Shown piece by piece: positions 1 through 64,000 of a stretch of 64,000 nucleotides of DNA. The notes below the pieces were generated by a model. That model was not told the DNA's origin, did no database searches, and saw nothing but the letters and a program-made list of their open reading frames with translations. The DNA comes from Candidatus Saccharimonadales bacterium. GTDB lineage: Bacteria > Patescibacteriota > Saccharimonadia > Saccharimonadales > EFPC-124. Made by a program: the position numbers and the translations under genes. Positions within the stretch are counted from its first letter, which is position 1. The number at the start of each line of letters is the position of its first letter. The stretch is taken from positions 220,805 through 284,804 of the forward strand of contig JBOHNX010000002.1 in assembly GCA_050730875.1 (NCBI GenBank), in the 5' to 3' direction.

Positions 1-55
1 GGTGATTGGTATTGCTGCCGGGCTTATATCGCTTGCATTCGGCTTGTCAAAATAG
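1..55 (+). CDS. 3' end of a CDS truncated by the window edge (hydrophobic C-terminus ...VIGIAAGLISLAFGLSK*)
   Basis: Open frame from nt 2 to TAG at 53-55. Only 17 codons are visible, so no family assignment is possible. Confidence 0.2.
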   Translation, partial: VIGIAAGLISLAFGLSK

Positions 56-387
56 TCATGCAGACATTTGATTTAGGCTAGTTCTAATTGCTCATCCCTG
101 CTTGGAATGCTGTACAGCAACGCGCGAGTGCTTCACCGCTGCGGCGAACTTCTTTAACGAATTCAGAAACGAGCGGTTGGTTGCCAACTTCTCTGTACAG
201 ACGCCGCGACCACTTATCGGTGTGGTTCATGCGAACTGAGGGCCATGATAACTGTTTTCCTTGCGTAACCCCTTGGCAAGTCGCAGGAAGCTTTGCTTGC
301 CTATTGGTCCAGATCTAATAAGTTGACTTAGCTAACTATTTATGATGTTCTATATCTCAGCCTCTAGGTGAGGAGAAGTTTTACATT

Positions 388-1629
388 TTGACCGAAGGAT
401 GTGACACGGTGAACATTGAAGGACTGCGGCGCAACCTGCGGTTGCTGCTAGCGTTCAAGTTAGCTTCTTTCTTCTTTGTGTACCTGCCGGTTTCGCTGGC
501 GTACTATCAGGAGATCGGGCTAAACTTAGCCCAAATTAACGCGCTGCAGTCGCTCAGTTGGGGTATGCTAATCCTGACAGAGATTCCGACTGGAGCACTT
601 GCCGACCGGTTTGGCCATCGACAGGCGTTGATCGTTGGCGCGTTGTTGCATGTCTTAGCGTTCTGTGTGTTGACTGTTACCTACTCGTTTGTATGGGTGG
701 TGGTCGCACATGTGCTGCTTGGTCTCGGTATTTCCTTTGTGAGGGGTGCAGATAGCGCGTTGGCGCGTGAAAGCACCGATCGCCTGGGAGAAAAGACCGA
801 GAAGCAGCCGTACTTCAAGTTCGAGCGGCGTGGAGTCTTTTTTGCCGGTTTGGGCGAAGGCGCGGCTGCACTTGCGGCGCTCGCCCTCGTGTTGGGCCTG
901 GACGAAAACGGACCGCGTGCGGCCATGGGCGTACAGGTAATTAGTTCGATTGTCCTGCTGATCCTGGCCGTCCTAACAACCGAGGCACGTCAGCTACCCA
1001 AAGCGTCGCTTGGTGGTTTCAAGGTGTCGCTTGCTGAACACTGGCGGACGACTCGCACTAACCTTGTGGCGGCATACCGTAACAAGCACGTGCGGTGGCT
1101 AGCGGTCTACGGCGCAGTGATTGGCTGCACAACGCAGACCATGGTGTGGCTCACACTACCCTATTTCCAGTCGCTCGGCCTCACACCGCTGTGGTATGCC
1201 GCGTTGTGGGCGGGATACCATTTCGTCTACGCTGGGCTGTCATTCACGGTCGATGCCTACGAGAATGTGTTTGGACGTTCCGGCGCACTCACCAGTTTGG
1301 TGGGCTGGGGCGCCGTGGCTTACATCGCGCTGATGGTGCTACCGGGCTACTGGGGGCTGCTGATGTTGCTAGCGTTCTTCTTCATCCGAGCAGTGCAGTT
1401 GCCGATTGTGCGTGATTACCTGACGAAGGAGGTGAAGGGAGACTACGCAACGGCATTGTCGGTGCTCAGCACGGTGCAGCTCACGCTGTTTGTCATTATG
1501 AACAGTGTTCTCGGCATTGTGATGGAGCAGTATTCGGTGTACGCTGCTTTTGGCGTTTCGCTTGTGGTGTATGGACTGCTTGGGCTACTCTCGGCGACGC
1601 GCCTCCGGTACCACGCTCTTCGGTCATAA
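388..1629 (+). CDS. MFS-type transporter
   Basis: 413-aa ORF with about 12 hydrophobic segments. MFS motif-A-like loop GALADRFGHRQ after TM2. TTG start 12 nt after GAGGAG. Confidence 0.6.
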   Translation: MTEGCDTVNIEGLRRNLRLLLAFKLASFFFVYLPVSLAYYQEIGLNLAQINALQSLSWGMLILTEIPTGALADRFGHRQALIVGALLHVLAFCVLTVTYSFVWVVVAHVLLGLGISFVRGADSALARESTDRLGEKTEKQPYFKFERRGVFFAGLGEGAAALAALALVLGLDENGPRAAMGVQVISSIVLLILAVLTTEARQLPKASLGGFKVSLAEHWRTTRTNLVAAYRNKHVRWLAVYGAVIGCTTQTMVWLTLPYFQSLGLTPLWYAALWAGYHFVYAGLSFTVDAYENVFGRSGALTSLVGWGAVAYIALMVLPGYWGLLMLLAFFFIRAVQLPIVRDYLTKEVKGDYATALSVLSTVQLTLFVIMNSVLGIVMEQYSVYAAFGVSLVVYGLLGLLSATRLRYHALRS

Positions 1630-1638
1630 CTTCTACTG

Positions 1639-1670
1639 AAGGCCTGTCGCTGCCAGCGGCGGGCCTTTTT
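1639..1670 (+). terminator. Rho-independent terminator-like hairpin after the MFS gene
   Basis: AAGGCC...(inner CGCTG/CAGCG)...GGCCTTTTT, 10 nt after the stop codon. Confidence 0.5.
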
Positions 1671-1694
1671 CAATTTTTGTGGCATACTACTAGT

Positions 1695-2354
1695 ATGAAA
1701 TCGCAGATTAAGTCACGTCCTGCTGCTTTGCTTCATTTCATTAATGTCGCTTTACTTGTTTGGCTAGGGATGTTGGCGTTTATTGACCTCCACCTGGCTG
1801 CACGTATTGCAGCTTATGTGGGGTTACTTGAACTGGCAGTGTTGTTAATACCGCCACGACTACTCGGGGTACAGCGTCTGGATAGGTGGCAGCCAAAACT
1901 TATGCTGGTCGCACCGCTCGGTAAGTGGCTGGGGCTTTGGACGACATTTTGGCTGGTGATGCATGCGACTGTGTCTTCGTTTGCGTATTTTGACGCCTTC
2001 GTACTCGGCGCACACTTATTGCGGCCGGAAATCATCTTAGGTACGCTCTCGCTGATCATCTTTTTAGGCTTAGCACTTATTTCGAACAAATGGAGTTACG
2101 CTCACATCAAGTGGTGGAAGCACCTCAACATGCTGGTGTGGTTAGCGGTGCCGTTTGCTTTCGTGCATTCCCTGCTGGCGGCCGCAGAGCATTTAGGTGC
2201 GGGCCCATTTGTATTGGTGCCCTGGTTGTTGTTGGCGATTGCCGTAGCCGGTGCTGCGGGTTTGCTGCGCGCTAAGCGCGACTACTTTGCGCGGCACCGC
2301 GTAGGGCTGCTTGTGCTCGGTAGTACGGTGGCAATGCTAGTTGCTATACTTTAG
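1695..2354 (+). CDS. Ferric-reductase-like transmembrane domain protein (MsrQ/YedZ-like)
   Basis: Six hydrophobic segments. Blocks GKWLGLWTTFWLVMHATVS and WWKHLNMLVWLAVPFAFVHSLL align by eye with the heme-ligand His regions of E. coli MsrQ. The ATG at 1695 is preferred to the TTG at 1677, which lies in the upstream terminator T-tract. Confidence 0.5.
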   Translation: MKSQIKSRPAALLHFINVALLVWLGMLAFIDLHLAARIAAYVGLLELAVLLIPPRLLGVQRLDRWQPKLMLVAPLGKWLGLWTTFWLVMHATVSSFAYFDAFVLGAHLLRPEIILGTLSLIIFLGLALISNKWSYAHIKWWKHLNMLVWLAVPFAFVHSLLAAAEHLGAGPFVLVPWLLLAIAVAGAAGLLRAKRDYFARHRVGLLVLGSTVAMLVAIL

Positions 2355-2356
2355 GT

Positions 2357-2752
2357 ATGGATTCAATATTTACGAAGATTATCAGAGGCGAGATTCCATC
2401 GCATAAGATTTACGAGGACGACAAAACCTTCGCTTTTTTAGATATTCATCCCGCGCAGCCTGGCCACGCTCTTGTGGTGCCAAAGGTGCAGGTAGATCGG
2501 CTCGAAAATCTTTCCGAAGATGATTATGTAGCTCTTATGACAACAGTCAAGAAGGTGATGCATCGCGCCGTTGAAGTGTTCGGTTCGGAATATCGTGCTT
2601 GCTTGAAGCTTGAAGGCTTTGATGTGCCGCACTCACATGTGCATATTATCCCCTGTCGCACGGCAGCCGATTTTTGGGCGAAACAGCGCATGGACGTTGA
2701 GCCAGACCACGAAGCCTTAGCAGAGGTAGCCCAGCGGTTAGCTTTCAAATGA
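2357..2752 (+). CDS. HIT-family nucleotide hydrolase/transferase
   Basis: 131 aa. Histidine triad HSHVHIIP (HxHxHxx) and N-terminal IFTKIIRGEIPS typical of Hint-like proteins. Confidence 0.8.
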   Translation: MDSIFTKIIRGEIPSHKIYEDDKTFAFLDIHPAQPGHALVVPKVQVDRLENLSEDDYVALMTTVKKVMHRAVEVFGSEYRACLKLEGFDVPHSHVHIIPCRTAADFWAKQRMDVEPDHEALAEVAQRLAFK

Positions 2753-3216
2753 AAATTCTTCTTTTAGCCATTGGCAAGCGGCATGATGCAAAACTTGCTG
2801 CGGCGATTGATGATTATGTGGCTCGCCTACAGCGCTACGCAAGGGTTGAGTGGCAATTTGTACCATCGCCCCATGCCACCATGTCATCCGACGAGCAGAA
2901 AGAACGGGAAACCGCGGCTCTCATGAGCCAGATAAAATCCGACGATTATGTGGTGCTGCTAGATGAGCGCGGCCAACAGTGGTCCACGCGCCAACTTGCC
3001 GAAGAACTCGGCGAACACGAACTGCGCGGCACCAACCGCGTGGTGTTTATAATCGGCGGCGCCTACGGAGTTGCCAGCGAGCTGAGCTCCCGTGCCGACG
3101 AAGTGTGGGCACTCTCCAAACTGATACTCCCCCACCAACTCGTGCGCTTGGTTTTGGCCGAACAACTCTATCGTGCCTTCACCATCCTCCGCGGCGAACC
3201 ATATCATCACGACTAA
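2749..3216 (+). CDS. rlmH: 23S rRNA (pseudouridine1915-N3)-methyltransferase RlmH (SPOUT)
   Basis: 155 aa. Family-typical MKI..LAIGK start, FIIGGAYG knot region and C-terminal RGEPYHH. ATGA overlap with the upstream HIT gene. Confidence 0.8.
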   Translation: MKILLLAIGKRHDAKLAAAIDDYVARLQRYARVEWQFVPSPHATMSSDEQKERETAALMSQIKSDDYVVLLDERGQQWSTRQLAEELGEHELRGTNRVVFIIGGAYGVASELSSRADEVWALSKLILPHQLVRLVLAEQLYRAFTILRGEPYHHD

Positions 3217-3289
3217 CATATAATTGACTTTTAAGCTCAAGCATGTTAATGTAAGTTTGTATTGTCATAAAAACAAAAACCTGACAAAT

Positions 3290-3649
3290 ATGAACACCTT
3301 ACCCACCACCTATTTTTCAGCAGCTTTGAGTCTTATGCTCTGCATGGCTGTTATCTTGAGTGGTGCGCATGTTAAAGATTTGGTTAATCTACCAGCAGAC
3401 CCGGCGAGTATAGAAGTTAAAAAAGCTCCCGGCGAAGCCGGCGGTAAGGCTTCTTTTGATCTGCACCCGCACATGGATAAACAAACTTTTTCTTCGCTGG
3501 TAAAAGTAAGCGGTGACAACCCTATGAATGCCGATCCGCGATCACTGCGCTCGGTACGTGTTCACAAGAAAAGCATGGTAAGCCGCGACCGTCACAATCA
3601 CCTGTTTGATTCGTGGTGGGAACTGGTTCGCTCTGCCGTTAGCGCTTAA
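3290..3649 (+). CDS. Hypothetical secreted/membrane-anchored protein
   Basis: N-terminal hydrophobic signal-like segment YFSAALSLMLCMAVILSGA starting from the ATG at 3290. No recognisable domain. Confidence 0.4.
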   Translation: MNTLPTTYFSAALSLMLCMAVILSGAHVKDLVNLPADPASIEVKKAPGEAGGKASFDLHPHMDKQTFSSLVKVSGDNPMNADPRSLRSVRVHKKSMVSRDRHNHLFDSWWELVRSAVSA

Positions 3650-3655
3650 GAAGGA

Positions 3656-4066
3656 TTACTGAGGGCCCCACGGTGTGCCCATGCGTCGCATAAAGTCGTT
3701 TGAAGCGCGCTCTACTTCTATAACCGCGGTTACTTTTAGGCCTGGGTCGGCGATACTCAGGCCTTTAACGGCAACTACCGCCTTTTTTAGCTCTAACCAC
3801 TCAATTGCCTCAGCATCGGTCGTGATAGCGTCTCTAGCGTTGTCAAGCGTGCAACCCGCTTCGCACAAGCGGTGGTATAGTTGCTCGTCGTATTGTTCGG
3901 GGCTTAGGGCCTCGATTCCGTGGAAGAATGGGAATGGGCCTGGATTCGGTTCTTCGGCAAGTGCCACACTTTCAAAGACCTCGATGTCATCGTCATCAAA
4001 CGTTTCAGGCGAATAGTTAGGCTGCTCGGTTTCTTCGGGTGGTAGTATGCGAGTAGTTCGTTCCAT
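3656..4066 (-). CDS. Hypothetical acidic protein
   Basis: 136-aa ORF with a very acidic N-terminal half. No recognisable motif. Confidence 0.4.
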   Translation of the reverse strand: MERTTRILPPEETEQPNYSPETFDDDDIEVFESVALAEEPNPGPFPFFHGIEALSPEQYDEQLYHRLCEAGCTLDNARDAITTDAEAIEWLELKKAVVAVKGLSIADPGLKVTAVIEVERASNDFMRRMGTPWGPQ

Positions 4067-4125
4067 GACTTATTCCTGTATATCTTTTGTATAACACAAG
4101 ATACAACAATAGTCAAGGGGGATCG

Positions 4126-6690
4126 CTAGGTCTTGGGCACAAGTACCTCGAGCTCGCGTACTAGGCGTTGCTCGATGGTTTTTTGTTCTGTCAGCTGCTC
4201 GTGTGTTTGCTTAACAACCTTGGCTGGCGCGTTGTTGACGTAGCCCTTGTTGGCCAATCGGCCTTCGAGACGCTTGATACTTTCACGTGCAACATCTAGC
4301 CGGTTTTCCAGTTTTGCCTGGTGGTCGTGGAGGGTTTTGGCGTCGATATCGAGCCAGACTTCGTGCTTGGCAACGGCGAGCCGTAGGCCTCTACCCTGCT
4401 CTATCTTTTGGACTTCTTGGAGCTGTGCCAGATGACGAATAAGCTCGGCGTGTTTATCAATAAGGGCGTCGTCGACAAACACTAATCGTTGCTTCCCTTT
4501 TGCGAGATCAGCCGTTACAAACCGCGCTTCGGTGACGATTTCTTTGATTTGCTCGAACTGCTTGGCAGCGCGTGCATCGTACTTGGGACCTTTTGGCCAT
4601 GTACCAGTAATGAGCAGGTTCTTCTCCCATTCTAGCGTTTGCCAGATAGTTTCGGTTACAAACGGCGCAAACGGATGCGCGATCGTCAGGATTGTCTCGA
4701 GCCCATATGCCATGACCGACGGGTTCGGATTAATCTTGCTAGCTTCGATGTACCAGTCGGCAAAGTCATCCCAAACAGTGTGGTACATCAGCTCATAAGC
4801 TTCGGCGAAGCGGTAACTCTCAATAAGTTTGGCGATCTTTACGCTTGCGGCATCGAGGCGCTGTAGGATCCAGTGGTCGGCTGGAGTTTCGGGCTTTGGC
4901 GCGCGATCTTTGTAGTTCTCGCCCAACTTGTCTTCTATGAAGCGAGCAATATTCCAGAGTTTGTTGGCAAAGTTACGGCCGGCAATCACGCTGCCGACTG
5001 AGAATGCCTGGCTAACACCGGCGCTCCTGTTGGCTAGCAGGCCCATGCGCAGCGCATCAGAGCCGTACTCCTGAACGAGCTCCTGTGGGTTAATAACGTT
5101 GCCCTTGCTCTTGCTCATTTTTTGGCTGTGCTCATCGAGTACTAAACCGTGTAGGTACACGTGCTTAAACGGTATTTCGCCAGTGCGGTACAGGCCGAGC
5201 ATTATCATGCGCGAAACCCATGGGAATAAGATGTCGTAGCCGGTTTCCATGACGTCGAGCGGATAAAAGCGGCTTAACTCCCCTTTTTCGAGGTAGTCTG
5301 TGGTAATAAACGGCCACTGGCCAGAGCTAAACCAGGTGTCGAAGGTGTCTTCTTCGCGGTGATAGGTGACGCCGTCGACTTCGATTGTCGGTTGGTCTAC
5401 CCTTTCGTCAAAGATCCATTTAGTGTGGTCCTGATCGCTTTGGAACGCAGGAATTGGAATGCCCCAAGGGATCTGACGACTGAGGTTCCAGTCCTTCAGG
5501 TTTTTGAGGTAATTAACGAGGACTTTACCCCTGTCTTTTGGCGTAAAGGTGATGTCACCGTTTTCGATGGCGGCAACGGCTTTGTCAGCAAGCGGTTTAA
5601 CTTTTAGAAACCACTGGTCTTTGATGAGTGGTTGAATAACCGTGCCGCACTTGTAGCAATGGCCGACGGTGTGGCTGTAGTCCTCTTCGGCTCGTAACTG
5701 CTCTGCAGCAGCGAGTGCGGCCAAAACGCGTTTGCGCGCTTCCAGGTGATCGATATGCGCAAACTGGGGAGGGCTTTCTTCGGTCATTTTGCCGTCGAAG
5801 CCGATGACTTGGATGATCGGCAAGTTGTGGCGCTCCCCTATTTCGAAGTCGGTTGGGTCGTGTGCCGGGGTAACTTTAACTGCCCCTGTTCCAAATTGCG
5901 GGTCGACTGCTTCGTCGGCAACGATTGGAATTTCACGATTTGTCAGTGGTACCCAGGCGCGTTTGCCGATAAGCTCCTTGTAGCGTGGATCGTTGGGGTT
6001 AACAGCGATTGCGGTATCGCCCAGCATGGTCTCTGGACGCGTGGTGGCTACTTCGATTTCGCCAATTTTGTCGACCAGCGTGTAGGCAATGCGCCACAGT
6101 TTTGACTTCTCTACTTTGTGCTCGACTTCGATATCTGCAAAAGAAGTGTGGTGTTTGGTACAGTAGTTAACAATGCGTTCGCCTCGGTAAATATGGCCAT
6201 CGTCCCATAGCTTTTTGAACGTTTCGTAGGCGGTTTTAATAACTTTTTCGTCGAGCGTGAATGTAAAGTGATCCCAATCTAAACTAGCGCCGAGTTCGCG
6301 CAGCTGGATTTCCATGTTACCGCGCTGCGCTTCTACAAAGTCCCAGACCATACTGTAAAGTTGCGCACGTGAAAAATCGAAGCGAGATTTCCCCTGTTTT
6401 TCGAGTTGCCGCTCGAAAACAACCCAAGTTTCGAAGCCGGCGTGGTCGGCGCCTGGCAAGAAAGTGGTCGCCTTCCCCTGCAAGCGGTGATAGCGCGCCA
6501 GGACGTCTTCGAGCGCTACAGCCAAGGCGTGACCCACGTGCAAGTTACCGTTTGCGTTTGGTGGTGGCAGCACCAAACTGAAGGTGCCACGCTCCCCTTC
6601 TTTGCTTGGCGAAAATGCCTTGCTTGTTTCCCACAATTGGTAAATCCGCGGCTCGTATGCTTGCGGCTCGTAAGTTTTTGCTAATTTCAT
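4126..6690 (-). CDS. valS: Valine--tRNA ligase
   Basis: 854 aa. HIGH motif (PPPNANGNLHVGHAL), KMSKS motif (KMSKSKGN), ValRS editing/CP1 region and C-terminal coiled coil. Confidence 0.95.
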   Translation of the reverse strand: MKLAKTYEPQAYEPRIYQLWETSKAFSPSKEGERGTFSLVLPPPNANGNLHVGHALAVALEDVLARYHRLQGKATTFLPGADHAGFETWVVFERQLEKQGKSRFDFSRAQLYSMVWDFVEAQRGNMEIQLRELGASLDWDHFTFTLDEKVIKTAYETFKKLWDDGHIYRGERIVNYCTKHHTSFADIEVEHKVEKSKLWRIAYTLVDKIGEIEVATTRPETMLGDTAIAVNPNDPRYKELIGKRAWVPLTNREIPIVADEAVDPQFGTGAVKVTPAHDPTDFEIGERHNLPIIQVIGFDGKMTEESPPQFAHIDHLEARKRVLAALAAAEQLRAEEDYSHTVGHCYKCGTVIQPLIKDQWFLKVKPLADKAVAAIENGDITFTPKDRGKVLVNYLKNLKDWNLSRQIPWGIPIPAFQSDQDHTKWIFDERVDQPTIEVDGVTYHREEDTFDTWFSSGQWPFITTDYLEKGELSRFYPLDVMETGYDILFPWVSRMIMLGLYRTGEIPFKHVYLHGLVLDEHSQKMSKSKGNVINPQELVQEYGSDALRMGLLANRSAGVSQAFSVGSVIAGRNFANKLWNIARFIEDKLGENYKDRAPKPETPADHWILQRLDAASVKIAKLIESYRFAEAYELMYHTVWDDFADWYIEASKINPNPSVMAYGLETILTIAHPFAPFVTETIWQTLEWEKNLLITGTWPKGPKYDARAAKQFEQIKEIVTEARFVTADLAKGKQRLVFVDDALIDKHAELIRHLAQLQEVQKIEQGRGLRLAVAKHEVWLDIDAKTLHDHQAKLENRLDVARESIKRLEGRLANKGYVNNAPAKVVKQTHEQLTEQKTIEQRLVRELEVLVPKT

Positions 6691-6800
6691 AAATCTTTAT
6701 CCAATAGTTTCACACGAAAATCAAACCTAAAACCAGAAGTTTCCCACCTCGGCAACAAACATTCTTGATGTGAATTTTGTTGCTTCTTGTTTTCGCAACT

Positions 6801-6809
6801 AGTATACCA
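6801..6809 (-). promoter_or_regulatory. Candidate extended -10 promoter (TGGTATACT) for valS
   Basis: The minus strand reads TGGTATACT about 110 nt upstream of the valS ATG. No clear -35. Confidence 0.3.
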
Positions 6810-6901
6810 CACGTCCCCTCTGTTACGGCCGCTATGGCAAAATAGGGAATGGAGTACGTAAGGGTTTCGTGGTATAACCAAATAAAAGGGGGTATGCATT
6901 T

Positions 6902-7228
6902 ATGGCAGCGAAATCACCAAAACTATTGGGACCAGGCAAATGGCACCTTTCGTGGAAGCGGCTGCTAATTGCGGCTTCGATAGTGCTTAACATCGGTTTC
7001 TTGGTCGTGTTTGTTAGCATGGCAACGACAAACGCTTTTGATGGCTTGTATGTGCGTGAAGGTTTAGAGCGCTACTGCGACACCGAAAACGACAACAAGT
7101 TTGAATACCCGAACGACCAAGCAAAAGCCCAACGTGACTTTTTGTGTGCACGTGGCGAAGCCCAGGAATACTTTACTGAAGGCTTTAAAAAATACCTCGA
7201 CTTTAAGAGTATCCCCTATTCAGAGTAG
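6902..7228 (+). CDS. Hypothetical single-pass membrane protein
   Basis: 108 aa. One TM segment (LLIAASIVLNIGFLVVFVSM). AAGGGGG RBS 10 nt upstream of the ATG. Confidence 0.45.
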   Translation: MAAKSPKLLGPGKWHLSWKRLLIAASIVLNIGFLVVFVSMATTNAFDGLYVREGLERYCDTENDNKFEYPNDQAKAQRDFLCARGEAQEYFTEGFKKYLDFKSIPYSE

Positions 7229-7233
7229 GGAAG

Positions 7234-8262
7234 TTACATCGAAAGACTCGGGATAACCTCCAGCGAATAGGGGTCGGCTGGCTCGCTGCGTTTTGCCTGG
7301 TAATAGGCGAGGGTAGCGATCATGGCGGCGTTGTCGGTACAGAGCGAAGGAGCGGCATAGTTGATTTCGATCGGCAGCCGCTCTTTTAGTTGGCGGCGCA
7401 GCTCCTGGTTAGCGGCAACGCCACCGGCGATAACTACCGAAGCAGGGGAGTAGTCCTGGTAGGCCAGCATGGTTTTGTCGACTAACGTTTCGATGGCGAT
7501 GTGCTGGAAGCTCGCGGCAATATTATTGCGTTGTGAGGCCGTGAGAAGCGCTGCAAGCTGGGTGGAAGGAAAGTCGTGTGATTTGCCACATAATGCTTGT
7601 GCTTGGCGCAGCACGGCCGTTTTAAGGCCCGAAAAGCTAAAGTCGTACTTGCCGGGCATTTTAGCTTTGGGGAATTTGATGGCGTGCGGATCGCCTTGTT
7701 CGGCGAATTTGGCAATTGACGGACCGCCCGGGTAGGGGAGTCCGATAACTTTTGCCACCTTGTCGAAGGCTTCGCCGACAGCATCATCCTGGGTCTGGCC
7801 CAGCAGTGTGTAGTCGCCGTGGTCACGGAAGAGTACGAGCTGACTGTGGCCACCGCTCACGATAAGGGCCAGCATAGGGAATTTAGGCTGCGGGTCAATT
7901 AAGAAATTGGCATACACATGTCCTTCGACGTGATGAACAGGGTAGAGTGGCTTACTTTTAACAATCGCCAGCGTGCGGGCGGTGAGCGCACCAATCAACA
8001 AAGAGCCAATCAGGCCAGGCGCGTACGTGACGCCAATACCGTCGATGTCATCCCAGTTAACGTTCGCTTCTTTTAGCGCTTCATCGACGACGGGCAACAT
8101 AACTTCAATGTGGCTGCGGGCCGCAACTTCAGGCACCACACCGCCAAATGCTTTGTGGATGTCGATTTGGCTTTGCACGACATTGCTCAGCAATTCGTGC
8201 CCATCGCGGACGACGGCTGCAGAAGTTTCGTCACAACTTGTTTCAATCCCCAAGATAATCAT
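7234..8262 (-). CDS. tsaD: tRNA N6-adenosine threonylcarbamoyltransferase TsaD
   Basis: 342 aa. ILGIETSCDETSAAVV N-terminus and HHVEGH metal-binding motif of the Kae1/TsaD family. Confidence 0.9.
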   Translation of the reverse strand: MIILGIETSCDETSAAVVRDGHELLSNVVQSQIDIHKAFGGVVPEVAARSHIEVMLPVVDEALKEANVNWDDIDGIGVTYAPGLIGSLLIGALTARTLAIVKSKPLYPVHHVEGHVYANFLIDPQPKFPMLALIVSGGHSQLVLFRDHGDYTLLGQTQDDAVGEAFDKVAKVIGLPYPGGPSIAKFAEQGDPHAIKFPKAKMPGKYDFSFSGLKTAVLRQAQALCGKSHDFPSTQLAALLTASQRNNIAASFQHIAIETLVDKTMLAYQDYSPASVVIAGGVAANQELRRQLKERLPIEINYAAPSLCTDNAAMIATLAYYQAKRSEPADPYSLEVIPSLSM

Positions 8263-8319
8263 TACAGAGGTAGTGTACGCAATGTCGCGTCCAAACGCAA
8301 TTTTGAGTAAGATATCAAT

Positions 8320-9609
8320 ATGAATGTAAAGACGATAGTCAAAAAGATGCTACCCAGCGGCTTACGTTATCGAGTAGCGAACTTCTACCATTTGTTGGTG
8401 GCAATAGTCGCAAATATTCGATACGGATTCCCGGCACGTGGCGCCCAGGTGATTATGGTGACCGGTACAAATGGCAAAACAACCACGGCCGCTTTGATTA
8501 CCCGGATGTTGCAGCACGCTGGGCATAAGGTCGGTGCTTTAACGACTGCTTTTTACGCTTTTGGTGATCATTTAGAGCCTAACACTAGCAACCGCACAGT
8601 CGATGACATCTTTCGTGTTCAGGCGCTTTTAGCTCGAATGAAGAAGGCGGGTTGCGAATATTTGGTGATAGAGGTTACCTCGCAGGCGCTTGTGCAACAT
8701 AGACTTTGGGGTGTTCCGGTAGATGTGGCCGTTATGACCAACCTCAGCCAGGATCATCTTGATTACCACAAAACAATGGATGCCTATGCAGCTGCCAAAG
8801 GCAAGCTATTTGCGCGAAGACCGCGTTTCACGATCCTGAACCGTGATGATACTTGGTTTGATTATTTTGCAGCCTTTCCAGTCTCGAACCGCATGCTTAG
8901 TTACGGTACTTCGCCGGAGGCAGAGTGTCGAATTGACGATGTTCATCTGCACAAAAACGGCAGTGACGTAAAGCTAAAAGTTGATGACGAAAGCGATGTA
9001 GAGTTCACTACGAAGCTACCTGGTAAATTTAATGTATACAATGCCGCGGCCGCAATTGCAGTCGGCTACGTACTGCAGCTTGACCTTTCGCTCGTAGCCA
9101 AGGGTGTTGAAGCGCTCGAGCACGTGCCAGGCCGTCTGGAACGAGTCAATGCCGGCCAAACGTTCGACGTGATTGTTGACTACGCGCACACGCCGGATGC
9201 GTTGCAAAATCTGTTGGAAACGCTCAAGCATCTCACTGAAGATCAACTTATTTTAGTGTTCGGAGCTACTGGCGACCGCGACAAGACCAAGCGGCCCGAA
9301 ATGGGGGAAATAGCAGTAAAATTCGCTGACCACATTGTTTTGACCGATGAAGAACCATATGATGAAGATCCCGATGCAATCCGTGCCGATATCCGCAAGG
9401 GCATCGAAAAAGCCGGTGGCGCAGACAAAACTACTGAGATTGCCGACCGCCGCGAAGCAGTCGCCAAAGCGCTCAAAATGGCACGCAAAGGCGACACAGT
9501 GGCAATTACGGGTATGGGACACGAGCAATTCCGCGTTATCAAGGGTGAACGCCTCCCCTGGAACGATACGCAAGTAGTACAAGAACTCCTGACAAACAAG
9601 CGTTCATAA
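8320..9609 (+). CDS. murE: Mur ligase, MurE-type (UDP-MurNAc-L-Ala-D-Glu : diamino acid ligase), lacking the usual N-terminal domain
   Basis: 429 aa. P-loop VTGTNGKTTT. TNLSQDHLDYH...AAAKGKLF (carbamyl-Lys region). VDYAHTPDAL. FGATGDRDKTKRPEMG. TDEEPYDEDP occupies the place of the DNPR motif. Confidence 0.8.
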   Translation: MNVKTIVKKMLPSGLRYRVANFYHLLVAIVANIRYGFPARGAQVIMVTGTNGKTTTAALITRMLQHAGHKVGALTTAFYAFGDHLEPNTSNRTVDDIFRVQALLARMKKAGCEYLVIEVTSQALVQHRLWGVPVDVAVMTNLSQDHLDYHKTMDAYAAAKGKLFARRPRFTILNRDDTWFDYFAAFPVSNRMLSYGTSPEAECRIDDVHLHKNGSDVKLKVDDESDVEFTTKLPGKFNVYNAAAAIAVGYVLQLDLSLVAKGVEALEHVPGRLERVNAGQTFDVIVDYAHTPDALQNLLETLKHLTEDQLILVFGATGDRDKTKRPEMGEIAVKFADHIVLTDEEPYDEDPDAIRADIRKGIEKAGGADKTTEIADRREAVAKALKMARKGDTVAITGMGHEQFRVIKGERLPWNDTQVVQELLTNKRS

Positions 9610-9663
9610 GCGTAAACTGGACGCTGATGATAAAATAAATGAAGTTAGGTATTTTGGTGGTGT

Positions 9664-10923
9664 ATGCACGAAGCTGAACATCCGCAGAGAGGCAGACGAG
9701 GAGGAGTGAAAACAGCAATTTCGGCATGGTTGGCAGCAGGGAGTCATGGTTTGCCTACACGCCACTTGCAGATAATTGTAGTCACCGGGAGCGATGGCAG
9801 CTCTTCGACTGTAGCTTTTTTGGCCGAAATTCTAAAAGCTGCGGGCGAGCGCGTCGGGGTTATTACGCAAAATTATGTCGAAATAGCTGGCGAGCGTGCC
9901 TCTGGCAGTGACCAAGCCGGCATTCTAGATGAACCATACAAATTACAGGCACTCCTGGCGCAAATGCACAAAAGCAAATGCCGGTATGTGCTTATTGAAA
10001 TGCCAGCAAGTATTCCGGCGCATAAGTTTGTTGGTGTTCCTTTGACCATGGTTGTAGTGCGTCGCTGCGGTGATTCGCACGTTGACCAAGCGTCGGTTAT
10101 GTCGCGTAAAACAGCGGTCGGCCGTATTTTGTCGCGCCAACCGCGCTATATTGTACTGAACCACGACGATGCTTGTTATGACGACCTGGTCAAATATCAA
10201 GCGGAAGAATTGCGGATGACCTACGGGGCGCATCAGCAAGCAGAGTGCCGTATTCGTAATGTTCATCTGCACCCCAAAGGCAGCTCGATAGAGCTCATCA
10301 TAGATCATCAAACTGGAGTAAGTTTAACAACAGAGCTCCCAGGCAAACAGGCAATTTACAGCGTGGTAGCGGCCGCTGCCGCAGCGTATATGCTGCATGT
10401 TTCGATCGAACACATCGAATCTGGCATTGCGAATATTAGGCAAATACCGTTCCAGTTTGAGCAGCTTAGCATTGAACGGCCGTTTAACCTGGTGCTCGAT
10501 AGTTCGAGCACGCCCGAAGGAATTGCCGAGATTCTCGAGACGCTAAAGCACTTCGCACATAATCGTGTGATTGTCGTTTTGGGTGGGCAGCTTGGACAGT
10601 CGGCCCATTGGCGGCCGGTCATTGGCGAGATTGCTGCTAAGTATGCTGATAGAATCGTCCTAACAGACGGCGACTACGCACCGACCGAAAGCGCTCTAAC
10701 TGTGCGCGAGGGCTTTCGGCAGGGCGTTTTTGCCGCATCTGGCGAAGCAATGCTTGATGAAGTCCCTGACCGCATGGCCGCCTTCGAAAAAGCACTCAGT
10801 ATTGCTCGTAGAGGAGACGCAATTGTTATTTGTTCTGCTGCGCCGCGTCCGTACCGGCAGGTCGGTACCGAACGTGTGGCTTGGGATGATAAAGGGAAGA
10901 TCGAGGAACTCCTAGGAGGGTAA
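9664..10923 (+). CDS. Full-length MurE paralog with degenerate catalytic motifs (probable pseudo-enzyme)
   Basis: 419 aa and collinear with the upstream MurE. The P-loop reads VTGSDGSSST (Lys lost). DHLDYH is absent. LDSSSTPEGI replaces VDYAHTPDAL. LGGQLGQSAHWRPVIG replaces GATGDRDKTKRPEMG. Confidence 0.65.
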   Translation: MHEAEHPQRGRRGGVKTAISAWLAAGSHGLPTRHLQIIVVTGSDGSSSTVAFLAEILKAAGERVGVITQNYVEIAGERASGSDQAGILDEPYKLQALLAQMHKSKCRYVLIEMPASIPAHKFVGVPLTMVVVRRCGDSHVDQASVMSRKTAVGRILSRQPRYIVLNHDDACYDDLVKYQAEELRMTYGAHQQAECRIRNVHLHPKGSSIELIIDHQTGVSLTTELPGKQAIYSVVAAAAAAYMLHVSIEHIESGIANIRQIPFQFEQLSIERPFNLVLDSSSTPEGIAEILETLKHFAHNRVIVVLGGQLGQSAHWRPVIGEIAAKYADRIVLTDGDYAPTESALTVREGFRQGVFAASGEAMLDEVPDRMAAFEKALSIARRGDAIVICSAAPRPYRQVGTERVAWDDKGKIEELLGG

Positions 10924-10929
10924 TTCTTT

Positions 10930-11649
10930 ATGGACGATGATAAACCGGCAAGCGAGCACTGGCGTCGCCGCTTAAAGCAGCTCGACACCATGGCGGCCAC
11001 GGCAACAGCTGCCGTGCGCTATGGCTTGCCGGCGTATGGCGCGCGGATTATCGTAACCACTGGAGAAACTGGCATTTTAACGCCAATGACCCGAGCGATC
11101 TTAAAAACTGCCGGGCATACGGTGGCCACGCTTCACGCGCCGACTAAAGGGCACAAGTGGGAGGTGCAAAAAGAGCTCGCCGCCGTGCGCCGAAAACTGT
11201 GTGACATTGTGATTATCTCGGTCCCGGCCCACGCGACTGGCCTAGGAGCGATGTGGGGCTTGCCGATTGCTGCCGTGGCCGTATGCGAAGCACCAGCTGC
11301 ATCGTTACAGGCCGAACAGTTTAGGACAGTTACAAAGTTGCTCACACGGGCCCGAGAGCTGGCGGTACTCGATATAAACGGCGCTGACTTTGTGGCGCTG
11401 GAGCGTTCGTGCAAGGCGGATGTGCAAACATATGGCGATGCCGACTTGGCAGATACTCGACTGGTTGTGCACACGCACGGTACCCATAGCACTACCTGCG
11501 TGGTCGAAACACACGATGAACAGGTAGAATTCCATATTCCACGGCCCGAACCCGAGGCGTTGGTTGCGGCTTTAGCAGCTATTACGCTGGCGCGTTTTTA
11601 CGATGTAGACGACGAACTCATCCAAAGCGGTCTATTTGCCGCGAAGTAG
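10930..11649 (+). CDS. Truncated MurE paralog (N-terminal and central-domain equivalent only), P-loop degenerate
   Basis: 239 aa. RYGLPAYGARIIVTTGETGILTPMTRAILKTAGHTV aligns with RYGFPARGAQVIMVTGTNGKTTTAALITRMLQHAGHKV of MurE. The C-terminal domain is missing. Confidence 0.55.
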   Translation: MDDDKPASEHWRRRLKQLDTMAATATAAVRYGLPAYGARIIVTTGETGILTPMTRAILKTAGHTVATLHAPTKGHKWEVQKELAAVRRKLCDIVIISVPAHATGLGAMWGLPIAAVAVCEAPAASLQAEQFRTVTKLLTRARELAVLDINGADFVALERSCKADVQTYGDADLADTRLVVHTHGTHSTTCVVETHDEQVEFHIPRPEPEALVAALAAITLARFYDVDDELIQSGLFAAK

Positions 11650-12609
11650 TTTTTTGGCTTTGTAGGCACCACGGTACAGATGATAAGTGACGCTTACGGG
11701 CATTTCCCAAGTGCCAAGGTATGCCTTGTAGCCGCCGCCAAACGATCGCTTAAAGCGCGAAAAGCCGGCCCAAGGGTGATTAGGCTGGTCGGGTGGGGCA
11801 ATGCCGTAAAAATCGAACAATTTTTGGCCGTTTGTTTTAGCTTCGAAGATCATCGTGCTGACCAGTGGAGTGCCAGGATGAAGCTTACGTGCTTCGGTGC
11901 GTGATCCGGCATGCGCATAGTAGCGAGTGTTCGGGCTATCGAAGACCAGTGCGCTGGCAACCGGCATGCCATCGTGCTCGCCAATGTACATGGTCATGGC
12001 GGCGCGCGGCATCAAACTACTGGCCATTTTCTCGTAGTAGCTGTCTGGGTGCGGTTGCATCCCTGTATTTTTAGCGACTTCGTGGATCATGTCGAGAAAT
12101 ACATGCAAATCTCCAACATTGCGGGTAGAGCGGAAGGTGAGCCCTTTGTTAATGGCGGTGCGGTGCAGGTTGCGGTTGGTTGCCGACATTTCGGTCATCA
12201 GCTCGTCTTCGCTGCGGGTGAGATCCTTCACCCAAGTGAGGCGAGGTTGAATATCTTTAAGCGCTGGCTTGAGCCCATGCGCGCGCAGTTTTTCTTCGGC
12301 GATGGGAACGACGGGTTCCATGCGCACAAACAGAGCCGACTGTGCTTTGGCAAGCTGCTTGAGCGCAGCCAAAGCCTGGTTGAGTGCTTCTGCATTTTTA
12401 GCATAGGGCCCGTAAGGACAATAGAGGCGAGTACCAGTCCGACTTTTCTCGAGAATAGCTAGACACTGCCAGCCATCACCGCTGGCGTAAAAGATTGGTT
12501 TGCCAAGCGCTGACTGAAATGCCGCCCAGTGGCTACTCTGTAAAAAATGTCCACCGGCTGCAAAAAGCGCTACGTCCCATTGTTCGTCTGGAATACCTTG
12601 TTGCCACAT
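11632..12609 (-). CDS. FemAB-family peptidoglycan interpeptide-bridge aminoacyltransferase (FemX-like)
   Basis: 325 aa. Blocks QSSHWAAF, LYCPYGP, IQPRLTWVKDL, YYAHAGS and LFDFYGI...HPWAGFSRFKRSFGG are typical of FemA/B/X. The 3' end overlaps the convergent Mur paralog by 18 nt. Confidence 0.72.
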   Translation of the reverse strand: MWQQGIPDEQWDVALFAAGGHFLQSSHWAAFQSALGKPIFYASGDGWQCLAILEKSRTGTRLYCPYGPYAKNAEALNQALAALKQLAKAQSALFVRMEPVVPIAEEKLRAHGLKPALKDIQPRLTWVKDLTRSEDELMTEMSATNRNLHRTAINKGLTFRSTRNVGDLHVFLDMIHEVAKNTGMQPHPDSYYEKMASSLMPRAAMTMYIGEHDGMPVASALVFDSPNTRYYAHAGSRTEARKLHPGTPLVSTMIFEAKTNGQKLFDFYGIAPPDQPNHPWAGFSRFKRSFGGGYKAYLGTWEMPVSVTYHLYRGAYKAKKLLRGK

Positions 12610-12641
12610 CTTGCTATTAGACTACCATGTTTTTGACATGC

Positions 12642-12666
12642 AAAAGCCCAGCGCAAGGCTGGGCTG
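12642..12666 (-). terminator. Rho-independent terminator after the 12675..12887 gene
   Basis: The minus strand reads CAGCCCAGC-CTTGC-GCTGGGC-TTTT directly after the stop codon. Confidence 0.5.
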
Positions 12667-12674
12667 TTCGCACC

Positions 12675-12887
12675 TTACTCGGCGGTTTGGAAGCCAATCT
12701 GCTCGACCAGATACTCCCCGACTGCGCCTAGCGCGTCACGGACGTATGAGTGTAAGTCTCCGCCGGCCGTGATAAGCACGACCTGCTCGTGCACCGAGCC
12801 ATCGGCTGTCGCATAGACAGCACGGTAGCTCACTCCCTGCACGTGGTGGCGGGCAGCGTGGAAACGGCGGGTGAATGCCTTGGACAT
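12675..12887 (-). CDS. Hypothetical small protein
   Basis: 70-aa ORF, 3 nt downstream of the preceding gene in the same orientation and followed by a terminator. No motif recognised. Confidence 0.4.
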   Translation of the reverse strand: MSKAFTRRFHAARHHVQGVSYRAVYATADGSVHEQVVLITAGGDLHSYVRDALGAVGEYLVEQIGFQTAE

Positions 12888-12890
12888 CGG

Positions 12891-13202
12891 TTAGTCCTCC
12901 TCGACTGTGAGTGTAGCTGGCTCATCGCTTGGCCGGTCTTGCTCATAGTTGTAGTAGGTGTCGATGTTGACGGTGCGCATGTTCTCGCCGATGTACTCAA
13001 CACCGACAATTTTCCACTTCGCGTCGGCTTCTGACGGATGAAGTCCAGTGATTCGGATCACAAATTCACGCACTTCGTCTGTCTCGGTATTCCTGGCGGT
13101 GAGCGTCACCCATCTTCGCTCGAAAAGGGCGTTGGTCACTTCCATCTCGACTTCAGCAGAACTCACCGGCACGGTAACTTTATACGTTACGATTCCGGGC
13201 AT
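12891..13202 (-). CDS. Hypothetical small beta-rich acidic protein
   Basis: The ATG at 13202 is preceded by GGAGGAGG at a 9-nt spacing. No motif recognised. Confidence 0.45.
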   Translation of the reverse strand: MPGIVTYKVTVPVSSAEVEMEVTNALFERRWVTLTARNTETDEVREFVIRITGLHPSEADAKWKIVGVEYIGENMRTVNIDTYYNYEQDRPSDEPATLTVEED

Positions 13203-13321
13203 TGGGTTCACCTCCTCCAAACCTTGTAAGGTACGAATGTTGTATCAAAATACCATAAATACAATAAAAAGTCAATATCGTATAATGAATCACAGTTCAT
13301 AAAAACCGTGGAGGGTTATAG

Positions 13322-14662
13322 GTGAATACCGAAATTTTCAAGGCGTACGATGTGCGCGGTAAGGTGGGTTCTGAGTTAACTGCTGAAGTGTGCCAACGGA
13401 TAGGCCGTGCACTTGCGACCTGGTTACCAGGCGAGGGCGCTGTTGCCGTGGGGCGTGACATGCGACCGGATTCTGCCGAACTTGCGGCTGCTGTGGTTGC
13501 CGGCTTGCGCGCCCAAGGCCGAGACGTATGGGATATTGGCGAAGTTACATCTGACATGATCTATTTTGCAGTTGGTCACTACGGGCTTGCCGGTGGCGCT
13601 ATGATTACCGCCAGTCACAACCCAGGCGAATACAACGGTATTAAGTTCTGTCGAGAAGAGGCCAAACCCATCGGCATCGAAACTGGCTTGGCTGACGTTC
13701 GCGACCTAGCTGCTAAAAACGAATTCGACAGCTCATTGGGTGAGGGTAAGCTCGAGCAAAAAGACGTGGTTGAAGACTGGGTGACACATGCGCTCGGTTT
13801 TGTTAAGGCAAAGAAATGGCCTGCTTACAAAGTGGCAATCGATGCCGGTAACGGCATGGCCGGAGCGATTATTCCGCATCTCGAACCAAAAGTACCGCTG
13901 AAAATCGTGCCAATGTACTTCGAGCTTGATGGAACCTTCCCAAACCATATTGCAAACCCGCTTGAGCCAAAGAACCTGGTGGATTTGCAGCAAAAAATCA
14001 AAGAAGAAGGCTGTGACTTTGGCGTGGCATTCGACGGCGACGGCGACCGCGCTGTGTTGATCGACGAAAAGGGTGAAGCGCTCTCCGGCACCGTCATGAC
14101 CGCTATCCTGGCAAAGTACTTCCTCTCCAAAAATCCTGGCGCGACCATTTTGCACAATGCCATCTGTGGCCGCGTGGCACCAGAAACAATTACCGCCAAT
14201 GGTGGCACCCCGAAGCGCACAAAAGTTGGCCACAGCTTTATTAAAGCCGACATGCGCACGCACGATGCCGTATTTGCCGGCGAACACTCGGGGCACTACT
14301 ACTTTAAAGATAACTTCTGCGCTGATTCTGGTTTAATTGCCGCCTTGGTTGCTATCCAGGTGCTTGCCGAAAGTGGCAAAAAACTGAGCGAGCTGGCCGA
14401 TGAATTCCGCACGCAGTATGTGTCTATTCCAGAAACTAACTTCGAGGTTGCCGATAAAGATGCTGCAATCGCCAAAATCTTGGCTGCGTTTACCGACGGC
14501 GAACAAGATACGCTCGACGGCTTAACCGTTAATTACGAAAGCTCATGGTTCAACGTTCGCGGCAGCAACACGGAGCCACTCCTGCGTCTTAACGCCGAGG
14601 CTCGGACCAAAGAAGAGCTTGATGACTTGGTGGCCAACGTTACGGCTGTCATTGAGAACTAA
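13322..14662 (+). CDS. Phosphomannomutase/phosphoglucomutase (alpha-D-phosphohexomutase)
   Basis: 446 aa. Active-site TASHNPGEYNGIK, Mg loop FDGDGDR, sugar loop GEHSGH. GTG start with GGAGGG RBS. Confidence 0.85.
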   Translation: MNTEIFKAYDVRGKVGSELTAEVCQRIGRALATWLPGEGAVAVGRDMRPDSAELAAAVVAGLRAQGRDVWDIGEVTSDMIYFAVGHYGLAGGAMITASHNPGEYNGIKFCREEAKPIGIETGLADVRDLAAKNEFDSSLGEGKLEQKDVVEDWVTHALGFVKAKKWPAYKVAIDAGNGMAGAIIPHLEPKVPLKIVPMYFELDGTFPNHIANPLEPKNLVDLQQKIKEEGCDFGVAFDGDGDRAVLIDEKGEALSGTVMTAILAKYFLSKNPGATILHNAICGRVAPETITANGGTPKRTKVGHSFIKADMRTHDAVFAGEHSGHYYFKDNFCADSGLIAALVAIQVLAESGKKLSELADEFRTQYVSIPETNFEVADKDAAIAKILAAFTDGEQDTLDGLTVNYESSWFNVRGSNTEPLLRLNAEARTKEELDDLVANVTAVIEN

Positions 14663-14664
14663 AA

Positions 14665-14691
14665 ACACGACCGCAGTCGTGTGGATTTTTG
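14665..14691 (+). terminator. Rho-independent terminator after the PMM/PGM gene
   Basis: ACACGAC-CGCA-GTCGTGT followed by GGATTTTT. Confidence 0.55.
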
Positions 14692-14703
14692 TACAAGGAA
14701 GAC

Positions 14704-14730
14704 TTGGCACTCGTACGTTTTGAGTGCTAA
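14704..14730. promoter_or_regulatory. CIRCE operator (HrcA binding site) upstream of groES
   Basis: TTGGCACTC-N9-GAGTGCTAA versus the consensus TTAGCACTC-N9-GAGTGCTAA (1 mismatch), 68 nt upstream of the groES ATG. Confidence 0.85.
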
Positions 14731-14797
14731 TATAAAGGGCGACCCCCGCCACTGCGGGTTCTTGAAAAGACTTTTATAAAGGAGGAAACGTCAGATT

Positions 14798-15064
14798 ATG
14801 AGCGTACCTATAAAGCCGCTTGCCGACCGCGTTGTTGCGGTTAAGGAAGAAACAAAAGCCAAAACCGCCTCTGGTCTCTACTTGCCAGACAGCGCTAAGG
14901 AAAAATCGTCTGTAGCAGTCGTGAAGGCTGTTGGCCCAGATGTAAAGGGTTTGAAAACGGGCGATAAGGTTATCTACAAAGAGTACACGCAGACAGATCT
15001 CAAGGTAGATGGTACCGAGTACCTGATTATTAAAGAAGAAGACATTCTCGCTACTGTAGCGTAA
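14798..15064 (+). CDS. groES: Co-chaperonin GroES
   Basis: 88 aa. PLADRVVV..EE.E.KTASGLYLPD mobile-loop region. Immediately upstream of groEL. Confidence 0.95.
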   Translation: MSVPIKPLADRVVAVKEETKAKTASGLYLPDSAKEKSSVAVVKAVGPDVKGLKTGDKVIYKEYTQTDLKVDGTEYLIIKEEDILATVA

Positions 15065-15082
15065 CTAGGAGGTTAAAGTTTC

Positions 15083-16729
15083 ATGGCCAAAAAAGTTTTT
15101 TACGATGATGACGCCCGCCAGCGCGTGCTCGGCGGAGCCAAAGCACTCTACGATGCTGTAAAAGTAACAATGGGTCCAAAGGGACGCAACGTAGTAATTA
15201 GCAAAAGCTACGGTGGTCCAACGGTAACGCACGATGGCGTAACAGTTGCCAAAGGTGTTGAATTGCCAGAAGACGATGACAGCACGCTTGGCTACAAAGT
15301 TGGTGCCGAACTTATCAAACAAGCTGCCAACAAAATGAACGACGTTGCAGGTGACGGTACTACCACTGTTACTGTGCTGACCTACAACATCCTCAATGAA
15401 GCAAACCGCCTCATTGCCGCTGGCCACAACCCGATGGAACTGCGAAAAGGCGTAGAACAAGCTGGCGCCGAAGTGCTGGCCAAACTGAGTGGCATGGCCG
15501 AAGATATCGGCAGCAACAAAGCCCGAGTAGCCGAAGTTGCCACCATTAGTGCCGGCGATGCTGAAATTGGTGAACTGATTGCCGATGTCATTAGCAAAGT
15601 TGGCAAGGACGGCGTTGTGACCGTAGAAGAAGGCCAGGGTCTTCACCTCGAGAGCGAAGTCGTAGAAGGCTTTACTATGGACCGCGGCTTTGTGAGTGCC
15701 TACATGGTTAGCGACGCGGCCCGCATGGAAGCTGTCTACGAAAAACCGGCAGTCGTTATTACCGACAAGAAAATTGCGAATATCCAAGAATTCCTGCCTG
15801 TGCTCGAAAAACTAGCGCAAACCGGCAAGAAAGACCTCGTGCTGATTGCCGAAGATGTCGAGGGCGAAGCACTGACAACCCTAGTGCTCAACAAGCTCAA
15901 GGGTGTGTTCAACACCGTTGCCGTGAAGGCTCCAGCCTTTGGCGATCGCCGCAAGGAAGTGCTGCAAGACCTCGCGGTGCTGACTGGCGCAACGGTTATT
16001 ACCGAAGAACAAGGCCATAGCTTCGAAAGCTTTGATCTGAGCATGGCCGGTTCTGCCCGCAAAGTGATTGTTGGTAAAGATCAAACCACTATTATCGAAG
16101 GCGGTGGCAACCCGCTGGAGGCAGAAGCACGCATTAAGCAAATCCGTGCACAAGCTACCGGTGCGACTAGCGAGTACGACAAAGAAAACTACGAAAAGCG
16201 CGCTGCTGCGCTGAGCGGCAAAGTTGCTGTCATCAAAGTAGGTGGCGCAACCGAGACCGAAATTGAAGAAAAGAAATTCCGCGTCGATGACGCCGTGGCC
16301 GCAACCAAAGCTGCGCTAGATGAAGGCATTGTAGCTGGTGGTGGTGTCACGCTTGTTGACCTGAGCAAAACGATTAAAGTCGAAGGTACAGACAGTATTA
16401 CCGCTGGCCGCCAGATCCTTAAGACAGCTCTTCTTGCCCCATTCCATCAACTAATGCATAACGCAGGCATTAACCCCGATGTGAAGTTTGATGCGATTAA
16501 GAAGAGTAATAAGGCCGGCCAAGGGTTTGACGTAAACGACTCAGAGAAGCTTGTTGACCTCAAGACCAAGGGTATCGTTGACCCAGCTCGTGTCACCAAA
16601 GAAGCCGTACAAAACGCAGTTTCAATCGCTGCAACTGCAATGACAATGGGTGCGCTCGTGGTAGAAATCCCCGAAAAGGAAGCCCCAGCGCCAGCCGGCG
16701 GCATGCCCGGCGGTATGGGAATGATGTAG
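15083..16729 (+). CDS. groEL: Chaperonin GroEL
   Basis: 548 aa. AGDGTTTVTVL ATP motif and C-terminal GGMPGGMGMM tail. Confidence 0.97.
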   Translation: MAKKVFYDDDARQRVLGGAKALYDAVKVTMGPKGRNVVISKSYGGPTVTHDGVTVAKGVELPEDDDSTLGYKVGAELIKQAANKMNDVAGDGTTTVTVLTYNILNEANRLIAAGHNPMELRKGVEQAGAEVLAKLSGMAEDIGSNKARVAEVATISAGDAEIGELIADVISKVGKDGVVTVEEGQGLHLESEVVEGFTMDRGFVSAYMVSDAARMEAVYEKPAVVITDKKIANIQEFLPVLEKLAQTGKKDLVLIAEDVEGEALTTLVLNKLKGVFNTVAVKAPAFGDRRKEVLQDLAVLTGATVITEEQGHSFESFDLSMAGSARKVIVGKDQTTIIEGGGNPLEAEARIKQIRAQATGATSEYDKENYEKRAAALSGKVAVIKVGGATETEIEEKKFRVDDAVAATKAALDEGIVAGGGVTLVDLSKTIKVEGTDSITAGRQILKTALLAPFHQLMHNAGINPDVKFDAIKKSNKAGQGFDVNDSEKLVDLKTKGIVDPARVTKEAVQNAVSIAATAMTMGALVVEIPEKEAPAPAGGMPGGMGMM

Positions 16730-16757
16730 TTCCAGAATCTCAATTAAAATAAAAAAA

Positions 16758-16782
16758 CAGCCCGCTAAAAGGGCTGTTTTTG
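16758..16782 (+). terminator. Rho-independent terminator after groEL
   Basis: CAGCCC-GCTAAAA-GGGCTG followed by TTTTTG, flanked upstream by an A-run. Confidence 0.7.
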
Positions 16783-16869
16783 TTTAGTAAGTTTGACAAA
16801 ACTGCCAAACGGCGACAGTATGGTTTTTGGTATTGTCATGGAGGTCTATCCCGAAGGAGGGCAGAGCGA

Positions 16870-17418
16870 GTGGCGCCGCGGCTTACAAACCCAGTGCGGA
16901 ACTATTTGCAGCAGAGGGGCGTGGAATCTACCGTTAGACGCAATTTAGTTGCTCGCATTGCGCAGGGTATAGGGCATAAAGGGGAGTCGGAAGAAACGCT
17001 CAGGGCTCTCGAACATTTGGAAAGAACTGGGGAGGCTAAGCTTAGCTGGGAAGGGAAACATTTGATGAGTGCGGAATTCATCCCCCCTGAAAAGCGCCGA
17101 CAGGCCGATAAGCCCGAGCCGGATGATGATCCTGGAGCGGAAGTGCTCGAAGAAGCGACTCCTCAAGAACCAGAACCCCCCGGATTGGCAGCTCGGGAAA
17201 AACTTGCAAGTATCATTTCTGACCTAGAGAAGAAGCTTGCCGAAGCAGAGAAACGCGCAGCACACTACAAAGCTGAACGAGACGCCGCAGTGGAGTTGGC
17301 CGATGAGTATGAAGCCGAAGTATCGGCACTGAGAGAGAAGCTGCAGGCACTGGAAAAAACCGTCAACGAGATAGACCCGCGGACTGCAGAGATACTGCAG
17401 CGTTACCATAAGCTCTAA
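16870..17418 (+). CDS. Hypothetical protein: basic N-terminal helical domain, acidic/Pro linker, C-terminal coiled coil
   Basis: The frame is open from 16780, but that region overlaps the groEL terminator and a TTGACA-17-CAGTAT promoter-like site. GTG at 16870 lies 9 nt after AGGAGG. C-terminal heptad-like KKLAEAEKRAAHYKAERD...LREKLQALEKT. Confidence 0.4.
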   Translation: MAPRLTNPVRNYLQQRGVESTVRRNLVARIAQGIGHKGESEETLRALEHLERTGEAKLSWEGKHLMSAEFIPPEKRRQADKPEPDDDPGAEVLEEATPQEPEPPGLAAREKLASIISDLEKKLAEAEKRAAHYKAERDAAVELADEYEAEVSALREKLQALEKTVNEIDPRTAEILQRYHKL

Positions 17419-17434
17419 CCTCTATGGCAGATCG

Positions 17435-17465
17435 GCCACGTCGCACCCAGCGGCGTGGCTTTTTC
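17435..17465 (+). terminator. Rho-independent terminator-like hairpin
   Basis: GCCACG-N13-CGTGGC followed by TTTTT. Confidence 0.45.
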
Positions 17466-17524
17466 ATTTGTTTGTAGGGTATGTGTATGTTAAAGTAATA
17501 CCATAAAAATTACGGGAGTCAAAC

Positions 17525-18088
17525 ATGACTGACAAAGACCCGGTTCTGACGATAGCCGGTAGAGTACCTTGTATTGGCCGAACAGATGTTGGACATGACT
17601 ATAAGCTTGGTAAAGCTGCTGCAAAAGCAGGTGACTTCAGCAGAACGCGCGAATTAGCCGAAAGTCTACGCCGTTTTTCTCGGCAACACGTACTTTATAT
17701 GCTTGGGGGGGTAGCAACTGCAGTTATTCATATAGCTAATGCAAAAAATGGCGGACCTATTGATACGGCCGAAGCAGTTTACGATGGAATTTACGCTTTG
17801 GCACAAGCTTCGTTTGTACGTAGCCAAGCTACACTTTCACGTAAGTTGTACGAAAAAGCCGATGCGGCTGAGGCGTATCAACTCGCATCAGAAACCAGTA
17901 GCGATATCCATACGGCAGAAGATTCTACTTTGGCGACTCGTGTTGCAACCAAACAGCACACAGAGCAAGAACGGCCAACTCCTCCAATGAAAGATAAGCT
18001 ATTTACCGCAGCCACCCAGGGCACGTTTGCTATAACGGCGATCCACGCGGCCATGGAGTTAGCTTCGGCTGCTTCCGACCAACTCTAG
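17525..18088 (+). CDS. Hypothetical protein
   Basis: 187-aa ORF, Ala-rich and helical-looking. GGGAG RBS upstream. No motif recognised. Confidence 0.4.
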   Translation: MTDKDPVLTIAGRVPCIGRTDVGHDYKLGKAAAKAGDFSRTRELAESLRRFSRQHVLYMLGGVATAVIHIANAKNGGPIDTAEAVYDGIYALAQASFVRSQATLSRKLYEKADAAEAYQLASETSSDIHTAEDSTLATRVATKQHTEQERPTPPMKDKLFTAATQGTFAITAIHAAMELASAASDQL

Positions 18089-18093
18089 CCGCT

Positions 18094-19230
18094 TTAATTC
18101 TGCTGCACTCTAACGGTTACCTCTGGTAGTTGCTTGATGATTTTGTCGTCGTAGTGGTCAGTTTCCTTTGTAAAAGCTGCCCGTGTCAGCGGCGTGGCTA
18201 TCTTGGCTGCCGTATCAACTAGCCAAATTTTCCCGGCAGTGTGCACAATGTTGTCACATTGCAGATAGACCTGGCCATAGCGCGGCGGGTAGATGTTCGC
18301 AAGCGCTGCAATGCTACCTGTTTCTGTTAGCCCGGCGACCGGCTGTGCATATTTATCGTCGCGTGTGGCGATCACATAGTACGTCTCTTCGTTTAATTGC
18401 AAACTTTCGCGAAACTGCTGCATTAACGTGTCGGTCGCGGCCGTGTCTTCGATACCACTTTGCTCCAGGGCAAGGAATCGTTCGGCGGCATATTGCATGA
18501 GATACTCAGCTGCATCGGGGCGCTCGCGAAGCTCGAATGCCACGTCCTCAAATGGTACCCAGTCAGTTTGCTTGTGTCTCCAAGAGTCATCTAGGATCTG
18601 GATTTTTACGCCATCCTCCGCCTGGCAAATATTAATTCCTGTGACAGTCGTGTTATGAAGCGGTTCTGTGGGTCGGTACGCGTTTGTTGTTTCTACGGTG
18701 ACGGGATGCTTAAGCGGGTCTTTAGCTGTGGCGTGTAGCTGTAGGCGAGGGTCAAAAAGCTTGTCGGTGGATAAACCGAGCATAATCTTTTGGCCGTCCA
18801 AATATTCCTGCAGCACCTCAACCACTTGTTCGTGGGTAGATTCTGGCATCGGCGCCTCGGTTTTCATCCAGAAACGTATAGATTCGCTTGGATCGGTAAT
18901 TTCAGCAGCAGAGTACCTCGCGGAAGCGGTAGTCTCCACTAGTGGCAGCCATAGTTCGAACATAATTTCTTCGCCCGTCGACTGTATCTCTCGTACGGTT
19001 GCTGGCTGTTTTACTTCTGTTTGATGCCGGCTGGGCCGGGTATAACTACAGTCATTGTAGTGTATTGCGTAACTTGCCTGTTTTTGGGCATCCTCTATAT
19101 GTAAGCCCTCAACCTTGGTTGTGAAAGGTTGGCCGCTAGCCAGTAGCTCTTGGAGCTGCCGGAGTGTTTCGGCGGTGACGTCGTGCAAGTCAGTGCGTGC
19201 TTCTTGTTGTTCAGGGTTATGTTTTTCCAT
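18094..19230 (-). CDS. Hypothetical protein, operon partner of the CYTH-kinase fusion
   Basis: 378-aa ORF starting 3 nt after the stop of the upstream gene on the same strand. No motif recognised. Confidence 0.5.
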   Translation of the reverse strand: MEKHNPEQQEARTDLHDVTAETLRQLQELLASGQPFTTKVEGLHIEDAQKQASYAIHYNDCSYTRPSRHQTEVKQPATVREIQSTGEEIMFELWLPLVETTASARYSAAEITDPSESIRFWMKTEAPMPESTHEQVVEVLQEYLDGQKIMLGLSTDKLFDPRLQLHATAKDPLKHPVTVETTNAYRPTEPLHNTTVTGINICQAEDGVKIQILDDSWRHKQTDWVPFEDVAFELRERPDAAEYLMQYAAERFLALEQSGIEDTAATDTLMQQFRESLQLNEETYYVIATRDDKYAQPVAGLTETGSIAALANIYPPRYGQVYLQCDNIVHTAGKIWLVDTAAKIATPLTRAAFTKETDHYDDKIIKQLPEVTVRVQQN

Positions 19231-19233
19231 GGT

Positions 19234-20403
19234 TTACTCCTTTGCTTGAACGTTATTAGCCTGGTAAGTCGGTTCGGCGATTTCCATTTGATATCGTAAA
19301 ATTGCCTCAGCACCGCCCAAAGAACTATTGAGACGGCTTTGCATGTCGCGCGTAATACGCCGGCCAATTGAGGTGGCAAGCGGCGTCGGTACTTCTACAA
19401 GATGGTTGACGAGCCCATCCAAATCTGGGGAGTGGGGGAATAATCCTTCGATGACGATAATTGGTGCCGCAGCGTGCTCGGTAGCCTCTACTACCGGTTC
19501 CTGCAAAGCAAAATCGAAGTATCGCCGGGCTATTGGTTGGCCAGAATCCAAGTGCTGGCGTAGATCAAATGCGAGCGCAGCAGTGTTATACACAGCGGGA
19601 GAGTCCCAGTTCTGCCATTTTTCAACACCGTGCGTATCGCACAGCCAGCGTTGGCCACGGTGGTAATCGTCGGTTGAAAGATGCATAGTTTTAAGACCAT
19701 ATACAATGTCGAGCTGCTGTGCCAAAGTGCTGGCAAAGGTCGACTTACCCGAGCCGCTTCGCCCTTTTATGCCTACGATGACTGGCCGCTGTTGCGTGGC
19801 AATTGCGGTGTTGAGTTTATCTGCCAATGTTGCAATGAGCCTGTCGTTTAGTGCAGCGGGCGGGCATTCCTGAGGCGTGGCCCATAGTTGATGGGCGCGG
19901 TACTCGTTATCGTATTCTCGGTTGCGGGATACATCCGAAAGCCTGCCCTCGCATTCGTCCAAAAATGCCAGTTGCTCCTCGTTGTTGCCTTCGACCTCAA
20001 GCACAAACGGCTGTGGCGTGCCGGCTTCATGCACGAGCCAATCCATAGTGACGCCTTCGGTTAGCGTTGCGCGTAGTTTTTGCAAACGCGGTAGGTTTTG
20101 GGCTGCGTAGAAGTTGTAAGCTGCTTCGGAAATGGGCGTGTTTATTTCCTGGCGGACGAGGGCCTTGCCCTGTGTGCCAGGCCGCGATTTTAATGTTGCT
20201 TCGTACTTCACCTGCTGCGCGCTTTTGGTTTTGCGGACGCGGAGCGACCAGTCTTCCTCTGGCCAACTGGTATAGATTTGCTCGATATGCCGGGCATGCT
20301 CCAACCACGGATCCATATTTAACCCGTGCGGTACAAATTTGCGCTCGACCTCCAGTGGCAGTTGCGGCTCATATTCGGGGGTCGAAATAATAGTGTTTGG
20401 CAT
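19234..20403 (-). CDS. CYTH (triphosphate tunnel metalloenzyme) domain fused to a uridine-kinase/PRK-family P-loop kinase domain
   Basis: 389 aa. N-terminal half: EVERKF (ExExK), LRVRK, VRQEI, LEVEG as in CYTH. C-terminal half: Walker A GIKGRSGSGKST, STDDYH and IIVIEGLF as in the Udk/PRK family. Confidence 0.7.
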   Translation of the reverse strand: MPNTIISTPEYEPQLPLEVERKFVPHGLNMDPWLEHARHIEQIYTSWPEEDWSLRVRKTKSAQQVKYEATLKSRPGTQGKALVRQEINTPISEAAYNFYAAQNLPRLQKLRATLTEGVTMDWLVHEAGTPQPFVLEVEGNNEEQLAFLDECEGRLSDVSRNREYDNEYRAHQLWATPQECPPAALNDRLIATLADKLNTAIATQQRPVIVGIKGRSGSGKSTFASTLAQQLDIVYGLKTMHLSTDDYHRGQRWLCDTHGVEKWQNWDSPAVYNTAALAFDLRQHLDSGQPIARRYFDFALQEPVVEATEHAAAPIIVIEGLFPHSPDLDGLVNHLVEVPTPLATSIGRRITRDMQSRLNSSLGGAEAILRYQMEIAEPTYQANNVQAKE

Positions 20404-20468
20404 AGCATTTCTCCAAAATTACATCTTCACTATAAAAAAGAGCGAAAATATACAATAGATAGTTTATT

Positions 20469-20496
20469 TTGACTCAAATTAATTTGATATTATAGA
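20469..20496 (+). promoter_or_regulatory. Candidate sigma-70 promoter TTGACT-16-TATAGA, leaderless geometry for the wHTH-Nudix gene
   Basis: The -10 ends 6 nt before the ATG at 20503. There is no Shine-Dalgarno sequence. Confidence 0.4.
20474..20487. promoter_or_regulatory. Perfect 14-bp palindrome TCAAATTAATTTGA in the promoter spacer (candidate operator)
   Basis: Self-complementary on inspection. It lies between the -35 and -10 of the divergent intergenic region. Confidence 0.4.
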
Positions 20497-20502
20497 TACA
20501 GG

Positions 20503-21159
20503 ATGCATCAAATTCAGAGATTTATACTAAAAATATTGACTACCAATGCCACAGCCCGCTTTGCGCAGCTGCGTCCGCCCCGCACTGACAGTAATTTGTT
20601 TAGCTACCATCTAAAAGTGCTGCTGAAAGAAGGCCTGATCGAAAAAAACGAAAAACAGTACAGGCTTTCACCGCGCGGCCTGGGCTATGCGGACCGTATA
20701 AGCATGGCGAAATTCGAGCCGCGTCAGCAGCCAAAGATCATGACAATGACCGTCTTGCGGCGCAGTGATGGAAGGATCTTCTTAATGCGCCGCGAAAAGC
20801 AGCCGTTTATAGGCATGCTGACGCTGCCGTCAGGCAAGGTGCACTTGGACGACGCGGGCGTACGCGAAGCAGCGCAGCGTGAACTTTTGGAAAAACTCGG
20901 GCTAACGGGAGCGGATATTTCACACAAAGGTGATGGCTATCTTCGTACGTACCAGGGAAATGAGCTAATTTCGAGTATCTTTTGCCATATCTTTGTGGGC
21001 GGCGTAAGCAAGATGGATGCTGAGCGTCTGCGTGGCAAATGGCTGGCTGCCGAAGAGGTGGAAATATATCCCGAAGTCGCTCCTGGTATTGCCGAGGCCG
21101 CCCACGCAGCGCTTGAATCTAAGAGCGGGTTTTTCTTTGAGATAACGAAATGGTTATAA
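20503..21159 (+). CDS. Winged-HTH + Nudix-domain protein (NrtR-like in components, reversed domain order), Nudix box partly degenerate
   Basis: 218 aa. The N-terminus RFAQLRP...SNLFSYHLKVLLKEGLIEKNEKQYRLSPRG is wHTH-like. The Nudix box reads GKVHLDDAGVREAAQRELLEKLGL versus GX5EX7REUXEEXGU (E to D and the second E of the EE pair to K). Confidence 0.6.
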   Translation: MHQIQRFILKILTTNATARFAQLRPPRTDSNLFSYHLKVLLKEGLIEKNEKQYRLSPRGLGYADRISMAKFEPRQQPKIMTMTVLRRSDGRIFLMRREKQPFIGMLTLPSGKVHLDDAGVREAAQRELLEKLGLTGADISHKGDGYLRTYQGNELISSIFCHIFVGGVSKMDAERLRGKWLAAEEVEIYPEVAPGIAEAAHAALESKSGFFFEITKWL

Positions 21160-21175
21160 CTGCTACACTAGTACC

Positions 21176-21520
21176 ATGACCCATTGCACTCATGTTTCTG
21201 ATGCTACTTTTGTAAAGGTGAAAAACGGTAAACGTGCTATCGAGCCGCGCTTAAATGATGATGCGCATCGTCGAATTCGTTTGGGCGATTTAATGCTGTT
21301 TACAAACCGCACCACCAATGAGGAATTGCTAACCAAAGTAGTTGGAGTTCTTCGCTATCCGACCTTCGACCAACTGTTTGCCGCTTTCCCGCTGCGTTAT
21401 TTTGGTTCCGATACAAAAGAAGCGCTGCATAAAGAGATGCATCGGTATTACACCTCAGAGCAAGAAACTAAGTGGGGTGTACTTGGTATAAAACTCCATC
21501 TGCTTAACATTCGCGAATAA
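21176..21520 (+). CDS. ASCH-domain protein
   Basis: 114 aa. The pattern NGKRAIEPRLND...IRLGDLMLF...VVGVLRYPTFDQLF...YYTSEQETKWGVLGIKL is typical of the ASC-1 homology (PUA-like) domain. Confidence 0.5.
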   Translation: MTHCTHVSDATFVKVKNGKRAIEPRLNDDAHRRIRLGDLMLFTNRTTNEELLTKVVGVLRYPTFDQLFAAFPLRYFGSDTKEALHKEMHRYYTSEQETKWGVLGIKLHLLNIRE

Positions 21521-22164
21521 TGGCCACCGCAGAAACATTTACTGGCCCACTGCCGGAAGACCTTCGCCCCGAAATTAAAAACGAACTCCCATTAGGAGTG
21601 GGCGGGCAGGACTGGTTGGTGCAGCAGGGAGTAGTGCCCGAAGAATTTTTGCATCCAGTGTCCCTGCCAAAAGTTGTGCAAGAGAGGCTGAGTATCGTTG
21701 ATGAACAGCTCCGCGATGTGAGCATACGATTGAATGAGCATGTGGGCAGTTTTAGCTACCCGCTCCGCGTTAGGGTTATGGCCGGATACCGTTATCCGCA
21801 CGAACAACAACAGATAGCAGACGCGATAAAAGCTGCACGATTTTGCGAGAAAAGCCCGATAGCTATGAATTGGGGAAGAATGTTAGGGAGTGGGTGTCAC
21901 ACGGATCCCGCGGCGCATGTCAGCGGTCGCGAGGTTGACCTACGGGTAACTTATGAATTGCCCAAGGGTGATGAGCCACAAAAAGTATCACTCCTTAGTA
22001 ATGAATACGGCATGACGAACCATCTTTCCTCCTGGGAGTATTCGCGCATGAGATTCCAGAGAAAGACCATCAGTGATCTGCTAGTTGGGCTTATGAGCGA
22101 GCAAGAATTTGTAGTGAACCCAAAACGCCCTTGGCATTTTACTTACCGGGGCGGTTTGCAGTAG
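21520..22164 (+). CDS. Peptidase M15 (LAS-family, VanY/D-Ala-D-Ala carboxypeptidase-like)
   Basis: 214 aa. AAHVSGREVDL matches the SxHxxGxAxD zinc motif and RPWHFTYRG matches the ExWHxRYxG distal-His motif. TAATG start/stop overlap with the ASCH gene. Confidence 0.5.
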   Translation: MATAETFTGPLPEDLRPEIKNELPLGVGGQDWLVQQGVVPEEFLHPVSLPKVVQERLSIVDEQLRDVSIRLNEHVGSFSYPLRVRVMAGYRYPHEQQQIADAIKAARFCEKSPIAMNWGRMLGSGCHTDPAAHVSGREVDLRVTYELPKGDEPQKVSLLSNEYGMTNHLSSWEYSRMRFQRKTISDLLVGLMSEQEFVVNPKRPWHFTYRGGLQ

Positions 22165-22170
22165 GGCGAT

Positions 22171-22812
22171 TTACTTTTTGGTTGCGAAGTAATCGATTTC
22201 TTTAACAATGTCGAGCAGCGCTTGGGCGCGTCGCGTTTCGTCGCCAATGTTTTTAGCAGCTTGGTGGGCTTCGTCGAGCAAGCTTTGGTCGTCGGTCGAG
22301 CGGATAATCAGCAGTAGCGTGTCAAACTTATCTTCCGGCGGTAAGTCTAACTTGCCGACCAGTGGGCGAAGCTCTTCAAGTGCGGATTGTTTAAGTTTGT
22401 CGAGATCCTTATTGCCAGTAGACGGAAGAGGAGCAGGCGCGGGTAGCGAAGGAGCTTCTGGTGTCTCTTTTGGTTTTTCCTTTTCGTCTTCGTCTTTTTC
22501 ATCCTTGGCTTTATGAGAAGTGGCGTGAGCGTGATGTACCGTTGGTGGCTCGTCCTTGTCGGATTCTGGCCCCGCTTGGGGTGCTTCTGGCGAAGCCGGT
22601 TCCTCGGTTGGAACAGGTGGTTCAGGCAACTGCAGGTCGTCGGCTGAAGGTGGGGTAGGAGTGGTCGTGGCATCAGCAGTGCCGCTGGTAGCGCCGGCGC
22701 CAATATCGGCACCTGGCATTGGCATCTCTTCGTATTGTAAGCTATCGCTCAAAGCTTTTGCTAAATCGTCGTCACCGCTCATCGGAGGATGTTGGTTTTG
22801 ATCGGCATCCAT
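22171..22812 (-). CDS. Hypothetical acidic, Pro/Ala/Thr-rich low-complexity protein with a C-terminal helical domain
   Basis: 213-aa ORF. About 140 aa look disordered (PTPPSADDLQLPEPPVPTEEPASPEAP, KDEKDEDEKEKPKETPE). The C-terminus reads LLLIIRSTDDQSLLDEAHQAAKNI. Confidence 0.45.
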   Translation of the reverse strand: MDADQNQHPPMSGDDDLAKALSDSLQYEEMPMPGADIGAGATSGTADATTTPTPPSADDLQLPEPPVPTEEPASPEAPQAGPESDKDEPPTVHHAHATSHKAKDEKDEDEKEKPKETPEAPSLPAPAPLPSTGNKDLDKLKQSALEELRPLVGKLDLPPEDKFDTLLLIIRSTDDQSLLDEAHQAAKNIGDETRRAQALLDIVKEIDYFATKK

Positions 22813-22912
22813 GTTCCCACCTCTTACCTTTGGTTTACTCTTTCTTTATTCATAATGGTATCATAAGCATGTTGAGTGGGGAATAATAACGGAAATTACA
22901 TCAGGAGGCGGC

Positions 22913-23950
22913 ATGCTCGATGATTCAAATGTACTTAAACAACGTGATCCGCAAAATGCGCTTGGAGTAGCTGCGACCGAACCAGACCAACTGAAGAATG
23001 TGGCCGAGGTGGTGAACACGCCAGGCGGCAAAAAAGTTATTACAAGTGTTGTGATTACAGGCATGGGTGGCTCTGCGCTTGCAGCAGGCTTGGCTAAGAA
23101 TTGGCTCGATATGGCCGTGCCATTTGAAATTGTGCGTCGCTATCAACTGCCAGCGTATGTAAACGCCACTACGCTGGTGATCGCCTCGAGCTACTCTGGC
23201 AACACCGAAGAAACACTCAGTGCGTACCAGGAAGCAATGGCGAAAGGTGCGCATGTGGCGGTGCTGGCCAGCGGCGGTAAATTACTCGATGCCGCTAAGG
23301 AAAATAGCCAACCATATGTAGAGCTAGACTCCAAGGGCATTCAGCCACGTATGGCGGTGCTGGCAAATCTAAAAGCACTGGTTCACTTGCTTGAAAGCTA
23401 TAAATTGGTCGAAGGAAAATCGGCTGAGCTTGAGGGCACGGTTAAGTGGCTAAAAGATGAGCTTAAAAGCTGGTTGCCATCTGTCCCAGAAAAAGAAAAC
23501 TACGCAAAGCAGCTGGCGCAGGAATTACCTGGCAAAACACCAATTGTGTACGCCGGTTCGATTATGGGCGCACTTGGCTACAAGTGGAAAATCGGCTTTA
23601 ACGAAAACGCTAAAAACGTTTCGTTTGCTAACGAGCTGCCCGAGTTCAATCACAACGAATTTATTGGCTGGAGCTCGCATCCAACCGAAAAGCCCTATGC
23701 CGTACTCGACCTAGTTTCGAGCTTCGAACATCCTCAGGTGCTCAAGCGGTTTGCAATAACAGATAGGCTCCTTTCGGGTATGCGACCAAAAGCTACCCGT
23801 ATTGAACTGCACGGCAATACGGCGCTCGAGCAAATGCTTTGGGGCGCAATATTAGGCGATTTTGTTAGTATTTACTTGGCGATTTTAAACGGTGTCAATC
23901 CGACGCCGGTAGATTTGGTTGAAAAATTCAAAGCAGAACTCAATAAGTAG
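22913..23950 (+). CDS. Bifunctional phosphoglucose/phosphomannose isomerase (SIS-domain PGI/PMI family)
   Basis: 345 aa. VITGMGGSALAAG SIS motif, SYSGNTEET, and ELPEFNHNEFIGW typical of the PGI/PMI C-terminal domain. Confidence 0.75.
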   Translation: MLDDSNVLKQRDPQNALGVAATEPDQLKNVAEVVNTPGGKKVITSVVITGMGGSALAAGLAKNWLDMAVPFEIVRRYQLPAYVNATTLVIASSYSGNTEETLSAYQEAMAKGAHVAVLASGGKLLDAAKENSQPYVELDSKGIQPRMAVLANLKALVHLLESYKLVEGKSAELEGTVKWLKDELKSWLPSVPEKENYAKQLAQELPGKTPIVYAGSIMGALGYKWKIGFNENAKNVSFANELPEFNHNEFIGWSSHPTEKPYAVLDLVSSFEHPQVLKRFAITDRLLSGMRPKATRIELHGNTALEQMLWGAILGDFVSIYLAILNGVNPTPVDLVEKFKAELNK

Positions 23951-23955
23951 TTTAA

Positions 23956-25188
23956 TTACTGGAAGTACCGCAAGGCTTCGATTGGATCCTTGCGAGCGGC
24001 TTTAATGGCTGGCCAGGCGCCAAAGATGACACCTACGGCTAGCGATACGGCAAGGGCGATCGCTATGATTTGCCACGTCACACCCGGCATAAAGCCAAGC
24101 AGTGTGCCGACAAAGAAGGCCAGCCCGTAACCGGCGGCTATGCCCAAAACGCCGCCGACTACACTCATAACTAACGCTTCAATCATAAACTGGGATAAGA
24201 TCTGGCGGTTTGTCGCGCCAACGGCTTTGCGGATGCCAATTTCGCGGGTGCGTTCGGTGACGCTGACCAGCATGATATTCATGATGCCAATGCCGCCAAC
24301 AATTATTGAAATCGAGGCAATGGCGCTGGTGAAACCGGTGAGAATGCGGAATAGGTCATCGGTTAGCTTTAGGGCTTCTTCGGGACGGAGCACCGTAAAA
24401 TCTTCTTCATTTGTGTGGTTGGCGAGTAATTTTTGATGCAGGTTACCGGCGACATCTTTAATGTTGTGGCCATTGTCGGTCCGGGCGTTAATTTGCTGGA
24501 TCTGGGCAATGCCTTGGTTGAAGCCTTTTCCGGCGTCAAGCGGGATAAACGCAGCTCTGTTAAGATCAAAAACGTTACTTATTGTGGCCGAAGATTCAAA
24601 TTGCCGCAGGATGCCAATAACCGTAAATTCCTTGCCGCGCAAAAATACCGTTTGGCCAATGCCGACATCTGTGCCGAGTAGGTCAATTGCGAGTTCGCGG
24701 CCCAGTACCACTGTCTCGCGCGTCGTTTTATTGTTTACAAATTCGCCGGCCGCCATGCTGAGGTCCAGGACTTCTAAACAATCTTCGTTAGTAGCGACAA
24801 TCACGCTATTATCGGCCGTCCGTTCGCCGTTGCCAACGCTGCCTGTTACCAGCATGAAAGGCGCAGCGCTAGCTATGCCTTCGGTTTGGGCGACGGTGTT
24901 AAGGTCGCGCTCGGTGATGGTAGAAGAACCCAGTGCAGCTAAAAAGTTGTAGTTAAGTATATTGCCAAACGCATCGCGCGTTGCCTTGCCGGGCCGAATA
25001 GTCAGAATGTTGTCGCCCAGTTGTTTAATTTGGCCGCGTATGGTGTTTTTTGCGCCCTCGCCAAGACTCAGTACAACCGTCACCGAAGCCACACCGATTA
25101 CAATACCAAGGATTGTTAGCGCAGTGCGGACTTTGGTCGCCTTTAAACTATTGATGGCAATTTTAATATCACCGAGCCAACGCAGCAT
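23956..25188 (-). CDS. ABC transporter permease, MacB/FtsX family
   Basis: 410 aa. N-terminal TM, large extracytoplasmic domain, C-terminal FtsX 3-TM bundle (ERTREIGIRKAVGA...). Confidence 0.8.
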   Translation of the reverse strand: MLRWLGDIKIAINSLKATKVRTALTILGIVIGVASVTVVLSLGEGAKNTIRGQIKQLGDNILTIRPGKATRDAFGNILNYNFLAALGSSTITERDLNTVAQTEGIASAAPFMLVTGSVGNGERTADNSVIVATNEDCLEVLDLSMAAGEFVNNKTTRETVVLGRELAIDLLGTDVGIGQTVFLRGKEFTVIGILRQFESSATISNVFDLNRAAFIPLDAGKGFNQGIAQIQQINARTDNGHNIKDVAGNLHQKLLANHTNEEDFTVLRPEEALKLTDDLFRILTGFTSAIASISIIVGGIGIMNIMLVSVTERTREIGIRKAVGATNRQILSQFMIEALVMSVVGGVLGIAAGYGLAFFVGTLLGFMPGVTWQIIAIALAVSLAVGVIFGAWPAIKAARKDPIEALRYFQ

Positions 25189-26108
25189 TACGATTTACCT
25201 TTCTTGGTTTTGGATGTTTTTTTGGTTGTGCGCGGTTTTGTGTTCCGCTTTTTGGTAATTTTCTTGGCCGGCGTTTCTTTAGGTTTTTTTGGCGTTTCTT
25301 TTTTCTCGTCCTCTTCGCGCGCCATAGCCTCGGTTGCTTCGGCAAATTCTTCGTTGGCTTTTACTGCTGCTTCCAAGGCTTTGCGGAAGGTGCTAAGTGG
25401 GCGCTTGAGTCGTTCTGCCTTGGTGGGTTGCTTGCTGTCGGAGGCAACCCGGCCGTCAACCATCTGGATAATGCGGTCTGCGTAAATCGCAACATCTGGG
25501 TTGTGCGTGACCATAATAATGGTATTGCCGCGGCGGTGAATATCGGCCAATTCTTCCATAATAATTTCGGAGCTTTTGGTGTCGAGATTACCGGTGGGCT
25601 CGTCTGCCAAGATAATCGCCGGTTTGTTCACAAGCGCACGGGCAATCGCCACGCGTTGGAGCTGACCACCGCTGAGTTGGTAGGGCATGTAGTATTCGCG
25701 TTGGTCGAGGCCGAAGGTTTTAAGGAGTTTGCTCGATTCGGTGAGGTTGCGGGTGCGCAGGGTGCCGCGATAGGTAAGGGGGAGGGCGACGTTTTCGATG
25801 ACTGTGGCGCGGCTCAGCAAGTTAAAGTTTTGGAATATCATGCCAATGTGGTCGCGACGCAGTTTGGCGCGGCGGCGTTGGCTTAATTCGGCGACCGATT
25901 TGCTATCTAAATAATATTCGCCGTGGGTCGGCGTATCGAGCAGGCCTAGAATATTCATGAGTGTTGTTTTGCCCGAGCCAGAAGGACCCATGATCGCCAC
26001 AAATTCACCTCGTTCAATGGCGAGGGTGACGTTATCGAGGGCGACAGTTGTAGCGTCGCCAACCCCGAAGAGTTTGCTGAGTCCGAATATTTCGATTACT
26101 GGCTGCAT
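25188..26108 (-). CDS. ABC transporter ATP-binding protein (MacB/LolD-like) with a Lys-rich C-terminal tail
   Basis: Walker A GPSGSGKTT, signature LSGGQLQR, Walker B ILADEPT. About 85 aa of extra basic tail (KKETPKKPKETPAKKITKKRNTKPRTTKKTSKTKKGKS). Confidence 0.85.
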   Translation of the reverse strand: MQPVIEIFGLSKLFGVGDATTVALDNVTLAIERGEFVAIMGPSGSGKTTLMNILGLLDTPTHGEYYLDSKSVAELSQRRRAKLRRDHIGMIFQNFNLLSRATVIENVALPLTYRGTLRTRNLTESSKLLKTFGLDQREYYMPYQLSGGQLQRVAIARALVNKPAIILADEPTGNLDTKSSEIIMEELADIHRRGNTIIMVTHNPDVAIYADRIIQMVDGRVASDSKQPTKAERLKRPLSTFRKALEAAVKANEEFAEATEAMAREEDEKKETPKKPKETPAKKITKKRNTKPRTTKKTSKTKKGKS

Positions 26109-26191
26109 ACATGGCTCTGGCGATTAAGCTTTACATCTATTATAGGAGTCGCGCTAAAACCAAAACAGACCTTTTTTCACAACGATGTCAA

Positions 26192-26226
26192 GTGGGTGGG
26201 GCAGCCTCATACGGAGCCCCACCCAC
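26192..26226. repeat. 10-bp-stem inverted repeat (GTGGGTGGGG-N15-CCCCACCCAC), possible terminator/insulator between operons
   Basis: Perfect complementarity seen in the sequence. It lies 17 nt downstream of the minus-strand 26243 stop. No adjacent U-tract. Confidence 0.35.
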
Positions 26227-26242
26227 CCGTCAGGGTTCGCGG

Positions 26243-26545
26243 CTAATCCGCCAGCTTGATGGTGCGTAGCACATTGTCGTCCTGTTCGACGATGCCGCGC
26301 TCGCGCTTATCGCCATCGAGGATCATTCCTGCTGCAACGGACCAGCGGCGCGGAAGGAGTACATGGTGGAAGCCTTTATCAGCCGGACAGACCGCAATGA
26401 TGCTGAAACCTTTGGATACAAGTGGAAAACGCGGAGTGTCGGCAGGCATGTGCCACGCCGCAGCACATGCGTCGTTGTCGTTCACCGGACAATCCTTCCT
26501 ATTGAAATGTACAAACCCTTGCATATGTATGTAGCTCATACCCAT
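26243..26545 (-). CDS. Hypothetical protein
   Basis: 100-aa ORF. No motif recognised. Coding status uncertain. Confidence 0.3.
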   Translation of the reverse strand: MGMSYIHMQGFVHFNRKDCPVNDNDACAAAWHMPADTPRFPLVSKGFSIIAVCPADKGFHHVLLPRRWSVAAGMILDGDKRERGIVEQDDNVLRTIKLAD

Positions 26546-26589
26546 CGCAAAAGCAATAGCGCTTTGGTCTGCTACAATAGCCAGCGTAC

Positions 26590-26681
26590 GGAGAGGTGGC
26601 CGAGTGGCCGAAGGCGCACGCTTGGAAAGCGTGTATCTCGAGCAATCGGGATCGTGGGTTCGAATCCCACTCTCTCCGCCA
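26590..26681 (+). tRNA. tRNA-Ser (anticodon GGA), CCA encoded
   Basis: Acceptor GGAGAGG/TCTCTCC. Anticodon stem CACGC/GCGTG with loop TTGGAAA. Long variable arm (type II). T-arm GTGGG-TTCGAAT-CCCAC. Discriminator G + CCA. Confidence 0.9.
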
Positions 26682-26691
26682 AGAAGAAAAT

Positions 26692-27324
26692 ATGCAATAC
26701 GACGTTATTTTTTTAGATTGGGAAGGCACACTCAGTAAGTCGCGGTTTTGGGGACATTGGGCAGCGGATGCTCGGCGGCAAAAAGATTACAATCTTATCC
26801 AAAAACGTTTTTTTGAAAACTCGCATGACATCAAACAAGACTGGATGCTCGGTAAGCTGAGCGCCGAGGAAGCTGTTGAGTTTATCGCCGACTTGACGAA
26901 CATGTCTTCCGCTAATCTTTTAACAGGCTTGCAAAAAAGCTGCGAACAAATGCAGTTTATCGATGAGCGAATTTTGGAGCAAGTAGGTAAGCTGCGCCAA
27001 AACGGCACAAAGGTAGTGATTTCTACTGACAACATGGACACGTTTACTCGTTGGACGGTTCCTGCTCTAAAGCTCGATACGCATGTGGACGAAGTGCTTA
27101 ATTCCCACACGCTCAAGGCCTTCAAAAAAGAAACTCACGCGGACGGCACCAGCAAATTCTTCGCAGATTTCTTCGCGCAATACGGTGTAGAACCATCCAG
27201 AAGCCTTTTAGTCGATGACAGTATAAACAATAAAGTTGTCGAAAACTTCGGTATGGACTACCAACAAGTTACATCAGGTCGATCAGCTAGTTCGATCTTG
27301 TCTGAGCTGACGGCTAAAATTTGA
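26692..27324 (+). CDS. HAD-superfamily-like hydrolase (motif I variant DWEGT)
   Basis: The ATG at 26692 is used because the longer ORF start at 26596 runs through the tRNA. VIFLDWEGTL resembles HAD motif I. ISTDN and VDDS resemble motifs II/IV. Confidence 0.45.
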   Translation: MQYDVIFLDWEGTLSKSRFWGHWAADARRQKDYNLIQKRFFENSHDIKQDWMLGKLSAEEAVEFIADLTNMSSANLLTGLQKSCEQMQFIDERILEQVGKLRQNGTKVVISTDNMDTFTRWTVPALKLDTHVDEVLNSHTLKAFKKETHADGTSKFFADFFAQYGVEPSRSLLVDDSINNKVVENFGMDYQQVTSGRSASSILSELTAKI

Positions 27325-28078
27325 TTTTCCCAAGCAGCCCGACATGATCAGAGATAAAGGAGCGTCTGCTGTTGCTGAGTCTGACACGATCTCGGAATAA
27401 GTGATCGTTCTGAACTGCTTTTGCATGTCGAATTAAAAGATGGTCGATGCGGTGCGGCTTGCGGTCTGGCCTGAGATATTCGGAGTGAAAAGTCGGAGTA
27501 TTGTCTTCACCAAAAGCATCAATCAAAGCGTTTGCTTCCAGGAATTGTTTATATAAGTCACAATCTTTTGCCAAGTTAAAATCGCCACTCATGATAAGCG
27601 GCACGTCTTTGTATCGAGAGAAAAATTGCGAGAATGCTTCGAGCTGGGCTATGTGAATAGGATAAAAACGATTACCGTTTGACCAATCGCCATCTTTGTT
27701 TGGGTTAAGGTGGATGTTTATGACAAGCGTACTATCGAATTGAATTGCTAGCGCGCCTTTGCGCAAGCTTTCGAGTGTCGCTGCATTACCAAAACGGCGA
27801 GTTGCAAGGAAGAGCGGGAAGAAAGATGTGTTCCGGAAGGGGGTTTTCGAGAAGGTTACAAGCCCGGCTCGTGGTCCAATGATCGAAAGTTTGAAAGCGA
27901 CGTAAGGGAAAGAAGGTAAGTGGCGACGCAGCGTTAACAGTTGCGCGTACGTGTTAACCTCTTGCAAATTAAGTACGTCAGCATCAAGTCTTTCGGTTTG
28001 CCGACAGAACTCTCTAAGTCGAGCATGGGTGTAACGCGGCAAAGGCATGCCAGCGACATTAAGGCTTATGATGGTCAT
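27314..28078 (-). CDS. Endonuclease/exonuclease/phosphatase (EEP) family protein
   Basis: ISLNVAG, LNLQEV, SGDFN and a terminal SDH motif. The ATG at 28078 is preferred to 28114, which would overlap the divergent neighbour and its promoter. Confidence 0.68.
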   Translation of the reverse strand: MTIISLNVAGMPLPRYTHARLREFCRQTERLDADVLNLQEVNTYAQLLTLRRHLPSFPYVAFKLSIIGPRAGLVTFSKTPFRNTSFFPLFLATRRFGNAATLESLRKGALAIQFDSTLVINIHLNPNKDGDWSNGNRFYPIHIAQLEAFSQFFSRYKDVPLIMSGDFNLAKDCDLYKQFLEANALIDAFGEDNTPTFHSEYLRPDRKPHRIDHLLIRHAKAVQNDHLFRDRVRLSNSRRSFISDHVGLLGKIKF

Positions 28079-28098
28079 GTGAGCAGTATAATGAAAAT

Positions 28099-28716
28099 AT
28101 GATTGATTACTCAAAAATAAACGGTACGTCTACCGAAGCGGTAGAGAAGGCGACGAGTAAGGGCTGGCAGGAATGGTGCGAGATGTTGGATGCGCTGGGC
28201 GCTGATAAAATGACGCATAAAGAAATCGCCAGCATGCTTTATGAAAAGGGTTATATCGACAATGGCTGGTGGTGCCAGCAGGTGACGGTGGGGTATGAAT
28301 ATGCCCGCGGCCGCCGCGTGGTTGGCCAAACTAAAGATGCCGGTTTTGAAATTGGCGTGCAAAAAACATTTGATGTGTCGGTCGACCAAGCTTGGCAACT
28401 GCTTTTGACTGAGCCAGGACTTAGCGTTTGGCTTGGTGCGCTTGGTGAAGACTTTCATTTTGCGAAGGGTGAGGCATACGAAACTGCCGATGGTACGCAC
28501 GGGGAAATCCGCAGCTACACGCTTGGCGAGCGCCTACGTTTGACGTGGCAGCCAAAAGACTGGGATCATAGTTCGACGTTGCAGATCTATGTCTTACCTA
28601 CAAATACGGGCGCATCGATAAGGTTCCATCACGAGAAGCTAGCAAACGCTGAAGAACGCGAAGCCATGCGCGAGCACTGGCGCAATGTTCTGGACAAAAT
28701 AGAAAAGCTAGTTTGA
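28099..28716 (+). CDS. Hypothetical protein, possible SRPBCC/AHSA1-like C-terminal domain
   Basis: 205 aa. N-terminal helical region with WWCQQVTVGYEYARGRR. C-terminal beta-rich region (IRSYTLGERLRLTWQ...LQIYV). TATAAT lies 6 nt upstream of the ATG (leaderless geometry). Confidence 0.35.
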   Translation: MIDYSKINGTSTEAVEKATSKGWQEWCEMLDALGADKMTHKEIASMLYEKGYIDNGWWCQQVTVGYEYARGRRVVGQTKDAGFEIGVQKTFDVSVDQAWQLLLTEPGLSVWLGALGEDFHFAKGEAYETADGTHGEIRSYTLGERLRLTWQPKDWDHSSTLQIYVLPTNTGASIRFHHEKLANAEEREAMREHWRNVLDKIEKLV

Positions 28717-28805
28717 CGTAAAACTTACGCTTGTTCGGCCCGCGATCTACCTTATAATTACTGTAAGGTTGGGAGCTAGTTAGACCAAAACTTGAAGGAG
28801 GGGAC

Positions 28806-30419
28806 ATGGCCGAGCAGGTCAATTCTTATATAACGCAAGACGATCGAGGACTTCGGCCAACCGAAAAAGGTCGCGAATATCTTGAACGCTCCGTCACGAA
28901 TGTCGACGGGAATGTTTATGGATTTACAGATGAAATTGACCCAGTTATCGTTGCTGCAGCGATGGCGCGCCTAAGTCGATTTGGCGGTGATTTGCGCACC
29001 CTCTTACTAAAAGAATTTGCCGGTCAGGCTGGCCAAGAAAAAGGTCTGTTGCACCGCGTTGTAACTCAGTTTGGTGATGATTCTGTACAGCAGCTCTCAA
29101 CGGTGCCACTTGTAGTTGAGAACGCCTCAAACCTTCTTACAAAACACCTGGAATGGGGTAGGATTGCCGCTTATTTGGAACAATCTACTCGTTATATTTT
29201 CTTTGATGAAAAAGTAAATGGCCGTTATCGATACCACACGCCAGAGCATTTTGCGCCAGAAGTTAAAACGCAGTACGAAAAAGGTATGGACAAAATCTTC
29301 GATAATTACTCGACCTTAGTGCGCAACATGTTTGAACACTACAGTGAACATGATTCAACGCCGGAAGACCAGCGTGACGTAGCTTGGCGTATTGCAACAC
29401 GCGGCAAGGCTTGCGATGCAGCGCGCGGTTTACTTCCAGTAGCTACCGCTTCGACCGTCGGTATTGTTGGGTCGGCGCAGGCTATCGACAATATGATTAT
29501 GAACCTCCTCAGTCAGGGACTACCGGAGGCTCAGCAGGCAGGTCGTGAGATCTTGACCGAAGTTCGTAAACAACACGGTATATTTTTTGAACGGACAGAC
29601 CTGGAAAATCGTGGTCTTGCGACGGTTGAGCATAAGCGTACAACACGACAGAATATGGCGCGCTTAGCACGCAAATTAGTTGCAGTCGAGCGAGAATCAG
29701 AAGGTTTCTCGGCGAAACTGCTCGATTACACGCCACACGACGAAACAGAAGTTGTTGCGCACATGCTCTACGGCCAAACGTCGCTTGGCTTGGATGAGAT
29801 CAAGAAGCAGCTTGAAACTTGGAGTGATGATGAACTAACAGAGGCAATGTTGCTGTATTATGGCGAGCGAACGAACCGCCGCCATAAACCAGGACGAGCA
29901 CTCGAAGTTCCTCATTATACGTTTGATCTGGTTTGTGATTATGGGAGCTTCCGCGACTTGCAACGGCACAGAATGGTGGATGCACTTGAATGGCAATCGC
30001 TTAATCATGAGCTTGGCTATGCAATCCCCGAAGACGTAAAAGCAGCGGGTTACGAGAGTTTGTATCATGAAACTCACGATATTGCTAAGAGTCTTTATGA
30101 CCAGCTGATGGGTGCTGATCACGACATTGAAGCTCAATATGCGACGCTGCTTGGCAATAATATGCGCTGGAAGGTGACTATGAACGCTCGCGAAGCCTTC
30201 CACTTTATCGAACTCCGAACGCAGCCGGCGGGGCATCCAGGCTATCGTCGTTTGGTGAAGATGATGTATGAAGAAATTGAAAAAGTTCATCCGAATATTG
30301 CTCGGGGAATGATCTTCGTGGATCGGCGCGATGACGACCCGAACGTAAGCCGGCTCGAGCAACTGCGCAACGCAAGTGCGAAAATGTCTGCGTTGGGCGT
30401 CGATGGCCTGATAGAATGA
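28806..30419 (+). CDS. ThyX-family (flavin-dependent thymidylate synthase-like) protein, long ~540-aa form
   Basis: The C-terminal half carries FRDLQRHRMV...EWQS (ThyX RHR motif region) and NAREAFHFIELRTQPAGH (ThyX 'R..F..LR...AQ' block). It is about twice the length of a canonical ThyX. Confidence 0.5.
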   Translation: MAEQVNSYITQDDRGLRPTEKGREYLERSVTNVDGNVYGFTDEIDPVIVAAAMARLSRFGGDLRTLLLKEFAGQAGQEKGLLHRVVTQFGDDSVQQLSTVPLVVENASNLLTKHLEWGRIAAYLEQSTRYIFFDEKVNGRYRYHTPEHFAPEVKTQYEKGMDKIFDNYSTLVRNMFEHYSEHDSTPEDQRDVAWRIATRGKACDAARGLLPVATASTVGIVGSAQAIDNMIMNLLSQGLPEAQQAGREILTEVRKQHGIFFERTDLENRGLATVEHKRTTRQNMARLARKLVAVERESEGFSAKLLDYTPHDETEVVAHMLYGQTSLGLDEIKKQLETWSDDELTEAMLLYYGERTNRRHKPGRALEVPHYTFDLVCDYGSFRDLQRHRMVDALEWQSLNHELGYAIPEDVKAAGYESLYHETHDIAKSLYDQLMGADHDIEAQYATLLGNNMRWKVTMNAREAFHFIELRTQPAGHPGYRRLVKMMYEEIEKVHPNIARGMIFVDRRDDDPNVSRLEQLRNASAKMSALGVDGLIE

Positions 30420-30423
30420 GATT

Positions 30424-31104
30424 ATGATTCTGGAAGCGCGGGAAGTAACAAAAATCTACGGCAAGAGCGAAAATGCTTTTGTAGCGCTTGACCGCGTGTC
30501 GCTCCGTATAAAAAAGGGCGAGAGCGTGGCGATTCTGGGCAAGTCTGGCTCGGGTAAATCGACGCTGATGCATGTGCTGGCGGCGTTGGACCGCGCAAAT
30601 TCTGGTACGGTTTCGTTCGATGAAAAACCGTACGAAAGGTTAAGTGCAAATAAGCTCGATCGCTTGCGCTCGCGCAGCTTTGGGTTTATCTTTCAGCAAT
30701 TCTTTTTGAACGGCCGCGAAACCGTGCTTGAAAACGTTATGCTGCCGCTTAAAATTGCTGGCGTTGGCCGGCGAGCACGCAAACAGCGAGCGATGTCGGC
30801 ATTAGCCGAAGTGGATCTGATCGACAAAGTTAATAACCGAGCTACCGACCTTTCGGGCGGCCAAAAGCAACGCGTGGCAATTGCCCGGGCAATCGTCATG
30901 GAGCCGGACGTTATTTTTGCGGACGAGCCAACTGGTAACCTGGATTCCGAAAACGGTAGGCTGGTCGAAGACTTGCTGTTTCGACTCAATCGCGAAAAAG
31001 GAATTTCCTTAGTTATTGTCACCCACGACGAAGACCTGGCTGGTCGCTGCAAACGCCGCTTGTACATGAAAGATGGCCGCTTAAGCGAAAAGGCGCCAGC
31101 ATGA
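30424..31104 (+). CDS. ABC transporter ATP-binding protein (MacB/LolD-like)
   Basis: Walker A GKSGSGKST, signature LSGGQKQR, Walker B IFADEPT, H-loop VTHD. Confidence 0.85.
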   Translation: MILEAREVTKIYGKSENAFVALDRVSLRIKKGESVAILGKSGSGKSTLMHVLAALDRANSGTVSFDEKPYERLSANKLDRLRSRSFGFIFQQFFLNGRETVLENVMLPLKIAGVGRRARKQRAMSALAEVDLIDKVNNRATDLSGGQKQRVAIARAIVMEPDVIFADEPTGNLDSENGRLVEDLLFRLNREKGISLVIVTHDEDLAGRCKRRLYMKDGRLSEKAPA

Positions 31105-32372
31105 AATTTCTCGACGTCATTCTAACCGCCAACCGCAATCTCACGCGTTCAAAACTACGTACTTTATTGACGATTTTGGCGATTTTTGTGGGCGCGTTTA
31201 CACTAACGCTCACCACCGCGCTGAACACTGGTGCGCGCGAATATTTGGAACGCCAACTCGGTAACGTAAGTGTGCCCGGCGTGTTCCATGTCGTACCAAA
31301 AACTGATGTGAATCCATTTGCCGGCACAGGCGAGTTGAAGGAGTATGACCCAGACAAAAAACAGAGCACCTTCCGCGATATTCTTACTTCAACAATGGCA
31401 CGGAGTGATGTCGATAAACTGCAGAAGGTCGAAGGTGTCGAAAAAGCCGAGCCATTTTACAATGTTGGCGCTGAGTACATTCGCGCCGAGGACAGTAAAA
31501 AGTACCAGGTGCCGCAGCTAACTCAGAATATTTATCTTAATTTAGACCTAGCAGCTGGCCGCTTACTGCAAGATAACGGTGGCAGTAGCGCTATACTACC
31601 CGAACATTATTTAGAGCCGCTTGGGTTTAACGATGCGCAGGATGCGGTTGGCAAAAAGGCCTACCTCGCCTATAAAAATGCGCGCCAGCAGGTGTTAGAA
31701 AAGGAAGTCACCGTAGTGGGTGTCATGCGCAAATCCTTCGTGACCGAAGGGCAACTGTTTGTAAGCGACGATGTGGTAGAAGAAATTGCGGCAGCCCAAG
31801 GCCAAAGCAACCGCTTTTTTGCTGTGCTTGTAAAAATCAAGAACGCAACCGACGAAACAGATGAGTCGGTGCTCAAAGAGCGCTTGCAATCTACCGGCAA
31901 TTACACGGCACTTTCGGTAAAAGAACGCATTGGAACGGTTATTACGGTAATCACTGCCATCACAGCGGCTTTGAACGTTGTGGGCGTCATCGCCCTCATT
32001 GCCGCAGCGTTCGGCATTATTAACACGCTACTTATGAGCGTGTACGAACGCACGCACGAAATTGGCCTTATGAAAGCGCTCGGTATGCGCCGTGGCAAGG
32101 TATTTGCACTGTTTGCAATCGAAGCCGTGCTAGTTGGTTTTTGGGGATCGTTGATTGCGGTTGGTGCGGCTTGGGGTGTGAGCATCTTTGTAAACCAATT
32201 CGCCACGCAGACATTCTTAAAAGATTTTGAAGGATTTGTACTCCTGGTAGTGACACCACTCGGCGCCGCGTTTGTGATTGGCCTGATCATGGTTATTGCC
32301 TTCCTTGCCGGCACATTACCGGCCATCAAAGCATCACGCCTAAACCCAATCGACGCCCTGCGCAGCGAATAG
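31101..32372 (+). CDS. ABC transporter permease, MacB/FtsX family
   Basis: 423 aa. ATGA overlap with the ATPase gene. N-terminal TM, large external domain and FtsX domain (ERTHEIGLMKALGM). Confidence 0.8.
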   Translation: MKFLDVILTANRNLTRSKLRTLLTILAIFVGAFTLTLTTALNTGAREYLERQLGNVSVPGVFHVVPKTDVNPFAGTGELKEYDPDKKQSTFRDILTSTMARSDVDKLQKVEGVEKAEPFYNVGAEYIRAEDSKKYQVPQLTQNIYLNLDLAAGRLLQDNGGSSAILPEHYLEPLGFNDAQDAVGKKAYLAYKNARQQVLEKEVTVVGVMRKSFVTEGQLFVSDDVVEEIAAAQGQSNRFFAVLVKIKNATDETDESVLKERLQSTGNYTALSVKERIGTVITVITAITAALNVVGVIALIAAAFGIINTLLMSVYERTHEIGLMKALGMRRGKVFALFAIEAVLVGFWGSLIAVGAAWGVSIFVNQFATQTFLKDFEGFVLLVVTPLGAAFVIGLIMVIAFLAGTLPAIKASRLNPIDALRSE

Positions 32373-32437
32373 GCGCAAAAAATCGTTTTACATATACACC
32401 AACCAGGTGTATATTTATTTCGTTCACCGAGTTTACT

Positions 32438-33133
32438 ATGACTGAAAGAGAAGATTTTTTAGAAGAAGCTATTGCTGCGGCTGAGCGAGCGGTTGAACTC
32501 GGTGTTATTACGGAGAAGACCCTAAGCATCGAGGCCCTGCGAGCGGTGGTTGAGCAGGCAAGGTTGGCTAAGCGTTTGCGACACGAAAACGCAAGCCTGC
32601 GCGAAGAGAACGAAAGAGATCTATTGACGCATGCTCTAACCAGGGCAGCTACGCAGCGTCGCCTAGATGAAATTGTGCAGGAAATGAAATTGGCGAAACG
32701 TAAAAATGACCCCGAAGCTGTGGTGGTTATTTATATTGATTTATATAAGCTTAAAGAGGTGAACGATACCTTTGGCCACGAAATGGGCGATAGCAAGCTA
32801 TGGCATTTCGCAGCCAACACTCTTATAGCCCTGCGTGAAGAAGACGTTTTTGGGCGTCTGCATGGCGATGAATTTCTCATTGTCTTGCCGATTACTAGAG
32901 GCACAGAGGCAGAACGGGTTGCTGCAGAAGTTACTAATAAGATTGATGAAAACATTGGTTGGCACAATCAACATCTTGGGGAAGAAGAACCAGAACTTCG
33001 CATCACAAAAGGTGTGGCTATATTCCTTCGCGGCACAGAATTAAGCGGCGATGAAATGATCCGACAGGCCGACTCGGCGATGTACGAGGAAAAAGGCCGT
33101 CAGCGAAGAGAAGATGGTCAAAACAACTCCTAA
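32438..33133 (+). CDS. GGDEF-domain protein (HGDEF variant) with N-terminal coiled coil
   Basis: 231 aa. IDLYKLKEVNDTFGHEMGD, active-site HGDEF at nt 32861..32875, RxxD I-site (REED) exactly 5 residues upstream, and C-terminal ADSAMYEEK. Confidence 0.75.
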   Translation: MTEREDFLEEAIAAAERAVELGVITEKTLSIEALRAVVEQARLAKRLRHENASLREENERDLLTHALTRAATQRRLDEIVQEMKLAKRKNDPEAVVVIYIDLYKLKEVNDTFGHEMGDSKLWHFAANTLIALREEDVFGRLHGDEFLIVLPITRGTEAERVAAEVTNKIDENIGWHNQHLGEEEPELRITKGVAIFLRGTELSGDEMIRQADSAMYEEKGRQRREDGQNNS

Positions 33134-33178
33134 AATTTAGACTAGTTTTCCCGAGGCTAACTGTTATAATTACCTCAC

Positions 33179-34777
33179 ATGGAGCGCCATAAAGCGACGC
33201 ACTATGTTTTTGTTACTGGTGGAGTTCTTTCTGGACTCGGAAAAGGAATCACCGCGGCGTCGTTAGGCGCCGTTTTGAAGGCCCGCGGAATTAAGGTAAC
33301 CATCCAAAAATGTGACCCTTACCTTAATGTCGACGCCGGTACGCTAAACCCCGCCGAACACGGCGAGTGCTTTGTGACGAAAGATGGTGCCGAAACCGAT
33401 TTAGACCTTGGCCACTACGAACGATTCTTAGACATTGAACTGACTCAGGCCAGTTCAACCATGGCCGGTCGATTACTACGTCAGCTTATTGCCGACGAGC
33501 GCGGCGGCAAGTTTTTGGGTAAAACGGTCCAATTGGTACCGCATTTTACCGATGCAATCCAACAAGCAATTATCGAAGCAGGCGCGGGGAGTGACATACA
33601 CATCGTTGAAATTGGCGGCACCGTGGGTGACTACGAAGGTCTGGCCTTTATGGAAGCTATCCGCGAAATGGCTGCCCGTTTTCCTGGCCGCTGCGCCTTT
33701 GCGCATGTTGTGTATGTGCCGTATCTTGGCACCAGCAAAGAATTCAAAACCAAGCCAGCGCAAAACGCAGTCCGCGACCTGCGCGGTTTAGGAATCGTGC
33801 CAGATTTACTTTTGGTGCGAACCGAAAGTGCCGCAAAAGATAACATCGTAGCAAAACTAAGCATGTATGGTGGCGTGCCGCGCGAAGCCGTTATCCAACT
33901 GCCAAACGCTCGCACAGTGTACCAAGTGCCGCTGACGCTCGAAGAGCATCACGTTGGCGATTTGATTCTACGCAAATTCGGCATGAAGGCGCGCAAAGCT
34001 AACATGAAAGAATGGCGCGAAGTCGTTGCGGCAGCCACGGCCGAATATCCAAAGACTGTGCACATCGGCATAGTCGCAAAATACCTAGACAACGAAGATA
34101 CGTACTTTTCAGTGATGGAAGCGCTCAAAAGCGCAGCGTGGGCAAATAATGTCCAGCTACAAACCACTTGGGTAGATGCCGAAAAGCTGGAAGAACAGGG
34201 TGCCGAGATTCTCGATGCTTTCGATGGCATCGTGGTGCCTGGCGGCTTTGGCTCGCGCGGTATCGAAGGCAAAATTAAAGCTGCCGCGTACGCCATGGAG
34301 CATAATATTCCATACCTTGGTCTGTGCCTTGGCTTGCAGATGGCTGTTATTGCAGCCGCCCGCAAGAGTGGTTTGAAAGATGCAACGACTGGCGAGGTTG
34401 ATCCGAACGCCAAGCACCAAGTTGTCTACATTATGTCCGAACAAAAAGGTAAAGAAGCGACCGGCGGCACCATGCGCCTCGGTGATTACACGTGCGTGTT
34501 GCAAAAAGGCTCGTTGGCGGAAAAACTATACGGCGCACACGAAGTTGTAGAGCGCCACCGCCACCGTTATGAAGTGAATCAAGCTTATCGTAGCTACCTA
34601 GAAGATGCTGGCTTAGTCTTGAGCGGCGTGTCGCCAGATGGCACATTGGTAGAAATGATCGAACACCGCGGTCACCCATTCTTTATTGCCACCCAAGCGC
34701 ATCCAGAATTCAAGTCACGTCCACATCGGCCGCATCCGCTATTTGACGGACTTATCAAAGCGGCTACCAGCAAATAG
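33179..34777 (+). CDS. pyrG: CTP synthase
   Basis: 532 aa. VTGGVLSGLGKG N-terminus. GATase domain with GLCLGLQ and HRHRYE. Confidence 0.95.
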   Translation: MERHKATHYVFVTGGVLSGLGKGITAASLGAVLKARGIKVTIQKCDPYLNVDAGTLNPAEHGECFVTKDGAETDLDLGHYERFLDIELTQASSTMAGRLLRQLIADERGGKFLGKTVQLVPHFTDAIQQAIIEAGAGSDIHIVEIGGTVGDYEGLAFMEAIREMAARFPGRCAFAHVVYVPYLGTSKEFKTKPAQNAVRDLRGLGIVPDLLLVRTESAAKDNIVAKLSMYGGVPREAVIQLPNARTVYQVPLTLEEHHVGDLILRKFGMKARKANMKEWREVVAAATAEYPKTVHIGIVAKYLDNEDTYFSVMEALKSAAWANNVQLQTTWVDAEKLEEQGAEILDAFDGIVVPGGFGSRGIEGKIKAAAYAMEHNIPYLGLCLGLQMAVIAAARKSGLKDATTGEVDPNAKHQVVYIMSEQKGKEATGGTMRLGDYTCVLQKGSLAEKLYGAHEVVERHRHRYEVNQAYRSYLEDAGLVLSGVSPDGTLVEMIEHRGHPFFIATQAHPEFKSRPHRPHPLFDGLIKAATSK

Positions 34778-34833
34778 TTTACTAATCAATACTTTTCTTG
34801 TATAATAATACAAATTTTCTAAGTGCTATTTGT

Positions 34834-35976
34834 ATGGAACAATTCTGTCCGTTTACCGAGGGAGAACTCGAACCAGAAGTCGAAAAACGACATATGGACG
34901 AACTTCGCCAAAGTCTCGCGCAACATCTTATTGATTACCCCGAGGCCAGTGCGTTTATTGTGGATGGCTATCGCGCAAAGTTTGCCGATGTTATCAAAAA
35001 AGACCCTGAAACAGATCCGCATGCGGCTTATCTTGTAAACCGCGATGCCTACGGGGCTATGATTGGTGCATTTACGCACCATATGTATGTCGAAGTCATG
35101 TACCAGGTGCTCGAATTTAAAGAATACAATTTTGGAGTGTTTAGTCTCGTACCTCAAAACTTACCAACTCCAGCTGCTGAAATACCAGGTTATATGAAGG
35201 GCGCTAAAGCTTTAGAAACGAGTCCCTATGAAGAATTCATAAACGCTGCAGTTTACTGGATTGAAGAAGCAACCAAGACCGTAACTCCCGAGATTAACCC
35301 GGAATTCCTCAAGACCTTGGAGGAACTCCAGAAGGAGCACAAGCAGAGCTGGAAAACATGGGCTGCTATTGCCGAGGCCAAAGGGATACCGCATAAACAG
35401 TATCTGCCTATTTTTGATGAGTGGGATTTCGAATCTATACGCGTAGCCGGCAACTATAGCAACGTGCTTGAGTTGATGGCGGCATTTATAATCTTACAAA
35501 GAAGGCTCGAAGCAGATGCCGGAAGACCACTGGATAAGTCGGAAATGGTTGTAAGCACTTGGCTGTACTCCGATATACTAACGCGGCTCACAAAAACTGG
35601 TAGAAAAACGTTCTTAGGGGTAGTGCGCGGGTTCGATGAGTCTGCAGCTTTGGGCCTTGAGTTCGATGGATGCGAGGATGTCCTATATAGGCGCCAGGAT
35701 GATGATAGCTACGACTTTGCACACCCTGCAATTTCACTCGAGCAGCGTGCCAAACGCGCCGGTCGTTGCGCTGGTGCAATGGTTCTAAAACCTCGTGCTG
35801 AACACAACGCCACAGTAGAACATTTCTTTGACGACTACCGCCATTATATTCAGGAAAGTGGGGGGATAGTTCCAGATAAAGAAACTTGGTTTAAAGATGG
35901 TTTTAGTTCGGTAGATGTACTGACGGCGCTGTGCAACCAGATTGCAGAGCGCACACTTTTTCAAGCGCATAGCTAG
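34834..35976 (+). CDS. Hypothetical protein
   Basis: 380 aa counted from the ATG at 34834. The TTG at 34798 would include a TATAAT box at 34801..34806. No motif recognised. Confidence 0.45.
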   Translation: MEQFCPFTEGELEPEVEKRHMDELRQSLAQHLIDYPEASAFIVDGYRAKFADVIKKDPETDPHAAYLVNRDAYGAMIGAFTHHMYVEVMYQVLEFKEYNFGVFSLVPQNLPTPAAEIPGYMKGAKALETSPYEEFINAAVYWIEEATKTVTPEINPEFLKTLEELQKEHKQSWKTWAAIAEAKGIPHKQYLPIFDEWDFESIRVAGNYSNVLELMAAFIILQRRLEADAGRPLDKSEMVVSTWLYSDILTRLTKTGRKTFLGVVRGFDESAALGLEFDGCEDVLYRRQDDDSYDFAHPAISLEQRAKRAGRCAGAMVLKPRAEHNATVEHFFDDYRHYIQESGGIVPDKETWFKDGFSSVDVLTALCNQIAERTLFQAHS

Positions 35977-36003
35977 CGTGACATCTGTTACACTAGGTGC
36001 AGT

Positions 36004-37680
36004 ATGAACTATGTTATTGATCGGTATTTGGCCGAGATTACCCATTCCGCCAAAGACGTACTCGGCGCGCGCGAGCTGGTTATTGAGCCAGCCAATTCAA
36101 AATTTGGTGCGGATTTTGCGATTCCTTGTTTTAAGCTAGCTGCTGAACTACAAAAGAGTCCAATCGACATCGCCAACACTTTAGCGGCTGAACTAAAACA
36201 CGATGCACTTACCAAAGCTGAAGCCGTGAATGGTTTTGTCAATTTATGGCTGAGTGATGCGGTGCTGGCCGAAGGCTTGAGCCAAGTACACGAACAAAAA
36301 GATGCATTTGGCGAGCAGCAGATCTTAAAAGGTAAAAAGCTGGTTATTGAAACAAACAACCCAAACCCATTTAAAGACTTACACATTGGTCACGCCTACA
36401 ATTCGATAGTTGCCGACACACTGGCAAATGTGCTCGAAGCTGGTGGTGGGGAAGTACACCGCATGAGCTACCACGGCGATGTGGGCTTGCACGTTGGTAA
36501 AAGCATGTGGGCGATTTTGGGTTACGTGGACGGTGATCCTAAAAAGCTCGATGCTGTGAAGCCAGAAGAACGCGCCGATTTCCTCAGCAAAATGTATGTG
36601 CAAGGTGCTGGCGCGTACGATGATGATCCGACGACTCGCGAACAGATTGAAGCTTTTGCGAAAGAATCGTTTGAGCTAAAAGACCCGCTATTTAAACAAG
36701 TGTATGAGACCTGCAAAACATGGAGTTTTGACTATCTCGATGACGTCATCACACGCATAGGCAGCAAACCGGCAGAGCGTCGTTATCTCGAGAGTGAGGC
36801 AGATAAACTTGGCCGCAAAGTTGTTGAAGATCACATGAGTGATATATTCGAACATTCGGACGGTGCAATCGTATTTCCCGGCGAAAAATATGATCTGCAC
36901 ACTCGTGTGTTCATTAGCTCGCGCGACACCACTTTGTACGAAGCACGTGACCTTGGCCTAATTCAGCTCAAACACCGCGATTTTCACCCAGACACCAGCT
37001 ACATTGTGACCGCCGAAGAACAACGCGAATATTTTAACGTCGTCTTTAAAGCTGCCGAGCTGGCTATCCCCGATACAAAAGGGGAAACTAAGAATATCTC
37101 GACTGGTACCGTAAAACTTTCGACCGGTAAAATGAGTAGCCGTACCGGCAAGATTATTAACATCGAATGGATTTTCGATGCCCTGCGCGAAGCAGCCGTA
37201 AAGCGCGGAGCCGAAGAAACGACACTGCAAGATGCGCTTACCGGTTCGCTGCGCTACGCGATGCTCAAGGTCAAAATCGGCAGCGATATCGTATTTGATA
37301 TAGCAGAATCGGTCAGTATCGAAGGCAATTCCGGACCGTATCTGCAATACGCTTACGCTCGCGGTCGCAGCATTCTAGCTAAACTCGGTGGTGATATAAA
37401 ACCAACCAAAATTGACGACCTAACTGAAGACGAACGAGCACTCGCACGCAAATTGCTAGATTACCCGAGTGTAGTTGCCGACGCCGTGAATGAGCTCGCA
37501 CCACACAACATCTGTACCTATCTGTACGAACTCACCCAAACCTTCAATCGCTTTTACGAAAAAAACCGTATCATTGATGACCCCCGCCAGAACGTGCGTG
37601 CAAACTTAGTGCAAGCCTACAGCCAGGTACTAAAGAACGGCCTGACAATCTTGGGCATTCCGGCACCGCAGCGACTCTAA
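36004..37680 (+). CDS. argS: Arginine--tRNA ligase
   Basis: 558 aa. HIGH region NNPNPFKDLHIGHAYN, ArgRS anticodon-binding C-terminal domain, and the family-typical terminal motif region. Confidence 0.95.
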   Translation: MNYVIDRYLAEITHSAKDVLGARELVIEPANSKFGADFAIPCFKLAAELQKSPIDIANTLAAELKHDALTKAEAVNGFVNLWLSDAVLAEGLSQVHEQKDAFGEQQILKGKKLVIETNNPNPFKDLHIGHAYNSIVADTLANVLEAGGGEVHRMSYHGDVGLHVGKSMWAILGYVDGDPKKLDAVKPEERADFLSKMYVQGAGAYDDDPTTREQIEAFAKESFELKDPLFKQVYETCKTWSFDYLDDVITRIGSKPAERRYLESEADKLGRKVVEDHMSDIFEHSDGAIVFPGEKYDLHTRVFISSRDTTLYEARDLGLIQLKHRDFHPDTSYIVTAEEQREYFNVVFKAAELAIPDTKGETKNISTGTVKLSTGKMSSRTGKIINIEWIFDALREAAVKRGAEETTLQDALTGSLRYAMLKVKIGSDIVFDIAESVSIEGNSGPYLQYAYARGRSILAKLGGDIKPTKIDDLTEDERALARKLLDYPSVVADAVNELAPHNICTYLYELTQTFNRFYEKNRIIDDPRQNVRANLVQAYSQVLKNGLTILGIPAPQRL

Positions 37681-37697
37681 AATTTTAGGAGGCTTTT

Positions 37698-38090
37698 ATG
37701 GCCAAAGTTCATAAAACGGAAGACGAGTGGCGAAAGAAACTAACGCCCGAGCAATTTGCCGTGTTGCGGCAGAAAGCGACCGAAGCGCCGTACACGGGAG
37801 AGCTGCTCTATAACAACGAAAAGGGCACATACGTGTGCGCAGCGTGTGGTGCTGAGCTGTTCGGCTCGGACACAAAGTTTGAAGCTCATTGCGGTTGGCC
37901 AAGTTTTTACGATGCCAAACCCGGTGCAGTAGAATTCCACGAAGATAAAAGCCACGGTATGGTACGCACCGAAGTGAACTGCGCCAACTGCGGCGGCCAC
38001 CTCGGTCATATTTTCCCAGATGCGCCTGATCAGCCAACTGGTCAGCGCTACTGCATCAACTCTGTCGCACTCGATTTTAAAAAGTTATAA
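37698..38090 (+). CDS. msrB: Peptide-methionine (R)-S-oxide reductase MsrB
   Basis: 130 aa. CAACGAELF and [12 protein letters not shown] zinc CxxC pairs, GWPSF, catalytic RYCINS. AGGAGG RBS. Confidence 0.9.
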
Positions 38091-38134
38091 CGCTCATGCT
38101 TTTGTTTCTGAAATGATCGACATACAATGATGGC

Positions 38135-39184
38135 ATGTTAAAACCTCCAGCAAGGGACGAGCTAGCAAAGCCGCTCAAAGCAAGTGTTGAAGCAGCACAA
38201 GAGTTAGCGGCTAGACTTAGAGATCAAGAACAAGAAAAGGCGCAAGGTGAGCCAGATGCCGACTGGGGACGACGCAGAGGAGCTACATACACTAAAATTG
38301 CCAAAACGTGGGTAGATTTTACTGAGCTTGAGGCCACTTGTGATTTCATGCGCGAACAATCGCCGGTTAGCACCATCGATCGAAAGCGAGTCAAACGGCT
38401 AGCAAGACGTGCGCTTGCTCCGATGCAACTACTTTCAACGCGCGCAGCCCGCAGTAACAAACGAGCAAACCAGCATGTTGCATACTATAACCAGGATACT
38501 TATTACGATAGGATCTGTAGGCAGGTCGCCGGACAGGCGCCAGAAGTAGGGCGTGTTGCATTGCGTTTGATGCTTGACCAACTCGAAATAGGTTATCCCA
38601 ACGCAGCATTCTTCAGAGACGGACTAAAATTGAAACATAAAGAAGATGGCGGACTGATACAAAGCCCGTTCAATGGTCGCTTGCCCCATCCGTATGCGCA
38701 TGCAATCGAGTCGGCTGCTATGACTGCTACATATCATCGTTACAGCAATATGCGGGGGTTTATAGGTTTGGATCACTCGCATGACCCACTTGTAGGGGTG
38801 GTGCTATCGGTGGAGCATGCCCTTGCCGCGATTGACCCTGACAAAATTAAAGAGGACGCTGTGCAGCAATATCGACTGCGCCACTTAATGATGGTGCGTA
38901 CACCACAGGGTGTTCCGGCAGCACAGTTAAATGCCGTGCTTCCTCCGCAGTGGCGTGCGAAGGCTGATCATTTGATTTTGGAGTATGGCCATTTGGTTCA
39001 ACGGCCAGATACTATTCCGCTACAAATGGCAAAACGAGCAGTTACGTCGAGTCTGAAATTCGCAAAGGAACAAACGAATCCATACGTAGATCGTCTTGCC
39101 GAACGATTCAACAAGCGCCGTCAAGACGACGCTCCGCTTACTCCGCCAAAAGACGACGACTCGCTTAGCAAAGGAGAAGCATAG
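38135..39184 (+). CDS. Hypothetical protein
   Basis: 349-aa ORF. No motif recognised. Confidence 0.45.
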   Translation: MLKPPARDELAKPLKASVEAAQELAARLRDQEQEKAQGEPDADWGRRRGATYTKIAKTWVDFTELEATCDFMREQSPVSTIDRKRVKRLARRALAPMQLLSTRAARSNKRANQHVAYYNQDTYYDRICRQVAGQAPEVGRVALRLMLDQLEIGYPNAAFFRDGLKLKHKEDGGLIQSPFNGRLPHPYAHAIESAAMTATYHRYSNMRGFIGLDHSHDPLVGVVLSVEHALAAIDPDKIKEDAVQQYRLRHLMMVRTPQGVPAAQLNAVLPPQWRAKADHLILEYGHLVQRPDTIPLQMAKRAVTSSLKFAKEQTNPYVDRLAERFNKRRQDDAPLTPPKDDDSLSKGEA

Positions 39185-39201
39185 TTTGCTACAGTAATAA
39201 C

Positions 39202-39762
39202 ATGCAAGACCTCAAAAAAATAACGCCAAAGAAACTATTTTGGGTTGATTTAGAAATGACAGGGCTCGATCCAGCGCGCGATCGCATTTTAGAGGTTGCG
39301 GTGGTGGTGACAGACTGGGATTTTAAAGAGTTAGACCGGTTCGAGAGCGGGGTAGGGCAAGATGCACAGGAAGTGCAGGCACTGCTCGACGCGAACGAAT
39401 TTTACGCAGCGTATCCTCAGAACAAACAAGCACTGCTGGAACTCGCCAAAAAAAGCCCGGCCGAAAACGCCGTGGAAGTTAAACTGGTAGAGCTGGTGAA
39501 CAAACATTTTATAAACGAGCCAGCGCTGTTGGCTGGCAATTCGATTCATCAGGACCGATTATTTATTCGAAAATGGTGGCCAACGTTCGAACAAAAATTA
39601 CACTACCGCATGCTGGATGTTAGCGCCTGGAAGGTAGTGATGGCCGGCAAATACGGCATAGAGTACCAAAAAAAGGAGTCACACCGAGCCGTTGACGACA
39701 TTCAGGAATCAATAGAAGAACTCGAATTCTACTTGAAGGGGCTACGAGGTGATAACGCATAA
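39202..39762 (+). CDS. orn: Oligoribonuclease
   Basis: 186 aa. DEDDh motifs: FWVDLEMTGLDP, GNSIHQDRLF, HYRMLDVS, HRAVDDIQESIEEL. Confidence 0.85.
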   Translation: MQDLKKITPKKLFWVDLEMTGLDPARDRILEVAVVVTDWDFKELDRFESGVGQDAQEVQALLDANEFYAAYPQNKQALLELAKKSPAENAVEVKLVELVNKHFINEPALLAGNSIHQDRLFIRKWWPTFEQKLHYRMLDVSAWKVVMAGKYGIEYQKKESHRAVDDIQESIEELEFYLKGLRGDNA

Positions 39763-40075
39763 AGCACTCGAAGAATTTATTCTAACCATGCCCAATTCGC
39801 GGCTGGATTATCCGTTTGGCAAAGATGTTGCTGTCTACAAGGTAGGCGATAAAATGTTTGCGCTGATCGCTGAAAAAAGCGACCCAGTGCGCATTAGCTT
39901 AAAGTGTGATCCGCAGCTTGCCGAGCATTTACGTGAAAAATACGAGACAATTCTGCCAGGGTACCATTTGAACAAGCGGCATTGGAACACTGTCATCTGC
40001 TCGGGCCAGCTGGGTGAGCAAGAGGTGAAAGATCTTATCGTACATTCGTATAATTTGGTTGCGCCTACAACTTAA
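39749..40075 (+). CDS. MmcQ/YjbR-family protein
   Basis: 108 aa. YPFGKDVAVYKVGDKMFALI...ISLKCDP...ILPGYHLNKRHWNTV is typical of the YjbR family. 14-nt overlap with orn. Confidence 0.7.
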   Translation: MITHKALEEFILTMPNSRLDYPFGKDVAVYKVGDKMFALIAEKSDPVRISLKCDPQLAEHLREKYETILPGYHLNKRHWNTVICSGQLGEQEVKDLIVHSYNLVAPTT

Positions 40076-40664
40076 GGTCGGCTACTTGCTTGTCGATTGT
40101 TTCTAGATTGGTGATAGCCTGAGCTAACACTTTTTTGAGATTGCTGTTTTTGCTCTCTAGCCGAACTTTGTTTGCCAACTGGAATGCGCTGGCTAATTTG
40201 TCGCGCAGTATGCGGCTGTAGGTAGTATCGAACGCGTTAATCAGTTCGGCATCGGCCAATTTTTTTGCACTAGCACTATCGGCCTCGCGTTTTACTATAT
40301 CATCCGAAATCTTTTTTTGTCCGTAGACAGTGCCAAGCTGTGCCCGCAGTGCCAAGCTGTCGGTTGCAATAAGCAAATGCGCATCGCTGTTAATTTTGGC
40401 TAAATCACCACTTTTTATCTTGCCTTGGGCATTCTTAATAAACGTCTGGAGTTGTTCTTCTCGCACCACGAGTGCGGCGAGGTTATTTTTTGGTCCGCTG
40501 GTGAGCGAGCCAACTAGCACAAAGCCAATGGTTATAAGAATGAGGCCGACGAACCCAAGCGCAATCATCATGACAGTGCGCCCATTAAATTGAAATCCAC
40601 GCGGCTTATTGTACTTGGCCGCCGCGCCGTAATATTGCGGTTGCATACTGGCATTATAAACCAT
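40065..40664 (-). CDS. Hypothetical membrane-anchored protein
   Basis: 199 aa. One N-terminal TM (VMMIALGFVGLILITIGFVLVG) followed by a helical ectodomain. Confidence 0.5.
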   Translation of the reverse strand: MVYNASMQPQYYGAAAKYNKPRGFQFNGRTVMMIALGFVGLILITIGFVLVGSLTSGPKNNLAALVVREEQLQTFIKNAQGKIKSGDLAKINSDAHLLIATDSLALRAQLGTVYGQKKISDDIVKREADSASAKKLADAELINAFDTTYSRILRDKLASAFQLANKVRLESKNSNLKKVLAQAITNLETIDKQVADLKL

Positions 40665-40730
40665 AAGCGTCCAGGCGTGGTGGCTCTTATGAGGCTAATC
40701 TGTTATAACAGTGGTAGAATATGGGTGCAG

Positions 40731-42482
40731 ATGGAGCTTAAAGAAGAGATACGGTCACGGCTGAATATCGAGGATGTTATAGGGGAATACGTCCAGCTTA
40801 AGCGTGCCGGCCGCAATTTTAAGGGACTCTCACCCTTCTCTCAAGAAAAAACCCCGAGCTTCATGGTCAGCCCTGAAAAACACATCTGGCACGATTTTAG
40901 CAGTGGTAAAGGTGGCGACGTGTTTAGTTTTGTGATGGAAATGGAAGGTATCGACTTTAGAGGTGCGCTGGAGCTGTTAGCTCGCAAGGCCGGCATCGAC
41001 ATGACTCAGTACCAGCGCGGTGATAGCGGGCTGAGTAAGAAGAAGGAGCGTTTATTCGCGGCGAGCGATCTGGCTGCGCGTTACTACCAACAAAACCTTA
41101 TTCAGAACAAAACGGCGCTCGAATATGTATTTAAAAAGCGCAAACTGAATAAAGAAATTGTACGAGATTTCCGTATTGGTTACGCACCGAACACCGAGAA
41201 TGCTCTATTTACGGCGCTAGGCAAACGTGATTTTACCGAACGTGAACTGCGAGATGCCGGCTTGGCGGTAACTCGACGCAGCGGCCCAGGCGATATGTTT
41301 CGCGGCCGTATGATGGTGCCGCTCATGGACCCGCAGGGCAGAGTAGTTGGCTTTACAGCGCGCCAAATTGCCGATGAGCCGAACGCGCCCAAGTACATCA
41401 ACACGCCACAAACATTGCTGTATGACAAAGGTCGCCATGTGTTCGGCCTGCACTTGGCCAAGGAGGCAATTCGCCAAGCAAGCTGTGTGGTAATTGTTGA
41501 AGGCAACCTTGATGTCGTGAGCAGTCATCAAGTTGGAATAAAAAATGTCGTCGCTACGGCTGGCACCGCGCTGACCGAACACCATTTGCGTAGCCTCAGC
41601 CGCTTTACCGATGATGTGCGTCTGGCATTCGATGCCGACAAGGCTGGCATTGCAGCTACCGAGCGGGCGATTAGTATCGCCAGCAACCTGGGAGCCAACC
41701 TCGGCATTATTGTGCTGCCAGATGATGCCAAAGATCCGGATGAACTGATCCAGCAGGATCCAAAACTGTGGCAAAAAGCTATAGATAACCCGCATGATGC
41801 AGTGGAATGGCTGCTCGATATGTACGCAGCACGCTTCGATATTAAGACCGCCGATGGCAAACGACGCGTCACTGACCAAGCCTTGAGCATTGTACGCAGT
41901 ATTGCCGACCCGGTTATTCGCGAACACTATATACAAAAAATTAGCCAACATACAGGTGTATCGGAACATGCGCTGGATGAAAAATTAGCCAACCAGCCGG
42001 CTCCACAGAGAAACGCGCCACAGAGGAATAAAATGCCGGTTGCTCCAACTGGTTCGAATCATTATCAATACCAAGACCATCTTTTAGCGCTCTGTTGGGT
42101 GTACCCACAATTACGCGATAGCTTGTTGAAATTAGAGTCAGATAACTTTGCAGGCTCCGTCCGCCAATCTATCGCTGCATACTTAAAGAGCCTCGGTGGT
42201 TCAACTGCTCGTATAGAGGATGTTGTTAACTTGCAATCTGATGAAATAGCTGTCAAAATTAAGGAATTAGAGCTGATTGTAGAGGCTAAGTATCCATCGC
42301 TTACCGATGAACTATATTTTATAGCCGCCAGCGTTGCAAAAAGAATCAGAAAAGAACAAAAACAAATCAAGCGTGCCTTACTCGCCAAGGCTTTTGCTGA
42401 GGCTGATACCAAAGAAGCGCGTACAAAATTGAACAAGCAAATCAAAGAACTCGAAAAACAGATTGAATCGCTAAAGCACTAA
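40731..42482 (+). CDS. dnaG: DNA primase DnaG (zinc-binding-domain ligands all substituted)
   Basis: The start is taken at MELKEEIRSRLNIEDVIGEYV (typical primase N-terminus). RNA-polymerase domain, Toprim EGNLDV and FDADKAG. The zinc-ribbon region reads SPFSQEKTPSF...WHDFSSGKGG instead of CPFHxEKTPSF...YHCFGCGxxG. Confidence 0.85.
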   Translation: MELKEEIRSRLNIEDVIGEYVQLKRAGRNFKGLSPFSQEKTPSFMVSPEKHIWHDFSSGKGGDVFSFVMEMEGIDFRGALELLARKAGIDMTQYQRGDSGLSKKKERLFAASDLAARYYQQNLIQNKTALEYVFKKRKLNKEIVRDFRIGYAPNTENALFTALGKRDFTERELRDAGLAVTRRSGPGDMFRGRMMVPLMDPQGRVVGFTARQIADEPNAPKYINTPQTLLYDKGRHVFGLHLAKEAIRQASCVVIVEGNLDVVSSHQVGIKNVVATAGTALTEHHLRSLSRFTDDVRLAFDADKAGIAATERAISIASNLGANLGIIVLPDDAKDPDELIQQDPKLWQKAIDNPHDAVEWLLDMYAARFDIKTADGKRRVTDQALSIVRSIADPVIREHYIQKISQHTGVSEHALDEKLANQPAPQRNAPQRNKMPVAPTGSNHYQYQDHLLALCWVYPQLRDSLLKLESDNFAGSVRQSIAAYLKSLGGSTARIEDVVNLQSDEIAVKIKELELIVEAKYPSLTDELYFIAASVAKRIRKEQKQIKRALLAKAFAEADTKEARTKLNKQIKELEKQIESLKH

Positions 42483-42491
42483 GGAGCACGT

Positions 42492-43532
42492 ATGCCGAGA
42501 GGTAAAAAAACCACCCAACCAGAGGATTTTGAAGAGCAAACATTGCAAGACAATGCAGCCGCAGATTTGCATGAAGATGAAACGCCAGCAGACGACCACG
42601 CATTGGTTGATGACGCCGCCGAACCACTTGCAGACGACCTAGATGCCGAAGAAGAGGAATGGACGGACGAAGAAACGCCCGCCCCAACTTATTTAGATGA
42701 CATTTCGGATGACTCGGTCCGCTTGTATCTGCGCGAAATTGGTAAAATTCCGCTGCTAAATCCGGAGGAAGAACTTGCGCTCGCGCAAAAAGTGAAGGCC
42801 GGCAACAAAGGTGCCAAAGACAAAATGGCCGAAGCTAACATGCGTTTGGTGGTTTCTATCGCTAAGCGTTACAGCGGCCGCGGTCTAGATTTTCTTGATC
42901 TGATTCAAGAAGGTAACACCGGTCTGCTGCGCGCGGTTGAAAAATTCGACCCAGACAAAGGCTTTAAGTTTAGCACCTACGCAACCTGGTGGATCCGCCA
43001 GGCTATTACTCGTGCCATTGCCGACCAAGCCCGCACCATCCGTATTCCGGTGCACATGGTTGAAACCATCAACAAGCTGCTGCGCACCCAGCGCCGCATG
43101 ACCCAGGAGCTCAACCGTGAGCCCACCATCGAAGAACTCGCCAAAGAAATGGAGATGGAACCGGACAAAATTGAGTACGTCATGAAGATTAAGCAGGACA
43201 TTACCTCGCTTGACGCTAACGTGCGCGACGACGATGACGATTCGGTCCTCGGTGACTTTATTGAAGACGAAGAAGCCCAAAGTCCAGAAGAAGCCGCAAC
43301 CACGCAGCTGCTCAAAGAGCAGGTGAAGGATATGCTTGGCGTGCTCACCGAGCGCGAGCAAAAAATCCTCAAAATGCGCTTTGGCCTAGAAGATGGCAAA
43401 AGCCACACGTTAGAGGAAGTAGGCCAAGAATTCAGTGTCACCCGCGAACGCATCCGCCAAATCGAAGCAAAAGCCCTCAGTAAACTCCGTAAGCACAAAG
43501 ACGCTAAAAAACTGTACGAATATTTGCAGTAA
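42492..43532 (+). CDS. rpoD: Primary RNA polymerase sigma factor (sigma-70/RpoD)
   Basis: 346 aa. Acidic region 1.1. [34 protein letters not shown] (regions 2.3-2.4/3.0). [24 protein letters not shown] (4.2). Confidence 0.9.
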
Positions 43533-43533
43533 T

Positions 43534-44109
43534 ATGAAAAAAATCTTTGGTATTTCAGGCAGTTTTGCGAGTGGCAAGGACACGCTGGCGCACTATTTGA
43601 CTGATGAACTTGGCTACTTGCATGTTTCAACCGGCGACATGGTGCGGGCGGAAGCGCAGAAGTTGCGCGGTTCGATTGAGCGGCCGGTGCTCAAAGAAGT
43701 TGCTACAGAACTGCGGCGGCGGCACGGAGCCGGCTATTTTGCCGAACGCGCTTTAGAAGAGCTCGAGACGCATCCTGATGCGACGGGTGTTGTCGTGACT
43801 GGTCTTCGTTCAATCGGCGAGGCGAATGCCATAACCACAGCTGGCGGCATGCTGGTGTTTGTCGATGCGCCAGTAGAAGTCCGTTACGAACGCATGAAGA
43901 GCCGCCAGCGTGATAACGAAACTGCGCTCACGCTCGAAGAATTCAAAACCGGCGAAGAAAAAGAATGGCACGCCGGCGACGACGAAGCCGATTTTAATTT
44001 GCGCGGCATTAAGCAAATGGCTGATGTAACACTCGAAAACAGTGCAGACCTAGAAGGTTTTCTGCAGCAGGCTCGCGAGAAACTTCAGCTCGCAGCCAAA
44101 AAACGTTAA
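43534..44109 (+). CDS. P-loop nucleotide/nucleoside kinase-like protein (CoaE/dNMP-kinase-like fold)
   Basis: 191 aa counted from the ATG at 43534, 1 nt after the rpoD stop. Walker-A-like GISGSFASGKDT. Specificity not determinable. Confidence 0.5.
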   Translation: MKKIFGISGSFASGKDTLAHYLTDELGYLHVSTGDMVRAEAQKLRGSIERPVLKEVATELRRRHGAGYFAERALEELETHPDATGVVVTGLRSIGEANAITTAGGMLVFVDAPVEVRYERMKSRQRDNETALTLEEFKTGEEKEWHAGDDEADFNLRGIKQMADVTLENSADLEGFLQQAREKLQLAAKKR

Positions 44110-44235
44110 TTTTTGCTAATTCGTCTATAAATTAACGTTTTATTGACAAGAAGTCGTTAATCATACAAGTCTGGAAGATCGGGAAAGGTTGACGCAAAGT
44201 GACAATTGTGTGCCGCTTGCGTTACAGTAAGATGT

Positions 44236-45060
44236 ATGAATATTGTTGGTGAGGGGAATTTTACAACTAAGTTATTGGTGCCGCGTGCGCTGCGTCTAGA
44301 TGCACAGCGTTTGCATGATTTTGTAGCCACTGCCTCCGAATATAGCCACGGCGAACCACCGCAGACCGATCAGCTCCATGACCTTATTAAGAAGTGGCAT
44401 ACGCTTTGCGAGCTATCACTTAAGGAGCTCGAGGCGGGGGAAGACGATGACCGTAATACCCGCATCGTCAAAGGTATGTGTCGCCTCAAAATCATTTATG
44501 GCTTCGAAACCGAATGGATAGATGCTTTTTTGGCATCGATGCTAACCGACGCTCGCCCAATGACATATCACACACTTGGCGAGACACTCGCGTATGTCTA
44601 TGGATCCGCCGAAGTGGTGGGTTTTATGGTTGCCAAACTACTGCGGCTCCCCAAAGAAGCACTGCCATATGCCGCACTGCAAGCACGGGCACTGCAATGG
44701 GTTAATTTCCTCAGCAGGATTGGCGAAGATTCCAAACTAGGGCGTTGCTACATTCCGCGCGAAGATATTCAGCAGTTTGAACTCAAAGACGTCAGTGCTC
44801 GAACTGCCTACGCCACACCAGAAGCATTCAAGCAGCTCATGCATTTCGAGCTGAACCGCTTCTGGCAATGGAAAAACGAAGCGGAATCAGGCATGGCATT
44901 TGTACCACGACGCTCGCGGGTGCCAATCCAGGTAGCAACCGACACCGCCACTTGGACTGCCCGGCGTTTAGCCAAAGACCCGCTCATCGTCTTTCAGCGT
45001 TCACTCAAACCTAAAAAGTCACGCATTTTACGTTCAACCCTAGTGCGCTATTTAGATTAA
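44236..45060 (+). CDS. Squalene/phytoene-synthase-family protein with degenerate Asp-rich motifs
   Basis: LAYVYGSAEVVGFMVAKLL and NFLSRIGEDSKLGRCYIPRED align by eye with CrtB YCYHVAGVVGLMMAQIM and NIARDIVDDAHAGRCYLP. The first DxxxD region reads ATASEYSHG. Confidence 0.6.
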   Translation: MNIVGEGNFTTKLLVPRALRLDAQRLHDFVATASEYSHGEPPQTDQLHDLIKKWHTLCELSLKELEAGEDDDRNTRIVKGMCRLKIIYGFETEWIDAFLASMLTDARPMTYHTLGETLAYVYGSAEVVGFMVAKLLRLPKEALPYAALQARALQWVNFLSRIGEDSKLGRCYIPREDIQQFELKDVSARTAYATPEAFKQLMHFELNRFWQWKNEAESGMAFVPRRSRVPIQVATDTATWTARRLAKDPLIVFQRSLKPKKSRILRSTLVRYLD

Positions 45061-45130
45061 ACGCTTATGCTTGCTTTTTTGGTACAGCAAGGTATGCTTG
45101 ATCTACCTTGAAACAAAATCGGAGCATGCC

Positions 45131-46090
45131 ATGAGAGAAGCAGTACGCGCGTCAGGACCAGAACAAGATAATACAGGACGTTATCTTACTTCGCTACGTA
45201 AACGCGAGCTACTTGATGCCGAGGAAGAAGTTATCTTATCGAAGCGGATTGAAGCTGGCTTGTTTGCAGAGCACTTGCTCTCTCTAGCCGAAGACGATGA
45301 AGAAGGGCAACGACTTCCCGTCGTGGCAACGCGCGATGCATTACTGACGATTGCCGAAGAGGGTAGAGAAGCCAAAGCTTTATTTATCGAATCTAACTTG
45401 AGACTCGTTGCCAACCTTGCCAAGCGTTACATAGGCGGGCGCAGCCACTTGCAATATGATGACTTAGTTCAAGAAGGTAACAAAGGTCTGATACGAGCCG
45501 TTGAGAAGTTTGATTACCAGAAAGGCTTTAAGTTCAGCACCTACGCAACATGGTGGATCCGTCAGGCGATCACTCGCTCACTGCCTGAGCAAGACCAAGG
45601 GATCCGTATTCCTGTGCATAAGTGGGAAGATATCAATAAGCTTGGCTCTAGAATTCGCAAATACGAAAAGGAAAATTATACTGAGCCTACTGATGAGGAG
45701 CTTTCAGAGGAACTTGGTTGGTCCCTTGATCGTGTACAGCAAGCAAAAGAAGCGATGCATATCTTTATAAGTCTCGATGCTCCAGTGGGGGAGGATGGTG
45801 ATTCAACTCTGAGCGATGTCGTGTCGGTCACTGCACCTAGCCCGGAAGATATAGCTCTAAACAACGTCGAACGTACTGAGCTTGAAGATGCGATTTCGGA
45901 ATTGGATGACCGGTCCGCTGCTATTATTCGGATGCGCTACGGACTCCTCGACGGAGAGCCTTGGTCCCTTGCAGATATCGGTAAACGATTCGAACTGTCG
46001 CGCGAACGCGTGCGCCAACTCGAAGTTAAAGCGCTTGAAAAACTAAAAGAAATTATGTACTCAGAAGGTTCCGACAAGCTATCGGCTTAG
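45131..46090 (+). CDS. Second sigma-70-family factor (RpoD-like paralog)
   Basis: The ATG at 45131 follows [38 protein letters not shown]. Region 4.2 reads SLADIGKRFELSRERVRQLEVKAL. Confidence 0.8.
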   Translation: MREAVRASGPEQDNTGRYLTSLRKRELLDAEEEVILSKRIEAGLFAEHLLSLAEDDEEGQRLPVVATRDALLTIAEEGREAKALFIESNLRLVANLAKRYIGGRSHLQYDDLVQEGNKGLIRAVEKFDYQKGFKFSTYATWWIRQAITRSLPEQDQGIRIPVHKWEDINKLGSRIRKYEKENYTEPTDEELSEELGWSLDRVQQAKEAMHIFISLDAPVGEDGDSTLSDVVSVTAPSPEDIALNNVERTELEDAISELDDRSAAIIRMRYGLLDGEPWSLADIGKRFELSRERVRQLEVKALEKLKEIMYSEGSDKLSA

Positions 46091-47265
46091 CCGACCGGCT
46101 GGGTCTTACGCGCTTTTTTGGCAACTTTTTTGACGGCGCTTGGGACGCTGCGAATTTTATTTTTAACGCGAGTAAGTTTTTTGCGCTTACTCAAGATTTT
46201 CTCGAACGTAGCTTCGTATGCATCAACCATCTTTTCGAGCGAGAAGTTTTGCAGCACGTGCTCGCGACAGTCGGCGCGGTTAATGGTGTCAATTTTTTGC
46301 ACGGCTTCAATCATTTCAGTGATGCTATCTACCACAAAACCGGTTTTACCATCTGCAACCACTTCTTGTACCGCGCCGCGGCGTAGGGCGATTACGGGCG
46401 TCCCGCAGGCCATTGCTTCGATCATTGTTAAGCCAAACGGTTCTTCCCACTGAATCGGCATTAGGAACGCTTTGGCCTTTTTGTAGTAGCAAGCCAACTG
46501 TTCTTGTTCCATATAGCCTAAGTACAAAATCTTGTCGTTTAGGTATGGTTTGATGTATTGGTCGAAGTACCCCTGGTTATCGGGATAAACCGGGCCAATA
46601 ATAAGCAGGCGATGGTCTGTTGCCTGGGCAACTTGAATCGCTTCTTTAATACCTTTTTCGGGCACGATTCGGCCGGCAATTAGTAAATAATCCTCGGCTT
46701 CTTCGCCAAAAGGCCACAGGTCGGTGTTGGTGCTGTTGTACACCGTGCCGGCATAGTTAAGATCCGGCGCGTCGCGTCGTTGATTATTGGAAATCGAAAT
46801 ATAGCGCTGGTTTGGTGATTCGTAGAGCTCAAAGAGCTCTTTATACCAGCCGTAAATTGGGTCGTGCAACGTATATGCTACGGGCACCTGGGTATTGCCC
46901 ATGGCGTGCGGCAGTGCCGCTTCGGCGTGGTGGAAGTGCAGCAAGTCGTATTCGCCGGCATGCGCCCGTTTAAACATCTCATCAACCATGTAGCGGTCCC
47001 ATAAACCAGGGACGTAGTGGTTCATCTTTTCCAAATCTTCAATAAGTGCGCGAAATTCCTGCTGGTCTCGGGCCAGAGGTCGCAAATTGCAGGATTCAAT
47101 AGGCACCCCGATAGGGCCGCTGCCAAGAGGGGCGAAAAAGTCGACTTTGTGTCCTCGTCCGACCAATCCCTCTGCGATGGCAACCGCCAAGTCTAAAGGA
47201 GCATAGATCATATCCGCTGGTCGTGGCACCGTTAGATAACCACGCACCATCATTGCGATCTTCAT
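46087..47265 (-). CDS. Glycosyltransferase family 4 (GT-B, RfaB-like)
   Basis: 392 aa. EEPFGLTMIEAMACGTPVIALRRGAVQEVVADGKTGFVV (the EX7E region). The stop codon overlaps the convergent sigma gene by 4 nt. Confidence 0.8.
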   Translation of the reverse strand: MKIAMMVRGYLTVPRPADMIYAPLDLAVAIAEGLVGRGHKVDFFAPLGSGPIGVPIESCNLRPLARDQQEFRALIEDLEKMNHYVPGLWDRYMVDEMFKRAHAGEYDLLHFHHAEAALPHAMGNTQVPVAYTLHDPIYGWYKELFELYESPNQRYISISNNQRRDAPDLNYAGTVYNSTNTDLWPFGEEAEDYLLIAGRIVPEKGIKEAIQVAQATDHRLLIIGPVYPDNQGYFDQYIKPYLNDKILYLGYMEQEQLACYYKKAKAFLMPIQWEEPFGLTMIEAMACGTPVIALRRGAVQEVVADGKTGFVVDSITEMIEAVQKIDTINRADCREHVLQNFSLEKMVDAYEATFEKILSKRKKLTRVKNKIRSVPSAVKKVAKKARKTQPVG

Positions 47266-47392
47266 GAATAACCTTACCTACCTGGCATTCAATATTATCA
47301 TATGCGATGTGTGGGTACAAAATTAACAGGGGTGGCGATTTTGTTGTGCTTTCCACCGTTAGGCCAGATTCGGCATAAATCTACCCCTAGTT

Positions 47393-47398
47393 TATACT
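47393..47398 (+). promoter_or_regulatory. Candidate -10 box (TATACT) placed for leaderless polA transcription
   Basis: The -10 ends 6 nt before the ATG at 47405. TCGGCA lies at a 17-nt spacing upstream. No SD. Confidence 0.3.
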
Positions 47399-47404
47399 GG
47401 TACC

Positions 47405-49951
47405 ATGAGCTCCCCGCGCCTAGTTATTATCGATGGTAAGTCGGTGTTTTACCGTGGTTACTATGCCATGCCCACTTTAAGTACCAAAGACGGCACGCCC
47501 ACCGGTGGTGTGTACGGCTTTGCCATGATGGCGTTAGAAGTTGTGAGGAAGCTTAAGCCCGATTACGTTTGCGTGGCGTGGGACAAAAGTAAGACCAACA
47601 TTCGTTCGCGAGTGGCGATTTACCCAGCTTACAAAGCCAACCGCAAGCCAGCACCGCCAGATTTTTATGAGCAAATTCCAATTTTGCACGATTTGCTGGA
47701 TGCGCTGGAGTGGCCGCTGTACGAAATCGACGATTACGAAGCCGATGATATTATGGGAGCTTTTGCCAAGCAGGCAGGCGTCGAAGGCATCGAGAGTTAC
47801 CTCATTACAAGCGACCTCGACGTATTGCAACTTATCAACCCGCATACGCACATTTATACGCTCAAAAAGGGCGTGAGCCACATCGAATTGTTTAACGAAG
47901 CGTCGTTTAGAGAAAAGTACGGCGTGGATGCGCACCAGTGGGTGGATGTGAAGGCCCTGAAGGGTGATTCGTCCGACAACATCCCTGGCGTAGCGGGTGT
48001 CGGCGAAAAAACCGCTATTGAGTTGATTAAAAAGTACGAGACGCTCGATAGCGTGTACGAACATTTGGATGAGCTCAAACCTGCCCTAAAGGCAAAACTC
48101 GAGCGCGACAAAGACATGGCGTACCTCAGTAAAAAACTGGTAACGCTGATGGTTGATGCGCCAATTAAAATCGATCTGAAAAAGGCCAAACTCAGCGATG
48201 GCATTACGCCCGAATTCGCCGCCATTCTACGAAAATTAGAGTTCAAGGTTTTACTGCGCCAAGTTGAAGCGCAAATTCCAAAAGAAGAGATTGCCGAAGC
48301 AGAAGTGCCAGGCGAAGTCATTGAACCAGCCAAACAAACCGACTTTGTGGCTATGGATTTCTTGAGCGACAAACCGCGCGTGCTGGCCATGAACCCAGAA
48401 AGTAACGAGCTGTGGGTGAGTACCGATGCCAAGAAATTTTCGGTTATTTCGTTTGACGATCTGAATAAAGAAATTGTCAAAACACTCGCTAGTGGCCCTG
48501 TAGTTGGACATGATTTAAAAAGTGTCTTCCGCGCACTACTGGCGTACGGTTTTGAATGGCCGGGTGAAGTCGGGCATGATACGCGGATTGGTTCGTTTGT
48601 GTTAAATAGTCTGCAGCGCTCGAATGACCTTAGCGATTTGCTTGAACAACCAATTGATACAAGCGACGCTGGCAAAGTTATCGCCGCTGTTTGGTACGCG
48701 TTCGAAGACCAACGCGTGCAATTTAACGAACTACCAAAGCTCCTTAAATTGACTCGCGAAATCGAATTCCCATCAATTTATTTACTCGCTAAAATCGAAC
48801 ATCGCGGCATTTTGCTCGACAGTGAGTACTTGAAAGAGATGAGCATCGAATTTGCCGAGAAAATTAATGATATCCAACAACAGATGTACAAACTGGCAGG
48901 GCAAGAATTTAATATCGGCTCGCCCCAGCAACTTGGCATGATTTTGTTCGAAAAATTAGGTCTGCCAGTGGGCGGCATTAAAAAAGGAAAAACCGGTTAT
49001 TCAACTGGCGCGAATGAGCTCGACAAGCTGCGTGGGTTGCATCCAATTATCAACCTCATCACGCGGTACCGTGAATATACCAAGCTCAAAAGTACGTACA
49101 TAGACGCGCTGCCAAAATTGGTAGATAAAGAAGGCAAACTGCATACCACCTTCCACTTGGATGTTGCTGCGACCGGCCGCTTGAGTTCACAAAATCCGAA
49201 CCTGCAAAACATTCCAACCCGCACCGAACTTGGCCAGGCGATTCGCACGGCGTTTGTGCCAGCCAAAGGCAACGTATTTGTCAGCGCCGACTACAGCCAG
49301 TTCGAACTGCGCCTCGCGGCTGTTATGGCAAACGACGAAGAGCTGATTGCCGACTTCAACAAAGGTGTCGATATTCACACCAAAACCGCAGCCGAAGTTC
49401 TGGGCATCCCAATGGAAAAAGTGGACAAAAACATGCGCCGCAATGCCAAGGTGGTGAACTTTGGTATTTTGTACGGCATGAGCCCGCATGGCCTCAGCGT
49501 TGCTACGGGCATGACATACGACGAAGCCAAAACGTTTATTGACAAATACTTTGAGCTACGCAAACCGGTACGCCAGTACATCGACAAAATTCTTAAACAA
49601 GCTTTGCACGATGGTTACGTAGAAACCATGTTCGGCCGCCGCCGTCCAACACCAGACCTTAAAAGCAGCAACTTTATGGTCCGCGAAGGCGCCAAGCGCG
49701 CTGCCGCCAACATGCCAATTCAGGGTACCGAGGCCGACCTAATGAAGCTCGCGATGTTAGAGGTGGAGAAGAAATTGGATGGACTAGGGGAGCAGTTGCT
49801 GCAAATCCACGACTCAATCCTGGTAGAAACGCCCAAAGAAAACGCCCAAAAAGTCGCCAAGATTCTAAAAGACACCATGGAAAACATCCACAAACTGCCC
49901 GTACACCTCCAGGTAGACACCTCCATCGGCGATAACTGGGGCGAATTGTAA
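47405..49951 (+). CDS. polA: DNA polymerase I
   Basis: 848 aa. 5' nuclease domain (YRGYYA, GVPGVGEKTA-like GVAGVGEKTA). Pol motifs A (SADYSQFELR), B (RRNAKVVNFGILYG) and C (QIHDSILVE). Confidence 0.95.
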   Translation: MSSPRLVIIDGKSVFYRGYYAMPTLSTKDGTPTGGVYGFAMMALEVVRKLKPDYVCVAWDKSKTNIRSRVAIYPAYKANRKPAPPDFYEQIPILHDLLDALEWPLYEIDDYEADDIMGAFAKQAGVEGIESYLITSDLDVLQLINPHTHIYTLKKGVSHIELFNEASFREKYGVDAHQWVDVKALKGDSSDNIPGVAGVGEKTAIELIKKYETLDSVYEHLDELKPALKAKLERDKDMAYLSKKLVTLMVDAPIKIDLKKAKLSDGITPEFAAILRKLEFKVLLRQVEAQIPKEEIAEAEVPGEVIEPAKQTDFVAMDFLSDKPRVLAMNPESNELWVSTDAKKFSVISFDDLNKEIVKTLASGPVVGHDLKSVFRALLAYGFEWPGEVGHDTRIGSFVLNSLQRSNDLSDLLEQPIDTSDAGKVIAAVWYAFEDQRVQFNELPKLLKLTREIEFPSIYLLAKIEHRGILLDSEYLKEMSIEFAEKINDIQQQMYKLAGQEFNIGSPQQLGMILFEKLGLPVGGIKKGKTGYSTGANELDKLRGLHPIINLITRYREYTKLKSTYIDALPKLVDKEGKLHTTFHLDVAATGRLSSQNPNLQNIPTRTELGQAIRTAFVPAKGNVFVSADYSQFELRLAAVMANDEELIADFNKGVDIHTKTAAEVLGIPMEKVDKNMRRNAKVVNFGILYGMSPHGLSVATGMTYDEAKTFIDKYFELRKPVRQYIDKILKQALHDGYVETMFGRRRPTPDLKSSNFMVREGAKRAAANMPIQGTEADLMKLAMLEVEKKLDGLGEQLLQIHDSILVETPKENAQKVAKILKDTMENIHKLPVHLQVDTSIGDNWGEL

Positions 49952-49993
49952 AGCGAAATGTTCGTATGAACGCTTTGCACAAAAAACAAGAAT

Positions 49994-50491
49994 GTGCATC
50001 TTGTAGAACCGGACGTAAATAGAGATGCTCCGTTAAGCATTTCGTGGCTCCGTGGGAAGAATGGGGAAGAAACATTGCGGTCAATGGGAGTTGCAGACAA
50101 AGCGATCCGAAAAACGACGCTTGCCGAAGAGCAAAGACGCATTACAGATTTTTTGCAAAGAAAAGACCAACTAAATTGGATGATCGAAGCAGGCGGTGAA
50201 ATCGTGGGCGCAGTTTGGGTGGACATGGATAAAACTAATCATCTACCTGCCCCGGCAATACACTTGATGGTTGGCGACACCGCCCAGCGGGGGCAAGGCG
50301 TCGGCAGTGCGGCTCTTGAAGCGGTTTTGGAATATTTACAGAATAGTGGCGTGCACATTGTTTATTCACGCCGTACTTTGCAAAATAAAATATCCGCCAA
50401 GTTGTTGGCAAAAATGGGCTTCGAAAAAAGCGGCAAAGAATATTTCGATGATGACGGTCTGCGGTGGCAGAATGTCGCGAGATATTCCTGA
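49994..50491 (+). CDS. GNAT-family N-acetyltransferase
   Basis: 165 aa. Acetyl-CoA motif A QRGQGVGSAALEAVL. GTG start. Confidence 0.7.
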   Translation: MHLVEPDVNRDAPLSISWLRGKNGEETLRSMGVADKAIRKTTLAEEQRRITDFLQRKDQLNWMIEAGGEIVGAVWVDMDKTNHLPAPAIHLMVGDTAQRGQGVGSAALEAVLEYLQNSGVHIVYSRRTLQNKISAKLLAKMGFEKSGKEYFDDDGLRWQNVARYS

Positions 50492-50538
50492 AAATAGCAA
50501 CGTAGGTTGTAGTTTTGTGTAAACATGGGTTTCTATGA

Positions 50539-50608
50539 TTGTTGAACTTTATATATCAGTATATCTGTTAACTAAGGATATAGTTGAACAATTTTGTTGA
50601 ACTTTATA
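50539..50608. repeat. Two perfect 15-bp direct repeats (TTGTTGAACTTTATA) 55 bp apart, plus related GTTGAAC/GTTAAAC copies, upstream of fic
   Basis: Copies at 50539..50553 and 50594..50608. Related TAGTTGAACAA at 50581 and TTGTTAAACTT at 50617. AT-rich intergenic region. Confidence 0.45.
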
Positions 50609-50631
50609 AGTTATTTTGTTAAACTTGTGGC

Positions 50632-51786
50632 ATGCAACCGTTAACGCTTCCAGAGCCTCGTTTTAATTCGCGGATTACTCATCTTATCTTTGATCTTGAA
50701 CATCTCCGCGACCGTAGCCTTAAGGGTTCAACTCCGAAGTGGCTATTCTTTGATTTAAAGGATGTGGTCCATCAACTTGAGAGTCTTACCTCAGCCAGGA
50801 TAGAAGGAAATCGCACAACCATAATGAGTGCCGTAGAAGACATTATCGAAGGGTCAAAACCCACTAAAGAAGAATCTCTGCTTGAGCTGCGTAATATCCA
50901 ACGGGCCATTAAGTTCATAGAAGACCAAGCCAACAATACAAGAATTGATCGGGCGTTTATCTGTGAACTACATAAGATTGCAGTGCACGATCTTTCACCG
51001 CCGCGCAGGGGAGAGGGCAGCCGACATCCGGGGAGGTATCGTTCAGACAATATAACGATAAACAATAGTGAACACACGCCGCCGGACTATACCCGTGTAG
51101 GTGATCTAATGGACGAGTTGGTTGCGTTTATCAATGAGCCTAATCTATCTCAATATGATCTCCTAAAAACCGCTGTCGTGCATCATCGCTTTGCGGCCAT
51201 ACACCCATTTGATAACGGGAACGGACGCACGGTTCGCTTACTCACATATGCGATGCTTACAAAGCAAAGCTTTATTGACGACAAGGGTTTTCGTTTGCTG
51301 AACCCATCTGCAGTTTTTTGCATAGACCGTCAAAAGTACTATGATATGTTGGCACGCGCCGACTCGGGCGGTGAAGAAAATATGCTTGCATGGTGTGAGT
51401 ATGTGCTGGAGGGCATCAAGACCGAGATTGAAAAGATCGATAAGTTGCTTGACGTTGATTTTGCAAGACGTAACATTATTATTCCGGCATTGAATATTGC
51501 GTTAGAGAAAAAACAGATGAGCGATAAAGAATATGAGATTATGCTTGTTGCTATGAAAAAGTGGCTTTTCCAGGCCCGCGACCTTTACCCGCTATTTGGC
51601 ACAACTCCTTCTGCAAAAACAGCGATCTCCCGGACTCTTCAACGCATGAAAGAGCAAAATTTTATAATGCCGCACCCTGATTTCAAACAGAAATATGTAT
51701 TACGTTTCTCAAACAACTACTTGCTCCGTGGTGTGATGCAACAGTTAGATGTGCATAATTTACTGCCAATAAAGCCGAACGCTTAG
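50632..51786 (+). CDS. fic: Fic-family protein (AMPylase-type motif, class II auto-inhibition helix, C-terminal wHTH-like region)
   Basis: 384 aa. Canonical HPFDNGNGRTVR (HxFx[D/E]GNGRxxR). N-terminal TSARIEGN matches the [S/T]xxxE[G/N] inhibitory motif. Confidence 0.85.
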   Translation: MQPLTLPEPRFNSRITHLIFDLEHLRDRSLKGSTPKWLFFDLKDVVHQLESLTSARIEGNRTTIMSAVEDIIEGSKPTKEESLLELRNIQRAIKFIEDQANNTRIDRAFICELHKIAVHDLSPPRRGEGSRHPGRYRSDNITINNSEHTPPDYTRVGDLMDELVAFINEPNLSQYDLLKTAVVHHRFAAIHPFDNGNGRTVRLLTYAMLTKQSFIDDKGFRLLNPSAVFCIDRQKYYDMLARADSGGEENMLAWCEYVLEGIKTEIEKIDKLLDVDFARRNIIIPALNIALEKKQMSDKEYEIMLVAMKKWLFQARDLYPLFGTTPSAKTAISRTLQRMKEQNFIMPHPDFKQKYVLRFSNNYLLRGVMQQLDVHNLLPIKPNA

Positions 51787-52640
51787 TGAAACACTTGTGT
51801 GAGTAACGATTGTAACTTGCATATTTTGACCTTCTCGTCTTTTTGCAGTGAGACTGGCAAGGGAAGTGAATCACTCACAAACAAACGGCTGACGCCGAGC
51901 TTCCAGAGTTTTTGCCATTTGGTGCCGGTGAATAGGCCGTGGGTTACGGCGATAACAATATCTTTTACGCCCTGACTTTTCAGGTGCTGGCAGGCGGAAA
52001 CGAGCGTGCTGCCGGTGTCTAAAACATCATCAACTACGAGCGCGGTTTTGTCGGCTGGAACTGGCAGGCCAAGGTGTTGCACATCGGATTCCATGCGCTG
52101 TTTAGGGAGCACAACTGGCGGTGCTGCACCGAGCTCTTTGGCTATGTCGCCAGCGCGGTCGGTGGCGCCTTCGTCCGGCGCAACGACAGTGAAATCTTGT
52201 TTACCGACTGCCTTGGCAAATAACGTAGCAGGTGAGAGTGAGCGAATAGGCACGGGGCATGCTTTTGCGGCTTGCGGGCTGTGTAGGTCGACGGTAATAA
52301 TTTCATACACGCCCGATGCGCGGGCTAGTCTACCGGCCCAGGCCATGCCTAGGCTTTCGTTCGGCTTGGCCTCGTCCTGACGGGCATAGCCAAGGTAGGG
52401 TAGGAGGGCGATAATGCGCGTTGCGCCGCAGCGTCGAAGAGTGTCGGCCAACAGAGTAAAAACCAGCAAATCTTCGTCCGCTGGTGCAATGCTGCCAACA
52501 ATCAGTGCATGGTTTTTGTTCACGCACTCATCAAGCTCTATCGCAAGTTCGTTATTGGGGAAGCGATTGATTTGGAACGTACCGCGCGAGACATGTTTTG
52601 GCAGCAAGTGCTCAAAACCGGGCATGGCGAATCCAATCAT
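51783..52640 (-). CDS. prs: Ribose-phosphate pyrophosphokinase
   Basis: 285 aa. LLPYLGYARQD, DLH, and PRPP loop VVDDVLDTGSTL. 4-nt convergent overlap with fic. Confidence 0.85.
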   Translation of the reverse strand: MIGFAMPGFEHLLPKHVSRGTFQINRFPNNELAIELDECVNKNHALIVGSIAPADEDLLVFTLLADTLRRCGATRIIALLPYLGYARQDEAKPNESLGMAWAGRLARASGVYEIITVDLHSPQAAKACPVPIRSLSPATLFAKAVGKQDFTVVAPDEGATDRAGDIAKELGAAPPVVLPKQRMESDVQHLGLPVPADKTALVVDDVLDTGSTLVSACQHLKSQGVKDIVIAVTHGLFTGTKWQKLWKLGVSRLFVSDSLPLPVSLQKDEKVKICKLQSLLTQVFH

Positions 52641-52655
52641 GCCAAGACTCCTCCT

Positions 52656-53327
52656 TTACAAAGGATGCTCTAATAATTTGATAACTTCGTCGTCCTTGAG
52701 TTGAGGGAAGTCATGATAGTAGGCACCGACAGCGCCTAGGTAGAGGGTCGGGATGTCGAGTGAGACGAGCACGTCGACTTTACTGCGGATGTCGTCGGCA
52801 ATATCACGGGGTAGTACTGGTACGGCAACGACAGTTTGTTTTGGTTTTTGTTTTTTAACTTCTTCGATTGCGGCCAGCATGGTCAGGCCCGTGGCAACTC
52901 CATCATCCACTAGAATGGCGGTCTTTTTGACGGCGGGAATTGGCTGTCGGTCGGCTAAATAGGTTTCGCGGCGACGCCGGGCTTCGGCTCGTTCGGCAGC
53001 TTCGGCACGTGCCAGCCAAGCTGCATCGGCATTTGCGCGCTCGACCTCGTTGCAAATAAGCGGCCCGGTTTCAGTAACGGCGCAAATGGCGTATTCGGGA
53101 TTAGCGGGATGGCCAATTTTTCGGCTAATTATAAGATCGAGCGGTAGGGTGAGGGCCTTGGCAATCTCTGCCCCCAATACCACACCTCCGCGTGGCAAAG
53201 CGTATACAACGGCGTGCTCGCGATACTTCTGCAGCTTTTCGGCAAGGAGCGCACCGGCTTCTTTTCGATCTGCAAAGCGCATACGTTCTATCGTATCACG
53301 TTCGCGTAGACGTTGCAGGTGGGTCAT
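52656..53327 (-). CDS. Phosphoribosyltransferase-family protein
   Basis: 223 aa. PRTase PRPP-binding loop ILVDDGVATGLTM. Substrate not determinable. Confidence 0.7.
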   Translation of the reverse strand: MTHLQRLRERDTIERMRFADRKEAGALLAEKLQKYREHAVVYALPRGGVVLGAEIAKALTLPLDLIISRKIGHPANPEYAICAVTETGPLICNEVERANADAAWLARAEAAERAEARRRRETYLADRQPIPAVKKTAILVDDGVATGLTMLAAIEEVKKQKPKQTVVAVPVLPRDIADDIRSKVDVLVSLDIPTLYLGAVGAYYHDFPQLKDDEVIKLLEHPL

Positions 53328-53360
53328 GTATAGTAAAGGCAGTAATTCGAAGGGAGAATC

Positions 53361-53792
53361 ATGCGGATTAAAGTTGTGCGAAAATCAGGCCATCCGTTGC
53401 CACAATACCAAACGGACCACGCCGCCGGGCTTGACCTTACTGCTGACCTAAAAGCGCCCGTTACTTTGCAGCCACTCGAGCGGTTTCTTGTCCCTACCGG
53501 TCTGCACATTGCGTTGCCAGTTGGTTTTGAAGCGCAAGTTCGCCCGCGTAGCGGCTTGGCCGTAAAGCACGGAATTACATGTCTTAATTCGCCCGGTACA
53601 ATTGATGCCGATTATCGGGGCGAAATTAAAGTACTGCTAGTGAATTTATCGAACGAATCATTCGTTATTAACGATGGTGAGCGAATTGCCCAAATGGTGA
53701 TCGCCAAGCACGAAAGGGTAGAGTGGGAAGAAGTGAGTGAACTCGACGAAACGACTCGCGGCCACGGCGGGTTTGGGCATACGGGGAAATAG
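53361..53792 (+). CDS. dut: dUTP diphosphatase
   Basis: 143 aa. Motifs [22 protein letters not shown] and a C-terminal [10 protein letters not shown]. Confidence 0.9.
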
Positions 53793-53793
53793 T

Positions 53794-54231
53794 ATGAGCG
53801 AAGAGTTCGAAAAACGAACCAGTGGCATTACCCGGGGTGTCGGTGTGCTGCTTGTTTCAACAGAGGGCAAATTAATTGGCCACCTGCGAGATAACACACC
53901 CGGCATAGATTGCCCTGGTATGATAGGCACCTTTGGCGGTGGCATTGAAGAAGGCGAACTGCCGATTGAGGCTGCGGTACGTGAACTTCGCGAAGAGACA
54001 AACTTGGGCTTTAAAGCTGAGGAGCTGCGCCCATTCATGTGCTACAAAGTCCACCAGGAATTGAGCGGAAGAGATCATGTACTCTGCTTTTTTATTGCAG
54101 AAAAAGGCGTCGACACGGATTCGTTAGAGGTTTACGAAGGTGCAGGCCATTACATTATCGAAAGTCCCGATGACCCATTAATTTGCGCCCCAGCACTCCC
54201 AGTCTTCCGCCGCTGGTTCGATTCGGTATAG
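53794..54231 (+). CDS. Nudix hydrolase
   Basis: The ATG at 53794 lies 1 nt after the dut stop. Complete Nudix box GGGIEEGELPIEAAVRELREETNLG. Confidence 0.75.
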   Translation: MSEEFEKRTSGITRGVGVLLVSTEGKLIGHLRDNTPGIDCPGMIGTFGGGIEEGELPIEAAVRELREETNLGFKAEELRPFMCYKVHQELSGRDHVLCFFIAEKGVDTDSLEVYEGAGHYIIESPDDPLICAPALPVFRRWFDSV

Positions 54232-54238
54232 TTAAAGC

Positions 54239-54871
54239 ATGGACGAAAAATTTCTGACGCTTTGGGAAGATCCAGCCAAAGAAATCGGCGAGCTTATTTT
54301 GGACGAGGCGATCGAGGACGCCGCGCCGCTGGTTGCCAAGATTCCGCTACTATCGTTGGTTGTAGCTACCTGGAAAAGCGGCCGTGCCTGGACCGATTAT
54401 TTGCTTGCTAAAAAAGTGCAGCATTTTTACGAAGCATGGGAAACGCTTGGTACCAAAGAGCGCAAACAAATCTTCGAAAAATTTAAAAAGAAGCCACGCG
54501 CATTTGCCGAAAAATTGCTGTTCATTTTAGACCAGCAGGAAGATTTGGCTAAGTGCCGAATTTTGGGTGAACTAACCGTTGCGTATCTCCAAAATCATTT
54601 AAAACGGGGCGACTACTACGATCTTATCGAAACAGTTAATCGGCTATCGCTTGGAGACTTGCAGAAGTTCACAGCGCTTAACCAGTACGAGAGTTTAGTG
54701 CTGCCGCAACGGGTGGTGAAAGAACGCTACGCCGCGCTGTTTATAAGCCGCGGCTTGCTGATGAGCGCATCACGCATTCCGGGCGAGCAACGCACTAGTA
54801 GGGAGCCAGATTACCACCTGACCACTCTGGGTAAAAAATTGGCCGACATCCTAGGAGAAGGTAATGATTAA
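54239..54871 (+). CDS. Hypothetical helical protein
   Basis: 210-aa ORF. No motif recognised. Confidence 0.45.
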   Translation: MDEKFLTLWEDPAKEIGELILDEAIEDAAPLVAKIPLLSLVVATWKSGRAWTDYLLAKKVQHFYEAWETLGTKERKQIFEKFKKKPRAFAEKLLFILDQQEDLAKCRILGELTVAYLQNHLKRGDYYDLIETVNRLSLGDLQKFTALNQYESLVLPQRVVKERYAALFISRGLLMSASRIPGEQRTSREPDYHLTTLGKKLADILGEGND

Positions 54872-55445
54872 GGCGGTTATTTTGGACTGTTTTGGCGTAC
54901 TCTACATTCCAGTTGGCGAAGATTTTTACCAATCGCACGTGCCAAATTACGAAAAAAAGCGAGACGAACTACGCGACTTGGGCCGGCAAGCCGACTATGG
55001 CTTAATCAGCCAAGAAGATTTGGTGCTGGCCGTGGCGCAGCTGACCGAAATGGATCCTAACGACGTCCGCGACAAACTGGTAGGTGGTTTGGTGCGTAAC
55101 CAAGCACTGCTAGACTTTTCGCAAAGCCTGCGACCCCAGTACAAAATAGGTATGTTGAGCAATATTAGCGCCAGCACAATGGACACATTTTTTACTCAGA
55201 AAGAGCGCGAGCAGTACTTCGATGACGTAGTAATTTCCAGCGAAGTCGGCATGACTAAACCGCATCCAGCAATATTCGAACTAGCCTGCCGACGACTCGG
55301 TGTCGACACCAGCGAAGCAGTAATGATAGACGACAGCTCAGCAAACTGCGCCGGCGCGCTCGAAGCCGGTATGCAAGCAATCGTATACGAATCCTTTGCG
55401 CAGACAACGTCTGCCCTCAAGAAGTTTCTAACAAATTCTAAGTAA
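54864..55445 (+). CDS. HAD-superfamily hydrolase (subfamily IA-like)
   Basis: 193 aa. Motif I ILDCFGVL (second Asp absent, as in dehalogenase-type members). SN, K and IDDS motifs follow. Confidence 0.65.
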   Translation: MIKAVILDCFGVLYIPVGEDFYQSHVPNYEKKRDELRDLGRQADYGLISQEDLVLAVAQLTEMDPNDVRDKLVGGLVRNQALLDFSQSLRPQYKIGMLSNISASTMDTFFTQKEREQYFDDVVISSEVGMTKPHPAIFELACRRLGVDTSEAVMIDDSSANCAGALEAGMQAIVYESFAQTTSALKKFLTNSK

Positions 55446-55505
55446 CCCAGGGTAATTGTAATTTATACAATTCACTTATCATTCCTAATACAAAGGGGGT
55501 CTAAA

Positions 55506-56124
55506 GTGCATATCAAAAATTCAATTTCGGTCTGGGTTAAAGAACATATAAAAATAGTCGGAGGAGTAACGGCTGGCCTAATTGTAGGTGGAGCAAGCAC
55601 GGCTGTAGCATTCGCTGCTATTCCTGACGCGGGTGAGTTATCCCGCTTGCTATAGCACGGGAGCTTTAGGTAAGGTCCATATCATTGATGACGCTGCCCA
55701 AACCTGCATGGCCAATGAGGTAGAACCAAGTCGGCCAGCCTGGCCCAACCGGGCTACAAGGGCCGGCTGGTCCCGCAGGGCCGAATAATCCCTTAAGGCC
55801 CAATGTGGCAGGAGCGGATTTTACTGACGCTCGCATGATCAGTTGGAATTTAAGTAATTTAAATTTTGCGGGGAGTAATTTTACTGGTACATACCTCAGC
55901 GGTTCTATTTTTGATGGGACAAATCAGCTATGTCTCAATCCAAAATAGCAACTGCCAGAATGCGGTTTTGACTTCAATGAACTGGAGCGACACTTCGTAA
56001 TCTAAGCCTGGCAGGTTCAACCTTTGCCGGGGCAACATTCCTGAACGTCACTTGGGACAATGTGAGGTGTCCCGACGGCACAAATAGCAATAACAACGGC
56101 AGTACCTGCGTCGGCCATTTATAA
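55506..56124 (+). pseudogene. Decayed gene for a secreted collagen-like (Gly-X-Y) + pentapeptide-repeat protein (at least 4 frame changes)
   Basis: GGGGG RBS + GTG 55506. Frame 0 gives the TM/signal segment ...GGVTAGLIVGGASTAVAFAAIPDAG. Frame +1 (from 55633) gives VSYPACYSTGALGKVHIIDDAAQTCMANEVEP. Frame +2 (from 55724) gives NQVGQPGPTGLQGPAGPAGP...ADFTDARMISWNLSNLNFAGSNFTGTYLSGSIFDGTN. Frame 0 (from 55944) gives NSNCQNAVLTSMNWSDTS. Frame +1 (from 55981) gives ATLRNLSLAGSTFAGATFLNVTWDNVRCPDGTNSNNNGSTCVGHL*. No ORF of 60 aa or more exists in this 690-bp gap. Confidence 0.65.
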
Positions 56125-56137
56125 ATATGGATAAAGG

Positions 56138-58084
56138 CTAATTCACGGGTGTATAGACTACCGTGAGATCAAGCCAGTCAAGTGAGCTTATGTTAGCAGA
56201 GAATATCTTCACATCGCCATTCGTATTGAGATCCATGTGAGCATTAAACGTCGCTGTTGATGAAGCATTGGTGGCGATTGGGAAGCGCAGTTGGTTTAGT
56301 GGTCGCGCCCAAGTTGGGAGACTGGCGATTATATCGCCGGACGTTGCCGAGTTTATGTCTACGTCTAACTGGAGTTCCACCTGACCAGTAGAGAGTCGTC
56401 TCAGGCGATGCAAAGAGTTTCCAGGAAGGCCGTCGGCTGCCGGAGCCTGTATGGTAAGGTTTGTCCAAGCTATTTCATTTGTGCCAATGCAGTCCTCCCA
56501 AGAGCTGCCCTGGTAACAGCGGAATTTGCCAGAGTTAGAGTTGTAGTACATGCTACCGTTAACGCCTGTTGGATCACCGGCTGTGTTTTTTGTGTCTAGC
56601 ACTAGCAGTGCACCGGTGCTATCGGCAGTCGGGTTACCAACGTAGGATCGGCTATTGGTTGTATCGATAACAAACTGTGGCACGCCAGAGTTATTTAATA
56701 CGCGGAAAGCTGTTGTGCCGTCACTTGCTTGGAAGGTGGCGGCGCCATTACCGTCTAGGACTAACGAGTTAATAAAGCCAGTGGTCATATAAATACCACC
56801 CCAACCTGCTATTTGGAATTGGTTGGTGTCTGTGATGTTTGCTTCGCCTGCGTACACCAGAGAATCCGTTCCGAAGTACAGCCTGCCGCCTGCGCCGTTG
56901 GTGCCAGTACCGGCGATTATCGTCTGACTGTTCGATGTGTCCACCGTCAACAGGGATGTACCTCCTGCATTGAGCACACGAAACGCCGATGTTGAGTTGC
57001 TCGAGTTCTGGAAAAATGCCTGCCCAGTTGTGTTCACTTGCGCCAGTAATGTTGAACCGTTAGCGATTTTAAGCGGCTGATCGGGAAAGATATTTCCAAT
57101 TGCCACGTAGTTGTCATTAATCTTCAGGCCATTGGTACCAACTGATTCAATGCGGAAGTAGTTATTGGTACTATCCCATTGCAGATAGCCATTTTCGCCA
57201 GCGGTGGTGCTATCGCCCAGGATAAGCCGGGGGTTGTTGCCATTGTTATAGATGGCTGCTTCACCATCGATTACTTCGAATTTCGAAAAACCGGCAATAC
57301 CGCCAATGCCAACGCGTCCGTTGGTGGTGTCGACATTAAATACTGAAGAGCCAGCTGCGTTGAGTACCCGCAGAGCAGTCACAGAGTCGGTAGAATTTTG
57401 AAGCGTCAGCGCACCGCCGTTAGTGAGCACCATGACGTCTGAACCATTCTTTTGCAGCTGCAGAATGTTACCGCTAGCGCCCGTCTTATTTAAAAAGAGT
57501 GTACTAAGCGTCGTGCCGTCAGTCTGTACGGCACTGGGGGCAACTTGCACGAATTTACTCCAGTCCAAGCCACCCAATTGCTTGGCGTTGAGCGCATAAG
57601 GTGTTGCGCCGAGTCGTCTAAATGGCGTCATCTCACCGTCCCAGGAAGGCGTGCCGCTCGTGCCACCGACGTTAATAGACAGCCACAGCGTGTCCTGGTT
57701 CCAGTCAACGCTGCTACCAAAAGCGGTCACTGAACCAAGCTGTGCTGAAAAGTAACCGTTAGTAACTGTCACGCGATCAGTGCTGATGCGAGTCTCGGTC
57801 CATTTAAGCGTGCCGCTGCACGGTGGGATGCCGGACGCCTCACAGCCGGTACCGTCCTGGTAGATCTTGAATTCTATATTGTACGTGCCATCTGGCACCA
57901 CGGCGCCGCTGTTGTCGAGCAATCGTGCTTGGTAGTTGAGCCGTTCGTTTATGCCTGTAGCAGCTCTTGCCGGCAGCGAGAAAGTAAGACTGAATGCCGC
58001 AGCTACGAAAGAAAAGGCGAAAATGAAAAGAACACAACGCCAAAGGCGTGCGAACGCAAACGGATAGGTGTTTCCCCAATACAC
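56138..58084 (-). CDS. Large secreted fibre/adhesin-like protein with three internal ~35-aa repeats
   Basis: 648 aa. GTG start. Signal/TM segment VLFIFAFSFVAAAFSLTFSLPARA. N-terminal LNYQARLLDNSGAVVPDGTYNIEFKIYQ. Repeats LQNSTDSVTALRVLNAAGSSVFNVDTTNG / FQNSSNSTSAFRVLNAGGTSLLTVDTSNS / FQASDGTTAFRVLNNSGVPQFVIDTTNS. Gly/Asn/Thr-rich throughout. Confidence 0.6.
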   Translation of the reverse strand: MYWGNTYPFAFARLWRCVLFIFAFSFVAAAFSLTFSLPARAATGINERLNYQARLLDNSGAVVPDGTYNIEFKIYQDGTGCEASGIPPCSGTLKWTETRISTDRVTVTNGYFSAQLGSVTAFGSSVDWNQDTLWLSINVGGTSGTPSWDGEMTPFRRLGATPYALNAKQLGGLDWSKFVQVAPSAVQTDGTTLSTLFLNKTGASGNILQLQKNGSDVMVLTNGGALTLQNSTDSVTALRVLNAAGSSVFNVDTTNGRVGIGGIAGFSKFEVIDGEAAIYNNGNNPRLILGDSTTAGENGYLQWDSTNNYFRIESVGTNGLKINDNYVAIGNIFPDQPLKIANGSTLLAQVNTTGQAFFQNSSNSTSAFRVLNAGGTSLLTVDTSNSQTIIAGTGTNGAGGRLYFGTDSLVYAGEANITDTNQFQIAGWGGIYMTTGFINSLVLDGNGAATFQASDGTTAFRVLNNSGVPQFVIDTTNSRSYVGNPTADSTGALLVLDTKNTAGDPTGVNGSMYYNSNSGKFRCYQGSSWEDCIGTNEIAWTNLTIQAPAADGLPGNSLHRLRRLSTGQVELQLDVDINSATSGDIIASLPTWARPLNQLRFPIATNASSTATFNAHMDLNTNGDVKIFSANISSLDWLDLTVVYTPVN

Positions 58085-58151
58085 TGTTTTTATATCTCCG
58101 CTGTTTTTATTTTCGTGACTTATGAAAGCTACTGTGCTTATAGTAAAAAGC

Positions 58152-59078
58152 TTAACTTAGTTTGTCAATATTTGAAGACTTGCGGTGCCTCGAGCGGCCC
58201 GACATGTAGCCCCCAATAAACACTGCGGCAACTAACAGCACTGCAATTGTGAGTGCGGCAGCATCAAAAAATGTTTTGCTGACTTCCTGGCCAAATAAGC
58301 GCACAACAGGGGAGTCAGTCGTACCATGCACAATAACGACGAACTGCAGATATGCTTGTTCGCCGGTGCTGTCTGTAACTTTGATGACCACTGTGTAAAC
58401 GCCTCCGCGGGTGTATGTGTATTCTGCGGGGAATTTATCGGTGTTTTGGCGTTGATAGGTGTTGCTCGAGCCGTCACCCCAATCGACAGTGACCGTGTAT
58501 GGGCCGGTACCGCCCATAAAATGAATAGGAATACGGAATGGCTGGTTTACAAAAACACCTTGCGTTGTGAAGTCATAGGCTATAGTAAGCTGGAAACGGG
58601 CAACTTCTTCTTGCCCTGGCTCGGCTGGTTCTTCACCTTCGGGGAGCTTTGGTTGCTGGGGGACGTAGAAAACCGTAATGGTTGTGGAATCGGGGCTTGG
58701 TTGATTCGCCATGTCGTATTGCCGGGCAATAAGGTCGTTCTTATTTATAAAAAGATCAACCTGTAACTGATATGTGCCGTCCGAGTCACAAACAGTTGAA
58801 CCCACAAAAATATTGTTGCTAAAGATTTTGACAATCAGGCCTGCAATGCAGGTGCCTTTAACGGTAATATTTTTTTGGGTAAAGGTAGCGCCATTGGCGG
58901 GTTCGCCTATAGTTGGCGCAGTCGACGGCGGCGCTGTTGGCACCGTGCCGCCGACGTTAATGTTGCCACTTTCTGTGTTATGAGAAGAGGCAAGGAGCGG
59001 TCCGCTTGAGCCATAAAGAGCAAGCAATAGTAGGCTCAGTCCCATAAAAAATCGTCCTAGGGCTCGACCTGCACGCAT
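58152..59078 (-). CDS. Membrane-anchored surface protein with Ig-like and PKD domains
   Basis: The start is taken at MRAGRALGRFFMGLSLLLLALYG (signal), since the longer ORF extension to 59348 overlaps the divergent gene. PKD signature GPYTVTVDWGDGSS...YTYTRGGVYTVVIKVTDSTGE. C-terminal TM plus basic tail (LTIAVLLVAAVFIGGYMSGRSRHRK). Confidence 0.65.
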   Translation of the reverse strand: MRAGRALGRFFMGLSLLLLALYGSSGPLLASSHNTESGNINVGGTVPTAPPSTAPTIGEPANGATFTQKNITVKGTCIAGLIVKIFSNNIFVGSTVCDSDGTYQLQVDLFINKNDLIARQYDMANQPSPDSTTITVFYVPQQPKLPEGEEPAEPGQEEVARFQLTIAYDFTTQGVFVNQPFRIPIHFMGGTGPYTVTVDWGDGSSNTYQRQNTDKFPAEYTYTRGGVYTVVIKVTDSTGEQAYLQFVVIVHGTTDSPVVRLFGQEVSKTFFDAAALTIAVLLVAAVFIGGYMSGRSRHRKSSNIDKLS

Positions 59079-59117
59079 ATTCAAGATTGTAGCATGAGCC
59101 CGCCCGGATACATTACA

Positions 59118-59855
59118 ATGAAAACTATGTGTGGGAGAGTAGTGCTCAAAATAACATTGCAAGTTGTGGTGCTTAGCCTGTTTTTGCCGGCAACGGCGTT
59201 GGCGATCGACTCTCCTAATTATCGGATTCAGGAAGATTTTATTGGCGGGAGTGGAAGGCCGCAATCTAGTTCGACCAATTACCAATCGCGGGATAGCGCG
59301 GGAGCTAACGCAGTAGGCGATGGGACAGGCACTAATTACCGCAGCCAATCAGGTGCAACGACAGCAGACGAGCCGAGATTAGAATTTGGTATTACCTCAT
59401 CCAGCGTTAATCTCGGATCGCTTTCGGCATCGTTGACGCGAACCGGAACTGCCACATTTAACGTGCTCAACTACACCAGCTATGGTTACATTGTGCAGGT
59501 TATTGGTCAGCCGCCCGATAATGGTGCACACACTTTGACGGGAATGAGCACAGCTGGTTCGTCGACAATCGGCACCGAGCAATTCGGTATTAATTTAGTA
59601 GCCAATACCGCTCCAGAATCTTTTGGTGCAAACCCCGCCCAGGTGCCAGACAGTACGTTTGGTTTTGGTGTTGCGGCATCGGGATACAATACTGCCAACA
59701 CGTATAAATATGTGTCCGGCAATACGATTGCATCGGCGCCAAAAAGTTCGGGCCAAACCGATTATACTATTTCGTATATTGCAAATATCTCGAATGATAC
59801 CCCGGGTGGAAGTTATTCTGGCACGCAAACACTCATATGTGTCGGCACATACTAA
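59118..59855 (+). CDS. Secreted beta-rich surface-subunit-like protein, paralog A (shares a C-terminal ~190-aa module with 59945..60991)
   Basis: Signal MKTMCGRVVLKITLQVVVLSLFLPATALA. Three short NY(R/Q) repeats. Shared blocks LEF..SSVNLGSL, GY.V.V.G, GTEQFGINL, YNTANTYKYVSGNTIAS, YIANISNDTPGGSY. Terminal aromatic residue. The start is uncertain (59094, 59118 or 59127). Confidence 0.55.
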   Translation: MKTMCGRVVLKITLQVVVLSLFLPATALAIDSPNYRIQEDFIGGSGRPQSSSTNYQSRDSAGANAVGDGTGTNYRSQSGATTADEPRLEFGITSSSVNLGSLSASLTRTGTATFNVLNYTSYGYIVQVIGQPPDNGAHTLTGMSTAGSSTIGTEQFGINLVANTAPESFGANPAQVPDSTFGFGVAASGYNTANTYKYVSGNTIASAPKSSGQTDYTISYIANISNDTPGGSYSGTQTLICVGTY

Positions 59856-59944
59856 CTTGTTAACGTAGTTGAGATTTTAAAAAGCTTATGGTAGTTTAGT
59901 ATATTAGGATAGGTAGGTTAGTAGAGGTCCTAAAACACAAAAAA

Positions 59945-60991
59945 ATGAAAAAAATGCGCACAACCAAAAGAATAGTAGTAAGTAGCCTACTAGTTTTGGT
60001 GGCGGCTACGCTACCTTTAGCATCGGCTTCAGCCGCACAATTAACGTCACGTTCGCTGACACTTGGGAGCTCGGCAGTGAGTACCTCAACCACTCACGAT
60101 TTTGACTTCACCATAGCAACGACAGGGAATGTTGGCTCGATTAAATTCGAATATTGTACAGCTGCGTCAGGTGCTTGTACGACGCCAACTGGGCTTACGA
60201 CGACTAGCGCAACGCTAGACGCGCAGTCTGGAACCGGTGCTACTGGCTTTACAATGGTTAACACCACGAACGGTGCACCGTATATTACGCGCGTCGCATC
60301 TAGTATTAGCTCGGGCACGGTGGCCAGCTATACGCTAGGAAGCATTACGAACCCATCGACCACGAACACCACGTTGTATGTCCGTGTGAGCACTTATGCA
60401 AGCACGGACACCACAGGCAGCGCGACAGATACTGGCACCGTGGCCGCAAGCACGGCTAATCAAATTGATGTTTCAGCTACTGTCGATGAAACGTTAACGT
60501 TCTGCACCGGTACATCCGGTATTACGACAACCAGCTGCGCCGGTGCCACTGGTTCATCTGTGAACCTGGGGACGCTGACGCCCTCGACAACAGGTTCTGG
60601 TACATCGCAGCTTGGCATTAGCACCAATGCCAACAGCGGTTACGCTATTACAGTGACTGGCAGTACGCTGACATCAGGCGCCAATACAATCGACGCACTT
60701 GCGACCCAGACCGCTTCAACGCAAGGCTCAGAACAGTTTGGATTTAATCTGCGCGATAACCTGACGCCAAATGTCGGTGTCGAACCGGACGGTGCGGGTA
60801 CGGCAACACCAACCGCGAACTATAACACTGCCGATTCTTACAGATTTGTGTCTGGCGATACGATTGCCAGCAAAGCGTCAGCCGATGACTTTCGTCGCTT
60901 CCATGCTGCCTATATTGCAAACATTGCCGGTAATACACCCGCTGGTACCTACACAACGAGCTTAACGTTTGTTGCTACGGCAACTTTCTAA
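59945..60991 (+). CDS. Secreted beta-rich surface-subunit-like protein, paralog B (extra N-terminal Thr/Ser-rich domain with Cys pairs)
   Basis: Signal MKKMRTTKRIVVSSLLVLVAATLPLASASA. Blocks LTF..GSSVNLGTL, GYAITVTG, GSEQFGFNL, YNTADSYRFVSGDTIAS, YIANIAGNTPAGTY. Ends ...LTFVATATF. Confidence 0.6.
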   Translation: MKKMRTTKRIVVSSLLVLVAATLPLASASAAQLTSRSLTLGSSAVSTSTTHDFDFTIATTGNVGSIKFEYCTAASGACTTPTGLTTTSATLDAQSGTGATGFTMVNTTNGAPYITRVASSISSGTVASYTLGSITNPSTTNTTLYVRVSTYASTDTTGSATDTGTVAASTANQIDVSATVDETLTFCTGTSGITTTSCAGATGSSVNLGTLTPSTTGSGTSQLGISTNANSGYAITVTGSTLTSGANTIDALATQTASTQGSEQFGFNLRDNLTPNVGVEPDGAGTATPTANYNTADSYRFVSGDTIASKASADDFRRFHAAYIANIAGNTPAGTYTTSLTFVATATF

Positions 60992-62010
60992 TGAAGAGTA
61001 TCGCACGACGTGTATCGTTATGGGGGGTTAGTGCGGTAGTAGTGCTAGGTGCGGTACTACCTGTGCTGGCAGTGAGGCAAGCAGCTGCACAGCAGAATGG
61101 GCAAGCGTTTTCGATATCGCCACCGCTTGTAGATCTTAAAGCTGATCCAGGCCAGACAGTTACGGCAAAAGTTAAACTTACGAACGTCTCCGCGGATGAA
61201 CTGTTAATTAAAACGCAGTTTAATGATTTTGGCGCCAAGAACGAGACTGGCGAACCAAACATTATATTCGACGATACACAATCAACTGATTATTCGCTGC
61301 GTCACTGGATAGCTAGCGCTGAACCTTTTAAATTAGCAAGCAAAGAGACAAAAACGTTAGAATTCCCAATTAATGTACCAAAAGACGCCGAACCGGGTGG
61401 GCACTACGCGGTTGTGCGCTTTACGGGCACTGCAGCTGCAGCCGAACAAAATGGCGTTGAGCTTTCGGCCAGCATTGGTTTACTTGTGCTGTTGCAGGTT
61501 TCTGGTGAGATAAAAGAGGAGGCTTCCTTACTAGATTTTTATACCGCCACGCCTAAAGAATTAAATAGGACGGGCTTCTTCGAAACCGCTCCTATATCTT
61601 TTGTGCAACGCGTTCAGAACAGCGGTAACGTACATATAAAGCCTACCGGAACAGTGGAAGTAATAAATATGTTTGGTCAAAAAGTCGCCACACTGCGCGT
61701 TAATGGCGATCCGTCCAATGCAAAAGATCAGCCGCGGAGTGTCCTGCCCGATAGCGTCAGGCGCTTTGACCAAACTTTATCTGACGCATGGATGTTCGGG
61801 CGCTACGAGGCAAAACTTAAGATGACGTATGGCCAAAGCGGCACACCGGTTGAGTCGACGATTACATTTTGGGTAGTTCCACACAAATTAGTAGCGATTG
61901 TGCTTGTTGTTGGTACGGGTCTGTTCTTCCTGCTGCGCACAGGAATCCGCCGCTATAATTCACACGTCGTTAGAAAAGCGCAAAAAGGTACATTTAGTAT
62001 TCGCAAATAG
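60991..62010 (+). CDS. DUF916/DUF3324-like (CscA-like) cell-surface protein with a C-terminal membrane anchor
   Basis: TAATG overlap with the upstream gene. Signal peptide. FSISPPLVDLKADPGQTVTAKVKLTNVS..., PGGHYAVVRF and GLLVLLQVSGE blocks. C-terminal TM LVAIVLVVGTGLFFLL plus a basic tail. The architecture matches the DUF916 proteins of WxL clusters (assigned from memory, not searched). Confidence 0.5.
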   Translation: MKSIARRVSLWGVSAVVVLGAVLPVLAVRQAAAQQNGQAFSISPPLVDLKADPGQTVTAKVKLTNVSADELLIKTQFNDFGAKNETGEPNIIFDDTQSTDYSLRHWIASAEPFKLASKETKTLEFPINVPKDAEPGGHYAVVRFTGTAAAAEQNGVELSASIGLLVLLQVSGEIKEEASLLDFYTATPKELNRTGFFETAPISFVQRVQNSGNVHIKPTGTVEVINMFGQKVATLRVNGDPSNAKDQPRSVLPDSVRRFDQTLSDAWMFGRYEAKLKMTYGQSGTPVESTITFWVVPHKLVAIVLVVGTGLFFLLRTGIRRYNSHVVRKAQKGTFSIRK

Positions 62011-62074
62011 TCTCTTTAGCGCTTGCAACGCATGGTGCTTCGGGCGTAGAATAACGCAAATTACTGAAGCGACC

Positions 62075-62959
62075 ATGAACACTCCAGAACAATCCCGCAA
62101 ATTTGGCCAAGGCTTCGTTTACCGGACACACGGCGAACATTTGTTCGACACGTATGGAGGTGAAGTAAAAGTTCGCGTTACGCATCCATCACTGCACGAA
62201 ATTAAAGATCCAACTCCCATCGCTATCGCTAACGGTTGGGCGACAAATAGCAAGCTAATGGAGAATGCTGCGGACGTTTTCGCACGCCAGGGGCGCTATG
62301 TTATCACATTCGATAACCCGCGCAGCAACGCACCGATAGACCCAATGCAGCGCAAAGTGATGACCTTGCGGGCCGTCGTCAATTACATAGCATCACCAAC
62401 CGATCGAATAGACGTAATAACACTTTCGGAGGGGATAATTCCAACCGTTTTATATGCCGAGGAGCTCCACAAAAGAGGTCTCCTTAGCAGTTTACGTAGC
62501 ATAACAGCCATAAACCCTGCGGGGGTTAGTGGTCGGGAACGTCCTCTACGATTGGCCGGTAAGATGGGGTATGAGATTCTTCGTACGCCACTCCACGATT
62601 CGGTAGTAAAAATGGCTCGGACGGCTGTTGCGAGCGCCGGATATACTACGTCGAATATATCGCTGAGTATTCGCGAGGTGCTCGGAATTGCGGGATCGGA
62701 TATGGCAGCCACTTTGTTGCACTTGCAAGACGCCGGTGTGGCAATTGGCGTTGGAACGTCTCGCAGTGATGTAGTTTGCCGACCCGAACAAGTAAAATCG
62801 CAATGTGCCGGTTTGGCACTTGTTCGAGAATTCGATGGCCCGCATTCAGGATTTATGCATAGCGATGAGCGAGCAGAGCGTACCTATGAGTTTCATCAGG
62901 AGGTAGTCGCTTTGGCTATAGGCGGGCTTGGTAAGGCGCGGCACGCTGGATTGCGCTAA
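62075..62959 (+). CDS. Alpha/beta-hydrolase-fold-like protein
   Basis: The ATG at 62075 is chosen because the longer ORF start lies inside the upstream gene. Nucleophile-elbow-like VITLSEGI and a late FDGPHSGFMH His region. Weak assignment. Confidence 0.4.
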   Translation: MNTPEQSRKFGQGFVYRTHGEHLFDTYGGEVKVRVTHPSLHEIKDPTPIAIANGWATNSKLMENAADVFARQGRYVITFDNPRSNAPIDPMQRKVMTLRAVVNYIASPTDRIDVITLSEGIIPTVLYAEELHKRGLLSSLRSITAINPAGVSGRERPLRLAGKMGYEILRTPLHDSVVKMARTAVASAGYTTSNISLSIREVLGIAGSDMAATLLHLQDAGVAIGVGTSRSDVVCRPEQVKSQCAGLALVREFDGPHSGFMHSDERAERTYEFHQEVVALAIGGLGKARHAGLR

Positions 62960-64000
62960 GGACGGGGTCTAGTTTACTGTACACTTCCTGCAGTTTGTCA
63001 TCCGCTTTAGACGGCCCAGCAATATCCACGCTGGCTTGGTAGTACAGTGTGTCGTGTTTGCTCAATATTGCTTGAGCCATAACGGTGTCGATAAAGCTGC
63101 CGTTAAAACTTACCATACCAATGCGACCGCCATAATAACCGCGGTTGTGTGGTTCGTTTTGGTCGATTAGTTGTATGGCACGGTACTTTGGCGTGCCCGT
63201 AACGGCATTGGCCGGAAAATCATCGGCGATGTCGTCGAGAGAGGTGGTCTGCGTTTCAGCGGCTGTGCCAATAAGGCGAAAATCATCGTAGTCAAAATAG
63301 TATTGATACGGAGACGGGTTGTTGGTTGCCAGTCGCATGTACACGGCAAAATCATCCCCTGTAAAATCTTGCGCAAAGCTTCGTGAGAGTGCTAACTGCG
63401 ACACCTCACCAAGCTTTAGACGATCGCTAAGTTTATTCGCGGCGGTCAAGAAGTGCTCATCACTAACCGATGTTCGTTCGTCTCCCATAGGCTTCAGCTC
63501 GCCCACGCCAGGCGTGGGGCGGCGTAGCGCTTGCTGGAGCTGGTCGAGCCTGGATGACTCGTCGTGCGAGGTATATTCGATTAAAAAGAGTTCTTTTGTA
63601 TACGGTCGCACCGCCACGACGTAACGATACAGCCAATATTGCATGTCGGGAATGGCGCGAGCGTTGGAAGCGTATGTTTTTATGTGGATATTCTTAAAAT
63701 ATCGGGTCGCGTCGTAAGCAGTATAGCCGAACAAACCATCGGCAAAAGGGAGCGATTCGCCGGCAATCTCGAACGAATGGACGAATGAAGCCAGCTCATC
63801 GGAGAGTTGCACCCCTCCGCTTAGCGCCTTACCATCCTCGCATTCAGGATGACAAATCTCCACCACATCATGCTGCGTCGTAATGCCCATGATTGGCTCG
63901 GCGGCAATGTACGAAATCGACCCCGATGTGTTATTGGAGCCCGTTTCGAACAGCGCACATTTTGTAAAAATCGTAGCAAGTTTTCTATAGATTTGTGCCG
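62916..64000 (-). CDS. Chorismate-binding-enzyme family protein (TrpE/PabB/MenF-like), 5' end beyond the window
   Basis: The frame stays open to nt 64000 (upstream of the first Met: ...IYRKLATIFTKCALFETGSNNTSGSISYIAAEPI). FPANAVTGTPKYRAIQLIDQNEPHNRGYYGGRIGMVSFNGSFIDT aligns with PabB [33 protein letters not shown].GNMDT. The distal motifs are divergent. Confidence 0.6.
   Translation of the reverse strand, partial: AQIYRKLATIFTKCALFETGSNNTSGSISYIAAEPIMGITTQHDVVEICHPECEDGKALSGGVQLSDELASFVHSFEIAGESLPFADGLFGYTAYDATRYFKNIHIKTYASNARAIPDMQYWLYRYVVAVRPYTKELFLIEYTSHDESSRLDQLQQALRRPTPGVGELKPMGDERTSVSDEHFLTAANKLSDRLKLGEVSQLALSRSFAQDFTGDDFAVYMRLATNNPSPYQYYFDYDDFRLIGTAAETQTTSLDDIADDFPANAVTGTPKYRAIQLIDQNEPHNRGYYGGRIGMVSFNGSFIDTVMAQAILSKHDTLYYQASVDIAGPSKADDKLQEVYSKLDPVLSAIQRAAPYQARL

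Follow-up and report, generated by a model that had tools for sequence, protein, structure and literature searches.

A MurE paralog array in a Saccharimonadales bacterium: a short MurE followed by two paralogs predicted to lack ligase activity

The three genes described here, g1, g2 and g3, form a tandem group of MurE-related genes of very different character. As judged from its sequence, g1 (E1) is a genuine MurE, if a short one, and would be the working ligase of the locus. The other two, g2 (a member of a family that we call PS) and g3 (T3), also belong to the Mur ligase family but are predicted not to be ligases, a type of member undescribed so far, and they are under selection rather than decaying. 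We found no literature on dead MurE paralogs of this kind. g2 belongs to an old and highly conserved family whose former active site has been remodelled, while g3 is a stand-alone central domain that is derived from another MurE-type lineage, E2.

The window, a stretch of 64,000 nucleotides, carries g1, g2 and g3 as consecutive open reading frames on the + strand (Table 1). An earlier note on this DNA had described them as paralogous, and BLASTP bears this out for each pair: g1 and g2 share 33% identity over 401 aa (E 1e-87), g1 and g3 25% over 253 aa (E 9e-14), and g2 and g3 26% (E 9e-10). The array lies in a peptidoglycan gene neighbourhood. On its left, the divergent tsaD gene abuts the start of g1 and leaves no space for a MurE N-terminal domain. 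On its right, the boundary conserved in the synteny comparison is a convergent gene for a FemAB-family peptidyltransferase, whose reading frame overlaps the 3′ end of g3 by 18 bp. The source organism is a soil or rhizosphere Saccharimonadales (CPR) bacterium. The g2 product given by NCBI is 405 aa long and starts at a GTG at position 9706.

Table 1. Positions in the window of the genes of the array, their flanking genes and the motifs discussed in the text
Feature	Position	Strand	Remarks
tsaD, divergent	7234..8262	-	conserved left-hand boundary of the locus
g1 (E1), short-form MurE, predicted catalytically intact	8320..9609	+	429 aa
g1 Walker P-loop GTNGKTTT	8464..8487	+	sequence motif
g1 DHLDYH	8752-8769	+	sequence motif
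g1 AAAKGKLF	8788-8811	+	sequence motif
g1 DYAHTPDAL	9178-9204	+	sequence motif
g1 GDRDKTKRP	9271-9297	+	sequence motif
g2 (PS), two-domain, full-length MurE paralog lacking the catalytic residues of the ligase	9664..10923	+	419 aa
g2 ex-P-loop GSDGSSST	9787..9810	+	PS pattern G-x-D-G-x-x-x-T
g2 RRCGD	10060..10074	+	replaces the MurE-invariant T-N-x-x-Q of TNL(S/T)QDH
g2 WRP	10609..10617	+	W316 at the place of the invariant Lys of GDRDKxKRP
g2 TDGDY	10663..10677	+	G336 at the first-Asp position of DNPR/DNPA
g2 RPYRQ	10846..10860	+	R395 in place of the GxGHE Glu
Shine-Dalgarno AGGAGG	10914..10919	+	inside the 3′ end of g2, 10 nt before the g3 ATG
g3 (T3), stand-alone Mur-ligase central domain	10930..11649	+	239 aa
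g3 ex-P-loop GETGILT	11062..11082	+	sequence motif
g3 signature VQTYGDADLADTR (VQTYGxxDLADTR)	11422..11460	+	common to the E2 lineage and T3 relatives
FemAB-family peptidyltransferase, convergent	11632..12609	-	PF02388, 122 bits

The three proteins are most easily understood by comparison with canonical MurE, the UDP-MurNAc-L-Ala-D-Glu:diamino-acid ligase (PDB 4BUB, 2WTZ/2XJA, 4C12, 1E8C). g1 resembles its central and C-terminal domains and has every catalytic motif, and g2 and g3 have its fold in common (TMq 0.77-0.86). In contrast to canonical MurE, however, all three are without the N-terminal uridine-binding domain 1, their matches beginning at about profile position 70-88; in S. aureus MurE, domain 1 comprises residues 1-98 (PMC3829189). 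g2 and g3 have in addition lost the Walker Lys, the carbamyl-Lys and the acidic amino-acid-binding residues, and g3 is also devoid of domain 3. The earlier note had located the catalytic motifs in g1 only, with GSDGSSST and GETGILT at the corresponding places in g2 and g3, and the positions agree with ours. It had overlooked the missing domain 1 in all three genes, the kinship of g3 with E2 and the new invariant residues of g2.

The MurE motif set of g1 is complete. With 421.6 bits for NF001126 (cut-off 373) and 420 for TIGR01085 (cut-off 257.3), g1 exceeds the thresholds of both MurE models, the match starting at profile position 88 or 70. It also passes the cut-offs of the Pfam domains PF08245 (178.1 bits, cut-off 24) and PF02875 (118.2 bits, cut-off 28.4). 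Among PDB entries, 4BUB (T. maritima MurE) matches best (E 1.6e-73), with the alignment beginning at residue 88 of 4BUB. Both the carbamylated Lys (K160) and the Mg site (D145/H146) are present, and the acidic amino-acid-binding positions are occupied by E344 (at the first Asp of DNPR/DNPA) and E402 (the Glu of GxGHE). The short form of MurE that lacks domain 1 seems to be general across CPR bacteria.

g2 also passes both Pfam cut-offs (PF08245 70.4 bits against 24; PF02875 56.5 bits against 28.4) but stays below those of the MurE models (NF001126 168.7 bits against 373; TIGR01085 157.5 against 257.3), and no match outside Mur-ligase-type enzyme families was obtained with Pfam and NCBIfam. Two specific identities were rejected, that of a cyanophycin synthetase (TIGR02068 and NF010623, 68-77 bits against cut-offs of 850-877) and that of MurT (NF045635 with a cut-off of 800 bits, where g2 reaches 15.5 and g1 42.4). 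The PS orthologs P0019, P0048 and P0069 carry the name cyanophycin synthetase at NCBI, which is an over-annotation. The PS family includes at least 78 orthologous clusters with 45-55% identity and 42 invariant columns and was seen in Saccharimonadales only.

The residues required for ligation are lost throughout PS: the Walker Lys and Thr, the DH Mg site, the carbamylated Lys, the DYAH His, GDRD and the acidic contacts of the incoming diamino acid. The loss of the Walker Lys, noted earlier for g2, survives careful alignment, since this column contains K or R in 0 of 78 PS members and A, S, G or T in all 78. At the carbamylated-Lys position g2 has G153 and at the DH(L)D Mg-site position S138, and both columns are variable in the family (R, Q, K, N and others for the former; D, S, N, A and others for the latter). 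The DYAH His column holds V, S, I or T plus a few Y, A, L or F, with no His among the residues listed, and the GDRD Asp columns are mostly A, G or P. The description of g2 as a degenerate copy with substituted motifs says too little, since its cleft has gained new invariant residues. In fourteen "switched" columns, CPR MurE and PS each conserve one residue at a level of at least 90%, but not the same one; the majority of these columns sit within former active-site motifs. The new invariant set in the PS cleft is composed of D44, S82, R133, R134, D137, W316, G336 and R395; the two arginines and the Asp of RRCGD are invariant across PS, G336 is present in 77 of 78 members and R395 in 74 of 78. 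DNPR/DNPA is the amino-acid-binding motif of MurE and the Glu of GxGHE binds the side-chain amine of the incoming amino acid (PMC3829189). In PS the charge of this pocket is reversed, with Glu replaced by R395 and Asp by G336. That so many positions have switched and yet are invariant indicates that the cleft has been remodelled and not eroded.

These losses suggest that PS is devoid of ligase activity. The opposite reading, that g2 has remained an active Mur ligase with a non-canonical nucleotide site, its catalytic residues having been missed or relocated, seems to us very improbable. The AF2 model of g2 (pLDDT 91.1, pTM 0.90) does match MurE with a Foldseek TMq of 0.82-0.86, the highest value being to product-bound MurE with the closed two-domain geometry kept; PS also retains NRDD, the Asp of (V/L)D-x-x-x-(T/S)P and several C-domain Arg and Asp residues, and R133 and R134 could in principle touch phosphates. 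However, the elements for Mg-ATP and the acyl-phosphate (Walker K/T/T, DH, carbamyl-Lys, DYAH His, GDRD) are all lost family-wide, both acidic residues that bind the amino acid are replaced, and the MurE HMM scores of g2 are less than half of the curated cut-offs. The ancestral loop motif EIAGER is kept by PS and lost from E1, while the N-x-x-N-x-T that follows this loop is partly kept in E1 and changed in PS, a sequence pattern possibly reflecting complementary divergence of the two.

The genes nevertheless do not behave as pseudogenes. For close pairs of PS genes dN/dS is 0.048-0.082, ratios which are approximate because dS between these pairs is high (1.2-2.0), compared with 0.025-0.046 for E1. 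Over 55 genome pairs (r = 0.86), PS proteins are on average 53.5% and E1 proteins 63.2% identical. In all 20 informative loci, PS has an active MurE-type gene at a distance of at most 1.4 kb: E1, upstream, in 16 and E2, downstream, in 4. Other Saccharibacteria (L011, L013, L024, L025) have a solo MurE beside the convergent FemAB gene and no PS. A g3-family pair (L035 and L015), which belongs to the sister lineage P0125 and does not include the g3 of the window, differs at 17 synonymous and 5 nonsynonymous codons, giving a dN/dS of 0.08 (NG86) or 0.13 (YN00) and a binomial P of 2e-7 against neutrality; for the flanking FemAB gene the ratio is 0.056-0.068. That g2 and g3 are both decaying pseudogenes evolving neutrally could be suspected from the disappearance of the canonical catalytic motifs and from the truncation of g3, but it is hardly tenable: the PS orthologs are intact with their invariant columns, synteny is kept across genomes with saturated synonymous sites, and both AF2 models are of high confidence. 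Together with the dN/dS values of PS and of sister-lineage T3, the conservation and synteny of PS refute neutral decay, and the view of the earlier note that both genes are retained is upheld. As clear homologs of an enzyme that have lost its catalytic residues and are subject to purifying selection, PS and T3 would qualify as pseudoenzymes. Frameshifted copies of g2 or g3 were not found in relatives.

The explanation that best accounts for these observations, and that we hold with moderate confidence, is that of a three-member MurE paralog array in which the PS protein would be a non-hydrolysing accessory of MurE, acting in the manner of a "prozyme", and g3 a structural add-on to the PS/MurE assembly. 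The old PS family keeps the two-domain Mur-ligase fold, is predicted to have lost ATP-dependent acyl-phosphate ligation and would be co-expressed with the adjoining active MurE-type ligase. In its arginine-rich remodelled cleft the PS protein would take up a ligand with phosphate or carboxylate groups, UDP-MurNAc-peptide being the most plausible candidate, and this binding might serve to regulate MurE or to hand on its substrate or product. It is plausible that MurE has a partner or regulator here; that the proteins are in physical contact and which ligand is bound are inferences.

Another possibility, which we consider rather unlikely, is that PS is a neofunctionalised enzyme or receptor with a function of its own on the Mur-ligase fold, for example an ATP-independent chemistry or the binding of a different metabolite by the new D/S/R/R/D/W/R cleft. 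Its location beside murE would then be a relic of duplication, and indeed the adjacency may be a mere trace of tandem origin, just as the new invariant cleft residues could equally represent a catalytic activity unrelated to MurE. The concentration of the switched but invariant positions in the old active site and the charge reversal of the amino-acid pocket fit this possibility, as does the very strong constraint on PS, since residues of a former active site usually drift in proteins that are scaffolds only. The constant presence of an active MurE-type gene nearby and the persistence of PS when the partner changes from E1 to E2 argue instead for a tie to MurE; moreover, the new residues form no recognisable cofactor or nucleotide motif, and the database matches are limited to Mur-ligase-type enzyme families.

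The origin of g3 is different. The array had been seen as including g3 as a further copy of the same gene, but g3 is closest to E2, a catalytically intact lineage found elsewhere. A HMMER scan with g3 retrieved P0122 (38%), P0125 (25%) and the full-length, active-type P0123 (37%). Identity to the E2 lineage is 35-38%, compared with 24-27% to g1 and g2, and the HMM scores are 134 bits for E2 and 31-33 bits for E1, PS and CPR-MurE. The VQTYGxxDLADTR signature is present in the E2 members P0123, L001 and P0130 and in neither g1 nor g2. E2 itself is full-length with intact motifs, occurs in sister genomes that have no upstream MurE and is absent from the window. By these sequence relationships, g3 does not descend from g1 or g2 as a copy but is a truncated derivative of E2 that consists of the central domain only. 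With PF08245 it scores 18.2 bits, under the cut-off of 24, and it does not match the MurE models TIGR01085 and NF001126. As reported before, the C-terminal domain (PF02875) is missing, the reading frame stopping at the domain boundary, and neither the carbamylated Lys nor the DH(L)D Mg site has a counterpart. The AF2 model (pLDDT 85.8, pTM 0.84) matches the MurE central domain with a TMq of 0.77-0.79. This fold match, the BLASTP match to g1 and the E2 HMM score make the homology of g3 secure. In the source lineage E2 has lost its C-terminal domain and its P-loop, leaving a fast-evolving protein that keeps its fold.

T3 is rare, being known from three lineages. Orthologs with a matching domain-boundary stop fill the corresponding slot in L014, L015 and L035, which represent at least two further organisms. 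The complete triplet, whose conservation was in question, recurs in a second organism (L035), but g3 is missing from most PS-bearing loci. This scarcity bears on whether, in the source genome, g3 alone might be a non-functional remnant of E2, redundant with E1 and with a transiently open frame, only g2 being functional. Such a fate is unlikely, although the positional orthologs are only 24-38% identical where neighbouring genes are 52-66% identical, the family-invariant residues are mostly hydrophobic and Gly with no invariant polar residues, and no close relative of the source genome was found for a direct dN/dS. The 239-codon frame is intact, and the chance that it is open at random is about 1e-5 (3 stops per 64 codons, our own arithmetic). 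It is preceded by a strong Shine-Dalgarno sequence which, as read from the sequence, is at the right spacing. The identical domain-boundary stop is found in three lineages that have diverged beyond synonymous saturation; between g3 and L014, identity at codon positions 1/2/3 is 54/60/31.5% and dN is 0.65 with saturated dS, which speaks indirectly for purifying selection on the g3 of the window itself. The low dN/dS of the sister lineage and the confident fold point in the same direction, and no trace of the C-terminal domain remains while the FemAB gene abuts g3, so that the truncation is old and clean.

Several known systems resemble an array in which PS and g3 would assist MurE. PAP11, which is among the PDB matches of g2 and g3, has the MurE fold but serves as a structural subunit in a larger complex and not in peptidoglycan ligation (PMC11561172). 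However, PAP11 is eukaryotic and retains the three domains, with additional folds at its C-terminus making the contacts, whereas PS and T3 are bacterial and encoded beside an active MurE; their sequence kinship with PAP11 is no closer than that of the family. In the lipid II amidotransferase MurT/GatD, MurT is likewise a Mur-ligase-family protein without canonical domain 1 and works only within a hetero-complex. Its partner is GatD, and it keeps its ATP-binding residues. There is no GatD-like glutaminase gene in the neighbourhood of g1-g3. The trypanosomatid AdoMetDC prozyme and the degenerate LytM activators EnvC and NlpD are catalytically dead paralogs that selection retains and that act through an active relative; the protein families are unrelated to g2 and g3, and the analogy would be one of mechanism only. 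Mur ligases are usually monomers, and a PS/MurE heteromer would therefore be unusual. They can nonetheless form physical assemblies, as illustrated by a MurE-MurF fusion or complex (8F5D) among the structural matches. Both halves of 8F5D are active and catalyse consecutive steps, whereas g2 and g3 are predicted dead paralogs encoded by separate genes.

Few bacterial enzymes have been studied as well as the Mur ligases, which are major antibiotic targets and are regarded as independent, monomeric and fully catalytic. CPR bacteria are genome-reduced and epibiotic, and superfluous genes are normally purged from their genomes. The array described here (table), from a Candidatus Saccharimonadales MAG, contains an active MurE gene, g1, followed by genes for two Mur-fold proteins, g2 and g3, which have lost the ligase residues and are maintained by selection. 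The earlier note had described a MurE with two degenerate, retained copies, and all the motifs and coordinates it quoted proved correct on re-reading of the sequence. The three products are clearly paralogous in BLASTP comparisons (g1 and g2, 33% identity, E 1e-87; g1 and g3, 25%, E 9e-14; g2 and g3, 26%, E 9e-10) and there are no other Mur ligase genes within the 64-kb window. A scan of the array for promoters and terminators gave no signal above background. An independent Logan assembly matches the window at 100% over 20.7 kb; L003 is 100% identical to the window and therefore supplies no within-species polymorphism.

Coordinates of the array genes and of the genes at its boundaries
Gene	Position	Strand	Remarks
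tsaD	7234-8262	-	divergent, left flank of g1
g1	8320-9609	+	ORF, 429 aa
g2	9664-10923	+	ORF, 419 aa
g3	10930-11649	+	ORF, 239 aa
FemAB-family gene	11632-12609	-	convergent; 18 bp overlap with g3 end

The g1 product is a genuine though short MurE, with scores of 421.6 for NF001126 (cut-off 373) and 420 for TIGR01085 (cut-off 257). It includes the Walker loop and the EVTS, DHLDYH, NRDD, PGR, DYAHTPDAL, GDRDKTKRP and GMGHE motifs, together with the lysine which is carbamylated in solved MurE structures. Aligned to the profile and to PDB entries, it matches canonical MurE only from about residue 88 onward. The uridine-binding domain 1, which in S. aureus MurE spans residues 1–98 (PMC3829189), is thus absent from g1, where a single N-terminal helix takes its place. 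The 41 other CPR MurEs recovered (P0080–P0120) are 381–437 aa long, the single 381-aa member being possibly partial, and absence of domain 1 thus appears to be CPR-wide rather than peculiar to this locus. This raises the question of how the UDP moiety of the nucleotide substrate is recognised. A literature search revealed no paper on a CPR MurE lacking this domain.

The g2 protein belongs to a discrete group, here called PS, of at least 78 clusters sharing 45–55% identity with g2 in a search of 5.8 billion proteins; the next matches are ordinary CPR MurEs (36–42%). Comparison of alignment columns shows that the P-loop reads G-x-D-G-x-x-x-T in all PS members and G-T-N-G-K-T-T-T in MurE. Loss of the Walker lysine, noted earlier for g2, extends to the whole group, with Lys or Arg in 0 of 78 members at this column. 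Also lost are the DH pair, the carbamylated lysine, the Arg of PGR, the His of DYAH and both Asp residues of GDRD. Fourteen columns are switched, with one residue conserved at 90% or more in CPR MurE and another conserved at 90% or more in PS (main changes in the table below). As judged from these columns, the PS active site is remodelled, which is more than mere drift, and PS proteins carry a conserved new cleft. In S. aureus MurE the amino acid to be added is held through its side-chain amine by D406 and E460 (PMC3829189). The E344 to G336 and E402 to R395 switches match these positions and leave the PS amino-acid pocket charge-reversed.

Main residues conserved differently in MurE and PS
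MurE (g1 numbering)	PS (g2 numbering)	Location
N51	D44	Walker loop
N88	S82	loop following the P-loop helix
T140	R133	TNL motif
N141	R134	TNL motif
Q144	D137	ahead of the DH pair
K324	W316	GDRDKxKRP
E344	G336	DNPR/DNPA motif, position 1
E402	R395	Glu of GxGHE

A confident AF2 model of g2 (pLDDT 91.1, pTM 0.90) superposes on closed, ligand-bound MurE (TMq 0.82–0.86). A cryptic ligase activity is very unlikely. Fold and homology place g2 and g3 in the Mur ligase superfamily, but by the tests that define MurE, MurT and cyanophycin synthetase neither protein is any of these. NCBI names g2 "Mur ligase family protein" and g3 "hypothetical protein ACREGJ_04340"; the PS orthologs P0019, P0048 and P0069 are called "cyanophycin synthetase" at NCBI, and many PS orthologs "MurE" at JGI. 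The latter two names lie below the curated model cut-offs and are over-annotations. These MurE paralogs present an annotation problem, since at present they go by "MurE", "Mur ligase family protein" or "cyanophycin synthetase". The start of g2 is ambiguous, ATG 9664 giving the longest ORF (419 aa) and GTG 9706 being the NCBI choice (405 aa). A GAGGAGG sequence abuts the GTG with essentially no spacer, and in the 419-aa version pLDDT stays below 50 for residues 1–9.

Complementary divergence is faintly suggested by a loop, EIAGER..ND.N.T in ancestral CPR MurE, which is divided between g1 (residues 79–93, 8554–8598) and g2 (residues 73–85, 9880–9918). EIAGER is kept in PS and lost from E1, the MurE lineage upstream of PS to which g1 belongs, while N-x-x-N-x-T is partly kept in E1 and is GSDQA in PS. 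This split may represent complementary degeneration. It explains why g2 is closer to distant CPR MurEs (36–37% identity) than to its neighbour g1 (32%). E1 proteins also frequently carry Gln at the otherwise invariant His of EVTSH.

Retention of g2, as proposed in the earlier note, is borne out by strong purifying selection, as seen from PS dN/dS in two genome pairs: 0.048 (NG86) and 0.069 (YN00) for L004/L017, where the E1 MurE gives 0.029 and 0.025, and 0.067 and 0.082 for L022/L027, where E1 gives 0.042 and 0.046, all ratios being approximate because dS is 1.1–2.0. Across 55 genome pairs mean identity is 53.5% for PS and 63.2% for E1 (r = 0.86). The order E1, PS, convergent FemAB occurs at 16 loci, and at four others (L001, L007, L030 and L033) PS is followed by a full-length ligase of a third MurE-type lineage, E2. 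E1 was not found between tsaD and PS in L001 nor called upstream of PS in L030; upstream sequence in L007 and L033 is too short to judge its presence. PS is therefore accompanied by an active-type MurE gene in all 20 informative loci. In other Saccharibacteria (L011, L013, L024 and L025) a MurE and a convergent FemAB gene occur but PS does not, and the duplication is thus clade-specific. In L004 (4697–5942) and L017, which are related genomes, the tight adjacency of E1 and PS is interrupted by two small genes without a known family, of 202 aa on the minus strand and 190 aa on the plus strand.

The relatives of g3 were harder to find. A word-indexed protein search with g3 alone matched only itself, an alignment of T3, the central-domain-only family of g3, retrieved only five proteins, and an exhaustive HMMER scan was needed for them to surface: P0122 (248 aa, 38% identity), P0125 (228 aa, 25%) and P0123, a full-length 436-aa ligase (37%). 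Two further matches, P0124 and P0126, were rejected as spurious, being repetitive proteins with many short matched stretches, and scanning metagenome contigs with a combined T3 and E2 alignment yielded no confirmed locus. P0123 belongs to the E2 group, together with the L001 gene, its L007 ortholog and P0130, and the group keeps GTNGKTTT, DHLDYH, AAAK, DHAHT and GDRD. The E2 HMM scores g3, P0122 and P0125 at 134, 139 and 45 bits, and each scores far lower with the E1, PS and CPR-MurE HMMs (15–74 bits). All three share a VQTYGxxDLADTR signature with E2, have degenerate P-loops and terminate where the central domain meets the C-terminal domain. On these sequence features g3 is a truncated descendant of E2. 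In a neighbour-joining tree built from the central domain, T3 came out beside PS; we dismissed this as long-branch attraction, because HMM scores, pairwise identities and the signature put P0121, P0122 and P0125 with E2.

Conservation of the triplet could be confirmed in another organism, where locus L035 carries the full array in the order tsaD (-), E1 (66% identical to g1), PS (52% to g2), T3 (24% to g3) and FemAB (-, 63%). In L014, P0122 directly follows a PS C-terminus 60% identical to that of g2, and in L015, P0125 directly precedes a convergent FemAB gene 65% identical to that of the window. The convergent overlap with FemAB is 4 bp in L035 and L015. A 286-aa gene occupying the g3 slot in L002 is unrelated to g3.

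On the question of g3 decay, T3 is rare, its identity diverges 3–4 times faster than that of neighbouring genes and its family-invariant residues are mostly hydrophobic or Gly. On the other side, identity between g3 and its L014 counterpart is 54%, 60% and 31.5% at codon positions 1, 2 and 3, and a consensus Shine-Dalgarno sequence, AGGAGG, precedes the g3 ATG by 10 nt. The AF2 model of g3, also a confident one (pLDDT 85.8, pTM 0.84), matches MurE central domains (TMq 0.77–0.79), although the modelling alignment consisted mostly of Mur ligases, which favours such an outcome. In deep pairs synonymous sites are saturated (dN is 0.65 for g3 and L014), making dN/dS unusable, and the close L035/L015 pair was used instead. 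Between these near-identical T3 orthologs 17 codon differences are synonymous and 5 nonsynonymous, giving a dN/dS of 0.08 (NG86) or 0.13 (YN00; binomial P = 2e-7 against neutrality), with 0.056–0.068 for the flanking FemAB genes. The claim that g3 is not decaying therefore holds at the family level, this direct estimate being for the L035 and L015 copies rather than that of the window. Neutral decay of g2 and g3 is very unlikely. The composition of g3 (57% GC, 16% Ala, GC3 within the genomic range) shows no sign of foreign origin.

The simplest history would start from an E1-PS-E2 array in the ancestor, whose members later met reciprocal fates: E2 would have been lost in most lineages and cut to T3 in those of the window, L014 and L035, and E1 lost in L001-type lineages. 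The window keeps E1 and a truncated E2, while sister genomes keep E2 and have lost E1. The E2 genes following PS (L001:7235-8527, L007:1545-2918, L030:6189-7478 and L033:949-2259) have intact catalytic motifs. Their pocket motifs are T(E/D)LENY and GLGNQ, compared to TDEEPY and GMGHE in E1, which points to another amino acid at position 3 or to a change in specificity.

We consider these findings solid as regards evolution and annotation. As to mechanism, PS could tentatively be viewed as an accessory, non-hydrolysing MurE subunit. Its ligand would carry a phosphate or carboxylate group and would probably be a UDP-MurNAc-peptide; PS would modulate the MurE reaction or pass the product along, perhaps to the FemAB-type enzyme encoded next to it. 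Within the PS/MurE assembly T3 would act as a structural add-on. The main rival is that PS has acquired an independent new function. A more specific form of the accessory-subunit model, which we think rather unlikely, is that stem-peptide position 3 in this clade is built by a hetero-oligomeric Mur ligase: an active short MurE with an obligatory dead paralog, whose Arg-rich cleft would bind UDP-MurNAc-peptide or a host-derived muropeptide to gate or hand over substrate, and in some lineages a half-length third subunit. If true, this would be the first "prozyme"-type pseudoenzyme in the cytoplasmic Mur pathway.

What makes PS unusual is that MurE paralogs without ligase residues show conservation as strong as that of MurE, always beside an active MurE-type gene, in a gene-purging CPR lineage. 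Should PS regulate MurE or present its substrate, the synthesis of peptidoglycan precursors would gain a new level of control, and PS would provide a new example of pseudoenzyme evolution. Full-text literature searches yielded no account of dead Mur-ligase paralogs (pseudoenzymes) in bacteria, and none of MurE paralogs from CPR, Patescibacteria or Saccharibacteria. Conceptually, the closest precedent is PAP11 of plants, which has the MurE fold and serves as a structural subunit of the plastid RNA polymerase (PMC11561172); PAP11 is however eukaryotic, has three domains and is not specifically related to PS.

Several additional observations concern related loci. FemAB-family genes are present in one copy in the window, two in L001 (10130–12148) and three in L030 (8669–11701), which suggests variable interpeptide-bridge chemistry within the clade. 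A 4.5-kb contig, L008 (DATLJN010000082.1), from a MAG labelled Magnetospirillaceae carries a typical Saccharimonadales PS and convergent FemAB, and this assignment is probably a binning error. P0127 (L029:170-826, on a contig of just 946 bp) is a 218-aa stand-alone central domain with a degenerate P-loop, VTGKGSTVV. As the PS and CPR-MurE HMMs score it above the E2 HMM, it is probably not a T3 ortholog but reflects a separate truncation event in another lineage. Finally, a different degenerate Mur-ligase paralog, P0129 (L031:6001-7062, 12 contigs), lies directly upstream of a 430-aa MurE (L031:7062-8354) in a Saccharibacteria-like lineage. It is 353 aa long, with GRTGKTTT present, DHLDYH absent and a shortened C-terminal domain, and pairs of a dead paralog with MurE may thus have arisen more than once.

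Follow-up and report, generated by a model that had tools for sequence, protein, structure and literature searches.

A frame-disrupted pentapeptide-repeat gene, probably a young pseudogene, in a Candidatus Saccharimonadales genome

Introduction

What occupies the one long gap in an otherwise densely coding stretch of a Candidatus Saccharimonadales genome? The window analysed here, a 64,000-nt stretch of DNA from a metagenome-assembled genome, is covered to 95% by its 69 open reading frames (ORFs) of at least 60 aa, and it contains only one ORF-free gap longer than 260 nt (55446–56137, 692 nt); all others are 254 nt or less. Reading of the letters alone had suggested that this gap holds a surface protein gene broken by four frame changes. 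The question is thus whether the gene is truly broken, is intact in the organism and damaged in the consensus, is switched or recoded through its frame changes, or is no gene at all. We traced the reading frames, compared the reconstructed protein with intact homologues, modeled its structure and weighed these explanations against each other.

Results

One protein is spread over three reading frames

Three-frame translation of the plus strand (frame being the coordinate modulo 3) yields a single 208-aa protein over 619 nt of the gap (55506–56124, plus strand), readable only in the frame order 0, 1, 2, 0, 1. Frame 0 runs from the GTG at 55506 past the first shift to a TAG at 55653–55655; frame 1 is open as far as a TAA at 55786–55788; frame 2 is open from 55724, after a TAG at 55721–55723, to a TAG at 55946–55948; frame 0 reopens at about 55863 and ends with a TAA at 55998–56000; and frame 1, in its last part, extends from 55978 to the TAA at 56122–56124. 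With the alternative frames closed by these stops, a read-through takes at least four shifts, each of +1. The locus lacks the uninterrupted start-to-stop ORF of an intact gene, its longest ORF being 51 aa. The ribosome-binding site, start codon and stop codon are all intact, and the five pieces contain no in-frame stops. The peptides CYSTGALGKVHIIDDAAQTC, GQPGPTGLQGPAGPAGP and CPDGTNSNNNGSTC are all found in the translated locus. The features are as follows, with coordinates in the window and matches to the family HMM described below.

55493–55499, plus strand: Shine-Dalgarno-like AAGGGGG, 6 nt before the GTG, read directly from the sequence
55506–55634, plus strand: piece 1, frame 0, with GTG, K-rich n-region, hydrophobic segment and A-F-A followed by A-I-P-D; HMM positions 5–43 (nt 55518–55634), E = 1.8e-8
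55632–55636, plus strand: shift site 1, frame 0 to 1, GCGGGTGAG; from three-frame translation and HMM
55636–55722, plus strand: piece 2, frame 1, VSYPACYSTGALGKVHIIDDAAQTCMANEV, the conserved two-Cys hairpin module; HMM positions 45–71 (nt 55636–55719), E = 8.5e-5
55720–55729, plus strand: shift site 2, frame 1 to 2; the frame-2 TAG at 55721–55723 stands directly before AAC CAA (N-Q)
55724–55924, plus strand: piece 3, frame 2, with NQV, Gly-X-Y run, linker and the first eight pentapeptide repeats; HMM positions 77–139 (nt 55724–55924), E = 1.1e-12
55923–55926, plus strand: shift site 3, frame 2 to 0, ACAAATCAGC; from register, homologue alignment, HMM and AlphaFold
55926–55988, plus strand: piece 4, frame 0, SYVSIQNSNCQNAVLTSMNWS, about four pentapeptide repeats; HMM positions 237–258 (nt 55929–55994), E = 0.015, with codon-usage frame and a β-helix pLDDT of about 90
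55984–55989, plus strand: shift site 4, frame 0 to 1, TGGAGCGACA; from homologue alignment and HMM
55990–56124, plus strand: piece 5, frame 1, with the last pentapeptide repeats, the cap W-D-N-V-R-CPDGTNSNNNGSTCVGHL and TAA at 56122–56124; HMM positions 231–277 (nt 55981–56121), E = 2e-23

The family HMM was built from 17 intact homologues, with the window sequence left out, and was used for a six-frame search of 55300–56300. It matched five colinear pieces in frames 0, 1, 2, 0 and 1, and the minus-strand frames of the same interval gave no significant match to it. The same frame order was tracked by codon-usage likelihood, a homology-free measure trained on the intact genes of the window, the frame call being ambiguous only within the Gly/Pro-rich run. 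These results confirm what the sequence-only reading had described, a stretch of about 690 bp free of ORFs of at least 60 aa, a single protein readable through four changes that all move the frame by +1, a ribosome-binding site with GTG, and intact conserved housekeeping genes in the window; no broken gene is found elsewhere, and apparent gaps at other positions are filled by intact genes, for example groES and the genes of the WxL-type cluster.

The reconstructed protein is predicted to be an exported, capped β-helix

Piece 1 is likely to be a Sec signal peptide or a membrane anchor, with an AlphaFold helix at residues 7–28 and a Kyte-Doolittle value of 1.87 across VTAGLIVGGASTAVAFAAI. Piece 2 carries C49, G56 and C68, which are invariant in the alignment of intact family members (alignment A1), and is modeled with strands at residues 48–51 and 58–60. 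The Gly-X-Y run of piece 3 reads GQP GPT GLQ GPA GPA GP, and the Pfam Pentapeptide match falls on residues 104–141, in the region of this piece. In piece 5, W186, C191–S197, T203, C204, G206 and H207 are invariant in the same alignment, and 15 of its 15 invariant columns are kept in the window copy. In HMM bits per residue the frame-corrected protein ranks 29th of 70 when set among intact members, which is mid-range, and by its sequence it looks undecayed.

In the AlphaFold model of the reconstruction the N-terminal helix is followed by a small hairpin, then by a Gly-X-Y segment that is disordered, and from residue 100 by a β-helix, with a pLDDT of 85–96 predicted over residues 100–208 of the reconstructed sequence. 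The listed Foldseek matches in the PDB are pentapeptide-repeat solenoid proteins or domains, and the PDB sequence matches are likewise pentapeptide proteins. The frame-corrected 208-aa translation exceeds the cutoff of Pfam Pentapeptide (PF00805; 48 bits against 20.2, E = 8.5e-13) and stays below that of Pfam Collagen (PF01391; 14 bits against 27.2), the run having five Gly-X-Y triplets and a trailing Gly-Pro. The collagen-like run of the sequence-only reading is present as letters, and the label is generous. None of the NCBIfam models of Qnr, MfpA, HetL and PipB was matched above its cutoff, the best match reaching 28.6 bits against a cutoff of 260. An Rfam search returned nothing besides a distant tRNA; a promoter and terminator scan, uninformative for this phylum, gave no plus-strand signal; and no paralogue of the gene was found elsewhere in the 64-kb window.

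An unnamed family with intact members in many lineages

A word-indexed search found 17 intact family members with the same N-to-C order (alignment A1). A phmmer search of 1.84 billion cluster representatives gave 874 proteins at E ≤ 1e-10, mostly of 200–360 aa, the nearest reaching up to 49% identity in partial matches only. Scans of genomes and metagenomes added hundreds of members, with a best tblastn segment of 47% and full-length matches of at most 34%. Four of the intact proteins (P0190, P0262, P0274 and P0278), of 200–216 aa, align end to end with the reconstruction in a single stretch, so the window copy is essentially full length rather than a fragment. A large internal deletion, considered as the cause of its being shorter than most homologues, was rejected on the same evidence.

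Family members start with a signal peptide and a two-Cys hairpin, after which comes an E-T-x-L-S-W-N-Q linker; a Gly-X-Y run, present in some members only, then precedes pentapeptide repeats that vary in number, and a cap closes the protein. The consensus is IPDxxGxIHAC..G.LRIIDS..QTC..ETxLSWNQ, (GXY)n, pentapeptides, WxNxxCPDGTNSxxNGxTCxGHL. The motif [AV]-x-A-[AST] before I/V-P-[DNGST], which from its sequence we infer to be a signal-peptidase I site, is found in 70 of 75 members, and the window copy has it as AFAAIPD. Also present in the window copy are the hairpin module xAC...G.[LV][RH].ID...QxC, through its C49, G56 and C68, and the cap W-x-N-x-x-CPDGTNS-x-x-N-G-x-TC-x-GHL, which accounts for the strongest HMM match. 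The linker is incomplete: E-V...N-Q is left of it, and HMM positions 72–76 are unmatched. Its W is also missing in a few intact members, for example L001 and P0230. Many family members, for example L001, L016 and L083, have no Gly-X-Y run.

The cap is present in more than 400 GTDB species representatives and more than 540 metagenome stretches, and its taxa include Saccharibacteria, other Patescibacteria, Acidimicrobiia, Actinomycetes, Chloroflexota, Myxococcota and even MGII archaea. The N- and C-terminal modules have no match in Pfam, NCBIfam or PDB sequences, where coverage is confined to the repeat region. Our literature search returned no paper that connects pentapeptide-repeat proteins with Saccharibacteria, and little of use on pseudogenes in these bacteria was to be had, the search giving nothing relevant. 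Among 160 related loci that were fetched, 45 encode the N-terminal module together with the C-terminal cap, and all 45 do so in a single frame, which indicates that the family is not generally frameshift-prone, recoded or phase-variable. A broken secreted protein with a Cys-containing stalk and pentapeptide repeats, as the sequence-only reading had it, is upheld by the large number of intact homologues with this N-to-C order; that reading had named the lack of any such homologue as fatal to it, and dozens exist.

The lesions are best read as small deletions

A +1 shift arises from a 1-nt insertion or from a deletion of 3n+2 nt. Pentapeptide register, HMM scores and AlphaFold models favor deletions of about 2, 11, 2 and 5 nt at sites 1 to 4, each equal to 2 modulo 3, and it is on these grounds that the sizes are proposed. 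Site 1 has two options, a deletion of 2 nt, under which the spacing is the modal one of the family, IPD-6-AC, or an extra G in a GGG run. Alignment A3 is gapless with the extra residue restored and the 2-nt deletion model gains +2 bits, a weak gain, and the lesion could be the extra G. At site 2 the window copy lacks the conserved x-L-S-W that precedes N-Q in the family, which fits the loss of about 11 nt, and restoring xLSW gains about 18–19 HMM bits, a gain that is partly circular. An alternative junction for this shift, with frame 1 read on through P-A-W-P-N, is possible and was set aside as less parsimonious because frame 2 gives N-Q and two further Gly-X-Y triplets right after its stop.

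The two sites within the β-helix are constrained by its five-residue register. At site 3 the 2-nt deletion model restores both this register and the hydrophobic center residue, gains +7 to +12 HMM bits and aligns without gaps to the intact homologues of 200–216 aa. At site 4 the 5-nt deletion model restores the register (W-S-G-A-T-L), likewise aligns without gaps to intact homologues and scores +8 to +16 HMM bits against the 1-nt model. The β-helix register is kept only with 2 nt restored at site 3 and 5 nt at site 4; the AlphaFold model of this version has a pLDDT of 85–96 with 67 residues at or above 90, against 76–93 with 27 such residues for the version in which single bases are removed. 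The shared direction of all four shifts was considered as a meaningful signal and rejected, as the three later shifts would follow the first in direction by chance with a probability of 1/8.

The DNA at the locus is free of repeats. Tandem Repeats Finder returned 0 arrays, no simple-sequence repeats were found there, and homopolymers at the shift sites reach 3 nt at most. The window as a whole contains 85 homopolymers of at least 6 nt.

The gene lies at a variable spot beside a block of exported proteins

The gap is bounded upstream by a HAD-family hydrolase gene (54864–55445, plus strand) and downstream by the 3′ end of a gene for a 648-aa protein (56138–58084, minus strand). The upstream genes are housekeeping genes (dUTPase, NUDIX, HAD) and are syntenic with relatives. 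Downstream, a block of exported proteins starts with the 648-aa protein and continues with a PKD/Ig protein and a three-gene cluster that ends in a WxLIP peptidoglycan-binding protein. The 648-aa protein has a sub-threshold match to the N-terminus of the Bdellovibrio mosaic adhesive trimer fibers, and in two further loci of Saccharibacteria its homologues are found at a distance of 4–8 kb from intact members of the family; other family members adjoin giant proteins of at least 2000 aa that carry no annotation. A cell-surface role of the intact protein is supported, though not proven, by these neighbors.

The HAD neighbor is 100% identical to NCBI MGH7197007.1 (Candidatus Saccharimonadales), encoded on a contig of 305,844 bp, and by this protein the nearest relatives are 66–69% identical. 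After the HAD gene they carry unrelated genes and then fpg and holA, and with the two nearest relatives so arranged, the gene sits at a variable spot. The sequence-only reading had proposed a comparison with related genomes; intact versions exist elsewhere, and the two nearest relatives have other genes at this position.

Discussion

The locus combines colinear homology to intact genes with disabling lesions, the combination by which a pseudogene is recognized. The reading that we prefer, and to which we give a probability of about 0.6, is that it is an ordinary pseudogene, full-length and recently inactivated, of an uncharacterized, widespread family of exported pentapeptide-repeat proteins. 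The ancestor would have been an exported protein of about 210–215 aa, composed of a Sec signal peptide, likely cleaved between A-F-A and A-I-P-D; a small two-cysteine β-hairpin followed by a very short Gly-X-Y spacer; a right-handed quadrilateral pentapeptide-repeat β-helix of about 18–19 repeats; and a C-terminal two-cysteine cap (CPDGTNS..NG.TC.GHL). Its sequence suggests that it may have been exported, formed disulfides and acted at the cell surface. The four small deletions proposed above would have broken its frame, the first lifting selection and the later ones then accruing neutrally; bacterial pseudogenes have a known deletional bias, which fits such a series. With four frame-breaking lesions, translation from the retained ribosome-binding site and GTG would end after 49 codons and give no full-length product.

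This reading takes the lesions to be mutations present in the organism rather than consensus errors, as we infer. Four independent random errors in one 620-nt gene would have, by our arithmetic, a chance of about (620/64000)^3, or about 1e-6, so the lesions must be linked, either because the gene was already dead or because of a local assembly problem. The latter, in which the organism has an unbroken gene and the four indels come from assembly or polishing, is the chief competitor, and we give it a minor but substantial chance, clearly below that of a pseudogene. Such errors could arise where a stretch of a metagenome-assembled genome is strain-variable or of low coverage, and the locus does come from such a genome and does lie at a strain-variable spot beside surface genes. 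The character of the damage points the same way, and counts against a pseudogene: it consists of indels only, with no substitutional decay and no nonsense mutation, in a protein that keeps all its invariant residues and scores in the middle of its intact relatives. The typical bacterial indel-to-substitution ratio is about 0.1, at which four indels would, by our estimate, bring tens of substitutions and probably one or two stops. The damage thus resembles error somewhat more than decay, unless this lineage has a high indel rate. Set against this, about 60 kb of flanking coding sequence is free of frameshifts despite its many homopolymers, the adjoining surface genes, probably equally variable, are intact, the shift sites do not coincide with homopolymers, no DNA-level repeat is present that could collapse, and the best-fitting lesions are deletions of 2–11 nt and not 1-nt miscalls. 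The apparent absence of substitutions would be explained either by very recent, indel-biased decay or by consensus error, and, correspondingly, either the inactivation is very recent or the damage is a local consensus artifact.

The remaining explanations are much weaker. In our view it is improbable that the indel-only pattern records the loss, very recent and perhaps adaptive, of a host-contact factor in an episymbiotic lineage of Saccharimonadales, or else an unusually indel-biased local mutation process in these repair-poor genomes. Loss of such a factor would fit the fact that the family shares its capped β-helix with Actinomycetota, the phylum that hosts the cultivated Saccharibacteria, and also the position of the gene next to fibre-like and giant surface proteins in other Saccharibacteria. 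Phase variation, in which slipped-strand changes would have turned a surface gene off reversibly, had been put forward in the sequence-only reading and is very unlikely. A surface-type gene beside other surface genes, with its promoter-proximal ribosome-binding site and start kept, is the kind of gene that might be so controlled, but the tracts that would mediate switching, which that reading had proposed to look for at each shift, are absent, with 0 tandem arrays, no simple-sequence repeat and runs of at most 3 nt; four independent shifts would have to revert jointly; and the 45 other loci with both end modules are each in one frame. Programmed recoding, by four +1 ribosomal frameshifts or by RNA editing that yield the full-length protein, is still harder to credit. 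In its favor, the four shifts share the +1 direction and nothing in the corrected protein looks unfit for function, yet the common direction is expected by chance in one case in eight, none of the shifts is shared by any of the 45 homologous loci, and by homology shifts 1 and 4 fall well ahead of the zero-frame stops, the conserved Cys49 being encoded in frame 1 before the frame-0 TAG, so that no stop-stimulated slippery site of the prfB type is available. No bacterium is known to shift frame by +1 four times in series within a single short gene. Least credible of all is a chance reading of low-complexity sequence with no gene remnant behind it: the pentapeptide and Gly-X-Y runs are of low complexity, but the non-repetitive modules at the N- and C-terminus give family-specific matches with E = 1.8e-8 and 2e-23, the 15 invariant residues are conserved and the minus-strand frames give no significant match, so that the search with an HMM built without the window sequence refutes it.

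As a pentapeptide-repeat protein the ancestral product would join a fold class (PF00805, the Rfr quadrilateral β-helix) that includes MfpA, Qnr, HetL, lumenal Rfr32 and the SV2 luminal domain. The window protein shares with these the tandem A(D/N)LXX-type repeats, a score above the Pfam cutoff and a predicted β-helix. It differs from the cytoplasmic DNA-mimic pentapeptide proteins in belonging to a family that is, by its sequence, probably exported, and that has the two-Cys hairpin, the optional Gly-X-Y spacer and the CPDGTNS cap; from Qnr, MfpA, HetL and PipB it is set apart by scores far below the NCBIfam cutoffs, and the window copy is frameshifted as well. With the unnamed capped family of Saccharibacteria, other Patescibacteria, Actinomycetota and Chloroflexota it has in common the module order, the 15 invariants and the length of the short members (200–216 aa), and it departs from them in needing four frame corrections and in lacking L-S-W before N-Q. 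Bacterial collagen-like proteins such as Scl1/2 and BclA (PF01391) also have a Gly-X-Y run between an N-terminal module and a globular C-terminal domain, whereas the run in the window is confined to five triplets and Gly-Pro, scores about half the Pfam cutoff and is dispensed with in many family members.

The mode of damage also has precedents. Pseudogenes with small deletions are described for Rickettsia, Mycobacterium leprae and recently host-restricted bacteria, and the window gene resembles them in having several small frame-breaking deletions in one non-essential gene with intact neighbors. It differs in showing neither substitutional decay nor a nonsense mutation, and in lying in a region that is 95% coding and very compact. 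Contingency loci, for example Neisseria opa and Haemophilus lic, carry homopolymer or short tandem repeat tracts; the window gene is like such phase-variable surface genes in that it is of surface type and out of frame while its translation start is kept, and unlike them in having no repeat tract at the shift sites and four separate lesions.

The finding neither opens nor settles a larger question. Should the damage prove an artifact, it would be a quality flag on one locus of one metagenome-assembled genome only. If the lesions are real, the locus would be an example of very recent gene loss in an episymbiont genome that is 95% coding, and a possible surface or host-interaction factor would be dispensable in this lineage. 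The more useful by-product is the definition of the family itself, with a signal peptide, a Cys hairpin and a CPDGTNS cap that lie outside the repeats and are not covered by Pfam, NCBIfam or the PDB; these unannotated N- and C-terminal modules are the sole novelty of the locus, and a mild one.

Genomic context of the probable pseudogene

Gene content varies at the position directly 3' of the HAD hydrolase gene (window 55446-56137; L081 6574-7852; L082 6567-7085, where L081 and L082 are the loci of the two nearest relatives). In both relatives the HAD gene is followed by unrelated hypothetical genes and then by fpg and holA, while the window has at the same position the probable pentapeptide-repeat pseudogene and a surface-gene block of approximately 6 kb instead. 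The features of this block are:

56138-58084, minus strand, ORF of a 648-aa exported protein
58152-59348, minus strand, ORF of a 398-aa PKD/Ig protein with a TTG start
59094-62010, plus strand, three consecutive secreted-protein genes (253, 348 and 339 aa)

The PKD/Ig ORF and the plus-strand ORF at 59094-59855 have 255 nt in common. The TTG of the PKD/Ig ORF probably lies too far upstream to be its real start; translation more likely begins at an internal Met that precedes a signal-like segment (MRAGRALGRFFMGLSLLLLALYG). The last gene of the plus-strand trio (339 aa) matches WxLIP_PGBD (PF06030) exactly at threshold, and a distant counterpart is found in locus L001, near the pentapeptide-family gene of that locus. 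The trio is a cell-surface cluster of WxL type in a Saccharimonadales genome; such clusters are better known from Firmicutes.

Pentapeptide family and the neighboring exported protein

Across the related loci (L001-L162) and proteins (P0138-P0285) surveyed, pentapeptide arrays are ended by the C-terminal cap W-x-N-x-x-CPDGTNS-x-x-N-G-x-TC-x-GHL in more than 400 species, ranging over Patescibacteria, Actinomycetota, Chloroflexota, Myxococcota and MGII archaea. Arrays of the same type are also carried by giant proteins of 2000-7700 aa, in which the cap-containing unit is positioned mid-protein in some and at the C-terminus in others. Pfam and NCBIfam contain no model for the cap or for the N-terminal two-Cys hairpin.

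For the 648-aa protein, a Pfam domain search returned no domain and a PDB sequence search no relative. Its match in NCBIfam, to the N-terminus of the Bdellovibrio "mosaic adhesive trimer" fibre proteins, is weak and sub-threshold (21 bits, E 2e-4; model cutoff 60 bits). The Saccharibacteria loci L016 and L053 contain homologues of the 648-aa protein, at a distance of 4-8 kb from intact genes of the pentapeptide family. The protein is possibly a fibre with which an episymbiont adheres to its host.
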